Assembly (NCBI GenBank): GCA_964016885.1
Contig: OZ024741.1
Coordinates: 225,928,001-225,992,000 of the forward strand
DNA: 64,000 nucleotides
Reading direction: 5' to 3'
Origin: Eledone cirrhosa
Lineage: Eukaryota
In this document: in pieces, positions 1 to 64,000 of the stretch
Layout of the letters: each line of letters opens with the position of its first letter
Position numbering within the stretch: the stretch's first letter is position 1
The notes under the pieces: model-generated
Seen by the model: the letters and a program-made list of their open reading frames with translations, nothing else
What the model was told of the DNA's origin: nothing
Database searches by the model: none
Translations under genes and position numbers: made by a program

Positions 1-100
1 TAGATACAAAAATTATCCTCTGGGTGACTCTGGATCTCTGGAAAAACACCAAATCAATCGCAATCGGGAGTGATGATTATAGAGTATTTATATATATATA

Positions 101-186
101 TTGTTATACTTGGGGAGGGTCATATTTGTGAAATATTGCCAGATTGTGTAATATTGCCAGATTTCATATAAAAAAAACTCGCAAAA

Positions 187-275
<89 letters not shown>

Positions 276-650
276 ATACTTGGGGAGGGTCATATTGTTG
301 TAATAATATTGCCAGAAATAATAATGGAACACACTCACTGTTTGGTTGGGTTTCGCTTCTGCATCTTTTATATCTCCATAGTTAATTCATTTGGCCAACA
401 ATGTTTATCATTGACTGACCAACGGTCGAAAATACAGATATAAATATATATATATATATAGTATAATAAAGTTCTTTCGTTGCACATCTGCAACATCATC
501 AGTGGTACTATTATCATGTTTCCTCCTATTGTATTGCAATGTATTGTAGTGTCTACGCCATTTTTATTTTATCTTTTTTTTTTTTTTTTTTTTCCCCAAG
601 TATAACAACATTTGTTTCGACATATGATTTCATATCAAAAACCTCGCAAA

Positions 651-655
<5 letters not shown>
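101..655. mobile_element. (TA)n-embedded partial tandem: short 101-190 and long 271-655 versions sharing both ends; probable PLE-derived non-coding element
   Basis: ttgttatacttggggagggtcatatt at 101 and 271; tttcata..aaaa.ctcgcaaaa at ~162 and ~628; hammerhead core inside the long copy. Confidence 0.5.
459..510 (-). ncRNA. Hammerhead ribozyme-like motif with degenerate stem I
   Basis: Minus strand: CTGATGA-t-gttgca-gatg-tgcaac-GAAA; stem II perfect, stems I and III weak. Confidence 0.5.
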
Positions 656-736
<81 letters not shown>

Positions 737-831
737 CTTTAGCCGCATGTAATAAACAGCCGATACCTCTGAATAGCAAGACTCACATTTTAGCCTCAAT
801 AATATTGAATATACGTATATATACATATATA

Positions 832-1177
832 GAGTAGTACCTCCGTTCACGAATTTATTCGGTCCTGAACGCCGTTCGTCACCCGAAATGTTCGTAATGC
901 GGAACTATCTTAACCTTATGAAATGCTGAGAGGGAAATACAGTGAGAGAGAGACTGTATATGAAAGGGAAATAGATATCACCATAGTAACTAACTACAGA
1001 GCAGGTGACGCTTTCCCGCCAATACTCGCAGCTTGTCACCAACCGTTGTCACCAACCGGCTTGCGTGTTCGTTACTCGAGACAGCGTTCGTCAGCCGATA
1101 CGTTTTATGTTCGGAAAGATTGTTCATGAACCGATTTGTTCTTGATGTGTGGCGTTCGTGAACTGAGGTTCAACTAT
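832..1177. mobile_element. pogo/Tigger-like (Tc1/mariner) MITE
   Basis: Imperfect TIRs agtagtacctccgttcacgaa / ttcgtgaactgaggttcaact, TA flanks, repeated subterminal gttcgt motifs. Confidence 0.65.
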
Positions 1178-1440
1178 ATATATATTTAGGCATGTATAAG
1201 AGTGGGGTTGTAAAGGCACATTACTTGCTTCGTGATGCGCAGGTCCACTCAACTGGCAAAAATGGGTTGTGCCACTAATTCAAGCTGAATCTCCCTGAGA
1301 ACTATGTTCAGTTACTTGTAAGTGAATTTTATGAGAATACATTTCAGTTGCTCAAACAACAGGAAAATACATCGTCGGAACCGACAGAGGTCAAGTAGTA
1401 TGTGTCTGTGTACGTATATATATATAGAGAGAGAGAGACA

Positions 1441-1512
<72 letters not shown>

Positions 1513-1515
<3 letters not shown>

Positions 1516-1703
1516 CGAAGGAAATGTGGTAAGGAACCAGGTGGACCATAACGCACCAAAGTACTCAATACTTGAGGTAGTAGAGTGGGTAATAGGAACC
1601 AGTAAGACCCCGACAGCTGAGCTCAAGCCGTTTCGACGGCTAATTCCCGAATTAGCCGTCGAAACGGCTTGAGCTCAGCTGTCGGGGTCTTACTGGTTCC
1701 TAT
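1513..1703 (+). mobile_element. Mini fold-back element, family A (PLE pLTR-derived)
   Basis: Perfect 55-bp inverted repeat (1592-1646/1649-1703); homologues at 6251-6411 and 11692-11856; TA flanks; GAAA-stem III-GTC half hammerhead. Confidence 0.75.
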
Positions 1704-1720
1704 ATATATATATATATATA

Positions 1721-1927
1721 CGTAGGTCCCGGGTTGAGTCAGGGATAACCACAGTAAGTAAGGTACTCAATACATGGCAGAGTAAAATTTTTTTATTTTA
1801 TAGAAGGAGCTTCTACAGGACTAGTACTGTTTCATTCAGATGAAATCTTCAGGAAGCTGGGTCCTGAACATTTCATCTGAATGAAACAGTACCAGTCCTG
1901 TAGAAGCTCCTTCTATAAAATAAAAAA
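1721..1927 (-). mobile_element. Mini fold-back element, family B, carrying a hammerhead
   Basis: ~65-bp near-perfect inverted repeat (~1786-1854 / ~1862-1927), TA flanks. Confidence 0.7.
1808..1857 (-). ncRNA. Type I hammerhead ribozyme
   Basis: agcttc-CTGAAGA-t.ttc.atct.gaa.t-GAAA-cag.tactagtc.ctg-TA-gaagct; GUA triplet, 6-bp stem I. Confidence 0.8.
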
Positions 1928-1980
1928 AATAAAAAATATATATATATAAGATCAAAAGATGGTTAAAGGAGTTCCATATA

Positions 1981-2047
1981 TTTTATTATGCGCATTTCAA
2001 AAACAAACATCATCATGCAATAATATTTGTGTTTTCATCAGATAAAA
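1981..2047 (-). ncRNA. Minimal type I hammerhead ribozyme
   Basis: ttttat-CTGATGA-long stem II-GAAA-tgcgca-TA-ataaaa; palindromic stem III atgcgcat, AUA triplet. Confidence 0.75.
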
Positions 2048-2377
2048 CAGGAGAACATGATATGAAGGCTAAAAAACACTTGTGGATAGTGCAGTTTTAA
2101 ATCAACATTTTTAAATCAACAGTTCTAAATCAACAATAAAACTCACCTCCTACATATATATATGTGTGTGTGTAGTAAGAACATATTCGACGAAGAGTTG
2201 ATGCAGTTTCTGCTTGTGACTTCTTTAGAAAATGTTCAGAAATCATCTCTGGTTTCCTTCAGGTTTCTATAAGGCTCATAAAGCTGCAAACTCTGCTTAG
2301 TGTCTCCATTTCACTTCCTGTCTACGTTCATTTCTTTTCTGCTGGTCTCTTTAAATATATACGCACGTACGTTTGTT

Positions 2378-2408
2378 ATGTATGCATATGTATGCATATG
2401 TATGTATG

Positions 2409-2442
<34 letters not shown>

Positions 2443-2496
2443 TGTATGTATGTATGTATGTATGTATGTATGTATGTATGTATGTATGTATGTATG
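2378..2496. repeat. (TATG)n microsatellite
   Basis: Direct reading. Confidence 0.95.
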
Positions 2497-2954
2497 AGCT
2501 CTTAAGAGTCAACAGCCACCCAAAATCACCGGGAGAGATGACCCCTTAGCCTTTGTCAAGGCAGAATTCTAGGAGAAGGAAAACTCTGATATAACACCTG
2601 CAACCCTGATGGTATCCAATGATGTTGACTTGTTCTTCTTTTTGGTAAATATCATCTTGGTTAAGAGAGTGGGACAGGCTTTGTGCAGTGCCTTTGCTCA
2701 CTATAAAAGCTTCACGGCACAGGCATTGCTTTATATCTGTAAATCTCTCTGCACTTGTCGTCACATGGTACCATGGGCCCAGCACTATGTGTCAATAATT
2801 GTCACAAGTGTAGTGTTTGTACCAGAGTTTTCGGGTCGCTGGCTGGATTCAAAAGTCACACTCGTTCAGCGCATCGGTAGGGGTTCTCCTACATGGATAT
2901 AAAGTAGTGGCCGTACTCGAAAATGAGTTGACAGCCACCATGTATGTATGTATG
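2497..2954 (+). mobile_element. RTE-related non-autonomous element with TATG tail
   Basis: Similar to 3209-3580 (tagcctttgtca.ggca, tgatgttga); ends ggccgtactcga...cagccaccatgtatg. Confidence 0.6.
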
Positions 2955-3104
2955 TTGCGTCGTCGGCGAATAAAGCTGTAACCCCACCAAGTTTACTTAG
3001 TGAGGAGGGTAAGTGTGGACACCCTGCAGTACAAAAAAGCAAAACCTGACAAAGGGTGGAAGAAATCATCCAAAATTGTGTAAATATGTATATACATGTA
3101 TGCT

Positions 3105-3181
<77 letters not shown>

Positions 3182-3208
3182 ATATACATGTATGCATGTG
3201 TATGTATG

Positions 3209-3590
3209 TGCGCGGGGACATATAAATAATCGGACTGGATGCTCGATCGTGCGGTTAAACCACCGGGATTGAAGGATCTCCTAGCCTTTGTCAGGGCATT
3301 CTTCTCGGAGAAGGCAACCCAGGAAATTGGGATAACGCCGACATAAAATCTGCGGCTCAGTAGTTACCAATGATGTTGATCTTTTCTTCTTTCCGGGTTA
3401 CAGCTACTGTCGCTCAGAGAGTGGGATTGGCTCAGTGCACAGTCTTTCCTCATTTAAAAAAAATCTTCACGCACAGGCGTCGCACGATAGCATTAATTGA
3501 TAATTATTAATAATGGTATATCGTACAATGGCCATACTCAATAACGAGGGAGCAGCCATCATGTATGCATGTATGTACGTACGTATGTAT
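3209..3590 (+). mobile_element. Non-autonomous RTE-tailed element (copies at ~19012-19300 and 19566-19920)
   Basis: Colinear with 19566-19915; shares the caatggccatactc.ataacgagg..gcagccatc(atgt)n tail with the RTE at 3597-4560. Confidence 0.75.
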
Positions 3591-3596
3591 GTATAT

Positions 3597-4560
3597 ATTT
3601 CCATCAGATGTGTCTCAGACGGATCCATGGCGTTCACTGGAGGGACCACATCAGTGATGTCGAGATTTTGGAAAGCTCTATGTGTGACAGTATAGAAGCT
3701 CTTGTGCTTAAGCAACGACTCCGTTGGAGTGGTCACCTTGCCAGGATGAAGGATTCTAGAATACCAAAACAACTCTTATATGGAGAGTTGGTTAAAGGAA
3801 AACGACCGCCACATAAACCAAAAAAGAGGTATAAGGATTCCTTGAAAGCCCCTTTGAAAGACGCTAACATCTCTGCTGATACATGGGAAAATGTTGCTGC
3901 TGATCGTAATAAATGGAGAAAGACTGTATATGAAGGTAAAGTTGCCTTTGAGGCATCTCGAATCGCATACGAGAGAGTAAAGCGGGATGTGAGGAAGGGC
4001 ATTGCTGTTGCACTTCCAGACGGCGAGGGTCCACCTATGGTGCTGACATGCAGCGTATGTGCGAGACTCTGCCTAAGCAAAGTTGGACTCGAAAGTCATC
4101 TTCGCAGTCATAAAGTAAGACCAGTGGTTGACTACCAGACTGCTGTTGGAGATGCTACTCATCATGCTTGCCAAGCATGTGGTAGAGAATGTAAATCAGC
4201 AGGAGGGCTCAAGCGACATGCAAAAGTACATGAACTCCAACCACAGCCGAGTATTCCCAGTGAATGTTTTGGTTGCCAACTCTGTGCAAGACATTTTAGA
4301 TCTTTGGCTGGGCTAAAAAGCCACATTCGATCGCAGCGCTGTTAATTGCTATCGTGTGTGTATAGATATGTTTATGTGTGTGCGTGTGGGTGTATATATA
4401 TATATGTATATTATTATTGTTGTTGTTGTCGTTATTATTATTGTTATTATTGTTATTAATATATAAATATATATATATATATATTTTTTTTTTACTCGTG
4501 CAATGGCCATACTCGATAACGAGGGGGCAGCCATCATGTATATATGAATGCATATATGTA
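3597..4560 (+). mobile_element. 5'-truncated RTE-clade LINE; ORF remnant to 4345 ends in three C2H2-type zinc fingers
   Basis: HQMCLRRI..W.D.IS..EIL, QRLRWSGHLARM..RIPKQLLYGEL..GKR...KKRYKDSLK RTE motifs; CxxC-x12-HxxxH twice plus one variant; the N-terminal MYV repeats are microsatellite. Confidence 0.9.
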
Positions 4561-5399
4561 TGTATGTATGACTGTATCAATTTATGTATGTATGTATTAA
4601 TTGGTTGCACATTCAATGTTGGGGCGTAGAATGTAGGAATTTATTTTCGTAATAGAAAAGTGGTAATGACATCGAAGTTTCAGCTTGATCGCTTCTTATA
4701 TATAATATACACACATTTTATCCACATTCATATGTGCATATGTGCCTGTAGCATATGTGCATATGTGCCTGTGTATTGAGTAAGAGTGTGTATTTATGAT
4801 ACTATGTGTCATATAATAATACAATATTGGTTTTCACTTATGCCCCACAGGTGTTTCAAATACATTACTTTATTGCATCTAATAACAACAATTCCGCTAA
4901 CTCCTGGAATGATTTATAAAACGACATGATGACATATGCTAAATGTTCCGTAAACTTACATATATTCATCCAACTAGATTTTCTGTATGCCAAACGTTCA
5001 GTTTTCTTCAAGCTTGGCAGACTCTAGAGTGTCTATGTGTTTTCCCCTCCTCTTATTAACACGATCGCACATATATGTGCCATATATTTTTCTTCCACTT
5101 TACTACCATAATACTGTAGATCTATCATATAGCTAACATACACACGAGAAAAAAAAAATAAAGCAAAACAAAGAACAAGAATGAAAACGTTATCTTATTT
5201 ATTGCAATAAGTTGAATATTCTGCACCAATGAAATAGCAAGAGAAATTGTAACAGAAGACATATTTAGTTGAGTAAAAACACTACAGCATATTTGTTTTA
5301 AAGGTTAACAGTTTTTTTTTTATTTTAGTTCTTTTTGAATGCACAGGAAATTGGCCTAGGTGGTAGTATAGCCGATCACCAAATGCAAGATTGGTCGTT

Positions 5400-5740
5400 A
5401 GACTAGAGTTTGTCAACATGATAACAATAATCGTTTTGTAAAGTTTGATTGTGGCTAGAATGTCTAAGGAAAGTAACGTTGGCAGAATTTACGTGCAAAG
5501 TCAACTGGCAGGAGACCATGAGGTGGTCGAGGAGCAAATTGTGGGAATAACATTCATGAGCCCGTTTTGTTTCGATTCGGGATCCAGCTGGATCAACTGC
5601 TAGTGGTTGGTTTTGATAGAAGCTTCTAGAAGGTGTGCCTGAGAATTCTGCCTCCACGGCCCTCCCAGCAATAGCTGGGTAAAGAAGAAGAAGAAGAAGA
5701 AGAAGAAGAAGAAGAAGAAGAAGAAGAAGAAGAAGAAGAA
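5400..5740 (+). mobile_element. Degenerate LINE 3' end with (GAA)n tail
   Basis: 3' end similar to 61410-61522; tgggtaaa(gaa)n tail. Confidence 0.55.
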
Positions 5741-6151
5741 ATATGATATTTTAAACTTTTTCCTGTTTTTATCGTTTAGTCAGGAATAGGAACAGCACTC
5801 ATAATCAATTTTAGGGCCACTGGCACTAGTGGAGAAGAAGGAGTGAAGAGAGAGGGAAGTATTCAGAAACCGGAAATCTCCGAACACTTGCAATATACTG
5901 AACTTCACTAAAAGTACCCAAGGTAGTTTGAAACTGGGTGAAGTATTAAGCCAGGAGACACACGTACATTTTCCTGTCATTTCTTTCTAGTGATACCATC
6001 TCACATTCATCTTACCTGGCATTACAGTTGAAATATCAACTTAATGTGCGGAATTTCACGCCAGTATGTGGTCGATGAGGTAGTCACCTAATTGTTTGTT
6101 CGTCATATTTAAGTGATATTGTGTGTGCTTTTTTGGCTGATGCACACACAG

Positions 6152-6411
<260 letters not shown>

Positions 6412-6732
6412 TATATATAGAGAGAGAGAGAAAGAGAGAAAGAGAAAGAAAAGGTGAAGTTGGAAATAGCACGGAAATATAGTCTAGGGTCTGTTTTTCT
6501 TTTTTGTCCATTCTTTGATTCGTCAAAGTGACACTATTGAAAAAATGAGAGGGACAGTTCTTTTAAAAAAGAGTTTTATTATGTATATAAAGTATTCCCA
6601 ATTTCGTTGTGTTATTAAAATTCATGTTATCAAATGTTGAGTATTACAATTAAAAAGAATTAAAAGAGTTAAAAACTAAAAGTTAAAGATATATATATAA
6701 GTATATACATATATATTTATTAAAATAACAGA

Positions 6733-6824
6733 TTAAAGTTTAAGCAAAGAATCGTTGCTTGCACCCTTAACGGGATCTTCTTATCGAGCCCTCTTTGGAT
6801 TTTAGTCTTCAAATTTATTATTAT

Positions 6825-6829
<5 letters not shown>
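6733..6829. mobile_element. Inverted-junction pLTR remnant of the PLE at 15293-18728
   Basis: 6733-6780 matches 15295-15341; 6781-6829 matches 18680-18728; followed by a long (TA)n. Confidence 0.85.
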
Positions 6830-6921
<92 letters not shown>

Positions 6922-7712
6922 CAAATATTTAAATTGATATGAATGTGTGAAGGTGTCGTGAACGGAAGTGTGAGGAAATATCCGTTAAAATGTGTGCACG
7001 AAGGTGTGCTTTGCATTTTTCACATACTGTATGTATTCATACAATAGATATTATTCACAAATGTTATTTTTCATCTTGAATTTGTAGAGTATCCGAAAAA
7101 ATTTGTTAATCTATTTGAATAGTTTATATGGAACAGAAAGTATTTCTAAGTGTGATGGAGTATTATAACAACAACTAAAACGACAGCAAACCAAAAGGAA
7201 AACCAAGAGCAAGCAAAACAGTTTGGAATGTGAATCTATAATATACTGGGTATAATCACGCTATTATTCAGAAGTTTGCATTCTAAACTCTTGACACAAG
7301 GGGTGAACGTTTAACGTAATTGATATATATCACCTAACCTACTTATGTAATTTATATACATACATATGCACCTATATGTATATCTTTAACGAAGGGTATT
7401 TTTAGTAAGAAGTAGTTATTGTTAGATGAGGTAACAAGGTTATTAGATGAAATAACAAGAATAGCTATTTACTTCATGTATAAAGGTTTACTTTACTTGG
7501 GTCAAAAGGAAGAATAAACATGAGTCAAAAAGAACAATAATCAAGTTACCACGAGTTGCGAAGGTTGACAATGTTATTTTGTTTTTGATGTGAAAACAAC
7601 GAGCGACCAGATAAAGTTTGTTGGTGGTTGCAGTCCGTGGTAGTAGTTCTCGTCGTGATTCTGGTTTAGTCTGCGACCAGGAGAGAAAAAGGTAGTAATG
7701 GTCTGTAATTGA

Positions 7713-7872
7713 CTGTAGACCATTGGGGCCTGTAGATAGCGAGGAATCTTTACATAGCTGGTCTGTATCGTAGTTCTCCGATATCTCTGTATTTCTGTAG
7801 ACCACTGGGGCCTGAAGGTAGAGGTGAATCTTTACATAGCTTGTTGCTAGCGTAATGCTCCGATCTCTGTGT
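7713..7872. repeat. Two ~80-bp imperfect tandem copies
   Basis: ctgtagacca.tggggcctg.ag.tag...gaatctttacatagct occurs twice. Confidence 0.7.
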
Positions 7873-8269
7873 CTAAGGTGGGAAAATATAGGCTTTATAT
7901 ACCTGTCGATTTCTGTCGCCCACGCATGAACCTGTTCACACCAAAAGGGTGGTGACCTAGAATTTGACTTTTAGGTGTCACCCAAGGTTCAAGGCGTGGA
8001 CATATTTCGCTACATATCTGCATACTTACATCGAGATACAGATATTCGTTTTCGTATACAAAACTCATATATTTGTATTAATATATAAAAATGTATGTAC
8101 GTGTATACGCCCCCCTCTCTCTCTCTCACACACATATATATATTATATACTGCGTTGATTCTTGGTTCAGACAGATTCAAGCTGAAATATAGAGTGTAGT
8201 AGAGGAGAAGAATATGTAATCACATTCAGGCCTACATGAATTGCAAGACGACACACATACTCCTAACTT

Positions 8270-8316
<47 letters not shown>

Positions 8317-8535
8317 CACAAAATGATATAGTACTATGAATATATGCATTAGTTTAACACTTGATATAGATGGAAAAACTCTAAATTTTCTGAACGTTAC
8401 CTTCCTGGTTAGATAAATATACTGTATGCCTAATGATGCATTACTCTCTCCGTTTGGCAAACTTGCTCAATGTCTTCTTAAATGTAACAGTATGTATACC
8501 ACACATACAAATATCCACACACACACGCACATAGG

Positions 8536-8581
<46 letters not shown>

Positions 8582-9173
8582 GTGTGTGTGTGGGTGTGGG
8601 TGTATGTGTGTGTGTGCGTACTTATTTGTCAACGAAAACTGAGAGTGAGTGAGGTAAAGTAAAGGTAAGTTATACTATAGGAAGCGAAAAACTTTAGTAC
8701 AAAATTCTAATTAACCAACCATCACAAAAAATGCTCAAAGCATCGATTGCTGAGAGAAAATATTTATTAAAATTGATGATACAGGTAAAGCTTGATAAAA
8801 GTCTAACCGGGATTTCAAAAAAGCATTGAGAGGAAAGCAATTAATTGTGAATAAATAAATGAATGTGAAAGACAAAGAGACGTAGCCTAGATGAGGCTGG
8901 GGAACAGATTGATTGAGAAGTAGTATGTTCCATATATGGAATGTGTGATAGACTGTGTAAATTAAATTTAATTTGGTGGTAAGATAGGTTGAAAAAAAAC
9001 TGGTAGTGGGGATCGTCATGGAAAAATAATTATTACCTTGAGGTCACAAATATTAATATTTCCTTAGTTCTTCTTTTAGCTTGTGTAACTTAATTTAACT
9101 TTTTGGATCTAATTATTAAGCAACTATTCTTAGCCAAAATATATCGAGTTCTCCTGTACTTGTTTACGAATAT

Positions 9174-9258
9174 AGGTGCAGGCGTGGCTGTGTGACTTCA
9201 CAACCATGCGGCTTCTCGTTCAGTCCCACTGCGCAGCATGATTGGCAAGAGTCTTCAG
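9174..9258 (+). mobile_element. OR-type SINE 5' fragment
   Basis: ggtgcaggcgtggctgtgtg...gttcagtcccactgcg head, recalled similarity to octopod OR SINEs. Confidence 0.55.
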
Positions 9259-9274
9259 TATGTTTAGCTTCTTA

Positions 9275-9560
9275 TATAGAAAACTTTTCCCGCCCATTCT
9301 ACTTACATACCTTAAAGTTCCTCAACAAGAATTGCTCAGACAATGTGGATGCGCTTTAGTCGGTGTTTCTAAAACTTATTCTGACCACTGTAGTGGTGGG
9401 AATCCACAGTTATTTCCCCCAAAGCACTATTCTCGGAACTCAGCTTTCCTCATATGTCTAGCCATGAATGTGCTTCGTCATCATTGTTTGTACGCAGGAT
9501 GCACGCGGTTGAGAATTTCAGTATGAGGAATTTCGTTCGACCACGTGATGTGTGTGATAC
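9275..9560 (-). mobile_element. Highly decayed RTE LINE fragment
   Basis: Reverse translation ITWSNEIPHTEILNRV resembles the RTE post-RT region; many frameshifts. Confidence 0.45.
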
Positions 9561-10099
9561 CCGGGCACTGCCACCCGTAACGCGGGGGTAAATAGCCTCC
9601 ATTGTCCTCGGTCTCTAAACTATTCTTTTCCTCCGCAAAATTGGGATTAGTGAACCCCGCGAAATAAAGTGACTGATAAAGTGAGTATCATTGGCTGTTT
9701 TCCACTTCAATGCCTTAGGTATTTTTCCCGCAGAGTGTAGCTTAGCTATACCGCCCAGACTGGAGTGTAAAATCTTCCACTCCCTCTCTCCTTTCAACTT
9801 CTTTCTTCATTTAATATTTTCCTCTCTCTTTTTCGTCCTTTTTATATGCAAACTTTATATAATCCAACTAAAATGTTGTTGAATATAATTAAACACCTCA
9901 AAATAAAAAGTTTATAGCGTAGAGATGTCAATAAATATAAATAAATATCTCGGGATATTTTGACCATCACTATTTATATTAATTTGTAACATTTGCACAA
10001 GGCTACATGTTTTGGAACCGTGAATCTAAAGCAAGGTTGATGAATGCATTACGATTCTCCGTTACAATTCTAGACTTTCATTATTTTATTGACAAAAAT

Positions 10100-10320
10100 G
10101 GCGGTGGATTGGCAATATTGGTAGAGGATAGGATGCCATGCTTTGCAGCATAGAGTTACGGCCCTTTATGAGCTGATTTCAAATTCCGCCGAGGTTAACT
10201 TTGCCTTTCATCCTTACGAGGTCGATAAAATAAAGTACAGGTCACACACTGGAGTCGATTTAATCGACTTTCCCCTCCCCCAAAATTGCTGGCCTTGTAC
10301 CTATATACGAAACAATTATT
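10100..10320 (+). mobile_element. tRNA-derived SINE (OK-like), long subtype
   Basis: A-box tggcaatattgg, degenerate B-box, core gccgaggttaactttgcctttcatcc, gaaacaatta tail. Confidence 0.85.
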
Positions 10321-10443
10321 GTCTCAACCACAGAAAAAAAAAGTATTTGAAGACATTGTCAACCCTAGTAAGAGTTGAACTGTGAATCTAAAGCAAGGTT
10401 GTTGAATGCATCACGATTCTCCGTTACAATTCTAGGCTTTCAT

Positions 10444-10632
10444 GGTGGATTGGCAGTATCGGTAGAGGGTCGGACGCCATGCTTTGACTCATAGAGTTAC
10501 GGTCTTTGCCATTCTGAGTTCAAATCCCGCCGAGGTCAACTTTGCCTTTCATCCTTACGGGGAAGATAAAATAAAATACCAGTAATGCACTAGGTAATTG
10601 CTGGCTTTGTGCCAAAAATAGAAACAATTATT
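10444..10632 (+). mobile_element. tRNA-derived SINE, short subtype
   Basis: Same family; A-box tggcagtatcgg, B-box gagttcaaatcc. Confidence 0.9.
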
Positions 10633-11691
10633 TTATTGACAAATGTTCAAGTTGATATTTCATTCGCTTTCTGACACTTATTGTATTTATTGCCAAATAA
10701 TGGCTTTAACTTTATTAGTAACATAACAACAATTTCTGTTTCATTGAAGTTACTTTTATTGATATTATTACTGCTGATATTAACATGGTTACTATTGTTA
10801 TTGCTGTCATTCTTGTTGATTTTGTTAGTTCGACTAATTTTGTTTATCATCAGCATTGTTTGCTGTTACTGATGTTGTTACTTTTGATGTCTATAGTTCA
10901 TTGTGTGTCACCCTTGTTTCTATTGTTGTTGTCATTATGAATTTTGATTTTCCATGTTTTCTTGTTGCTTATGTTTATTGTAGATATTTATATATCAATA
11001 ATTAGTTTAATGTCTGTCGTGACATCGTAGCATGAATTTCATTCTCTGCACTTTCAACCTCTCTTTCTAACTTAATATTCTTCTAGTTTATAATTTACAT
11101 TACAAAAGCAGTGTCGATCATCATACGTATCTTCTGTTGAAAACCACATTAAACCTAACATCGAAGGTTGCGACGCAAGAAAGAAACAATTCTATTTGTA
11201 ACGCAATTACTACGAACAACATGCTCACGGTATTTCATAGAAAACAATTGGTTTTTAAAAGACTCCTATAAACCTTTGTTTAGTGTACTTCTTTTCATTG
11301 TTTTTTTTATATATATTTTTTCCAATTTTTGCTTTCTTTCGTGAATGTCGAAAATCGTTTGCAGTTTCCCTAAACTTTCTTTTTTCTGTTTTGAAATTAG
11401 TTTCTTCAAAACTATTTCCTGTTCTTCATTCTTGGCATAGCTGAATTCTTCTCGAAATTTGAAATGAACGAAAGGCGGTAAAACTGGAATAAATGCAGTA
11501 CAACGCTTCAAAAATTTGCAAAATTCAAACTTTACTACGGTAGATTCTTTTTAATCCACCAAGACCCAGCCAGATGAAGTGACTCATTTGAAACTTTTCC
11601 TTTTTTGCTTTCGAGGTCGATAATAAAGTACCTACGATTCCATCATGACTTACGGGACAATACCATACATATGCATATATATATATATATA

Positions 11692-11856
11692 TAGGAAAAA
11701 TATTGACCCCGACGGCAGAGCTTAAGCCGTTTCGACGGCTATTTCTAGACTGTCGTCGGGATCAAACTTTTTCCTATTAGCCACTCTACTACCCTAAGCA
11801 TTGAGTACTCTGCTGCGTTATGGTACATCTGGTTCCTTACCACACCTCCTTCGTTA
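11692..11856 (-). mobile_element. Mini element family A, copy 3
   Basis: Reverse complement aligns to 1513-1703; hammerhead-like tgatcc-cgacga...GAAA-cggc..gccg-TC-ggggtca. Confidence 0.8.
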
Positions 11857-12304
11857 TATATATATATATATATTCACATTTTCGGGACAGTGTGAGATTT
11901 TCTTTAGAACTACTGGACTAACAACCTAGCAGCTCCCTCAAACACTGATGGTGATTATCGCTAAATATTAATGTTGATTTGGTTATCCATATTGATATGA
12001 TTGGGTTACCCACTGAAGATTTGTAAGAGCCCACTTGAATAAGTATCTGTTGATCTTATACACGCTTCTACATAACTTGGTATATTTTCACCCAACTTGT
12101 AGAAATCTTATAATGAAAAGAGTCGTCTGGGAAATGATATATTTGATATATCTCATATGAAATTATACAGCCAATTATCCACACAATACAATATAGTTAG
12201 CACCCCAAACGTTTAATTGGGAATATACTCAGGTATTTCCTAATGTTTGTTGAGTGAGTTGCAATTTGGCCGGAGTATCGCTATTAGCTTTCTCCGATTA
12301 TGTA

Positions 12305-12382
<78 letters not shown>

Positions 12383-12387
<5 letters not shown>

Positions 12388-12480
12388 GTTTCTACTATTG
12401 GTACAAGACCAGCGATTAGACCAGTGCATTACTGGTACTTTATATTATCGACCCTGTAAGGATGAAAGGCAAAGTTAACA
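12383..12480 (-). mobile_element. SINE 3' fragment
   Basis: Reverse complement of family core and tail. Confidence 0.85.
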
Positions 12481-12497
12481 TTGTATTATTATATATA

Positions 12498-13175
12498 CTA
12501 GCAGAAAAACCACCTTTCGGGTGGTTTTCTGCCAGCATGTGTAGTGTATATATTGATATTATACGCAAGTATATATGCATGTAGATATGATACATCAAAT
12601 AAAATCGTAATTGACAATATACACAGAAATTGAACGAAGACTGTGTTACACTGTCTTATGTAATCAGTAACGTAATCCATGATACATTAAAAAAAGACGA
12701 TATAAACTGCATTAGGAGAAAATTAGTGACAGAAATATATGAATGCTTATTTAAACGATGACTAACAGGAAGTATTGATATTTGAAAATGTTAAAGAATT
12801 GAATCTTTAAATAAGTAATAACATATATTTAAGGAACAGCCACGAAATTTAGTGAATCAAATATGTAATATGCATTAATTATTTATTCAAAGTGTCGGTA
12901 GATTGGCAGTATCGGTAGAGGGTTGGACGCCATGCTTTGACGCATAGAGTTACGGCCTTGCCATTCTGAGTTCAAAGCCCGCCGAGGTTAACTTTGCCTT
13001 TCATCCTTACGGGGTCGATAAAATAAAGCACAAGTAATGCACTGGGTAATTGCTGGCCTTGTGCCAAAAAGTAGAAACAATTATTTATTCAAAGTAATCC
13101 AACTTATTTTACTAAGGGGAGAAAAAATTATAAACCGTACGCAGTCCCGCGCTTCTTACTTTATTATAGTTTAGA
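12498..13175 (-). mobile_element. Non-autonomous Helitron with a nested SINE
   Basis: Minus strand starts a|TCtaaactataataaa; ends with hairpin gcagaaaaccacccgaaaggtggtttttctg + CTAG|t. Confidence 0.65.
12895..13085 (+). mobile_element. tRNA-derived SINE
   Basis: Full-length family match. Confidence 0.9.
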
Positions 13176-13184
13176 TATAATAAT

Positions 13185-13373
13185 GGTTTCCTATATAGGC
13201 ACAAGGCCAACAATTACACAGTACATTACTGGTACTTTATTTTATCAACCCCGTAAGGATGAAAGGCAAAGTTAACCTCGGCGAGTTTTGAACTCAGACC
13301 ATGAAGGGACGTAGCAAAGATTGCTGCAAAGCATGACGTCAGAGCCTCTACCGATACTACCAACCCCCACCCT
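13185..13373 (-). mobile_element. tRNA-derived SINE with 18-bp TSD
   Basis: TSD tagtttagatataataat at 13167-13184 and 13374-13391. Confidence 0.9.
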
Positions 13374-13388
13374 TAGTTTAGATATAAT

Positions 13389-13692
13389 AATACATGACAA
13401 TTTGTTAAGCCTTCATTACGTTTATTGATTGGTGACGCACGTTTCGCTATTGATCAGCTCAAGGTTCTATCTGTATCGATCTGACCTCTGTGATAATGAT
13501 GCCAGAATGAATATACAAGGCATATAAATGTCTCAAGTTTCGCGTTCATATGTTGGGCAGTTTATGTCCGACGAGTTTTGGATTCTAGAGTCGGGTCAGA
13601 TCGATACAGATCGAACCTTGTGCTGATCAATAGAGAAACGGAAGATATCAATCAAAAACGTAATGAAGGCTTAACAAATAGTCCTTGTATTA
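13389..13692. repeat. Old ~100-bp inverted repeat with ~105-bp spacer (probable inverted pLTR)
   Basis: tttgttaagccttcattacg...tgtatcgatctgacc versus ggtcagatcgataca...cgtaatgaaggcttaacaaa, several mismatches. Confidence 0.8.
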
Positions 13693-13790
13693 TATTATAT
13701 TACTCTGTCTAGCTCTACACCTCGCCACTGACGGGAACCTAAACATCGAGTGCACACATGGGTGAACCCACAGTCACTTCACGTTACACT

Positions 13791-14080
<290 letters not shown>

Positions 14081-15238
14081 TACTTCAACATTTGTAGCAA
14101 CTGCTGACCTGACCATTCTGTGCCATTATTCGTAGCTTGTTACTAACTATTACAATGTGCATCCTGTCCCATTTCATTACATAAGAATCAAGTGATCGAA
14201 CGGTATCCTGTCACACCATAACTGCATGTATTCCTAAAATCTTTAGCCAAAGGATGGTACATATTTCCAAGTAGTCATACTCTATTGGCAGTCACAAATC
14301 AATAATCAAGAAACACTATTGGTTATTTTCAAGTCAGTACATACCCTGGTTCAGTAACTATTAAGAACCCCTGGTGTTTCCCTTCCATGCAAAACGCTTG
14401 ATTCTCTATGCTTCTGTTAATCTACTGTTGATAATTGCTTATAACTCTCTACAATGCCACCTAGTAAAATTTGGCTGATTTCCCTGTATTTGATTATGTC
14501 TACCTGATCAGAGCTTACCTCAATATTAAACAGCAATCTAAAAAAAACAAAACAAAATAGTAATAAACAGTGCGACTAAAGTGATCTTCAATTTTCTGTG
14601 CATAAGGAGGTTTATTTATTCATATGGAAGTGTTCAAACTTTTAGTATAGTATACGTATAGGTGTAAATAAAAGCGGCAGATTGTTACCAACTGATTTGA
14701 CGGTGTAGAGACTGAACTAAAAAATTACCTCCCTGAAAGATATTGCAGAGGAAACTAACACATAGGTCAGAGAAAGATCATGGAAAGGTCAAAACGGTGA
14801 GTATGATATTTCTATATTTTTCTATTCTTTTGTTTCCTCTTATCAGGATGTTGAGAAGTCTGTTAGTTTATATGATAAATATGTAACACCCGTTACATGC
14901 CTTGCATATATAAATAACTGTTACAGAATAGAAGGCTCATATACATATGTGTTGGTCATTCGTCGTTTCAGACGAGGAGTGTTGCAATTGATTCAAAAAT
15001 AGAACAGACTGCTTGTAAAATTAAAGTAATATTAAAAGTCTGTGTAACATTGTAGTACTATCTATTTGTAGGGACACGACAAATATAGAGTAGTAACCCT
15101 ATATTTGTAAGGACAAATATAGGGTTAGTACCTAACACCTTGTGATGATTGTAAAGTGAACATTATATTGTGGCAACGTGACTAATATAGGAAATGCATT
15201 GTGTGTATATCAATGTGTGTACATTTTATAACGTTATA

Positions 15239-15295
<57 letters not shown>

Positions 15296-15298
15296 TAA

Positions 15299-15348
15299 AG
15301 TTTAAGCAAGAATCGCTGCTTTCACCCTTAACGGGATCTTCTGAAACT
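15299..15348 (-). ncRNA. Hammerhead ribozyme with core mutation
   Basis: agttt-CAGAAGA-t.ccc.gttaa.ggg.t-GAAA-gca...tgc-TT-aaact. Confidence 0.65.
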
Positions 15349-15435
15349 AACAAAGTCAATCTGGGAACGCAGAAGTGAATATTTCAAAAAACGTTGCAAC
15401 CGGAGGAAGACAGGAAGACGATACTTCGGTTCGTG

Positions 15436-15702
15436 GAAACGTTCCCTGGCAAAGAACGGGAAAAAACGAATATAATACGTCATTATTTGGAGCAGTGAAA
15501 AACAATTACACGCAAAGACAAAACCACGTGTATGGTATAAAAGAAGTCGTAGACTAATATTCTATTAGGTGGTTCATAGAGACGTTCTCTGGCAATGCAC
15601 GGAAAAACGAAGATAATACGTCATATGTGGAGCGGGGAGAACAATTGCGCGCAAAGACAAACCCACGTAAATGGTATAACTGAAGTCGTAGACTAAAATT
15701 CT
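15436..15702. repeat. ~125-bp diverged direct duplication in the PLE1 3' UTR
   Basis: Both copies end aagtcgtagactaa.attcta. Confidence 0.8.
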
Positions 15703-15958
15703 AACTGGGAAACCGAATGATTCTCGGCTTCAGAGTTAAGAATAAAGTAAATAAAATACAGTGGTAATTGAAATAAATAAATACATACACGCATCCATAT
15801 ACGTACATACACAAGCATACGCGAAAACACTCGCCATAAGTATACAAATATACGCACGTACACGAAAAAACCCCCCCCAAAACCCGCACGCACATACAGA
15901 ACCCACGCAACGCCTGGACCCGCACGCATACGAATGTATACACCAAATACACATAACA

Positions 15959-16014
<56 letters not shown>

Positions 16015-16402
16015 CGTGTATACATATAATTAAATAAACGTATATAAATAAATAAATATGTATATAACAAGCGCGCACACATAACTACATGTAAATAGAC
16101 CTATGTTCGGAAGTACGTCCACCAAAACACGAAGTACACATATACACACACCCTACATACGTACGAACCCGCATACTCACACAGACGCAAAACTCACGTA
16201 TACACATAACCACAATCATATGTACAAGAAAAAATAATATATACACCATAACATATACAATCAACTATACGTACGAGAAAGTATACGTACCTTAACAAAA
16301 CATACAGGTAATATATACTACCTAAGCAAATAAGTAATGGTATAAACATAACATATACTTAGCTACCACATGAAGACGTAAAATATCCGCGTATAGTTCG
16401 TA

Positions 16403-18511
16403 CTATCCGTTAGGGTATAATGTGGGGCTGTAATACAGGAAGGTTTTGTGCAATTTATGTTTACAAGCCGAAATTGCCTCAGATTTTTTGTTTAAGATGT
16501 GGTCTTTGACGTAGAGTATTTCCAGTGCCTCAGCGGTGCAGAGGTCACATGTTCTTTTGTTTCCTTTATACGATCTAGCCCTAGCTAGGATCTCCCAGTG
16601 TAACTTATATTGGGTGTGGTTGTCTTTTAGACTCCAGATATTAGCTGAAAGTGACGTCATATTCCTTCTTAAAGGGGAACGAAAATAATGGGTATGCATG
16701 TAAAAACGCTGCTTGAATCTATTGGCGGTTAACCCTATGTAGGACCTACGGGACGTGGGTGATTCAACCTTACATTTGTAGATAATGTTACTAGAGAGGC
16801 ATTTCCCGGATAGGAGGCAGTCAACCCGATTCCTACAATTACAGTTAGTACTAACTACATGGTTGCACGTGTTCCTACGGCAAGGTAGTTTATCTAAATT
16901 TGAAGCTGTGATGTTATGTGCAAGGTAAGGAGTCGTAGAGTAAGAAATGTTAATAGTATTTCTATTAAAAATTTTACTATATTTATGTTTAGGGGGAAAA
17001 TGCTTCATAATAAGGGAAAGAAAGATCTTAGCTAATCGTGTGGCCACCTCCATATTATATGGTGTGTTATACCATATAATGCGTTGGGATCTATTTCTTC
17101 TAGGTCTATTCTCGTACTTTGTATATGCTACCTTATCGACAAATCCAGTCCGAGCAAGAGCGTCATTGTAATATGTGGAATGGTCATTGAAAATATGCTC
17201 GTTAGTAGATAGACGGGAAAGCCTCAAAGAAACTTTTCTTACCAGGTTCTTGGTTATGTTGGCAGGATGGTTAGAATGCTTACTTATGTAATTAAGTGTA
17301 TCATTCGGCTTTCTATGCGGCTAATGCAAGCCATTCGATAATTTGAGGGTAACGTTGAGGTAATTAACGACGGAGAGGTTGGCTTCAACCTGTATGTAGA
17401 GGTTGAAGCCTTTAAAGAAGGCTGTGAGTTCTTTTCTGAACCTGTCACAAGCACGTGGGCCGCACTTAGTCATGGTCATAAGACCATCATCACGGTACGT
17501 ACCAGCGCCCACTTTGGGAAATTCTTCCTTGATAGAGAAAAGAACAAAAAGGCCGATAAGATCAGTAACTTCCGCAGATTCGCAGGCGCCCATACTCACG
17601 GCGAATGAGGTACTATTAGATTTTTTAATCCAAATAGAGTTGCCGAAATTAATCACCGACTTACGGGCATTGAGGATGACATCAACTTCGAAATCCTTAA
17701 GCACTGTGAGTGTTTTAGGGAAATTGATAGCTCTAAGGAGAAGTGGTAAAGTGATGGAGGAGTAGTAATTATTGATGTCGAATTGGATCAAACGGCAATG
17801 TTCCTTATTGCATATGCCGTTGAACCAATCAATCAACGCGAAAGAATTGTTCCACAGTGCAAGAGGGGCCAAACTTCTAATTTCAGGTATAATTCTATCA
17901 AGAATCCTTTTACTAAGTCTATCTAAATCGGACTTCGTAGGGTTAATAAGCCGAATAGAGGGGTTGTTCGGAAAATTGGATTTGTGATCCTTCAGGCTAA
18001 AGTGGGGCGAAATAGGGTCCAGAGGTTCGGTCCGGTCCAGGTTGTTGAGATTAGGGGTGATTTTAAACCCAGCATCGTTGATTTAATTAATGACGCCCCG
18101 ATTAGTTTTACGGTAATCCTTAGTTACAGCATTATGTAGCAGTTGATGGTAAGTACTGCGCTCCACTTGATATAGATTGCCAGTTTTGTCGGAATGGACG
18201 TATACGGCATTAGAATCCTTAATAGAACAAATTCTATTCTTCAGGTCCTGCTGGAAGGAATTGCTCCGTATGAGTTCCAAGACATCATTTTCGAAGGGTA
18301 GCAATGCTGGGTTACTCGGAGGGTTATTATAAGTTTTAAACCCAAATTTATCCTGTTTGTTGTCTGCTTTTCCCTGATTATCGAAATAAAAGGCACGCCA
18401 ACGCAACCTTTTAATGAACGCGTCTGTTTTCTGTATCAGGAGTTTTAGGTATGTTTTCCTGCTTGGTACGGGTATGTTCTTTCTAGAAATATTCAGATGT
18501 TGTTTCTGCAT
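16403..18511 (-). pseudogene. PLE reverse transcriptase-GIY-YIG endonuclease ORF, disrupted
   Basis: SRKNIP, RLRWRA, SDKTGNLY, QFDINNYYSSI, SMGACESAEVTDLIG, YRDDGL, IIWYN, IIYKC..SYIGLT..FKQR, CDLC motifs split over three ORFs. Confidence 0.92.
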
Positions 18512-18552
18512 GATGAATATAAGTCAATAGAGTGCTCAACCGAGGGAGCCAA

Positions 18553-18724
18553 ATAGTAATAATAATAAATTTGAAGACTAAAATCCAAAGAGGGCTCGAT
18601 AAGGATAAATATATATCAAATATATAAGAACCGTAGAGCAAATGTTTACGGTTCTTATATATTTGATATATATTTATCCTTATCGAGCCCTCTTTGGATT
18701 TTAGTCTTCAAATTTATTACTATT

Positions 18725-18728
<4 letters not shown>
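18553..18728. repeat. ~83-bp fold-back at the PLE1 5' end
   Basis: Arms nearly identical, ~11-nt loop around 18636-18646. Confidence 0.92.
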
Positions 18729-18768
<40 letters not shown>

Positions 18769-19011
18769 AGTGGCATATTATTATGCTTGATATAGGCTTC
18801 AAACCACGCGTCCAATTAAATATTTCAGTGCTAAATTATACACATGGCTATAACTCTTTGCTAAATACTAACCTCTTGCATTCGGCTAGGAAACACGTTA
18901 GTTTAGGTCACATAAGTATTTTGTTGGATTTAATGTCTAAACGAAACAGTTCTAATATGTGTGAACATTTTCCTATCGATAAAAACACATGTATGTTTGT
19001 ATGTATGTATG

Positions 19012-19300
19012 TGGAATTGGCTCAGTGCGCAGTCTTTCCTCACTATAAAAAGAATCTTCACGCACAGGCATTGCACGGTAGCATTAATTAATAATTATTA
19101 ATGCTACCGTGCAATGCCTGTGCGTGAAGATTTGACTTTGCCTTTCATCCTTACAGGGTCGATAAAATAAAGTACCAGTAATGCACTGGGTAATTGCTGG
19201 CCTTGTGCCTAAAGTAGAAACAATTAATTAATAATTATTAATAATGTTACATCGTGCAATGGCTATACTCGATAACGAGTGTGCAGCCATCATGTATGTA
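19012..19300 (+). mobile_element. RTE-tailed non-autonomous element interrupted by a 5'-truncated SINE (19134-19222)
   Basis: Matches 3425-3560; SINE flanked by a 20-bp TSD attaattaataattattaat. Confidence 0.85.
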
Positions 19301-19565
19301 TATGTGTTTGTGTGTGGATGTATGTATGTCTGTACGTATGTATGCATTTATGTCAGGTCGCTCTCCAGAGCTACTACTAACATGCAATCCAGTACAACCT
19401 GTGCATGGTTGCGCTGCCTGTTATGCGTAATTGTTTGCGATGCCTAGCATTGCTGGCCATAGGCAATTCCCTAGCAGGACTAAAATGAAACAACCATGAT
19501 GTTCGTGCTTTAGTATCATTATGGCATTACTCGAAATCGAGTTGTAGCCATTATGTATGTATATG

Positions 19566-19920
19566 TGCGGGGATATAGAAAAGTTCGGGCTGGACACCCG
19601 ATCGCACTGTTAAACCACTGGGAGTGAAGGACCCCTAGCCTTTGTCAGGGCATTCTTCTAGGAAAAAGCAACTCAGGAAACTGGGAAGACTCCGATATAA
19701 AACCTGCGGTTCAGTAGTTACCGATGATGTTGATCTTTTCTTCTTTTCGGGTTATAGCTACTGTCGCTCAGAGAGTGGGATTGGCTCAGTGCACAGTCTT
19801 TCCACACTTTAAAACATATCTTCACGTACAACATTGCACGATAGCATTAATAGATAAATATTAAGAATAGTATATAGTGCAATGGCTATACTCGATAACG
19901 AGGGTCAGCTACCATGTATG
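19566..19920 (+). mobile_element. Non-autonomous RTE-tailed element
   Basis: Colinear with 3209-3560, followed by long (TATG)n/(GATG)n. Confidence 0.8.
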
Positions 19921-20080
19921 TATGTATGTATGTATGTATGTATGTATGTATGTATGTATGTATGTATGTATGTATGTATGGATGGATGGATGGATGGATG
20001 GATGGATGGATGGATGGATGTATGTATGTATGTATGTATGTATGTATGTATGTATGTATGTATGTATGTATGTATGTATG

Positions 20081-20116
<36 letters not shown>

Positions 20117-20117
20117 T

Positions 20118-22045
20118 GTTCTTCTAGTTTTATAATTTCACAAAGTTTTACCAATAGAGAGAGAGTCGGTGTCTAACATAGACACAAGACTCTCTCATTG
20201 GAATTTACACAACATCAACTAGGTAGATATGTATGCATGCATGTGTAGATATGTGTGATGTGTGTTTTGAGTTGTATGTGTGCATGTGTATATGCTTTGT
20301 ATCTGTACATGTGTATATGCAGTTATTAGATGCAACATTTTTGGAATGTTTTAAATATATTTACTGTTCCATTAATGGATTGTACTTGTAATTTCCTATC
20401 TAGTTGTGTTATTTCTGTTCCTGTGAAGCCTAGCTTCTCAAGATTTGTATTGAGGCAGTTACTAACATATCCCAGTGCCCCAATAATCACAGACATAAAT
20501 ATGAAAGTGTAATCAGGGTGGAGTATCTGCAGATTTCTCATCAGTTCTGCATAAATATTCTCCTTTTCACTAATCTTTGATATTATATTGGTATCTGCTG
20601 GGCAGGTAATTTCCACTACTGTGCATGCTTTCTTCTCCCTGTCCCATATCATAATATCTGGTCTGTTATGCCTGCATTTTATTGGGGTTTTTACTGGAAC
20701 ATTCCACCAGTACTCTTTCATATTATGTACATAGATGTCTTCCACATTGCTGTAGCTTTTAATGTGTTTATTATCGGGGCTATCTTTTTTACGAACTGCA
20801 TTATACAGTGTTTTGGCCACTACATCATGCCTCATAGGTAGATAGTACCGCGATGACATCTTTGGACAGCTGCTGATGACATGGGTGATATCCTCGATGT
20901 TAGTTCTGAAGAATCTGCACTTGTTATCACATCTAGGTGTTTTGCCTGCATCCCTATCTCTTTTGTGAATCAGGTATTTCGTGCTAATCTCCTGTTCCTG
21001 GATTGCAAAAGCGTTTCCTTCAAAGTGGGAGCCAATATAGCGGCTGTTGGTCCAAGATAGACTACTTTCCTTATCTATATTACTCTCACTCTGGAGCTTC
21101 CTGGCAACATATCCATGCATGATTTTTTGCTGATAGGCATGCAGTTTTTTATCCATGGATTCACTGCGATACTGCTGAGCGACTTCCCTGGGTGTGAGTT
21201 TTTGATTATCACACGGAATATCTCGCGAGGACTTTCTTCCCAACTCTCATGATCTTATCTGTTTCATGCAGATAGACTTGCTCGAGAAACGGGGTCCTAC
21301 GCTTCGAGGTTCGTAAATGTTATCGGAGAGATATGATGCGACATTCAAATGTTGTCTGGACTGATGTTAGGCCTCTGCCTTCCTGCTTACGTTTCAAGTA
21401 AAGGCGGTCTATGTCAGTGTTGATGTGGAAGTTTCCGGGGTTGTTCAGTATTTTTCGAGTTCCAACATCAACTGCTCGGATTTCGTCTATCGTCCAATTG
21501 AGTATTCCAAACGTTGGTGTTAGCACAGGCACAGCAAACACATTGTGAGACACTGTTTTGTTTTGCGCAGAGAGTTCCGATGACCAGATCTTTCTTAATC
21601 GGGTGTAGTATTCCCTGGTTACGCGTTCTTTATTACAGATACGATTATAGGATATGTTCTCATCTATCCCCAGGTATCTGTAGCAGTCCTCATCAGATAT
21701 CGGTGAAGCAGTTAGGCCATTGATGACGATGTTGCTAGATTAGGTTCTTGTTTTATCCGCTTTACAGTCATGTATGAGCATTTATCTTTGTCAAACTCCA
21801 TTCCTATATCCTTTGAGAACTTTGTAACCAGGTCAAGATTTTTCTTCATCCCATCCATGTTCTTGGCATATAGTTTCAGATCGTCCACAAAGAACTTATG
21901 GGTTAGGTTCGTATTTCTGTCCTCCTGTGAGCCAATGATGTATCCCTCACATTTCTTGAGCAGAAAGGAGAAGGGGTTTAATGACAAGATGAATAATATC
22001 ACAGAGAGGTTGTCCCCCTGAAATATACGCCTGCAATATTTTATT
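20118..22045 (-). mobile_element. 5'-truncated R4/Dong-like non-LTR retrotransposon (RT + restriction-like endonuclease), disrupted
   Basis: GDNLSV.LF.LSLNP, FFVDDLKLYA, GRGL, AIQEQ, CR..EDITHVISSC, RHD, RPDI..D..K...VEI..P, K..Y motifs; (CATA)n on both sides. Confidence 0.88.
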
Positions 22046-22120
22046 TTGTGTATGCATGTATGTATGTATGTATGTATGTATGTATGTATGTATGTATGTA
22101 TGTATGTATGTATGTATGTA

Positions 22121-22705
22121 TCCTCTTCATGCAGACGCCTACGATCTTGTTAGCCACATGGAAGTCCTCCAACTTCTGATGGATTGCTGCTCGGCAGCGT
22201 GGGATGAGTTTGGGCTGACAATCAGCCTGAAACAAACAGTGTTGATGTACCAGCATCCATCCAGAAGGCTATGTATTCCGCAATCCATATTGGTGAAAGC
22301 ATAAACATTAACCTCTGTTGATGTGTTCGTCTCTCTGTGTCATACTCTCAACAGAACCAACACCCTTGAGGAGGAGGTAAGCTGCCGGTTGTCGTCTAAA
22401 GTTTCCGATGCTTTTGGTAAGCTGGACAAGCGCCTGTGGTCACAATCAGATATGAGTATGCGTACGAAAGTTAAATCGTTCCAAGTATGTTTCCTTACAG
22501 CCTTGCTGTATGTATCCGTGACGTGGACAATATAATGCGGACATATCCAGCGCCTTAAATATTTCCACCAACAATGCATTCACTCCATCCTCAAGATCTC
22601 ATGGAGGTTTCATACACCAAACACTGATATCTTGCAGTAGGCCTGTCTGCCAAGCATTTGAGATTCTGGTCATGAAACAGCGTATCCGGGGGTCACGTCA
22701 CATGC
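22121..22705 (+). mobile_element. Decayed RTE LINE RT fragment
   Basis: LQLLMD...FGLTISLKQT..M.Q, AFGKL.KRLW...TK, LLY..TWT, FHQQC..SILKISW. Confidence 0.85.
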
Positions 22706-23388
22706 CACCCATTAACAACAAAATGAATATATATCACGGGTTGTATAATTGTTTCCAGATAATATATTAGTCAATCAAATTACACCACAGCCAATTTTGT
22801 TTCCTATGAATTATTGTGGCTGAGTGCTTACATATACTTATAAGTGTATATAATATATGTGTGGTTATGAGTGTATGTGTGTGTGTGTGTGCATGTGTGC
22901 GTGTGCGCGTGCGTGCGTGTTTGTGTTTGTGTGTATGTGTGTGTGTGTGTGTTTGTGTGTGTTTGTGTGTTTGTGTGTGTGTATTACATGATACCAAGCA
23001 TTCGAGATATTAAATAACTGTTCTGAATAATAGTGGCATTTGTAATTGTTATATTCAGACGGTAGTGAAGAAATAAGCGGTATTCCGGGTTTATCTATCT
23101 ATATCTTACCAAATTTCTGTGATTGTTGCTTGCTTGCTTGTTTGTAATGTAATACAGCCGAAAGGGCGCATAATGAGAAAATACTTTGAATGGAAATTGA
23201 CCCTGAAATGGGAATACAAATGGAATAAAACAAGTTTTGCATAAATCGGACCACAAGTTCCCGAGTTCTGGGGTTTTTCCGGGTACCTTCAGAAACAATG
23301 TGAGAGAGAAAAAGAGGAATAGAGAGAGGCCGAGGAGACAGAGAAGGAGAATGGAAGAGAGAGAGAGAGAGAGAGTTCGCGATGTTGT

Positions 23389-23419
<31 letters not shown>

Positions 23420-23483
23420 GTGAGTGTGTTTATATATATGTGTGTATGTGTGTCTATGACCAGTGTATATAGATCACAGACAC

Positions 23484-23566
<83 letters not shown>

Positions 23567-23959
23567 TACATATATGTATATATCTATACAAACACACATA
23601 TTTATATATATACATACACACACGTGTATATATGGGCCTTCCAGTTTCATTTCACATTATATATATGTATGTGTATATTTTAATTATCTAAAAATTATTT
23701 TTAAGTGAACATTATTTTTAACAATTATTTTGAAGTGAACGTGAGCCAACGAGTCACGGGTGGTCTATTACAATATACTACTAGCATTACTCATACGTTG
23801 CCGTTTTCTTAGGTAATAATGGTTTCTGATTTAGAACCTGTAGTTTGTACTTTGTGTTATAGGTTTGTATTTTCTTACGTAAAAAACTCATAATATAATT
23901 TAGTAAGGAACGACAGGGTCTGTACGGATTCGATGCGGATTGCTACGTAAACCCTGGAA

Positions 23960-24136
23960 ATATCGGTAGAGAGTCGGACACCATGCTTTGAAGCATAGAG
24001 TTACGTCCATTTATGATCTGAGTTCAAATCCCGCCGAGGTTAACTTTGCCTTTCATCCTTACGCGATCGATAAAATAAAGTACCAGTAATGTACTGGTTA
24101 ATTGCTGGCCTTGTGCCCAAAATAGAAACAATTATT
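23960..24136 (+). mobile_element. tRNA-derived SINE
   Basis: Family match, slightly 5'-truncated. Confidence 0.9.
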
Positions 24137-24367
24137 AATTTATAATAAGGGAGAGGGATACGTGGTTTCATTGGTGCACTGGTAGCGTACTTGTCCGGCA
24201 AAAGGTAGATGGTGGTTCAACCACCATCTGTGCTGATGCCCATCTTTTTCCGTAATTATTAAGACCATTTTATTTAGTCAAAGTTACGGCAAAAACTTCT
24301 TATTCAATTTTCTCTTTGTCCTCCTCTCTCTCACTCACTCTCTCTCACTCACTCTCTCTCTCCCTCA

Positions 24368-24494
<127 letters not shown>

Positions 24495-27400
24495 TTAAGT
24501 AGCCACACCAATAGCTCTGTTGGACTGGGATGTCTTCTGAGAATATGAAAGACATTTTTAGAAAGAATACTTTGTATTTGATGACGTTTCAACAATGTAT
24601 GTCATTAAATATATCTATACTGAAGCAAGTTAATCCTGTTTGTATTTATGTGTTTCTCAGACCAACTCTTCCTCAGCTGTATTTCTTCATTTTCAACTAT
24701 TAAGTCTCTTTGAAAAGGGTGTTGAATATCTTACTTATACTTTAAACAATAAATTCCAATTGTATTATAATTAAAAATATAATATACAATAAACGAAATG
24801 AATATTGAAAAAAAAAGAGAGAACAAATTAAATAGCGAAAGCAAGGGCAAAGGCATCAGAAAATCCCGCACATCCATCTAAGTGGAATATCCCTGCTGCA
24901 AACTACGGGCGAAATGGCGCAGGCAATGCCATGGAAATCAGCCAGAGACACTCGCTGTGTCAGCCACACCGCCTCATGAGGCTCCCTCCTCAGGTGGGAT
25001 GCACTTTTACTAATTTTGCGGAGGAAAACAGCAGTTCAGAACACCAAAGGTCTCGTCGGTGACCCACACGAATAGGAAGCGGCTGTTTAAGTCCCGGTAT
25101 TTGGCTTTCTTCCTCCCCTGTGCATTACGGGGCCGAAGTCTCATGGTTGGTGAAGGAGAACGTATTGCAGAAAGTGTCATACTAGATTAGTGATTTATTA
25201 CCTCCCTCGAGCGGGAAGAGAATTTTGGCGCGCTTAACCTCAGTTCGGTCGAGGTTGGTAGGCTCTATTTGTGACGGGAAACAGGTCAAGTCATGGATCC
25301 TTCTGATGACGCCGTTCAATGTGGCGTGTCGAAGGAATCAACCTGGACACAAGCTGTGATTGACCAGAACGCATCCGATATTGTTGTGTGCTTGTGAAAT
25401 AATTAAATGTCATTAATGATTGCGATTACCATTTCACAATGCAACATAAATATTTCCTAGAATACATTTTTCTCATGATGCCTGAGAGAGATAAAAGTAT
25501 TTAACTGCTTTCTAGACAATAAACACACCAGATATAATTATTTAGCCTAATAATGTCGTAGAAACACAAGCAATAAATTTATGTTTCTAAACGTTATACA
25601 CAATCTAAATACTGTCTTTATGAGGTAATTCAGGTAGTCAATCATTCGCAGAAAATTAAATAGAATTACAATTTTGTTTTATTTTCAATTATTTCCATAA
25701 TAAAAATCCCTTCAACGACAATAATTTAATCGAAGATGAGGATGATATAATGAAAATTTGATGAAACTTAATATCTTGCAATAAACAATAGATGTATCTT
25801 CAGATTTATCTATCTATTCATTGTCGTGAGCGTGATTTTCCTCTTTATCTTTCACAAAACCTTATAATATGAATAGCCATTTCTCTTTTAAATCATTCAT
25901 ATTTTGATGTATTTAATCTATATTAAATACCTAAAACGGTGTGTAATAGCTTTACCATGTTCATTGCAATTTAAAACTCCACATTTGTATCAAAAATACG
26001 TCGGTAATGGCAGGTAATAATATTAATCTTTATCCATAGTGTAGTCACGTATTAATTTATTATGACTGCGCAAGGGCCTACTTTTTTTAATATAGATGGG
26101 TGCCGACGATTTTATATATCGTTAGTCCAGCAGGGAGGGACATTGCTCGACCTTGGTGACAATGGAATTCAGAAAATGGATTTCGTCTGGTATTAAATCA
26201 AATATTACCAAATACAAACTATCAAAGCAATCGACAGTACATTAAAATAACTTTAATTCCAGTTTTGTTCTACCAAACATGCTCCTTACTACAAGTGCAA
26301 AATACTTATTTACACGATGGTACAAATTACATATAGCACGCTGGGTCATCATGTCAAACTCTGATTCATTAACATCGGTTTTTGGTATAAAAGTGCTTTA
26401 CAATATGGCGATTACTATGTAGTTCGTGCCTCGCAGGATCTATTTAGAGTACTTAACATATGGATTAATTGTAACAGACAGAGACGCAGTGGTACAACAG
26501 CCATGTAGCAACATGATGTCAAACATAACGCCAAGCTTCAAAATAGCATAGACAATTATAAAAATACATTTTCATTGAGTAGTACGGATAGTGAGAGCAG
26601 CTAGTAAGTTGAAGAATCTAATCTTGGAAACAGGTGCAGATTTTCGTTAATAAATCCTTTCTTCAATCTGTTTATTCAAAGAAACCGTTGATATTTACTC
26701 TTACCTTTTATGTGTTCTGTCGTCTGTATCTTGCTTCTAAATTTATTTACATATAAACTCAATAATGTCTCTATATACATGTAACTCAACATTTACAGCC
26801 TTAATGTTTGCACAGTCTTGGTGATGTAGACTACACTGATTGGTTTGTTAAGCATTGTAAAGATATAGGATTAATTAAGGAACATGTTTAATCTTTTCTT
26901 TGATTGCTTATTAAGAACACATATACTTTTGGCAAAAGCCTAGCTTCCTAAGCTCTACAATGATCTCAGGTGCATTTACTGACCTAGTAATCCCTCCAAT
27001 GACGTAGATTTCTTCGGTTACCTTAGTACCCTTCAATTTGCGTATGTATATGAAATCCGTTCATTAGCTTCTTTTTCAACTCGGTGAATATATTTTAACT
27101 ATAAAACATGTATATCAAAAGTGAATTGTTTTCTCGAATGGAAAACTATCATATACGACATTTGTTTTAAATGATTGGTTTCTTTTGTCTGGGAAAGTAA
27201 AAAAAAAGAATTCATGTGTTTTTTTTTAAGTAACAGGAAACCTATGGGATTGAAACTCATTTCAACAGAAATACAAAATTGAATCATACATTCAGATGGC
27301 CAAGAGTTTACTATTTGTTCTATAGCACTTATTCTTTGACCTAATCCTTACTCTAAATTAATCCCCGATTTCTTTCATATAATACAGAAATCAACTTTAG

Positions 27401-28829
27401 TCATCTTGAGAATGTGACATGATCAGTATGCGTAACTGAACTGAATTAGTTACATTTCAGGTACATATTTCATCAATTTGTGTTTGACAGAATGCAACGT
27501 TGAACTCAGTAAAGTTGAAACTCGGTTAATAAACGAATTTGTCGTGAAATAAGTGAAGTAGCTCAACAGGGAAACGAAACTGCATTGCATACTTAGTGTT
27601 TACTTTCTTTTCAAGTGGTTACAAACGCCAATATTTATAATATGGTTGTCTTAATTAAAATTCAAGACGACTATTTATTTGTCATTTCAATTTTATTAAA
27701 TGCTTCTAAATTTTTCAATGAATATATAACGAATGAAGTAAATTATAACGCCTGTTGTATACGCACAAATCACGTTTTCATTTCATATTTCTTAAGAATA
27801 TACATTTACTTTATCAATTAATTTATATATTTACATCTACATATATTGATTTCTGCATCGAAATTGAATTTGTAGAATATATTGCATTGTTCTCGATGTT
27901 ATTACTGGGTCATACATGGTCTGGTAATATATATGACTCCACCCGATATCAGTTGAAAATATTATATATACAAAAGCTAACTATATGGTTTTATGTGATT
28001 TCTGAATCTGTTAGAATTGATTATTAAGTCTCACTCGTATCACGAGAAAAAGAATGACACGTTGAATAAATTAGATATATATATATACACAATAACTGAA
28101 AGGAAAGATGGGATGGTGCGGTCTGAAATATCTTTGATCATAGGTTTGCTCGAACAAAGCTGACTTGTCTTTATTCAATAAGTAATACCCTGCTGAATGT
28201 ATCATAAGCTTCACCATAATTACCGAAGCTGTGATGACAAAATTACAAACTAATATATACATTATTGCACAAGAGTATGCATTGCTATCTTTTCTTCGTT
28301 GAATAAATATTTCCAATTAAATTTTCGAAGGATTCTACACTGAATAAACTAACTCTTTTTTTGTTCTTTATTTACAAATCCATCGCCATTTAACATTTTC
28401 ATGGGAGTGATTTATTGCTACGTTACTTTATTCCTTTCTGAAAGTTAAATATTAAAGTCGACTTCAGTGGGATTCGAAATCAGAAATTATAGTACTATAA
28501 CTATTTATCGGAGGGATTTAAACTGAAAGCTTAAAGTGTGTAACTAATTATCGATGGAATTTGAACTGTGAACTTATCAGGCCTATTTGTCGAAAGCATT
28601 TTGTGCTGTGATCTAACGATTAGGCCATTTCAACATCCTGTTTTGAACCCACGGACAGTTTTCCATTGGCCATGCCATCAGCAGAATTGTAAAGTGGTAT
28701 CAGCACCACATATCTAATGGTCTTGAAAGTTTGTGGTTAATTTTCTGAAAGTATATTCACTATTGAATTCTATTGATAAACTGTTTTGTTTTGTTTTCTA
28801 GCCGAAACTCTTTCTCATCTGATATCAAA

Positions 28830-29020
28830 AGCTGTCATATTGCCAAAAAGACATGTATCAAGAACAAGTTAATTCTACAATAATCCTTTGGTGTTGGATG
28901 TTGCCAAAGAGCGAAAGAGACATGTCTTAAGAAAAGGTTATTTCTACAATATATTCTAATTTAAGATGCTGACATCCTGCCAAAGACATATGTCTCAAGG
29001 AAACATTATTGTTACAAAAC
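28830..29020. repeat. Three degenerate ~65-70-bp tandem units
   Basis: tgccaaa..gacatgt.t.aag...gtta.ttctacaa recurs three times. Confidence 0.55.
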
Positions 29021-29164
29021 TAACAATTCGTCAAACTATATCTTTTGTCTTCAAAGAATTAACGAAAATATGCCTAGAAATTGCTTTTCATTAATTAGGA
29101 ATAGCGCTACTATTCCACTGTAAGTTTACACTTTCATTTAATCGCTAAAGATTTCAATAACACC

Positions 29165-32100
29165 AGAATGTCCAGCAACGAGGTTCTATGTTGGCAGTTG
29201 CTGAAAAAGTCCGCTCTCCTATTGATTAATAGGGGGCCGCCTCTAATAATATTAAAGGTTTCAGCTATACATAAATCATAGACGCCCCTGCTGCCCTTAT
29301 ATGACTGGGCTGAGAAAACTATAGACCATGATAAGGAGTGCTCTATATTCTGTTGTTTAAGCTTCCAGACTAATTCAGAAAGCGCCGTGCTATATTTTTA
29401 TCTAATCTATTAAAGGTATGGCGGTGATTATATCATCTATCCTTAAATTCAGTGGCAGTTGCCCCAACATACCTGAAGGTTCTATTTAAAGTGGAGACCT
29501 TACAGTCGTAGACTATGTTTTTGGTGAGGCATTTTCCAGCCATGGGGCAAGTGCGCCTGCAATTACAGGAACATTACAGCTAGGAAAACCTTAATTGAGT
29601 TTAACGGTGACTTGTGGACCAGGAAAGATTGGCCGGACAATTTCGACATCACCATGGGATCCACGGACTCGGCCCAGGTGACGGATCTGGTGGGCCTTTA
29701 CTTCCTCGACTGTCTCGGAGTGGAAATGCCCCACTTGGGAGGCGAAGCTTACCGTGATGACGATTTGTTTACTGTGTCGTTCCATAATAATAGTTTGGTA
29801 GAGAGGGTGAGGAAAAAACTAAGCAAATTCTTCAACAACATAGATCTAAGTATAGTGTTTGAAGAAAACCTTAAGATAGTTAATTTTCTAGATGTTACAC
29901 TTAACCTCAATTCAGGACTCTTTCAACCCTACCATAAACCCAACGAGAATTTAAATATGTCAACGCAAAATCGAACAACCCTAGAATAGTCACTAACGGT
30001 ATTACCAAAAGCGTCTCAGTAGAATTTCAGGACTATCTTCCAATGAAGATACCTTTAATAGGATCTCCAATTACTACAATAGCGCCCTGGAACGCGCGGG
30101 CATAGCGAGGGAATCTCATTCAAACGACCATTAAATAGCAACATTACCTGCGATAGCTAAGGCCAAAATAGGGACACTTTAGTTAACAGCAGGCGGTTTG
30201 CGAGGGAGGATCAATATAGACTTCATGTTGTATTGCCTCCTAATCCCAATGTCGATGGTACCAATGGAAACAATCACCCAGGTACAAACACGGGGTCTGA
30301 GCACCGTTGTGCCAGCGGAAACTGTAATTGTAACCTTAATTGTAGAAATGATAAAACAACCGTTGAACGTAAAATGTAACGGGGGTCGGGTAGAGGGAAT
30401 AGGGATAAATGTAGTAGGCGCATTGTGGATATAACCCCGGCTATCAAGGGCAATCCCAATAGCTGCACGGAGGGTACACTACCCCGGAGACTTGGGACGA
30501 TTCCGAACACAATCGGGACACCCCAGGACACCATCGACCCACAGGCAGTTTTCAGTTATAATAGAGCAGTAGCAACTAAGGAGACAGGTAACTCTAGTAT
30601 ATATAGTAAGAACAAGAAGTATCGGACCAGAAAAATCTCCTGTAATATAACCCCCCTTACTCCACCGGCCTAACCACTAGTATAGCTAAGCTTTTCTTTA
30701 GGGCCTTAGACAAATGCTTCCCTAGATCGCACAGATACTATAAAATATTCAATTGGAATACCATCAAGCTGTCCTACTCCACAACCAGTAACATAGCTCA
30801 AAATATAGCTAAGATGAATTATAGTAGACTTAGGACAGCCAAAGGGGTATGAGACATGGCAGAACTAATGGCAGTTCTATGGATGAACAGAGACTCATAC
30901 ACGTGAGGCGAGTCGGGTCACCCCAACCCCTGGGAACTTACCTATATAGCAGACAAGAACTGAGACCCGACCCCAGAGGTACCGTGGTTCATCTGGAACT
31001 ACACAGGTCGATAACAGAAAATGTAATTGCCACTTGCCCCATGGCTGGGAAATGCCTCACCAAAAACATAACTACGACTGTAAGGTCTCCACTTTAAATA
31101 GAACCTTCAGGTATGTTGGAGCAACTTCCACTGAATTTAAGGCTAGATGATATAATCACCGCCATACCTTTAATAGATTAGATAAAAAAAATAGCACGGC
31201 GCTTTCTGAATTAGTCTGGAAGCTTAAACAACAGAATATAGAGCACTCCGTATCCTGGTCCATAGTTTTCTCAGCCCAGCCATAAAAGGGCAGCACGGGC
31301 GTCTGTAATTTATGTATAGCTGAAACATTTAGTATTATTAGAGGCGGCCCCCTATTAATCAATAGGAGAGCGGATTTTTTCAGCAACTGCCAACATAGAA
31401 CCTCAAAAACCTTCCACAGGATTTTTGGAAAGTAACCTACCATTAACTCCTCCCTATCTACTTTAGCCATAGAGTTCTCTCAATTAGCAAAAAACAGACA
31501 ATCACACACTCAGGTAGTTAGACAGCTAAGATCATTTGCGCACTTACAAACGGCAACCGGCCTGTTTCCACAGAGTTCTCACAGCTGAGTGTACATTAGA
31601 ATACCTTGTTAGTAAATAGTTAGAATGATTACACACTCAGGTAAGGTAGATTACGCGCATTCACCATTACTTTAGGATACCCTAACCATTGAGTTCTCTC
31701 GGTTAGGATATAGCTAGACGTATTACTCACTCAGTTAAGACCGATTACGCTCCATATACATAACTCTACACACAGTACCCGGTTTCGTTAGACACTGAGT
31801 TCCCACAGTTATGACTGGTCACGTTCCTATCGATTGAACACTACACTAGGTTTTGATTCGTGATCATCTAACCATGGAGTGCTCACGGCTACAGATTGGA
31901 CAATAATACTTACACACCATTAATGGGCCTACACACATCCTCTGGGTTTGCTATTCTTTGTTATTTTATTTTTTATTTTTGTGTTGGATAACACACCTCC
32001 ACCACTCAAACACCTATCTTAAAAGCCCAAGGGCCCGTATGACGGGAAATCGCACATACTGACACCTTAACCCAAATACCTAACCCTACACAGATCCCCT

Positions 32101-33115
32101 TGGTGGCCTACATAGCGGTTGCTTGCACGCACAGATTTGGGGACTCAGATTCTCAATGGGACAACGTCACATACTGAGTTCGATATGAGCTGACTACTTG
32201 CTCTTCACATGGATGTGTATGTGCCAAAACATACACATTTTTGGACGATACGGATGAGTATATACCATAACATACACTATTTGAAGATACAGATGTTACA
32301 ATTCAATCTATACACGTATAGCAGAACATTGAACTGAACTTACTTGCGTGTGTATAGGGTTGCGGTTGACCCAATTTTTCCAATTTACATCATCAAATTG
32401 GGATTTGACCAATATAACATTTGCTGTTCTGTAAACTAACTTTCGGTGAATAATATGTTGGTATATTTATATTTTTTCTTTGTCCTCTCGTCGGTGTGTT
32501 TGAGTGTGTGTGTACTCACTCACACTAACTGTGACCGTCTATAGTTCTACAGATTTGATGCTATGTTGGTATATGTATATATTTTTTCTTTGACCTCGCC
32601 TCTGTGTATGTGAGTGTGTGTGTACCCACTCACATTAACTGTGACCGACTGTAATTCTACAGATTTGATTGATGTCCAGCGCCTTTTACAGCTATTGGGA
32701 GATAGAGACTTAATAGTTTTATTACCCTAACTGAGGGCGATAGCAGTCGGCGTCTTTTGACTGCTTGATCTTCATATGAGGGACTAAACTCTGTGAGTGA
32801 ACACCGTTAATTTTCTCCCTCATATCAAGGATTTGAAGACAATTCATTTTCACCTGACGAGTTCAGTGATAATCGATCATGGCTACACGATCGATCTATC
32901 TCTTATTGAAACATGTTTCGTGATTAAAATGATTGGAAATTTATACCGTACCTTCGGATCTTTATTTTGATACAAATACTCCGTTTTATATCATCTAGCT
33001 GTTCCCATAAATGGAATTGGAGATATACAAAAGCGTGGAGAACTTAATATTGCTATCAAAAATTTATTGGAACGTTTGACACAACCAATAATACACCTTA
33101 CTATATAACAACTAT
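29165..33115 (+). mobile_element. Penelope-like element 2, 5'-truncated with a 5' inverted segment
   Basis: FDITMGSTDSAQVTDLVG, YRDDDL, VNFLDVTLNL..PYHKPN; GIY-YIG remnant ~31030-31420; 29165-29553 is its reverse complement; hammerhead near the 3' end. Confidence 0.88.
32850..32923 (+). ncRNA. Hammerhead-like motif in the PLE2 pLTR
   Basis: tcac-CTGACGA-extended stem II (atcgatc/gatcgat)-GAAA-catgt-ttc-gtga. Confidence 0.6.
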
Positions 33116-33261
33116 ATATATAAGAAGAAGGGATATTTAATTTGTTGGAAATTCAACAAATATAAATGTTTATAACTGATTCAGAGCACTTGACAGAGTT
33201 TCTGGAGTAAATATTCAATGATATTAAATAAATGGAAACTATATTTATAAAACCATATTTA

Positions 33262-33319
33262 TTCTATTATATATATTTCAAGGGTACCAAAAACTTTGGT
33301 ACGCTTTCATCAGATAAAA
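33262..33319 (-). ncRNA. Minimal type I hammerhead ribozyme
   Basis: ttttat-CTGATGA-aag.c.gtaccaaa.gtt.tttggtac.c.ctt-GAAA-tatata-TA-atagaa. Confidence 0.75.
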
Positions 33320-33494
33320 TACAAAGTGTGTTTTATAAACTTTGACATAGCCAAGGAAACATACCTTATCAGTTGAATTTTCCTTGGGTAGTTATATATA
33401 TATATATAATAATAATAACAATAATAAATAAGAGAGACCATGTCAGTAGAATGAACACTTCATTCTTGCTCTTGTGTTGGCATGCGAACAGAAC

Positions 33495-33536
33495 TGCAAA
33501 CACGAATGTTTCTGGGTATCACCCTTCATCAGTACA
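33495..33536 (-). ncRNA. Minimal type I hammerhead ribozyme
   Basis: tgta-CTGATGA-a.gggt.gat.accc.a-GAAA-ca.ttcg.tg-TT-tgca; GUU triplet. Confidence 0.7.
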
Positions 33537-33769
33537 CCTCGCTGTTCACCTGCCAAACTGTTAGAGCTAGTGAAAATATATGCTATTTTCAAAAATACAC
33601 AGTGACTGATCGGCCTGATTTGCATATTAGCAGACTGGCTGATCAGTCAGATCTGCATATTAGCAGATCACTGATCACTGATTTGCATACCAGCAGGTGT
33701 TATTAATATTCGTAAACACAGATTACATTTATTGTATTCAGCCATGTAGAGCGAAATTTTCTTTTTTAT

Positions 33770-33861
<92 letters not shown>

Positions 33862-33895
33862 TAGATGCCATTTATCGAATATGTTCTTTCTGTAA

Positions 33896-34809
33896 TCTAT
33901 ATATATAAAACTGTGGTTGTCTGTCTGTCTATCGATTTTTGGCACACATCTCCTCTTAGAATCTCTCACGGAATTGCACCGAAATTGCTAGACTTGTACA
34001 TTGAGCCCTAGCGAAGACATCGGAAAAAAAAAATTTCAAATTGACCCGCCCTATGTGACGAAATCGAATATAATGTATCGATTTTTGAGCGTAAGTGATC
34101 AGTTATTTCCCTTTGTTCTGTTTACATTGAGCGTCTTACGTAAAAAATTACGCTGGCTTTAACAGTTGTCGAGCCAGCAAAATATTGACCTGCAAAATTC
34201 ATCAGTTCGAACACTAAGCTTCCGTTTTGCTTCATTTCCATTTAAAAGCATTTTAAAACAATATTTTTACTTGAAAACAAGCCTATTTAAAGACTACGTA
34301 AAACAAGCAAATATTTCGTCGTTAGGCGTGCAGACAGACAGTCGTGCAGACAGACAGTCGTGCAGAGAGGTGATATACGCGTGCAGACAGACAGTCGTGC
34401 AGAGAGGTGATATAGGCGTGCAGACAGACAGTCGTGCAGAGAGGTGATATAGGCGTGCAGACAGACAGTCGTGCAGAGAGGTGATATAGGCGTGCAGACA
34501 GACATAACTGATAATTTGGTTACGCTAATGTTTTTCTCTGCGTTGCAGTGTTTACATTTTCGATCTTTGTTAATAAATAACCAGTGCAGTTTCTATCCCC
34601 AGCATCCTCTTTTGTTATAACATTCGGGTTATCGTTATGTTTTCTTAACTTCATAAGGCATATTGTTGGTTGAGGGAATATTAATCAAAAACACCACATG
34701 CAAGTCTGCACAGTAGACACTACAGTTTTTAAGCCAAGAAAGAAACTTAACATTGTAACTTTAACACAGCTACTGAGCGTCCCCGAGCAACGCCGGGCTT
34801 TACTGCTAG
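33896..34809 (+). mobile_element. Non-autonomous Helitron with an internal 37-bp minisatellite (34324-34503)
   Basis: a|TCtatatatataaaa start, (GTCT)n, 3' hairpin cccgagcaacgccggg, CTAG|t end. Confidence 0.85.
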
Positions 34810-35659
34810 TAAATTAATAAAACAATGAAATCTGAACGTAAGCATTACTGTATGTCCTGAAGTGAGAATGTATCCTTCGGTGGTGTAATATATCTAATTA
34901 TATAAACTATTATGATTTCAGAATAAACTTATTGCAAATGTTTTGTTTTGTGCATTGCACGCCTAAGGGCTGGGGATAAGAAAAATATCTGATACTGGAA
35001 ACAGAATAAAGAGCAGCAGTGAAAGTTACACTAAAAACTTTTATAGCGATGCCGGTCCTTCAGCATCGACAAGGTCTTGCATGAAGAAACTTGTAGAAAG
35101 AATCAAAGAATAAATTATAGTGTCAACAAAGAAATAAAAAATCAACAAAAAAAAATCAATTATATCAATGACAGTGAATGATTAATTAATCATATAAGAC
35201 TATTAATTAAGCCAAGGCATTTTAAATTTCCGTTCATCATAGTGATTTGTTTTATCCCAGTATTTTCTGTGGTCAAAGGCAAAATCCTACTATAATCATC
35301 ATCTTTGCGTCCTGCCTTGTTAGAAATCAAGGAAATAAGTGGGAGATATAAAATAAAATAAAATATAGTATACCGAGCCTTGTAGTTGAAACTCTGTGAA
35401 AGGTGCAATGTGTCCGAATACGGAACAGCCGAACCTCTACTGGTATCACCTCCATGTCTTTCGCCCTCCCCATCTCTCTGTATTGTGAGCAAATGTGTTC
35501 CCACGTGCTGGCCGCTCCACAGACCCGGCGGACAGAATGGAGTGAGTCGTAGTCTCATCATCGTGAATCACGGCGTGTCTTAGACACTTTAAACTTGGCG
35601 AGGCCTATCATCTCTCCAGGTGGAAACACGGCCGATCTCTTCCAGAGGAAAAAGAGTGA

Positions 35660-35840
35660 GAGCAGGAAAGTAGGAAAGTATATAGAAGAGAAATTGACCC
35701 CAGTACAAGACTGCTACTTGCTTTTATCGAAATCGAAAGTATAAAAGGCAAAGGTGACATTAGCGGGGTTTTGAACTCAGTGCGCAAAGAGCCGGAACGG
35801 CTAGCACAAAGTATTCCATATAACTCAACGACTCTGTCAA
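35660..35840 (-). mobile_element. Old SINE copy
   Basis: aaaggcaaag..gac...gcggggttttgaactcag. Confidence 0.6.
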
Positions 35841-36149
35841 TTCGATGCCTGACTACTGAGTAAATGTCGCTAAATTCTATTTGCATTCGGACAATGAATA
35901 TGAATAATCAGCCAAAGGATTACTGTTTCACATACACCCGCCGCTACAGTGGTATACACGTAACCTAAGTTCTGATGGATCATCCTTCAGTTTTAACGAT
36001 GCGCATCTAATTGACCAATCTACTGGACGTTATACTCATTATATGAAGCTGTAATTGGATGAACATTTCACAGACACGTGCGCCCTAAACATAATTGCCG
36101 ATAAAACTCGGTATAACAATGAATACAGGTACTATCCACCCTGTTTCAG

Positions 36150-36306
36150 GTTTCCACACTGTTTCACTTCACTATAGTTCGGTCACAAAACTTGAATCGA
36201 CCCGAGTTTATAGTAAAGGATACTTGCCTAAGAAACCATGCAGTGGTGTTGAACACGGTATATCATAATTACAAAGCGAATTTGTCAAGACCGCAGCCAT
36301 GACTGC
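36150..36306 (-). mobile_element. Degenerate OR-type SINE
   Basis: cgacccgagtttatagta...acttgcc.aag...cagtgg..ttgaac...cagccatg. Confidence 0.5.
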
Positions 36307-37683
36307 TTTGCCACAAGAAAAACTGAGTTAGTAATAAGTTCCTAAGTACTTAGAAGTCATTAAACTCTCACCTGATAAAACTATAAAGTCAGCTTTAAGA
36401 AAGTACGAAAAATAACAGCGAAATTTATCTCAAACCGAACTCCATGTTCCTTAAGACGGAATATCTCCTTGTATAAAAGAATTCTAAATATAACAGAAAT
36501 TGAGATGTTTATGGCTGGACTGCTCTGTGCAAAAGATCTAGATAATGACTGACAGGGTGATAAACAGCAATAACATCAAAAGTACTATAAACATACGGTC
36601 CAATCTCATGGGCGGAACGTAGAATATTTATATATTAAAGTCAAGTATATAAATACATAAGGGGCGAATCTGTAGTGTTTTTAGTGGGACATCAGATAAA
36701 CATTGCCTAGCATTTGTTTCAGCTCCCTATTCTGTGTTCAAATCCGAACAAAGTTAAGTTTGCCTTACAGCTTTTCGTGGCTGACAAGGAATGTATCACC
36801 TCAGTACTGGATTCGAGTCTTCTTCTATATCTCTTTATCACTTTCTCTGTCTGTCTTTCTTTGGAAGAAATCGACTGTGTTCCAACTTGAAAAGAGATAT
36901 GGACTTTACTAGATTCTAAAATGCTCAATAAATGGAATATGTCAAGGCAGCTCCATTAAGAGTTAAAGGCCATTTTACCTTTTATGTAGATACGCTAAAG
37001 ATATGTGAATGGACAGTAGCCAAGGTTTGCCTTTGTTGATTTTTTGGACGCAATAATAGAACAGGAAACATGGTATGTTCGATAGCCTCAGGCAGCAGCA
37101 ACATCTAATATAAGTACAGGCGAAGACAATGCATACGGCAATCTACTAGAATTTGAGAGATCTGATATCGCAGCACGTGTTAAGTAATATAAAGACAGAT
37201 GTTTTACAAAAATTGTGTCTGCATTTCAATGGTACTATAGAACATAAAGATTCTTTGAAAAATCTGTCAACAGTCACGTGTTTAACGCCCCCCCCCCACA
37301 CACACGCACGCACACATATACGTAAATATATATATGTATACACACACATACATGTGTGTGTATAGTGGATTGTGTAACTTTTTTTTGTAGTGTGTGGTTC
37401 AAGACAAGGAAAGAAGAGTAAGCTATAGGGAGCTGAGAAGGAGAGGCTAGAATATATTACAATACGATAAACGAGATAAAACTTGCTTAAAAACGATATT
37501 CTTTTTGTATTTTATTGTTCGTTTAGGTGAAGGTCGAGGTGTAGAAAGATGAGTGTATGATAGTTAATGTTATAATTAAAATCGTGATTAGGATTAGTGC
37601 TAGTTTGGTTATCGCATACATATATATATATAATAATAATAATAATATATGTAGTTATAAACACAGTAAATCGTGTGTCTAAA

Positions 37684-37744
37684 ATAATTGTTTCTACTTT
37701 AGGCACAAGGCCAGCAATTACCCAGTGCATTACTGGTACTTTAT
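37684..37744 (-). mobile_element. SINE 3' fragment
   Basis: Reverse complement of the family tail. Confidence 0.9.
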
Positions 37745-37911
37745 GCCACCTCCGTCACTGTCATCGTCATCGTCATCATCGACCTCGATAGCAACATCCA
37801 CATCATCATCCACATCATCCATATCATCATCATCATCGTGTTTAACGTTACAGCAACACCACCAACATAATACAGTCCTTTTCCCCGCCTCAGCATTAGT
37901 GGCGGGAGGCC

Positions 37912-37942
<31 letters not shown>

Positions 37943-38131
37943 GGGTATTCAGTGTCAGAGCAACTCGCAGCAGGCTGCCAGCAAGCTGCTGCGCAAGTCT
38001 CGCATCCTGCAGGCCAGCAAGGGCCGGAAGAGGGCCGGAGGAGGCCCGCCGGGCAGCGGCCAGCTGAAGGGGCTGTTTGACGGCCTCTCGCACCTGTTCG
38101 CGGCGCAGGGCGAGTGCCGCAAGCGCAAAGG
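37745..38131 (+). pseudogene. KAT6B: Captured coding fragment resembling KAT6 (MOZ/MORF/enok) histone acetyltransferase
   Basis: GC-rich open frame, Ser-rich and polyQ, ending GQLKGLFDGLSHLFAAQGECRKRKG; recalled KAT6B motif [24 protein letters not shown]. Confidence 0.65.
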
Positions 38132-38473
38132 GTTGAAATACCACGTTGGTTTGACAAATTTAACCGGAAGCAGACGGAAATTTATAGCTTTAGGTGTTTG
38201 TCACATTTAATCTAATTCTCTCGCTGATTATCTCTTACAAACACAATTCTCAGGTGTAATAGTTATTGAGACGGTGAGTATATTTTCTGTATTTTCATCT
38301 GCTTCAGGTTAAATTTGTCAAACCAAGGTGGTATTTCAACCCTCGTAATTTTAGACACACGATTTACTGTGTTTATAACTATATATATTATTATATAATA
38401 TTTATACAGTATTTATACTTTGAGCTTGTTAATTACAGGGTATCAATATGAGTTATTAACTCTACCTTTTATT

Positions 38474-38515
<42 letters not shown>

Positions 38516-38718
38516 TAATTTAATATATCAACTAACATAAGCGCACAGATGCACGCCCATGCCAGCAAATACACAGGTTATGTCATAGTACCTAGGTGGT
38601 TGGATTACGTAACTGTCTTTATCCCATTGCAGAAACTAATTAGTTGGAGTGAAAATTTAAGTAAGAAAAAAATTTTTTTTTAAATTTTTTTTAAAAGAAT
38701 ATTTTCTTATTTTACGTC

Positions 38719-38803
<85 letters not shown>

Positions 38804-39130
38804 CAAAGCTAACATCTCGGGGGAGCATTTTCCCGGTCAAAACCATTTTATATCATTTACTGTTAATTAATATACATGATGCGACGAATGAATACCTCAT
38901 CGAAACGTCAGCTAAAATTATTTGTTTTGTATGTTTAGTCAGAAGAAAGCAATATTCTAGAAACGATATCCCCAATGTCTATTAGGTAATTTTAAAGAAA
39001 TATATTCGTAACAATGGATTTTATTTATACATTAATCTCTATATTGCTTCGGAAATCTCAACGTGATTTTGTTATGTTTATCCATTTATTGTTGATCTCT
39101 CTATTTTAAGATCATTATATTGTGATAAAT

Positions 39131-39316
39131 GCGGTGTATTGGCAGTATCGGTAGAGGGTCAGACGCTGTGCTTTGCAGCAAAGAGTTACGGCCCTTTATG
39201 GTCTGAGTTCAAATCCCGCCGAGGTTAACTTTGCCTTTCATCCCTACGGGGTCGATAAAATAAAGTACCAGTAATACACTGGGATAATTTCTGGCCTTGT
39301 GCCAAAAGTAGAAACA
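39131..39316 (+). mobile_element. tRNA-derived SINE with 17-bp TSD
   Basis: TSD attatattgtgataaat at 39114-39130 and 39317-39333. Confidence 0.93.
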
Positions 39317-39602
39317 ATTATATTGTGATAAATCTTGTTTTTCTAGGAACTATATCCTTGCCCATTGAGTGGGAAATATTTAACTGGAGATAGATTCCTT
39401 TGCTTTTCTTGTGTTTTTTTCTATCTCTTAGTATTGGGATTAGTGTTGCTTCATTTTATCTTTATTTCAATAGAAAACATCAGATCCCAGGGTGTACCCA
39501 ATATATCACTTACAAGGAGTACCTTCAATCCTATTGAAACAGGCACACAGTACATATGTTAATAGGGTGTATATGAAGGCATATTATCATAGTATATTAC
39601 CA

Positions 39603-39820
39603 GGGTGGTAGATTGTCAGTATCGGTAGAAGGCGGTGGATTGGCAGTATCGGTAGAAGGTCAGGCACCATGCTTTCCAGCATAGAGTTACGTCCTTTAAC
39701 CGTTTGAGTTCAAATCCCGCCGAGGTTAACTTTGCCTTTCATCCTTACGGGGTCGATAAAATAAAGTACCAGTAATGCACTGGGGAAATTGCTGGCCTTG
39801 TGCCAAAAGTAGAAACAATT
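39603..39820 (+). mobile_element. tRNA-derived SINE with duplicated 5' head
   Basis: gg.ggt.gattg.cagtatcggtagaa occurs twice; short TSD attacca. Confidence 0.9.
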
Positions 39821-41272
39821 ACCATATCGGGTATCCCTTCATATACACTTCTATTACGAATCACGTTGTTTGTGCTAATGCTGATGTTTATTATACCTAA
39901 ACATATTATATACACCATCATTTACACCGGGTTTATAAATCACGGTAAGTTAGTGCTACTGCCACTTATTGCCGGTCGAGTCAATCACGCATTATTTGCA
40001 AATGAACATTTTCAGCAGATGTTCTATTGAGAAAATATTATGTCAGCTATAGCTTGTTCCAATCTCAGTTTCGAGTGAACAAACGTCACTGACGAATGAT
40101 TAAAAAAATACACATTGAAACACTGTTTGTCGTTCACACACAGCCACTGAGATACTGTGACATGATCATGGATTAAAACTGTCACAGAGAGATTTATATG
40201 TTTACTAGGATTTCTGTCAACACGCTGACGCGTATGTGTATATGTATGTGCGTGTGTGTATGTGCATATACATACATTTATATGTATGAGTATATAAATA
40301 TAAACGTGCAAACACAGGCACACTTACAAAAATACACACTCAAACATACATTCACACAAACACATACATAACATAACAAATGGAACGTCAACCGCTATTT
40401 TGCTATAGTTTTTTTCTCTACCCACTTTCTTCCCTTTACACACACATACATTCACACTACAGGACGTAAAGGGAGAGTAGTATGAGGTAGTCAAACTACT
40501 CTCTCTCTCTTTACGTGTCGTGACAGATTCGCAGAAATTTATATATAGATTGTACATAAACATCCCTTATATACACTTCTCTTATGAATAAGCTATGTTA
40601 GTGCTAGTGTCAATTAAGTACATGTGATGTATAAGTAGATGACCTGGGACTTTTGATGTCAAAAACTTCCGTTTGTTTGAGAAGCAAGGAACATTTGTTT
40701 TATATATGGACATTAATTTTATTTTAGATTTCTGTTGCAAATTCACGAGTGAATTCCAACTAACTCGAGAGTGTATATTTACACAGTTTACGTAGTCACT
40801 GACTAACCATGGAAATCTCTTCACATTCTCAGTATATTTCTTCACTTACTTCCACCTATTAAGTCTATCTTTTGTGTTATGTCACAAAATAAAATATGCC
40901 TGCATTGTTACTTACTGTCGAGTTTGTTTAGTAGTGTCTTGTGTAAATTATTTATATGTATATGTAATAACCATCGGTAACAGCACGAACTAGTCGATGA
41001 AAAGTTGGAACAACAAGCCCTCACCCCTTCGTCAGTTCTTCTTCTCCGATATGCAGAGTCCTAGTCGTATGCTGCCTGTTGGTCCCAGCGGACGCAATAG
41101 AGAAAGCGGAAAGAATAGCTTATCGAATTTGCTTTATTACATTTCTGATAATTTCTCGCCGAAAGAACTCAATCTTGTACAGTGTTAAAAAAAAGCCTGC
41201 TTCCTATCTACTGTATTTTTTTTATTCAAACCTAACTCGAATCAAATTTGCCACCCATGCATCAGTGATTAA

Positions 41273-41593
41273 TCTCTCTCTATATAAAATTCTTTGTCTG
41301 TCTGTCTGTCTGTTTCCTATGCATTCTCAAACGGCTCGGCTAAATCAAATCAAATTTTACTAGGTAATAGTATTAGACCCCGGGAGTGTCAAGATGTAAT
41401 TTTTATTTTCATTTGGATTAAAAGAATATAACATTTAATCTCAAATAATCTTTCTATAGTCAACTATAGTAAAGGAATTTTATACCACCACCACCACGAC
41501 AACTAAGTCACATTTTGTATATGAGTGTGTATGTGTCTGTGAGTGTGTGTATGTGTTTTCGAGTTCGTTACGTGTGTTAGACCTCAGAGAATT

Positions 41594-41661
<68 letters not shown>

Positions 41662-42387
41662 CTACACATACATATAGCCTTAGTAAGTTGCATACGCATT
41701 ATGTTCACACACAGATAATTAAACGCACACACATCTACACATGTGTATACATATGTGTTGACTGACAAGTAATAGGTGGGTGTGAGTGTATGTCTTTGTG
41801 TGTCTGTCTGAGTATATATATGTGAGAGCATGTGAGAGTGTATGTGTGTGTGTGTGAATGTATGTGTGTGTGAGTGTATGTGTGATCATTTTTATTTTCA
41901 TTTGGATTAGAACAACACAGCGACTACTACGTCACACTTTGTATATGAATGTGTATGTCTGTGAGTGTTTGTGCGTTCGTTAGGTACGTTATTAAATACA
42001 CATACACATCTACACATACATATACATATGTGTTGACTGACAAAAATATGAGGTGAAAAGCTACGCGTGTGTCTGCGTGAATGTATGTCTGTGTGTGTGC
42101 CTGTCTTAGTATATGTATGTGAGTGTATGTGAGAGTGTATGTGCATGAGTGTGCAGCAACAATTTATTCATTTGGACACCAACAAAATATTACACAATGA
42201 ATAAGGTGCTTCAAGATTGACAGATTTTTATTTCTAAATTCTATTATCATTACAATTTTGATATTTGTTTATAAAATATAGATATTTTGAAATAATTATG
42301 AGAAAAAAAAACATATCTACATATTTATTGTTTATTAATTTGAATAAGAACAGCAGTAACCTGGGCAACACCGGGTAATCCAGCTAG
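41273..42387 (+). mobile_element. Non-autonomous Helitron with an internal duplication
   Basis: a|TC start, (TGTC)n, 3' cctgggcaacaccggg hairpin + CTAG|t; ttttattttcatttggatta block at ~41402 and ~41890. Confidence 0.8.
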
Positions 42388-43729
42388 TAATAAAATAAAT
42401 ACATTTTGTTGTTGTTTTTGATTAGATACAGATTAACTCCCATTGAGCTAAAACATCTATGATCAAAGGCATTTCAGCAGTGGCCATCTTGTCTTTCTAT
42501 AGATCTACCATTACACTATGACTGTGTAATGCATTCATAATTTTTAAGGTGGTGAGGAGTAATTTGACGGAATTTAGCTCATATTTCTAGCAGATCAAAT
42601 GACCTCGTAGATGTTTCCTTATTGGTTTGAATAATTCAAGTACTATACTGATGTCGACACGACAGTTGCCATACAACCTCCTTGCAGAATTTGGGTTTTT
42701 ATATAGTTAAAGCGAAATCAATGCTACAATCTTTATGGTGAGCTGTAACCTAATTGTCCTTTAAATACATTTATTAATATTTCATGATATTTATAATAAA
42801 CAGTGGCATATTTGAATAATAAAAATGTGTTAATATTTTCTGATACCATCACTGTTGTTACAATAACGTCTTCTAGCACTTGAGGCGAATTGAAATATCT
42901 TCAACATCGAAAATTGCAAATAAAAAAAAAATGTTGAACAACAAAAATCTTCTTTCCCTGACAAACAAGAACAAACTTGAAATCGCACGAATAAGAAAGC
43001 AAAAGAAAAAAAAAAGCATCTCTCAGGGTAACTAATCCAAAACTGAATAGTTCTGAAGCCAACATATTGTAGTTTGGTTACAGTCATTCGAACAGTTTCT
43101 TAGCAACAATTCTACATGTTGATGAGAAGTGGATTCATCTGTCATAGACACGAGATATTACGGTAAATGACCGAATAGTAATTACTTTTAACAAAACTCA
43201 TAGTACCATTGTTTCTTTTTTATTTTACTTCTATTAGACAAATGAGAAGTATGTGACAGCTCGAATTGATAAACTGAGAAGATAAACAGGAAATATTTAC
43301 AGTAAATACGTTTAATAAACGAGTTAGCTACTGTGTTTCACAGCGGATCAGTTAAAGTTGTTAAATTTGCTTAATAGTCGTAAAATTTAAGTGTTTATAT
43401 GTAAATATTTAAATCAAAGATAGCTTAATCCGGAGCATATTAGACTGCCGAATGGAAGACAAATACTGCATAATATGTAACAACATTATCTTAACAAAGT
43501 CAGTTAGCTATGAATGATCCAGGCCATTTAGCTGTAATGAGGTATCATGAATGGAGTAGCGCCGTAGTCAGAAGAATCCCTATGCAATTGACAAGTGTTT
43601 TCTCATATTGAGGTACACGTTATGGACATAGAATGAGGGGTGTAAGATAATAGATTATGTACGTCACTACCGGCCACTTGATTCTTAATATAATGACACA
43701 CTACAAACGATATATATAAGATCAGAAGT

Positions 43730-43836
<107 letters not shown>

Positions 43837-44033
43837 AAGAGAGAGAGAAAGATATATATATATATATATATATATATATCTTTTACCCTTTTTTTTTTTT
43901 TTACCTGTTTCAGCCATCCGGCTGAGGCCATATATATATGCAGTAATTCCGTCGGAAAGGTACAGGAAAAAGATTGCTCTATGTAGGCCACAGAGCTTAT
44001 TAGTTATGTAATAAACAACATAAGATAATTGTT

Positions 44034-44090
44034 TTTTTTACCAGTGGTTTCTTGAAAGCAGATGTATTTGTTTTCAGTCGTCAGAATGAA
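44034..44090 (-). ncRNA. Hammerhead in the inverted pLTR of PLE3
   Basis: ttcatt-CTGACGA-stem II-GAAA-cc.act.gg-TA; 3' strand of stem I eroded. Confidence 0.65.
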
Positions 44091-46006
44091 TAAAAAACAT
44101 GCTGGTTTTATTAAATATGGATTTGAAAACAAATTTTAGTAATATGAAAGCGAGGCTGAGAAAAAAACGGGCGAACAAGAAGAGGGGAAAAAGAATATAA
44201 AAATATCTATATATAAACAATAAATATCCAGAACGTAAACATACACACACTCAACCACGCGCATATGCTTAAAAAGTTCGTAGACCTATACTTCTTCACA
44301 TAAGCGTATATGCGTCTACAGACAGGGACATAAATACATGAAGTAATATAATAGGAAAACACTACTCTTTGCTAATGAAAGTATTTGGGTTAAAACATCA
44401 AGCCCTGAAAACTCTTTTGATGTTGCGATTGGCTGATATAATAGTGCTGATGTGTGCGACTTAGTAGGATTATTCCTCCTCCACACCCTTAAAGACAAAT
44501 TTCCTTGCCATAATATCGGTTTATACCGAAACACCACCAACGGCCATAACCTTGATAAATTCCGTAAAGATTTAATCAATACCTTTGCTAACCTAAACCT
44601 TAAAATTACTATAGATACGAATCTAATTTTCTTGATATTAATCTTGATCTACTTACTGCTTCTTTTAAAACTTATCATAAACCTAACGAGAATTTAAGAT
44701 ATATACACAAAGAGTATTGCCATCCCCCTATAGTCTTTAAAAATCTTATTCCTAACATTAGCCGTAGGATTTCTACCTTATCTTCGTCTATAGACATGTT
44801 TAACAAAGCCGCCCTTTTATTATAATAAGGCCCCCAATATCAGCGGCTTCACCGAACATATTAAATATTTACCTACTCCTCTCTCTAACACTAAACACAA
44901 TAACAGGAAAAGAAAAATTATTTGGTTTACACCCCGTTCTCTCTAACTGTTAATGTAGCAAGAAAATTCCTCGACCTCCTAGACAAACATGTTCCCCCTA
45001 ATCATAGATATGATAAGATATTTAATAGAAATGTAGTCAAAATCAATGAAGACTAAAATTACCAACTCTAATCGTACGAGAGTAAATCCAGGATGCAGTT
45101 GCAGGAAGCCGGAAGAATGCCCGTTACAGGGTAAATGTAATACCAAATCCATTGTGTATGAGGCCAAATTGACACCAATGATTAAATAACCAGCCAGGCG
45201 TGAACGATATGTTGGCATGACTCAGGACAGATTCAAAACCAGGTACTATGCAGATGTGGCTTCTTTCAAATGACCCTGAAAAAAAAACAGTAACGGCGCT
45301 TGCAAATAAAGTGTGGGAGTTCAAAGACAAAACATTCTGTACTACTGATTGATCTATTTTAGACCAATCAAGAGAATACCAAAGGGGCACAAAGAAATGT
45401 TCTTTGTGCACCACGGAAAAATTTAGAATTCTCCAAAACTTGAAAGCCCCTTCCACTTGCCTCAACTCTAAGACCAAGAACTTCGGGTGTTGTCCGCATC
45501 TGAAATTGCATCTACTTTTTAACTGGATTAACATTCCTACGATTACTCAACCACCTTGAGCTTCTTCTTTACTCATCACGCCTTCCACTCACCCCGAATA
45601 TTATTACCTTATGAACTCATACTTCCGACCTATATATAATTTTTCCCCCTCATCTCCTTCTATATATCTCTTTATTTTTATGTTTTTATTTTTATTTTTA
45701 TCATTTTTTTCGGTTGACTTATAACCCCCCCTACTTTCTACCTTACCTTTTACACATACTCACCCACCACCTTTATCCTTTACTCAGTTCACTTTTTAAC
45801 CAGATACTCTTAACTAGATCTCATCACAAACCTTTTACAACACTTTTTTAATTTTACTCCCCTTTTGTCCTTATTTATCCACTAGGTTTTTTAATGTACT
45901 CACATAGGGTTGTGTGCGGGCGCATATGCAGACTGGCTTATGTGTACATACATTTATAGTATTTTGATTATTTAATTGTATGTGTGCATATATGTGTGTG
46001 TGTGTG

Positions 46007-46083
<77 letters not shown>

Positions 46084-47081
46084 GTATATATATATACACA
46101 TATATATATGTATGTGTTTGTGTATATATATATGTGTGTTTGTATATGTTTATATTATATTTATATATGGTTATATGTATTTGTTTACGTATATATGTGT
46201 GTGTATGCGTTTGTATATATGCCTTTGTATACATGTTTTTTGTGTGTATGGATTTACGTATGGGGTTTTTGTATGCGTGTGTTGATTTCTTATTACGTGC
46301 GTGTGCGCGCACGCATTTGTATACGTATGTACGTAGGTTATGAACCAATGCTCTTTATTGTAAGCTTTTATGTGTCTGTATGTGGATGTGTGTGTATATT
46401 TGGTTGTATGCATGTTTATATTTACTTGTATGTGGATGTGTATGTATATATGTATTTTTGCACGCATGCATATGTGTATGTGTACGTATGTTTATTTTAT
46501 AGTTTTGTGTATATATATATATATACACATACATATGTGTGTGTTTTGATACGTGTGTATGAGTATTTATGCATGTTTATGTGTGTGTGCGTGTGTATGT
46601 ATGTGTATATATATATATATTTATATATATACATTTATTTATATGCACATCTCGTGTATTTGTTTATTTTTAAGTTGTTTTTATTTCACCCCCCCCCCCC
46701 CATCCCCCCACACACGCTCATATTTATCGTTGTCATCAACACGTCACCTTTTGTCTTTATTTTGTTTTGGACTTTGTATTTTTTGTTCTTATTCATTTAT
46801 TTATTTATTCTTATTACTTCATGTATATGTATATGTATGTATGTCCCTGTCTGTAGACGCATATACGCTTATGTGAAGAAGTGTAGGTCTGCGTACTTTT
46901 TAAGTATATGCGCGTGGTTGAGTGTGTGTATGTTTCGTTCTGGATATTTATTGTTTATATATAAATATTTTTATATTCTTTTTTCCCTCTTCTTTTTCGC
47001 CCGTTTTTTTTCTCAGCCTCACTTTCATATTTCTAAAATTTGTTTTCAAATCCATATTTAATAAAATCACCATGTTTTTTA

Positions 47082-47139
47082 TTCATTCTGACGACTGAAA
47101 ACAGATACATCTGCTTTCAAGAAACCACTGGCAAATGAA
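47082..47139 (+). ncRNA. Hammerhead in the 3' pLTR of PLE3 (triplet mutated to GCA)
   Basis: ttcatt-CTGACGA-c.tgaaaacaga.taca.tctgctttca.a-GAAA-cc.act.gg-CA-aatgaa. Confidence 0.7.
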
Positions 47140-47177
47140 ATAATTTTCTTATGTTGTTTATTACATAAATAAAAAAG

Positions 47178-47220
<43 letters not shown>

Positions 47221-47239
47221 GAGAGATGGATAGAGGGAT

Positions 47240-47303
<64 letters not shown>

Positions 47304-47598
47304 GGGGCGGAGGGTATGTGAGAGATAGGTGTTTGAAAGTTGTCATAATATAGGAACATATTGAGCAATGAATTTGTTAGTTTCGTTTCCTGTAACGTCA
47401 CATAGAAAAAGTAACCAACTGAAATTTTAAACACCATTATTACCAATGGCGTGAAAGATAAATTTTCTTGATGGTATCCAGCAAGCGTCTTCTACATAGA
47501 GGACGTGTCAATGTTCTTTATCTTCTTTGAACCATAATTCATGGTATGGCAAAGTTGATCATTGTTAATATTAGGAGAAATCACGGCTAATTGTAATA

Positions 47599-47927
47599 TC
47601 TATACATAATATAAAAAAGAGATGTTTGTTTGTTGGCTGGTTGGTTAGTTGATTCCTTCGCGCTCCCACACACAATTGATACAAACATACAAAGACACAT
47701 CTGTGACGAATCTTAGAACGCTGGGCTTCTAGTTTCTCATCCCACCTCAGTCATCACAAATATATGTGTGTATGCAATAATTATTTTTCCCTCTGTCAAT
47801 GTTATCACTCCTTTCTTCATCAGTCGACGTTATCACCCTTCCTTCCTCGGTCGACGTAATCATCCCTACCTTCCTCAGCCATCTCTAGTGAGTGACGGAC
47901 AAATCCACAAGGCTTTTATATTAGTAG
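47599..47927 (+). mobile_element. Possible Helitron/Helentron-type non-autonomous element
   Basis: a|TCtatacataatataaaa start, (GTTT/GGTT)n, end ttttatattagtag inversely similar to the start. Confidence 0.4.
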
Positions 47928-48905
47928 AATATAAAACAGGCGAAGAGATGTTAAGCTATACGTCGCTAAGGAAAACTAATAATAATCTATGTCCGCACTT
48001 GTCATTGAATTTAGCAGTGATCAGATTCATTCCTCAATGAATGTATCTTTTTCATTGTTAACCATGCAAATTGCTCTTGTACTCTTCCTTGCTATTCTTA
48101 AATGCCCAATGTCTTTTATTTTACATTAGCGGTGTGTAATTTCCATAAATCAACAAATTCTGTTCGCTCACTACATTAAATATCATATCCTCTTCATAAC
48201 TATGTGTTCTTAAATCATAATGGCAACCCTGATATATCTTTCTATGTCAGAAAACACTCAACTTATTTGCCGTATTGTGTGATCCAACCCGATATCACGC
48301 CACTTCGCAATTAACTTCATAAAAGCACAGCTGTGTCAAAGTCTATTGCTTGGCAAAAGTCTCATTACGAACAACTATGACAGCAACACTAAAATACGTT
48401 GACTCCTCCCAAATATAAATCTATTTACGAAATGCCGCTTGCATTGTTGGTAAAAGCCAGCTGATCACAGATCACTAACGTCTTTCTACAGAAACTACAT
48501 CATCAATAAGAATAGACAGGCATTTAATTAAATGTGTTCGTTATTGCTTACGAGCATTAGTTTGCTTATATTGATAGCTTCTGTCGTTTTAAAAACTATC
48601 TGCCTTTCTCAATATAAATGAAACCAGCGTTTCTTGGCGAATTCCTGGCGTTAAAGAGACATAATACGTACATGCATGCATACATATATATTTACATACA
48701 TACTTGCATTCATACATACATAAATAAATGCGTACATAAGTACTCGCACACATCTATACACGCAGCCCTATTATACACTATCCCCCTTTGCTTTTTCCCA
48801 GAATGCAATTCTGCCTCCTGAAGCGTCAACTTCCTATCTATATATCTACCCCTCTCTCTCTCTCTCGTTCTGTATATATATAGCAAGAGAAAGAGAGAGA
48901 GAGAT

Positions 48906-48955
<50 letters not shown>

Positions 48956-50043
48956 TGAAAGCGAGAGAGAGTCTGGTAGACAAATAGACACACACACATA
49001 CACATATATATATATAGATATATATGTATATATGCTTTTAGCTAATTGAAATTATTGTAATAGCCAGCATATACAGAAGTCTCTCCCCACTCTCTATCTA
49101 TTTTTATCACTCTCCCTGCCACTCTTCATATATATATATATATATATATATATAGACGTATGTGTGTGCACCACGCATGTTTGTGTGTAAATATTTATGT
49201 ACATACACACCCAGCCATACCGCCCCCCCCCCCCCCCCATTTAAATATGTATATGTAGAGTGGGAAAAAGAGGGAGAGGAAGAGAAAGAGGGAGAGGGAC
49301 ATGGACAGCGAGAGAAAGATTACATATTAAAATGATTGACAGATATGAATGGAGAGACCAACAACATTATTCCATAACATGAACAAATCTTGTTTTAGGT
49401 TGGGTGGATAGTCACTATATATTACTATGTTACAAGTATACAGAATATTAACTGAAAGAAAAGACCTATCGTAAATAGATAAATTTAACAATTTCCATTA
49501 TATAACGTATTACATTATCGGCTGCCACGATATGACTTTGTTTGTATTTTTGTTATTTGAAAGCTACTTTAACATAATCGAATTCCCATATATTTACTGC
49601 ATACTCAACGATTAATCAATGCCTGTTTTCACCCGGTTTGGTAGGCTTTTGTTCGTTCACACTATTGACAATAAAGCATACCTATTGTAGCTTCCATACT
49701 TAGTAGTTTTTGTTGTTGTATAGCTTTAATAGTTTTAATCCTGCCTAGGCAATTTTATTCAAATTGAATAGCTTCCTGATTTGCCACTTTTCTCTTCTTT
49801 CGATTACGAAACTTTTAATTATCTGGGGATATCGGAGATAGAGAGGATGACATACGCAGTTATTTTTTAATAGCCTAATAAGGGATAGAAACAGTTGAAT
49901 CAGGCCATTGGCCATGTTAAAGGTGAACTGTAAGTTTGTATAAAACGTAATAAATTAATGTCGTATTAACATTACTTCGACTATTTGTTTAATGTTTCTC
50001 TTCCTCTCACGCTTACACACATATACACATACACACAACACAC

Positions 50044-50146
<103 letters not shown>

Positions 50147-50174
50147 ATATATATATTTATTATGTTAGGGAATG

Positions 50175-50305
50175 AACAACATAAGATAATTATTTCATTC
50201 ACCAGTGGTTTCTTGAAGGCAGATATTTCTGTTTTCAGTCATCAGAATGAATAAAACATGGTGTTTTTTTTATTTTTTATTAAATATGGATTTGAAAACA
50301 AAATA
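50175..50305 (-). mobile_element. Solo pLTR fragment of the PLE3 family, hammerhead at 50194-50251
   Basis: Aligns to 44013-44135; CTGATGA...GAAA-ccactgg-TG. Confidence 0.85.
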
Positions 50306-50435
50306 TGTAAAATTCCTACTTCATAAATATATGTTTTTATATTATACTGAAAAACTCCCTTCAGTATTTTCTACTGTATTTTTTTCCTTTTTACTATTTG
50401 TTTATATATATCAACTCGTGTGTCACTTTTTACAT

Positions 50436-50475
<40 letters not shown>

Positions 50476-50521
50476 CATACAATATTATACACATATATAT
50501 ATATATATAATATGTATACAT

Positions 50522-50580
50522 GTTATTTGAGGAGACACTTCATGAAATCTCCAAAGTACAACAGTGGTCAAGTCAACGCG

Positions 50581-50663
<83 letters not shown>

Positions 50664-50712
50664 GTGTGTGTGTTGTACTTTGGAGATTACATGAAGTGTC
50701 TCCTCAAATAAC
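50522..50712. repeat. 42-bp inverted repeat around (CA)n(TA)n(TG)n
   Basis: gttatttgaggagacacttcatgaaatctccaaagtacaaca versus its reverse complement, one mismatch. Confidence 0.9.
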
Positions 50713-51636
50713 TTGTATAAATATTGTTTTTAACGGTAATAATTACTCTTGACTTTTAATGTATAGAAGGATGTATGTTGAATAATTCTGGTAAGTCTGG
50801 TAAGTCTGTGTATGCATAACCGGGAGAGTGCTCGTTTTTCATTTCTTCTTATCATTCGCTAGATGAAATTTACTCTGGTGGGAAACAACCTTTGAAGTGA
50901 TTATAGTAAATACTAAAAACTTCTCCTTAGGTTATGCCTGAACAGCTTATACCAAGCCTAGTTAGGGTTTTGTGGAAGACTAACCCTCAGTCATGTATAC
51001 AGGGTTTTTCCCATCCACGCTATAGATGCTGTCCACGAGAAACATCAATAAAGCTTGATACTAGTGTAATTGCAACAAATATTTTACAGCTAAAGGGACT
51101 AGAACCACGCGAAGTAAAATTCTTGTCCAAAGAACAACGCACCGCCCAATCCGGGAAACGAATGCAAGATCATATATCGATGACCTATTCCCTAATTCAC
51201 GCATGTTCACTCATACATACGTTATTTACCTGAAATTCAATTTCTACAGATTATTGGAAAATAATGTGATATTTCACAGCAGTTAACATTGCACAGTTGA
51301 TATTGCTTTGTCTGTTTATGTAAAAGGTAATTAATCTTATCCGCCAATATGAAAGTGTTCCTACTGTTTGTCTCCAAACATATGTATACCCAACAGAACT
51401 GTCAGTTTTCCTTTTACTCAAAATCCGAAATTAAACATGTGGTTGAGGACACGGCTCTTGAAACTACTTTCACACAAATTCATATAGATTCTTCCAAACT
51501 TTGATATCATTTACTTGGGTTGAATTAGGTCTCTAAGTAATTGCTTTACTGAAGTTTTGCTGTTAAGTGAACTGTTTTCTTTAGTCTTAAAATTGCATTC
51601 GGCTTACTGTGTGTTATTCTGAATGGCATTATGATA

Positions 51637-51826
51637 GGCGGTGGGTTGGCAGTATCGGTAGAGGGTCTGACGCCATGCTTTGACGTATAGAGTTACGGCC
51701 CTTGCCATTCTAAGTTCAAATCCCACCGAGGTTAACTTTGCCTTTCATCCTTACGGAGTCGATAAAATAAAGTACCAGTAATGCACTGACTGGATAATTG
51801 CTGGCCTTGTGCCAAACGTAGAAACA
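51637..51826 (+). mobile_element. tRNA-derived SINE
   Basis: Full length, TSD attatgata. Confidence 0.9.
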
Positions 51827-52476
51827 ATTATGATATCGAAGTACTTTGTACACCTGTAACTGAAACTGAAGTTAGCGTATTTGAATAACTTGTTGCTGAT
51901 TGGGAATTGCTTTCCGATTAATGGCAATTGCCTACTAGCCACATTAATTATTCCAGTTTGGCTCTAAGACAGGTTGCTGCACCTCAGCTCGTATGTGTAT
52001 AATAATTTAACCTACGTTTAAATTTTGCAATAGATAATTTAGCTTTAAGCGCAGGGATATCGCAAAAACGGTAGAGATATATACTTAAGGACTGAGTTTA
52101 AATTTCTCTCAGATAATCAGAAAGGAATTGAGAATGAATAATGGTAGTCAACGTTCTGGGACGAGTGGGGTAAAACATAAAAGAAAAGGCTAGCGCACAC
52201 CGAACGCAAGTAGGAGACTCTTGAGGCTGCCTGAATGGCATTTCGAATAGACATATATGAATATATGCGGAATAACTTGAAGGAAGAAAAACTGAACAAT
52301 ATGTTGACTGAAACGTGGAGATGGTCTTCAAATTTATGATACAAACTGGTAGTGAAGATAACACTAAGAGTTGTAAACACAACTAGAACGCAACTGGCAA
52401 GACATAAGAGAGAATTTGTGTCCAGTCGAATTTCGAAAATGCCAAGAGGCACTTTCAATTCTTCCTCCTCTACTTT

Positions 52477-52803
52477 GTGTGAAGGCTTAGTGGTTAGAGA
52501 GTTGGGCTTGTAATCGTGAGGTTGTGAGTTCGATTCCCAGACCGGATGATGCGTTGCGTCCTTCAGCAAGACACTTTATTTCACTTAGCTGTAGAAATGA
52601 GTTGCGACGTCACTGGTGCCAAGCTGAATCGGCCTTAGCCTTTCCCTTGGACAACATCGGTGGCGTAGAGAGGGTAGACTGGTATGCATGAGCGACTGCT
52701 GGTCTTCCACAAAACAACCTTGCCCGGCCTTGCGCCTCGGAGGAGAGCCTTCTAGGTGCAAATCTCATAGTTATTCGTGACCGAACGGCGTCTTACCCTT
52801 TTT
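52477..52803 (+). mobile_element. Second tRNA-derived SINE family
   Basis: ggcttagtggttag A-box, gagttcgattccc B-box, gtccttcagcaagacact body. Confidence 0.65.
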
Positions 52804-52869
52804 TACTTTCAAGATTTCTGGCCGTGTTCTTAGTTTAGAAACAAATGTTATTATTGTTGGGGATGTTAG

Positions 52870-53090
52870 GGCGGTGCATTGGTAGTATCAATAGAGAGTC
52901 GGGCGCCAAGCTTTGCAGCATAGAGTTACGACTCTTTACGGTTTGAGTTCAAATCCCGCCGAGATTACTTTCATACTTTCATACTTACGAGGTCGATAAA
53001 ATAAAGTACCACTAATGTACTGGCATCGATTTAATCGACTTTCCCCTCCCGCCAAAATTACTGGCCTTGTGCCTATACTAGAAATCATTG
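52870..53090 (+). mobile_element. tRNA-derived SINE, long subtype
   Basis: Family match, including the atcgatttaatcgac segment. Confidence 0.88.
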
Positions 53091-53179
53091 TTGTTGGTGT
53101 TGTTATTGTCTTATTTTCATGCTTGTTGTTTATTACTAAGAACAACACCTGCTGTTATTGTTGTTGTTAGTGATGCATA

Positions 53180-53860
53180 TGGTAGTGATGTGTGTGGTGA
53201 TGTATGTGTGGTGATGTATGTGTGGTGGTGTATGTGGTGGTGGTGGTGTATGTGGTGGTGGTGTATGTGGTAGTGGTGGTGTATGTGGTGGTGGTGTAAG
53301 TGGCGGTGGTGTATGTGGTAGTGGTGGTGTATGTGGTGGTGGTGTAAGTGGTGGTGGTGGTGTATGTGGTGGTGGTGTAAGTGGTAGTGGTGGTGTATGT
53401 GGTGGTGGTGTATGTGGTAGTGGTGGTGTATGCGGTGGTGGTGGTGGTGTATGTGGTGGTGGTTTATGTGGTGGTGGTGGTGTATGTGGTGGTGGGTGGT
53501 GGTGTATGTGGTGGTGGTGTATGTGGTAGTGGTGGTTTATGTGGTGGTGGTGTATGTGGTGGTGGTGTATGTGGTGGTGGTGGCGTATGCGGTGGTGGTG
53601 TATGTATGTGGTGGTGGTGTATGCGGTGGTGGTGGTGTATGCGGTGGTGGTGTATGTGGTGGTGGTGTATGTATGTGGTGGTGGTGGTGTATGTGGTAGT
53701 GCTCTATGTGGTGGTGGTAGTGTATGTGGTGGTGTATGTATGTATGTGGTGGTGGTGGTGTATGTGGTGGTGGTAGTGTATGTGGTGGTGGTGTATGTGG
53801 TGGTGGTGTATGTATGTGGTGGTGGTGGTGTATGAGGTGGTGGTGGTGTATGTGGTGGTG
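53180..53860. repeat. Compound (GGT)n/GTAT repeat
   Basis: Direct reading. Confidence 0.95.
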
Positions 53861-54372
53861 CTTTATGCGCTAATGGGATTCGGGTTATGTAGTTCATGGT
53901 TGTTATGCGTTGAGCTATGTCGTCAATCTCAGACAGACGCTTGAAGTTCTACCTATTTATGTAGAAAGAGAATTAAAGCAAATGTATGCTTTGTTGATAT
54001 CTTCGTTGTTGTTGCGTTATTGCTATGGTTCTTCGAGTTGTTGTTAATGTTGCCATTGATAATACTTAATACTGTAGTTGTTATTGTTGTTGCCGCTGTT
54101 GTCATTGTTTTAGTTGTTCTTATTCTTCTTGTCGCTGTTGTTATTGTTTTATTTGTTGTTACAGTGTTAATATTGTTATGTTGTTCCTAGTCTTTCTCAT
54201 TGCTGTTGTTGTTGTTAACACCAATTTGTTGCAGACATCTTATTCTGCTTCTGCTTTACATCTTTCCGATTATCTATACATATATTTATTTATTTTTATA
54301 ATATTAATAATATTATAGCATTATCATTGTTGTTGTTGGTGACATCATCAACATCATCATCATTATTATTAC

Positions 54373-54441
<69 letters not shown>

Positions 54442-54746
54442 CTGTGTGTGTTTGTTCTTTTGCCGAAGGAGATGTAAGAAAATGTTTCCATCTGAGAATG
54501 GAAATCTTTTGTAAGAGGAAAGACAAATGCTTTTGTACGATATATTTTTAATGCCGTTATTGATTACAATATTGCCCATTGTTTCTTACTATTATGGAAC
54601 CATTATTCTGTCTGTCTATCTCTCTCTTCTTCTCTTCCTCCCACTCAATTTCTCTCTCCCTCTCTCTATCCTTCTGTTATCTCTTCTTTTTCTTTATTCT
54701 CATCTTTATCTCAACGTTTTAACCATTCTCTCTTTCTCAGTGTGTG

Positions 54747-54821
<75 letters not shown>

Positions 54822-55109
54822 GTGTATATATATATATGTGTATGTATGTATATATATGTGTATGTATGTATATAGACCCCTCTCTCTATCTCTGTGTATC
54901 TATCCATCTATTTCTTTATTTTCTATCTAGCTCTCCATTCTCAACCACATTATCTGTTGTTGTTTTTTTATTAATTCGCTTCATTTTATAACCGTTTCTT
55001 TTCTCCTGCCTTTTTCTTTCTCACTCGTTCTCACTCTGATATTTTTCTTCCCCCTCACCACTTAAACTTCTTACTGTCTTCTTTTTTTCTTTATTCCCTC
55101 TCCTTCTCT

Positions 55110-55182
<73 letters not shown>

Positions 55183-55217
55183 TTATAATAATCAAAGTTC
55201 TGTTCAAATCTTTTATA

Positions 55218-55264
55218 TGCTTACAATTGTTTCCTCCAAACCGAGGTTTGAATTCTTCGGAGCA
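55218..55264 (-). ncRNA. Minimal hammerhead with one core mutation
   Basis: tgct-CCGAAGA-a.ttcaaacc.tc.ggtttgga.g-GAAA-caattg-TA-agca. Confidence 0.7.
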
Positions 55265-55739
55265 ATTTATTAATGAATGATCACATATATGACCTCTTTT
55301 TCAAGAGACATACAGATACATATGCATATATTGTTACTTGGTGGGTCGACTCCATTTAGCGTGGCAGTATACATTTAAAGATTACATTCATATCAAAAGA
55401 GGATGAAATTAAAATTAATGTTAAAATACAACATGAAATTAATGTGATAGGATAGTCAGAAGCAGTAAGTGTGTGCAATAGTTATACGTGTGGCAAACAC
55501 GTGTGTCTTATTTATAAATATTATAGTGCGGCAGGGTGGTACATGTAATACAAGCACTTTGATTATTATAACTTATATATAACTGCTCTGTAAAACGACT
55601 GATGTTAGTACATTGAGCTATTTATCTTACTGGTAATAAGGTAGTAATATATTACTGCCTATCACTATTTAGGGTTTGTAAAAATATATATAACTACAAA
55701 AGGTTTTTGTATTTGCATAACCATAAATAGTATCCTTAA

Positions 55740-55819
<80 letters not shown>

Positions 55820-55825
<6 letters not shown>

Positions 55826-56474
55826 GGAATAGAATGAAACGAAATTTCATTTATCACTCTTAGTACGGCACTTACTTAAATGTAAGTATGTATGTATACG
55901 TACATACATATATGTATACAGACGCACAGTAGCATGTATATATATACATACAGGCACACATATATATATGCACGTATCAGTTTACCGAACATTTATTATA
56001 ATGCTCGGTTTGTTCGTTTGTAAACAAACAAACAGCCTGAATTACGCCGTACAGTGTTTAGGCAACCACGTCACCTTTTTGTTCAACACTGACACAGGAA
56101 CGATGTACTAGTTTCAAGCTTATTAGCTATCGTCAGCACCGTATACCTTTCTGCCAGATGGTTGAACGTCCGAAAGTATATACTTTCCTTATGAAAATTA
56201 ACGGCTGAGCAGCCTAATTTGCATATCGAGTGAGTTCAGTCGGCCAGGCGCACCGAAAACGATAAATGGAATAGAATGAAACGAAATTTCATTTCTCACT
56301 CTTACACGGCACTTACTTAAATGTAAGTATGTATGTATACGTACATAAATATATGTATACAGACGCACAGTAGTATGTATATATATACATACAGGCACAC
56401 ATATATATATATGCACGTATCAGTTTACCGAACATTTATTATAATGCTCGGTTTGTTCGTTTGTAAACAAACAA

Positions 56475-56475
<1 letters not shown>
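55820..56475 (-). mobile_element. Retrozyme-like non-coding 1.5-mer (period ~442 bp)
   Basis: ~213-bp direct repeats at 55820-56032 and 56262-56475, hammerhead between them, TA flanks. Confidence 0.75.
56100..56142 (-). ncRNA. Intact minimal type I hammerhead ribozyme
   Basis: acggtg-CTGACGA-t.agct.aata.agct.t-GAAA-c.ta.g-TA-catcgt; palindromic actagt, GUA triplet. Confidence 0.82.
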
Positions 56476-56534
<59 letters not shown>

Positions 56535-57289
56535 TATATATATTGCATATATATATTACCTTCTCTTGTTGTCTTGTTCCACAACACAAGGAACATCTAC
56601 CGAACCATCAAACGATAGAGGATATCTTTCTTCAAAGATAACAGCCAAAAAAATAACACAACAAAAATAAAAATAATACAATCAAACCATAAACAAAAAA
56701 GGGGTTTAACAATGATGCTTTTTTTGTTGTAAACTTATATTTATTGCTACATGGTTGTTGTTGTTATTATTGTTCCATTTATCTATTTATTTGTTTGTTT
56801 ATATATTAAATAATCAATTTATTTATTTCACTGCTGTTTCGTTAAACCTTCTTTTGATACAGTTTTAATTATAACATAGCGGTAAGTAGTGAGGGTGTAG
56901 GACGGTGGTGTGAAAGAATTAAATGTAGTGTGATGAGAAGTCTTGAAGAAATGAAGGAAAGTGTGATGAGGGATAAACTGTGATAAGGGGGAGTAGTAAT
57001 GGAACATAAAAGAAGAACATTAGGGAAAAGAAAGAGGAAAATAGGATGTATGTAAAAGGGAGTATGTAGGTGAGGAGTAGTGAGTGAAGGAGAGAAATAG
57101 AGAGGAAGAGAGAAGTAAGACATGAAAGAGAAATAAGAATTATGATTGAAACGATACCACGTGATTGTAGATTTTAACATGTCTTTATATGTTTCCACCT
57201 GTACGTTCACACAAAACGTACGCAGACATACACACGCGAACGTATGTATGTATGTATATATACATATATACATATACACACACACATAC

Positions 57290-59102
57290 ATTGATCGTCC
57301 GGTGGTGTCGCTCCACGATTCCATTTCCGCTTGGCCTGTACGCTGCTCTGAAGAAACGGTCCACCGTCCATCCATCGAGCATCTCCCTCAGCGCCTCCGA
57401 GCGGAACGCTGTGCTGTTGTACATCAGCAGTTCGTCCACAGGGCCCCGCTCCAAGAACATCTCTCTCAACGTCCGCATGATTTCCTCGGCCGTTCCAGTC
57501 TTCATCTCCCTCCATATCGCCATCCGTTCCGGTCCACAGTCGACCAACGAGAGGTACGTTCCCTGTCGGTAGTGTGTTACATCGTTTCCAGTCGCGATCC
57601 ACAGGGAGCCTTCCCGTTTCGTGGACACTCGGGGCGGGATCAATGGACTGACGTCGGACGCAGCCTCTAACCACTCTTTGAACACTGTGTCTGTTAACGT
57701 CCGAGTTGATTCTCCTGGCTAGGCTAGGAACAGAGTCCTATCCACTCCCATGTGGTGCATGTCATGCAACCCTTTCAGATCCGACTCGGTCAGCCGACAC
57801 ACGGCAGCTATCTCCTCTTCTACCTCTTCCGGCGCTTCCATCCAGGCTTTCTTCACCCTGGTTAAAACATCCGCCCTATTTTTCTCTGAGGGCACGAAAA
57901 CTACGCTTAGCCTCAGGTCGAACTCGGTGGCCAGCTGTCCTAAAGTTTTCAGGCAGCGCTTTATCAGCATCTCCCCCGCCCCTCTCGTTCGCACTCTCTT
58001 TTCACTGGTGAGCACTGATATCACCCATCCGAGTACAGTAGCCGAGTCGGTGTATATCTCGATGGTGCGCAGTCCCCACATCAGGGCGAGGTTCACCCCT
58101 CTCAACACCGCGTCCAGTTCGGCCACATTGATGTGGTTGCAGTCGTCTTTCTTCCTAAGCCAGGCTGCATCCTCGACCGCAACACCTCCTATCTCCAACG
58201 TGACACCCAGCGCTATGCTTCTGGCATCGCACCATGCGGTCCCGCTCTGCGATTTGGGAACATACCAGCGTCTCCGCACTGGGTCGTCGGCCTTCACCCT
58301 CTCCACGATCTCCTGCATCATGGCCACCGTCCTCTCTCCCGATCTGTCACTCCAAGTCACCCCTCCCGCTCGTCTTTTGACATAGCTGCATGCCGTTGGG
58401 AGCCACCCAGCAATCGAGTAGTGACCCACCAACTTTCCACCTGATATCCAGCCAACATGGCCAATCGCCGTATTTCCGCTGCGAAAATGTCAACGCGTTC
58501 ACCGTCCCATCTAATTCTTGCCAGCTTAGCAAAAGCGTCTAACGGTCCCTCCGCGAACGCTTCCATCATGCGCCTCTCAATCTTTTGCGCATCCCTTTGG
58601 CTGTGTTCATCCATCTCTAGGAAGAGCGCCAACGCGTTCCCCTCGAGGTGCAGTGCCATGAGGCCAGCCACATCTATCTTCTGTAAGCTTGCGACCAGCC
58701 GGACTTTTCGCAGCCGAGCGACAACATCGCCTTCACCGGTAAATGCCCTAATCGCTTCGCTCATTCGCTCGTCGCCATATCGTAATTTTGTTTTGCGGTA
58801 AGTAATAAAAAACAACAGACTCCTCTCTGTTTTTGTTTTCGAGAAAGATCTTTTTTTATCAATCAGATCTCAGTTTCCAGTGCCGAAATAGCTTGTGGTT
58901 AGAAAAAGCTACCTCACTTACCGCTTTCGCAGGCGCCGCTAAATCCAATGGCTAGTTTCCCCTCTCCCACGTGCGTACAATCCAACTCGTTAACCGGGAG
59001 CTGCAAAACTGACGTCCACCACGTTCGCTGATCACCCTAGAGAGAGACCCACCTGCTGGCCCTTCCGGTCGAGCACCCTTCCGGTCAAGCACTCTTCCGG
59101 TC
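57290..59102 (-). mobile_element. Gypsy-like LTR retrotransposon, internally deleted and 3'-truncated
   Basis: PBS-like TGGCGACGAG at 58777-58768; gag from 58764; RNase H WCDA..HINVAEL..YTDS; H..HHMGVDRT zinc finger; integrase DVTHY..VDCGP..PSGNGIVERHHRTI. Confidence 0.85.
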
Positions 59103-59169
59103 GAGTGGAATTATAACTAGGTTCAGTATAAGTTTGGTATATTTACCAGGGGCTGGTATGTAGCTATTG

Positions 59170-59247
<78 letters not shown>

Positions 59248-59314
59248 CAATAGCTACATACCAGCCCCTGGTAAATATACCAAACTTATACTGAACCTAG
59301 TTATAATTCCACTC
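59103..59314. repeat. Perfect palindrome centred on (TA)n
   Basis: ~71-bp arms, exact reverse complements. Confidence 0.95.
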
Positions 59315-60114
59315 TTTAATCCTTATGATTTTAAAATTATACTCCATTCTTTAAATTTTTATCCTGATACTAACTTACAGACTTAAAAGAAAAAGAAAAC
59401 ATTAAGCATAATACCTTTACCACTATAATAAGTTTTAAGCAATTTCAAGCATCCAACGTTTTGTGCACCGTCCCAATCATATGAGATCACATGCATAGTA
59501 CATGACAGAGTATACCTACGTGATAAAGAGACAGACTTTTGAAATAACAACATCGAAAACAAATTTGTCTCCATATCAATAGGTTGTATTGCATAAGACA
59601 GATGAGTTGTTCGTAGAATTTCGGAGAGAAAGGTTTATACTGTTCAGACTCTGAGTTCCAAAGGCAACAATGTAAACGTCACCTGTCATTGCTAGTGACA
59701 ACATTTCCTTTACATATCTTTCTTATCTTATAATTTTCACATTTTTTAAAGGAATCGGCTGTCTCTCATGGAGCGTAATGGCGTTCGCCAGGTTAAAATA
59801 CTCAAGAAACACCATATTAATTAACGGAAATTACTGGATTAATGCTTTTCTTCATTAAATTTAAAAGTCATGAGTGACTTAGTAACGAATCGGAAAGGAG
59901 TTATATTGGATATTGTGAAATATGATCGATACCATCTCACCGGAAAATGCTTAACTGCTAAGAGAGAATTTAATTTTCATTTAGTTAAACTTGAATTAGC
60001 GCAATGCAGTATATGCATTTAGAAGATAGGTAATGCACACGAACATATAAAATATATACAACAATACTGTATAATTTCAGCCGTTTATGAAAGATAAATC
60101 GTAATTTTATTTTC

Positions 60115-60233
60115 AAATAATTGTTTCTACTTTTGGCAAAAGGCCAACAATTACCCAATGCATTACTGATACTTTATTCTATCGACCCCGGAAGGATGAA
60201 AGGCAAAGTTAACCTCGGCGGGATTTGAACTCA
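60115..60233 (-). mobile_element. SINE, 5'-truncated
   Basis: Family match. Confidence 0.88.
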
Positions 60234-60959
60234 TTTCATATGTAAGTATATTTCTCGTCGTTTAACATTAAAGAACAATTAAAAACAATACACATATTTT
60301 ATGAGCATTAAAATAAGATGAACAATGTTTAATTTCTGAACGAACAAAAAGACAATAATATAACAAACACAATATAGTCTTTTCATTTATCACGTACAAG
60401 AAAAATACAAAAATAGAAAAGACAAAAACAGGAATATGCACGCAGATGAACACGTTTGTTATAATTATTTCTTCTTTACTTCTTTTGTGACAATAAATTA
60501 TTAAAAGCTAACATTTATAAAACAATTCCTGCTTTCAATTCAACCATATTTATATAGATTTAATCATGTTTTAACAAAAATCAACAATACTGTTTATGTA
60601 TTTATACTAAATTTCTTTATTGTTTTTCATTTATGAAAAAAATTGTAAACTAAATTACGAAACATGATTAAAATTCAAGTACTGGTTCCATGATGCCACC
60701 TAATATAAGCAAATATGTGAGTGAGCATAATACTCCAAATAAGGTTTCGCAACTTCCTCTGGATCTTAATAAGAAAATGACTTGTTTATCTAATTTCAAA
60801 CAGGTATATAATGCATAATCATTACAAACAATAATATGATTTTAAAAAAGTAAAATAAAAAATTAAAAAAACTTAACTAAAATTTATCTGAAAATTATAA
60901 AAACAAAAATATTCTCCAGAAATGCAAAGATACAGCAACTGAAATATTAATACAAAGTG

Positions 60960-61522
60960 TTACGGATAGCTTTGCAACTTGTAAAAGAATCGTGTTCTGG
61001 GTACTACACATTACTTGGAACTACTTGAAACCACTTCAGCACTCTGTCATTTGAAGAAAGGGAGAAGGTGTAAAAGCCAAACTCACTATCTTCAATCCAG
61101 TAATTTACGGTAATGACCGGAAAAATACGATCGAGAAATCAAGCGCCTGAAATGGGATTCTCCCGAAGTGTATTTCGAGGTAAATTACTCGGTAGTGTGT
61201 ATAGCTCGGAAATTAGGAAGTCGTTCCAGGTAGAGCCACTCCTTCTCTGAATTGAGAGATCACAACTCTGATACTATATTCATGTGGTTAGAAATGGCCG
61301 GAGACCAGGGGGTGGGCCCAGAGCAAGGTGGTTAGATAACATACATGAACTGGTTTAGCTTGGGGATTCAGCTAGATCAATTGGAGACAGCTGCGTCTGA
61401 GAGAACCATCTGGAAGGCGTGTCTGAGGATTTTGCTTCCACAATCTTCCCATGAATAAGTGGGTAAAGAAGAAGAAGAAGAAGAAGAAGAAGAAGAAGAA
61501 GAAGAAGAAGAAGAAGAAGAAG
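60960..61522 (+). mobile_element. Decayed RTE-like LINE 3' part with (GAA)n tail
   Basis: SSEIRKSFQVEPLLL*IERSQL..HVVR motif; tail shared with 5400-5740. Confidence 0.7.
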
Positions 61523-61929
61523 AATATTTCCATTGGTGTTCGTTATGTAGAACATGGTGCCTTGTTTTGGTTACTTTTGGACATGTCACATGTTTCCTAT
61601 GAAAAGATGAATTCTCATCTGATGACAACAAAAACATTGGTAGTATAAATATAAGTTAGTATGGACGTTGCTAAAATGATATCAAATTCCTGTACTGGTG
61701 CAAATATTATGAGTTATGCCAATGCTTGAATGCAAACATTTGTTCAAGAAAAAACTCAGTGACAATAAATATCACTTTGACATTGATTTAATCACCGATT
61801 TCATAAAGTAGTTGTTGAATTAGTGAACACTATGAAAGAATGCTATATTCAATGGAATTCAAGATATAATTTCACAACAAAAAATGATGCTATATATAAA
61901 AGAAAAAAAGTTTAAAACGGCTTTTAAAA

Positions 61930-62118
61930 TAATTGTGTCTACATGTGGCACAAGGTCAACAATTTACGCAGTTTATTACTGGTACTTTATTTTATAGACC
62001 CCGTAAGGATGAAAGGCAAAGTTAACATCGGCGGGATTTGAACTCAAATTGGAAAGGGCCGTAACTCTATGCGTCAAAGCATCGCGTCCGACCCGTTACC
62101 AATATTGCCAATACACCA
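61930..62118 (-). mobile_element. tRNA-derived SINE
   Basis: Family match. Confidence 0.88.
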
Positions 62119-62489
62119 ATGATGGTCTGCACGCCCTGAATTATCCAAGATCATCTTATAATGGTATAGTTGTTTTTTCAATAAGTGCTAGTTACAAAAA
62201 TATTATGGATGTGGAGAGTGACAGCTGTGGATTCTAAATGATTTATTCACTTTGTCTTGACTCATTTTCACATTTGTAGCATTCCTGTTAGAAATAATTC
62301 TTCAGTTACTTGCACCTTGTAATGCATGCATGGTCCCGTAACTACTGGGGGAGTCTTAGGGACAGCGTATTGACATATGGTATTTCTAGGCCATTTTAAA
62401 CCTGGCGGAGCCCCATCCTCTCCAGCTTTGATTGCAGCAGATTTCTTCCAGAGAACGATATAGAGAGAGTGAAAGAATGGAAGTGATAA

Positions 62490-62645
62490 AAAAAAATCGA
62501 CTCCAATTCTAGGCTGGTACTTTCTTTATCGGCCTAGAATGGATGAAAGGCAAAGTTGACCTCGTCAGGATTTGAACTAAGAGAGCACAGAGGCGAAACG
62601 AGTACTGGGAAGCATTCTATTCGACGTTCAAACAACTCTAACAAT
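62490..62645 (-). mobile_element. Old SINE copy
   Basis: ggatgaaaggcaaagttgacctcg...gatttgaact. Confidence 0.7.
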
Positions 62646-64000
62646 TCTGGTAATAAATTATTATAATGCACAGGATCTCGATTTAGTGTGGCCATAAAAC
62701 TGATGTTAACTATTCACATGGAAATAACAAAATGTGAACAACAGAAATCATTGAAAAAATATCAAGAGCAATGCCTTAAAAATGTGTCTATGACGCTGCA
62801 ATTAGAAGGCGAAAGCAAATGTGCACGCTCAAGAAGCATTTTAATAGAAACAGTAGAACAAACAACCATTGATGAAACAATTCTGCGATCTATGTCTTAA
62901 ATCAGTAGGTCAAATGAAGACATTTTAAAGCGATTTACTCATAATTGTCTCTATCATGCAATTTGTTTTAATGTCTAATTCTTTTCAGCATTAACCGAGC
63001 TTAAAGTTAACCTTCCAACACCAGAACAAATAGCTGTAGCCAATAGCTTTTTGAAAAGGACTAACATATCACTATTAATGAGATTTCCCCTTGGGGTAAT
63101 GATTTGAGCAAAGAGAAGCATTTTATGTCTCGTGCACTCTTATGGATATATTGGTTTCAGTCACACGTTCACCTACAAAATTTCAATTTGTTTTCAACAA
63201 TTGTCACAATTAACGGGCTTCAGTGCGTGTGTATGCTTCAAAATCGCAAATGTCACCTTGTCCATTTGGCATTTGAAAATAAAATAACAAAAGATTTAGA
63301 TATTATGCTGGTTTAAAAAAGAAATTCGAAAGATTTCGTCGTGTTAATTATATAAATTTGTTTTATTTAGATCCATAATATAATATATATTCGCGTGATA
63401 TTAACGGCCGTGGGAATGTCTACTCAATACCTAAATAGATTTCAAATATCCTTTGTTATAGCTTAGTCTTCACGTAGGTATAATAAAGAATAATATCCAT
63501 ATATTAATATAGCATTTTAAAAACATATGAGCCGTGTATAAGATTAATCAACATTCCTTGAGAGTAGTAGCTTGATTAATGTATCTACAAAATATATATA
63601 GAACAAAAGAGATTGTGAAGCTCTTAACCTGCGATCTAACCCATCTAAGATATTAGCAATGCCAAATTTCGGAGGATGATATTCCACATATGATGAACAG
63701 CTATTCCATTACATCAATCGGCATTTATTGAGGCGGAGGATAAAAGTAAGCAGGATCTAAAGAGATGTGAAAACTAAGACTGGTCGTTTATATCGACACA
63801 CATTTAACTGTGAATATGATTCCATGAATGTAATTATTATATAATGATCTACTGCTACTCTAGTAATTAAGGTAGATTTAGATACAGTGCGTCAAGAAAA
63901 AAATATAAGAGAGTCACAGCAGGTACATCGTTTATCATAAGTGTGTTCAATAAAGACAAAGCAATAAACCAAACGCAGTGTCTAGTGGAGATAGATGTAT

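What the first reader, a model, noticed from the sequence alone, without database searches (positions are those of the whole stretch)
55820..56475. Retrozyme-like 1.5-mer with an intact hammerhead
Seen: non-coding, period ~442 bp, near-identical ~213-bp direct repeats, a complete minimal hammerhead with palindromic stem III, and TA tracts on both sides. Established: non-LTR retrozymes occur as tandem or partial-tandem copies of small circular RNAs. Inference: rolling reverse transcription of a ~440-nt circular RNA; a candidate cephalopod retrozyme family.
Basis: partly seen in the sequence, partly recalled or inferred. Interest (0 to 1): 0.75.

Follow-up and report, generated by a model that had tools for sequence, protein, structure and literature searches.

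The report
Penelope-driven hammerhead retrozyme family
This is one dispersed copy of a very abundant non-coding repeat that carries a hammerhead-ribozyme motif and the insertion ends typical of Penelope-like retrotransposons, so it is likely copied around the genome by a Penelope-type enzyme, possibly from a small circular RNA; it is a new family of a known kind of element (animal retrozymes).

Summary
Confirmed, on the minus strand: a 656-bp insert (442-bp unit plus 214 bp of a second unit, repeats 96.7% alike) between TA tracts, with one minimal type I hammerhead outside the repeats. The genome holds 24,157 exact matches to this hammerhead core. Copies are not freely permuted: 88 of 89 insertions have an end at one of two sites 57 nt apart, 5' ends vary, 57 of 89 carry an inverted arm, and 46 of 49 two-armed insertions with both ends at these sites pair one short with one long end. 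That is the Penelope-like (PLE) 'tail' signature; a young coding PLE family here shows the same (7 of 7) and the same hammerhead type but no sequence homology. No copy examined runs into a PLE ORF, so it is not merely a pLTR. Copying crosses the cleavage site without stops or scars, and units within an insertion share rare variants, which fits rolling reverse transcription of a circle, but no RNA data exist and uncleaved linear multimers are not excluded. Verdict: new non-LTR retrozyme (non-autonomous PLE) family.

The parts
55820..56475 (-). Whole insertion, 1.48 units, 5'-truncated at unit position 230, no inverted arm
   Evidence: L007 is this locus
55820..56261 (-). 442-bp unit U (U1 = 56261, U442 = 55820)
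   Evidence: tandem junction U442-U1 in many copies
56262..56475 (-). Partial upstream unit (U230-442), forming a pseudo-LTR-like direct repeat
56100..56142 (-). Minimal type I hammerhead motif: stem I 56142-56137 with 56105-56100; core CUGACGA 56136-56130; stem II 56129-56116 (U.U base); GAAA 56115-56112; palindromic ACUAGU 56112-56107; predicted cleavage between 56106 and 56105
55820..55876 (-). 57-nt 'tail' between the short (55877, U385) and long (55820, U442) fixed 3' ends; likely the two internal reverse-transcription start sites
   Evidence: interpretation from PMC11167929
55743..55822 (.). (TA)40 target tract at the 3' end
56476..56556 (.). TA-rich target tract at the 5' end

Best explanation
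The 442-bp unit is a non-coding, hammerhead-bearing repeat with Penelope-like insertion ends (a non-LTR retrozyme, i.e. likely a non-autonomous Penelope-like element) that is likely inserted by target-primed reverse transcription by a PLE RT/GIY-YIG protein, probably on a circular monomer RNA. Shown: two fixed 3' ends 57 nt apart, TA-tract targets, variable 5' ends, tandem and head-to-head arms, one short plus one long end per two-armed insertion, no stop or scar at the cleavage site, hammerhead pairing kept across subfamilies. Inferred: (1) copies with two or more hammerheads are transcribed and cut to monomers, probably as dimeric ribozymes through the palindromic stem III; (2) monomers are ligated to circles by a host ligase (shown for other retrozymes, not here); (3) a PLE protein, probably a dimer, nicks both strands of a TA tract and starts one cDNA at U442 and the other at U385; (4) each cDNA runs a variable distance round the template and the two are joined 5' to 5', or one arm is lost; the window copy is a one-armed 1.48-round product started at the long site. 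Odds: non-autonomous PLE-mobilised retrozyme about 0.9; circular template about 0.6; the L128-type coding family as the driver about 0.35.
For: Ends: 88 of 89 insertions have an outer end at U376-393 or U432-442; 57 of 89 have an inverted arm; 46 of 49 with both outer ends at these sites are short+long, 3 short+short, 0 long+long (p = 3.5e-11 against 0.5). Same pattern in a 310-bp sister family (11 of 11 readable two-armed insertions among 16 loci) and in a young coding RT+GIY-YIG family (7 of 7 readable facing pairs among 30 loci, tail about 50 nt, TA target, hammerhead with U.U stem II base and palindromic stem III). PMC11167929: an anole PLE cleaves and extends both strands at AT-rich DNA and starts RT at two internal sites that define the tail. 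Two separate RNA-templated starts, not fold-back: in L003 neither arm (U56-442; U376-442 plus 1-385) is contained in the other. Circle: 118 segments cross the cleavage site; 5 of 146 arm 5' ends lie within 5 nt of it (3.6 expected, p = 0.30); 1 indel event in 1,326 columns there against 229 in 58,726 elsewhere; rare variants shared between overlapping segments of one insertion are 10% (same arm) and 7% (opposite arms) against 0.5% between insertions; in 7 of 7 multimers of related subfamilies units are closer to each other than to the nearest of 13 other loci; sister-family arms reach 18 or more near-identical units. Ribozyme: stem I pair 3 occurs as G.U 97, A-U 58, U.G 52 of 215; variation falls on position 7 and loop II; core intact in 112 of 122 dispersed copies.
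Against: No RNA evidence was obtained for expression, cleavage or circles. In PMC11167929 hammerhead cleavage was not needed for insertion in vitro, unprocessed RNA was the main substrate, the two start sites showed no strand preference, and no reads began at the cleavage site; in bioRxiv 10.64898/2026.07.22.740005 only 1 of 9 Xenopus retrozyme dimers cleaved in vitro. Within-insertion divergence was at or below the nearest other insertion in only 6 of 38 insertions of this family; most variants are private and post-date insertion, and gene conversion could also produce shared variants. A 21-kb array (G000:C1:70.056-70.077 Mb) has C3 of the core changed to A in 40 of 48 units and in its inverted arm but C in 8, which one circular template does not simply explain. 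The covarying stem I pair reflects about three lineage events, not 215. No coding PLE with sequence homology to the unit was found.
Confidence: 0.65

Rival explanations
1. Non-autonomous PLE copied from uncleaved linear read-through transcripts of tandem arrays; the hammerhead is a passenger or acts late, and no circle is needed.
For: It also predicts fixed ends and no scar at the cleavage site. PMC11167929 found unprocessed RNA the main substrate. The C3A/C mixture in the 21-kb array, inverted arm included, fits a heterogeneous, ribozyme-dead linear template.
Against: Linear copying alone cannot lengthen arrays or spread a new variant to all units of both arms; shared rare variants, insertion-wide homogeneity and 18+ near-identical units in the sister family need a monomer bottleneck or later conversion. 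Hammerhead pairing is kept across subfamilies about 15% apart.
Confidence: 0.25
2. Multimers are made by template jumping between linear hammerhead-cut monomers rather than on a ligated circle.
For: It gives multimers and a monomer bottleneck, as seen.
Against: No excess of arm 5' ends or of indels at the cleavage site: 5 of 146 and 0 of 27 ends, 1 and 0 indel events (18 of the 146 ends placed at U1 are alignment artefacts).
Confidence: 0.06
3. The repeat is only the pLTR / 3' end of a coding PLE, left by 5' truncation.
For: It has every PLE end signature, and Xenopus retrozymes are homologous to pLTRs (bioRxiv 10.64898/2026.07.22.740005).
Against: In the family loci searched with PLE proteins (L001-L094 and L235-L274) the few hits were separate fragments, none continuous with the unit's 5' side; 58 of 146 arms exceed one unit and continue into another unit; a profile of 37 units found no homology in PLE 3' regions beyond independent insertions and microsatellite noise. 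Only 50 of 150 listed GIY-YIG loci (10,597 candidates) were read, so a rare homologous parent is not excluded.
Confidence: 0.04

Closest known systems
Metazoan non-LTR retrozymes (Cervera and de la Pena 2020, PMC7229834; Li et al. 2026, bioRxiv 10.64898/2026.07.22.740005)
   Same: Type I hammerhead in short low-GC non-coding tandem units, monomers to long arrays, thousands of copies, duplications longer than 4 bp, PLEs in the same genome; U.U pair at the base of helix II as described for axolotl HHR_Amex2.
   Different: Unit 420-538 bp, above the 170-400 nt of the 2020 paper but inside the 51-972 bp of the 2026 preprint; fixed paired ends and head-to-head arms are not mentioned in the passages I read; circles not shown here; no pLTR-homologous partner found.
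EN+ Penelope-like elements, C-terminal GIY-YIG type (Craig et al. 2021, PMC8557442; Frangieh et al. 2024, PMC11167929)
   Same: Partial tandems forming pLTRs, inverted 5'-truncated arm, tail at one end only, microsatellite/AT-rich targets, hammerhead.
   Different: No ORF; tail 57 nt against the 30-40 bp described; the whole element is the repeat unit.
Non-autonomous Chlamys PLEs such as MRC1 (PMC8557442)
   Same: Non-coding, pLTR-forming, multicopy head-to-tail insertions.
   Different: Those generally resemble autonomous partners at the 3' end and most Chlamys lack canonical hammerheads; here a hammerhead is present and no homologous partner was found.
Plant LTR retrozymes (as summarised in PMC7229834 and the 2026 preprint)
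   Same: Non-coding, hammerhead-bearing, direct repeats at both ends of this copy.
   Different: Type III hammerheads inside the LTRs, PBS/PPT and 4-bp duplications; here type I, outside the repeats, variable 5' ends.

Membership tests
Non-LTR retrozyme | Type I hammerhead motif | tested here: met
   not detected by Rfam at gathering threshold
Non-LTR retrozyme | Short non-coding tandem unit, GC under 50% | tested here: met
   442 bp, GC 38%, longest ORF 47 aa; family units 420-538 bp
Non-LTR retrozyme | Two or more consecutive hammerhead-bearing units ('active' by the 2026 preprint's rule) | tested here: met
   Met by the family (37 hammerhead-to-hammerhead units in the sample); NOT met by the window copy, which has one hammerhead
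Non-LTR retrozyme | Target duplications longer than 4 bp when present | tested here: inconclusive
   Interrupted TA targets show matching 11-30-nt flanks in a few copies (L008, L019, L027, L029, L091); most flanks are pure TA and uninformative, including the window copy
Non-LTR retrozyme | Expressed as linear and circular monomer RNA | not testable with these tools
   no RNA run listed
Non-LTR retrozyme | Self-cleavage in vitro | not testable with these tools
   only structure and conservation available
Penelope-like element (non-autonomous) | [quoted passage not shown] | tested here: met
   46 of 49
Penelope-like element (non-autonomous) | 5' truncation, partial tandem, inverted 5' arm | tested here: met
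   57 of 89 with inverted arm; scattered 5' ends
Penelope-like element (non-autonomous) | Microsatellite / AT-rich target | tested here: met
   TA flanks in most copies
Penelope-like element (non-autonomous) | Sequence homology to an autonomous partner's pLTR | tested here: inconclusive
   none among the PLE loci read; only 50 GIY-YIG loci and two families' 3' ends were sampled
Autonomous PLE / its solo pLTR | RT + GIY-YIG ORF in or directly upstream of the repeat | tested here: not met
Plant-type LTR retrozyme | Type III hammerhead in both terminal repeats, 4-bp duplication | tested here: not met
   one type I hammerhead outside the repeats; variable 5' ends

The most novel reading that the evidence does not exclude
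This genome records, in tens of thousands of young copies of two families, a PLE enzyme dimer priming both strands of a TA tract at two fixed sites of one ribozyme-made circular RNA and rolling out two multimeric cDNA arms joined head to head. That would be direct genomic evidence tying animal retrozyme circles to PLE two-site priming, with a young coding PLE of no sequence homology as a ready candidate enzyme.
Probability: 0.4. Interest if true: 0.72.

Novelty: new member of a known kind. Interest (0 to 1): 0.5.

Why it matters
That PLEs mobilise animal retrozymes, and that the circle is the template, are published proposals (PMC7229834; bioRxiv 10.64898/2026.07.22.740005) resting on co-occurrence and pLTR homology. 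Here the retrozyme itself carries the mechanistic fingerprint of PLE priming (paired short and long ends), the genome has at least 24,157 plus about 15,000 matching hammerhead cores, and a young coding PLE with the same fingerprint is at hand, so both proposals can be tested in vitro with an existing assay design (PMC11167929). The kind of element is not new.

Tried and rejected
Rfam gathering scan: 0 hits. Expression: no RNA holder listed; contigs of four runs of unrecorded kind were laid on 56030-56300: they show the family's sequence variants, including the stem I changes at 56139 and 56103, and low-depth contigs in two other coded organisms, which I do not count as evidence of range or expression. 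Search for an autonomous parent: a Pfam accession recalled for a PLE domain was not in the library; GIY-YIG search, BLAST, tblastn and nhmmer found only independent insertions of the unit beside PLEs (L119, L135, L136, L147, L215); a pattern for other families sharing the ACUAGU stem III gave 13 matches, mostly mutated family copies by their look (loci not read further). Fold-back on nascent cDNA as the source of inverted arms: rejected by L003. True LTR pair: rejected, 5' ends vary. The LTR-retrotransposon relic at 57.2-58.9 kb (RNase H, weak integrase) is separate. Monomer folding does not form stem III; the palindrome pairs between two molecules at -6.8 kcal/mol, a prediction only. Earlier findings were not available. 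Literature searches found no paper on cephalopod retrozymes or on tail-paired ends in retrozymes; the library lacks most subscription papers, and supplements of PMC7229834, PMC8557442 and the 2026 preprint (not read; preprint supplements closed) may list related families.

Full report
Observation. The insert spans 55820-56475 between TA tracts. Its two repeats start 442 bp apart and are 96.7% alike over 215 columns. On the minus strand the non-repeated middle holds one minimal type I hammerhead: CUGACGA at 56136, a 4-bp stem II on a U.U pair, GAAA, a palindromic ACUAGU stem III, cleavage predicted after 56106, 6-bp stem I. Rfam misses it; my descriptor finds 4 strict motifs in the window and none in 30 shuffles. 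The unit is non-coding, 38% GC and folds far better than shuffles (z = -7.0). With one cleavage site the copy could not release a monomer by itself.

Family. In the 3.0-Gb own genome a 24-mer of the unit has 2,173 exact matches and the 31-nt hammerhead pattern 24,157, control 0; subfamilies are about 15% apart with units of 420-538 bp. I mapped 89 insertions: the 30 best hits and 59 taken by position on C1 (dropped: two duplicate loci and three loci of one long array; five listed places were covered by other loci). 88 of 89 have an outer end at U376-393 or U432-442, mostly into (TA)n; 57 of 89 have an inverted arm; where both outer ends are at these sites, 46 of 49 pair short with long, 3 are short+short, none long+long; 8 further two-armed cases have one end elsewhere (p = 3.5e-11). 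5' ends are scattered, and 58 of 146 arms exceed one unit. Interrupted TA targets show 11-30-nt duplications in a few copies.

What the ends mean. Craig et al. (PMC8557442, passages) describe PLE insertions as partial tandems with an inverted 5' copy and a 30-40-bp tail often at one end only. Frangieh et al. (PMC11167929, parts 1-2 of 4) showed that an anole PLE nicks and extends both strands at AT-rich DNA and starts reverse transcription at two internal sites whose spacing is the tail. U386-442 (55876-55820) is therefore likely the tail. In L003 neither arm is contained in the other, so both arms were likely primed on RNA. The genome has several coding RT + C-terminal GIY-YIG families, most with a CxxC-type linker that PMC8557442 associates with Neptune elements (clade not tested by a tree). 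One young family (L128 type; 40 scored copies 100% identical over 231 bp) has a hammerhead of the same build, TA targets, a tail of about 50 nt and short+long pairing in 7 of 7 readable facing pairs; it shares no sequence with the unit, so it is a candidate driver only.

Not just a pLTR. PLE proteins searched against the family loci (L001-L094, L235-L274) hit only separate fragments; long copies continue into a further unit. Only 50 of the 150 listed GIY-YIG loci were read, so a rare homologous parent remains possible.

Ribozyme. The core is intact in 112 of 122 dispersed copies, 67 of 76 in the positional set. Among 215 motifs within four mismatches (a selection that favours intact ones), stem I pair 3 is G.U 97, A-U 58, U.G 52, and common variation falls on position 7 and loop II; these are a few lineage events. 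Activity is untested; 8 of 9 Xenopus dimers did not cleave (2026 preprint, parts 1-3 of 5).

Circle or line. For: no pile-up of 5' ends (5 of 146, 3.6 expected) or indels (1 in 1,326 columns) at the cleavage site across 118 crossing segments; rare variants shared within insertions 10% and 7% against 0.5% between; 7 of 7 multimers internally closer than to the nearest of 13 other loci. A 310-bp sister family (15,072 pattern matches, most listed rows of this family) shows the same pairing (11 of 11 readable), arms of up to 18 or more units, within-insertion mismatch 0.05-0.15% against 1.1% between, and 0 of 27 ends at the cleavage site. Against: no RNA data; within-insertion divergence at or below the nearest other insertion in only 6 of 38; conversion can mimic sharing; PMC11167929 found cleavage dispensable; a 21-kb array has C3A in 40 of 48 units and in its inverted arm but C in 8, core intact in 2. 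I put the circle at about 0.6.

Comparison. It meets the testable features of non-LTR retrozymes (PMC7229834: abstract, passages, sections 14 and 17), which are known from mussels and proposed to be PLE-mobilised; the 2026 preprint argues they are non-autonomous PLEs. A giant-squid genome paper notes 235 hammerhead matches without analysis (PMC6962438, passages). Six searches found no description of cephalopod retrozymes or of tail-paired ends in retrozymes; supplements were not read. The host's identity was not tested. Verdict: new member of a known kind, interest 0.5; the paired ends and the young coding PLE make the open question of retrozyme mobilisation testable.

Noticed in passing
L187-L202 (e.g. 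G000:C1:5388.4-5392.8 kb; C1:36482-36488 kb): Sister retrozyme family, 310-bp unit, same hammerhead geometry with a different palindrome in stem III, 26-nt tail, very young head-to-head multimers (6+8, 8+6, 1+18 or more units); no clear homology to the 442-bp unit outside the ribozyme.
   Followed up: partly
L061-L063, G000:C1:70,055,930-70,076,677: 21-kb satellite-like array of the family: 17 unit types about 5.6% apart, expanded by higher-order duplications; catalytic C3 changed to A in 40 of 48 units and in the inverted arm.
   Followed up: partly
L128, L129, L132, L138, L140, L205-L234: Young coding PLE family with hammerhead about 385 nt after the stop codon, about 50-nt tail, TA target, tandem spacing 2,908 bp at one locus.
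   Followed up: partly
L125, L126, L127: Long open PLE frames of 938, 844 and 1,096 codons (stop to stop); no hammerhead found nearby by my descriptor.
   Followed up: no
L143, L145-L156: PLE family whose 3' region has a hammerhead-like motif with UUGAUAA in place of CUGANGA and a palindromic stem III in the 12 copies read.
   Followed up: partly
window 33313 (-), 2041 (-), 1852 (-): Three further strict hammerhead-like motifs from other repeats; the one at 1852 sits in a small inverted element between TA tracts.
   Followed up: no
window 33532 (-), 44084 (-), 47088 (+), 50245 (-): Degenerate hammerhead-like cores of at least two more repeat families; the last three are copies of one family, and the 33532 type also occurs in L105/L137.
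   Followed up: no
window 57185-58869 (-): Broken LTR-retrotransposon relic: RNase H-like domain, DUF7047, weak integrase match.
   Followed up: no
window 59103-59314: Perfect 212-bp palindrome centred on a TA tract.
   Followed up: no
window 3545-4345 (+): Open frame of 266 codons with several weak C2H2 zinc-finger matches.
   Followed up: no
unit U229-245: 15 of 146 arm 5' ends, the window copy's included, fall at the strong hairpin U230-253; may be a stall or joining site, or an alignment effect.
   Followed up: no
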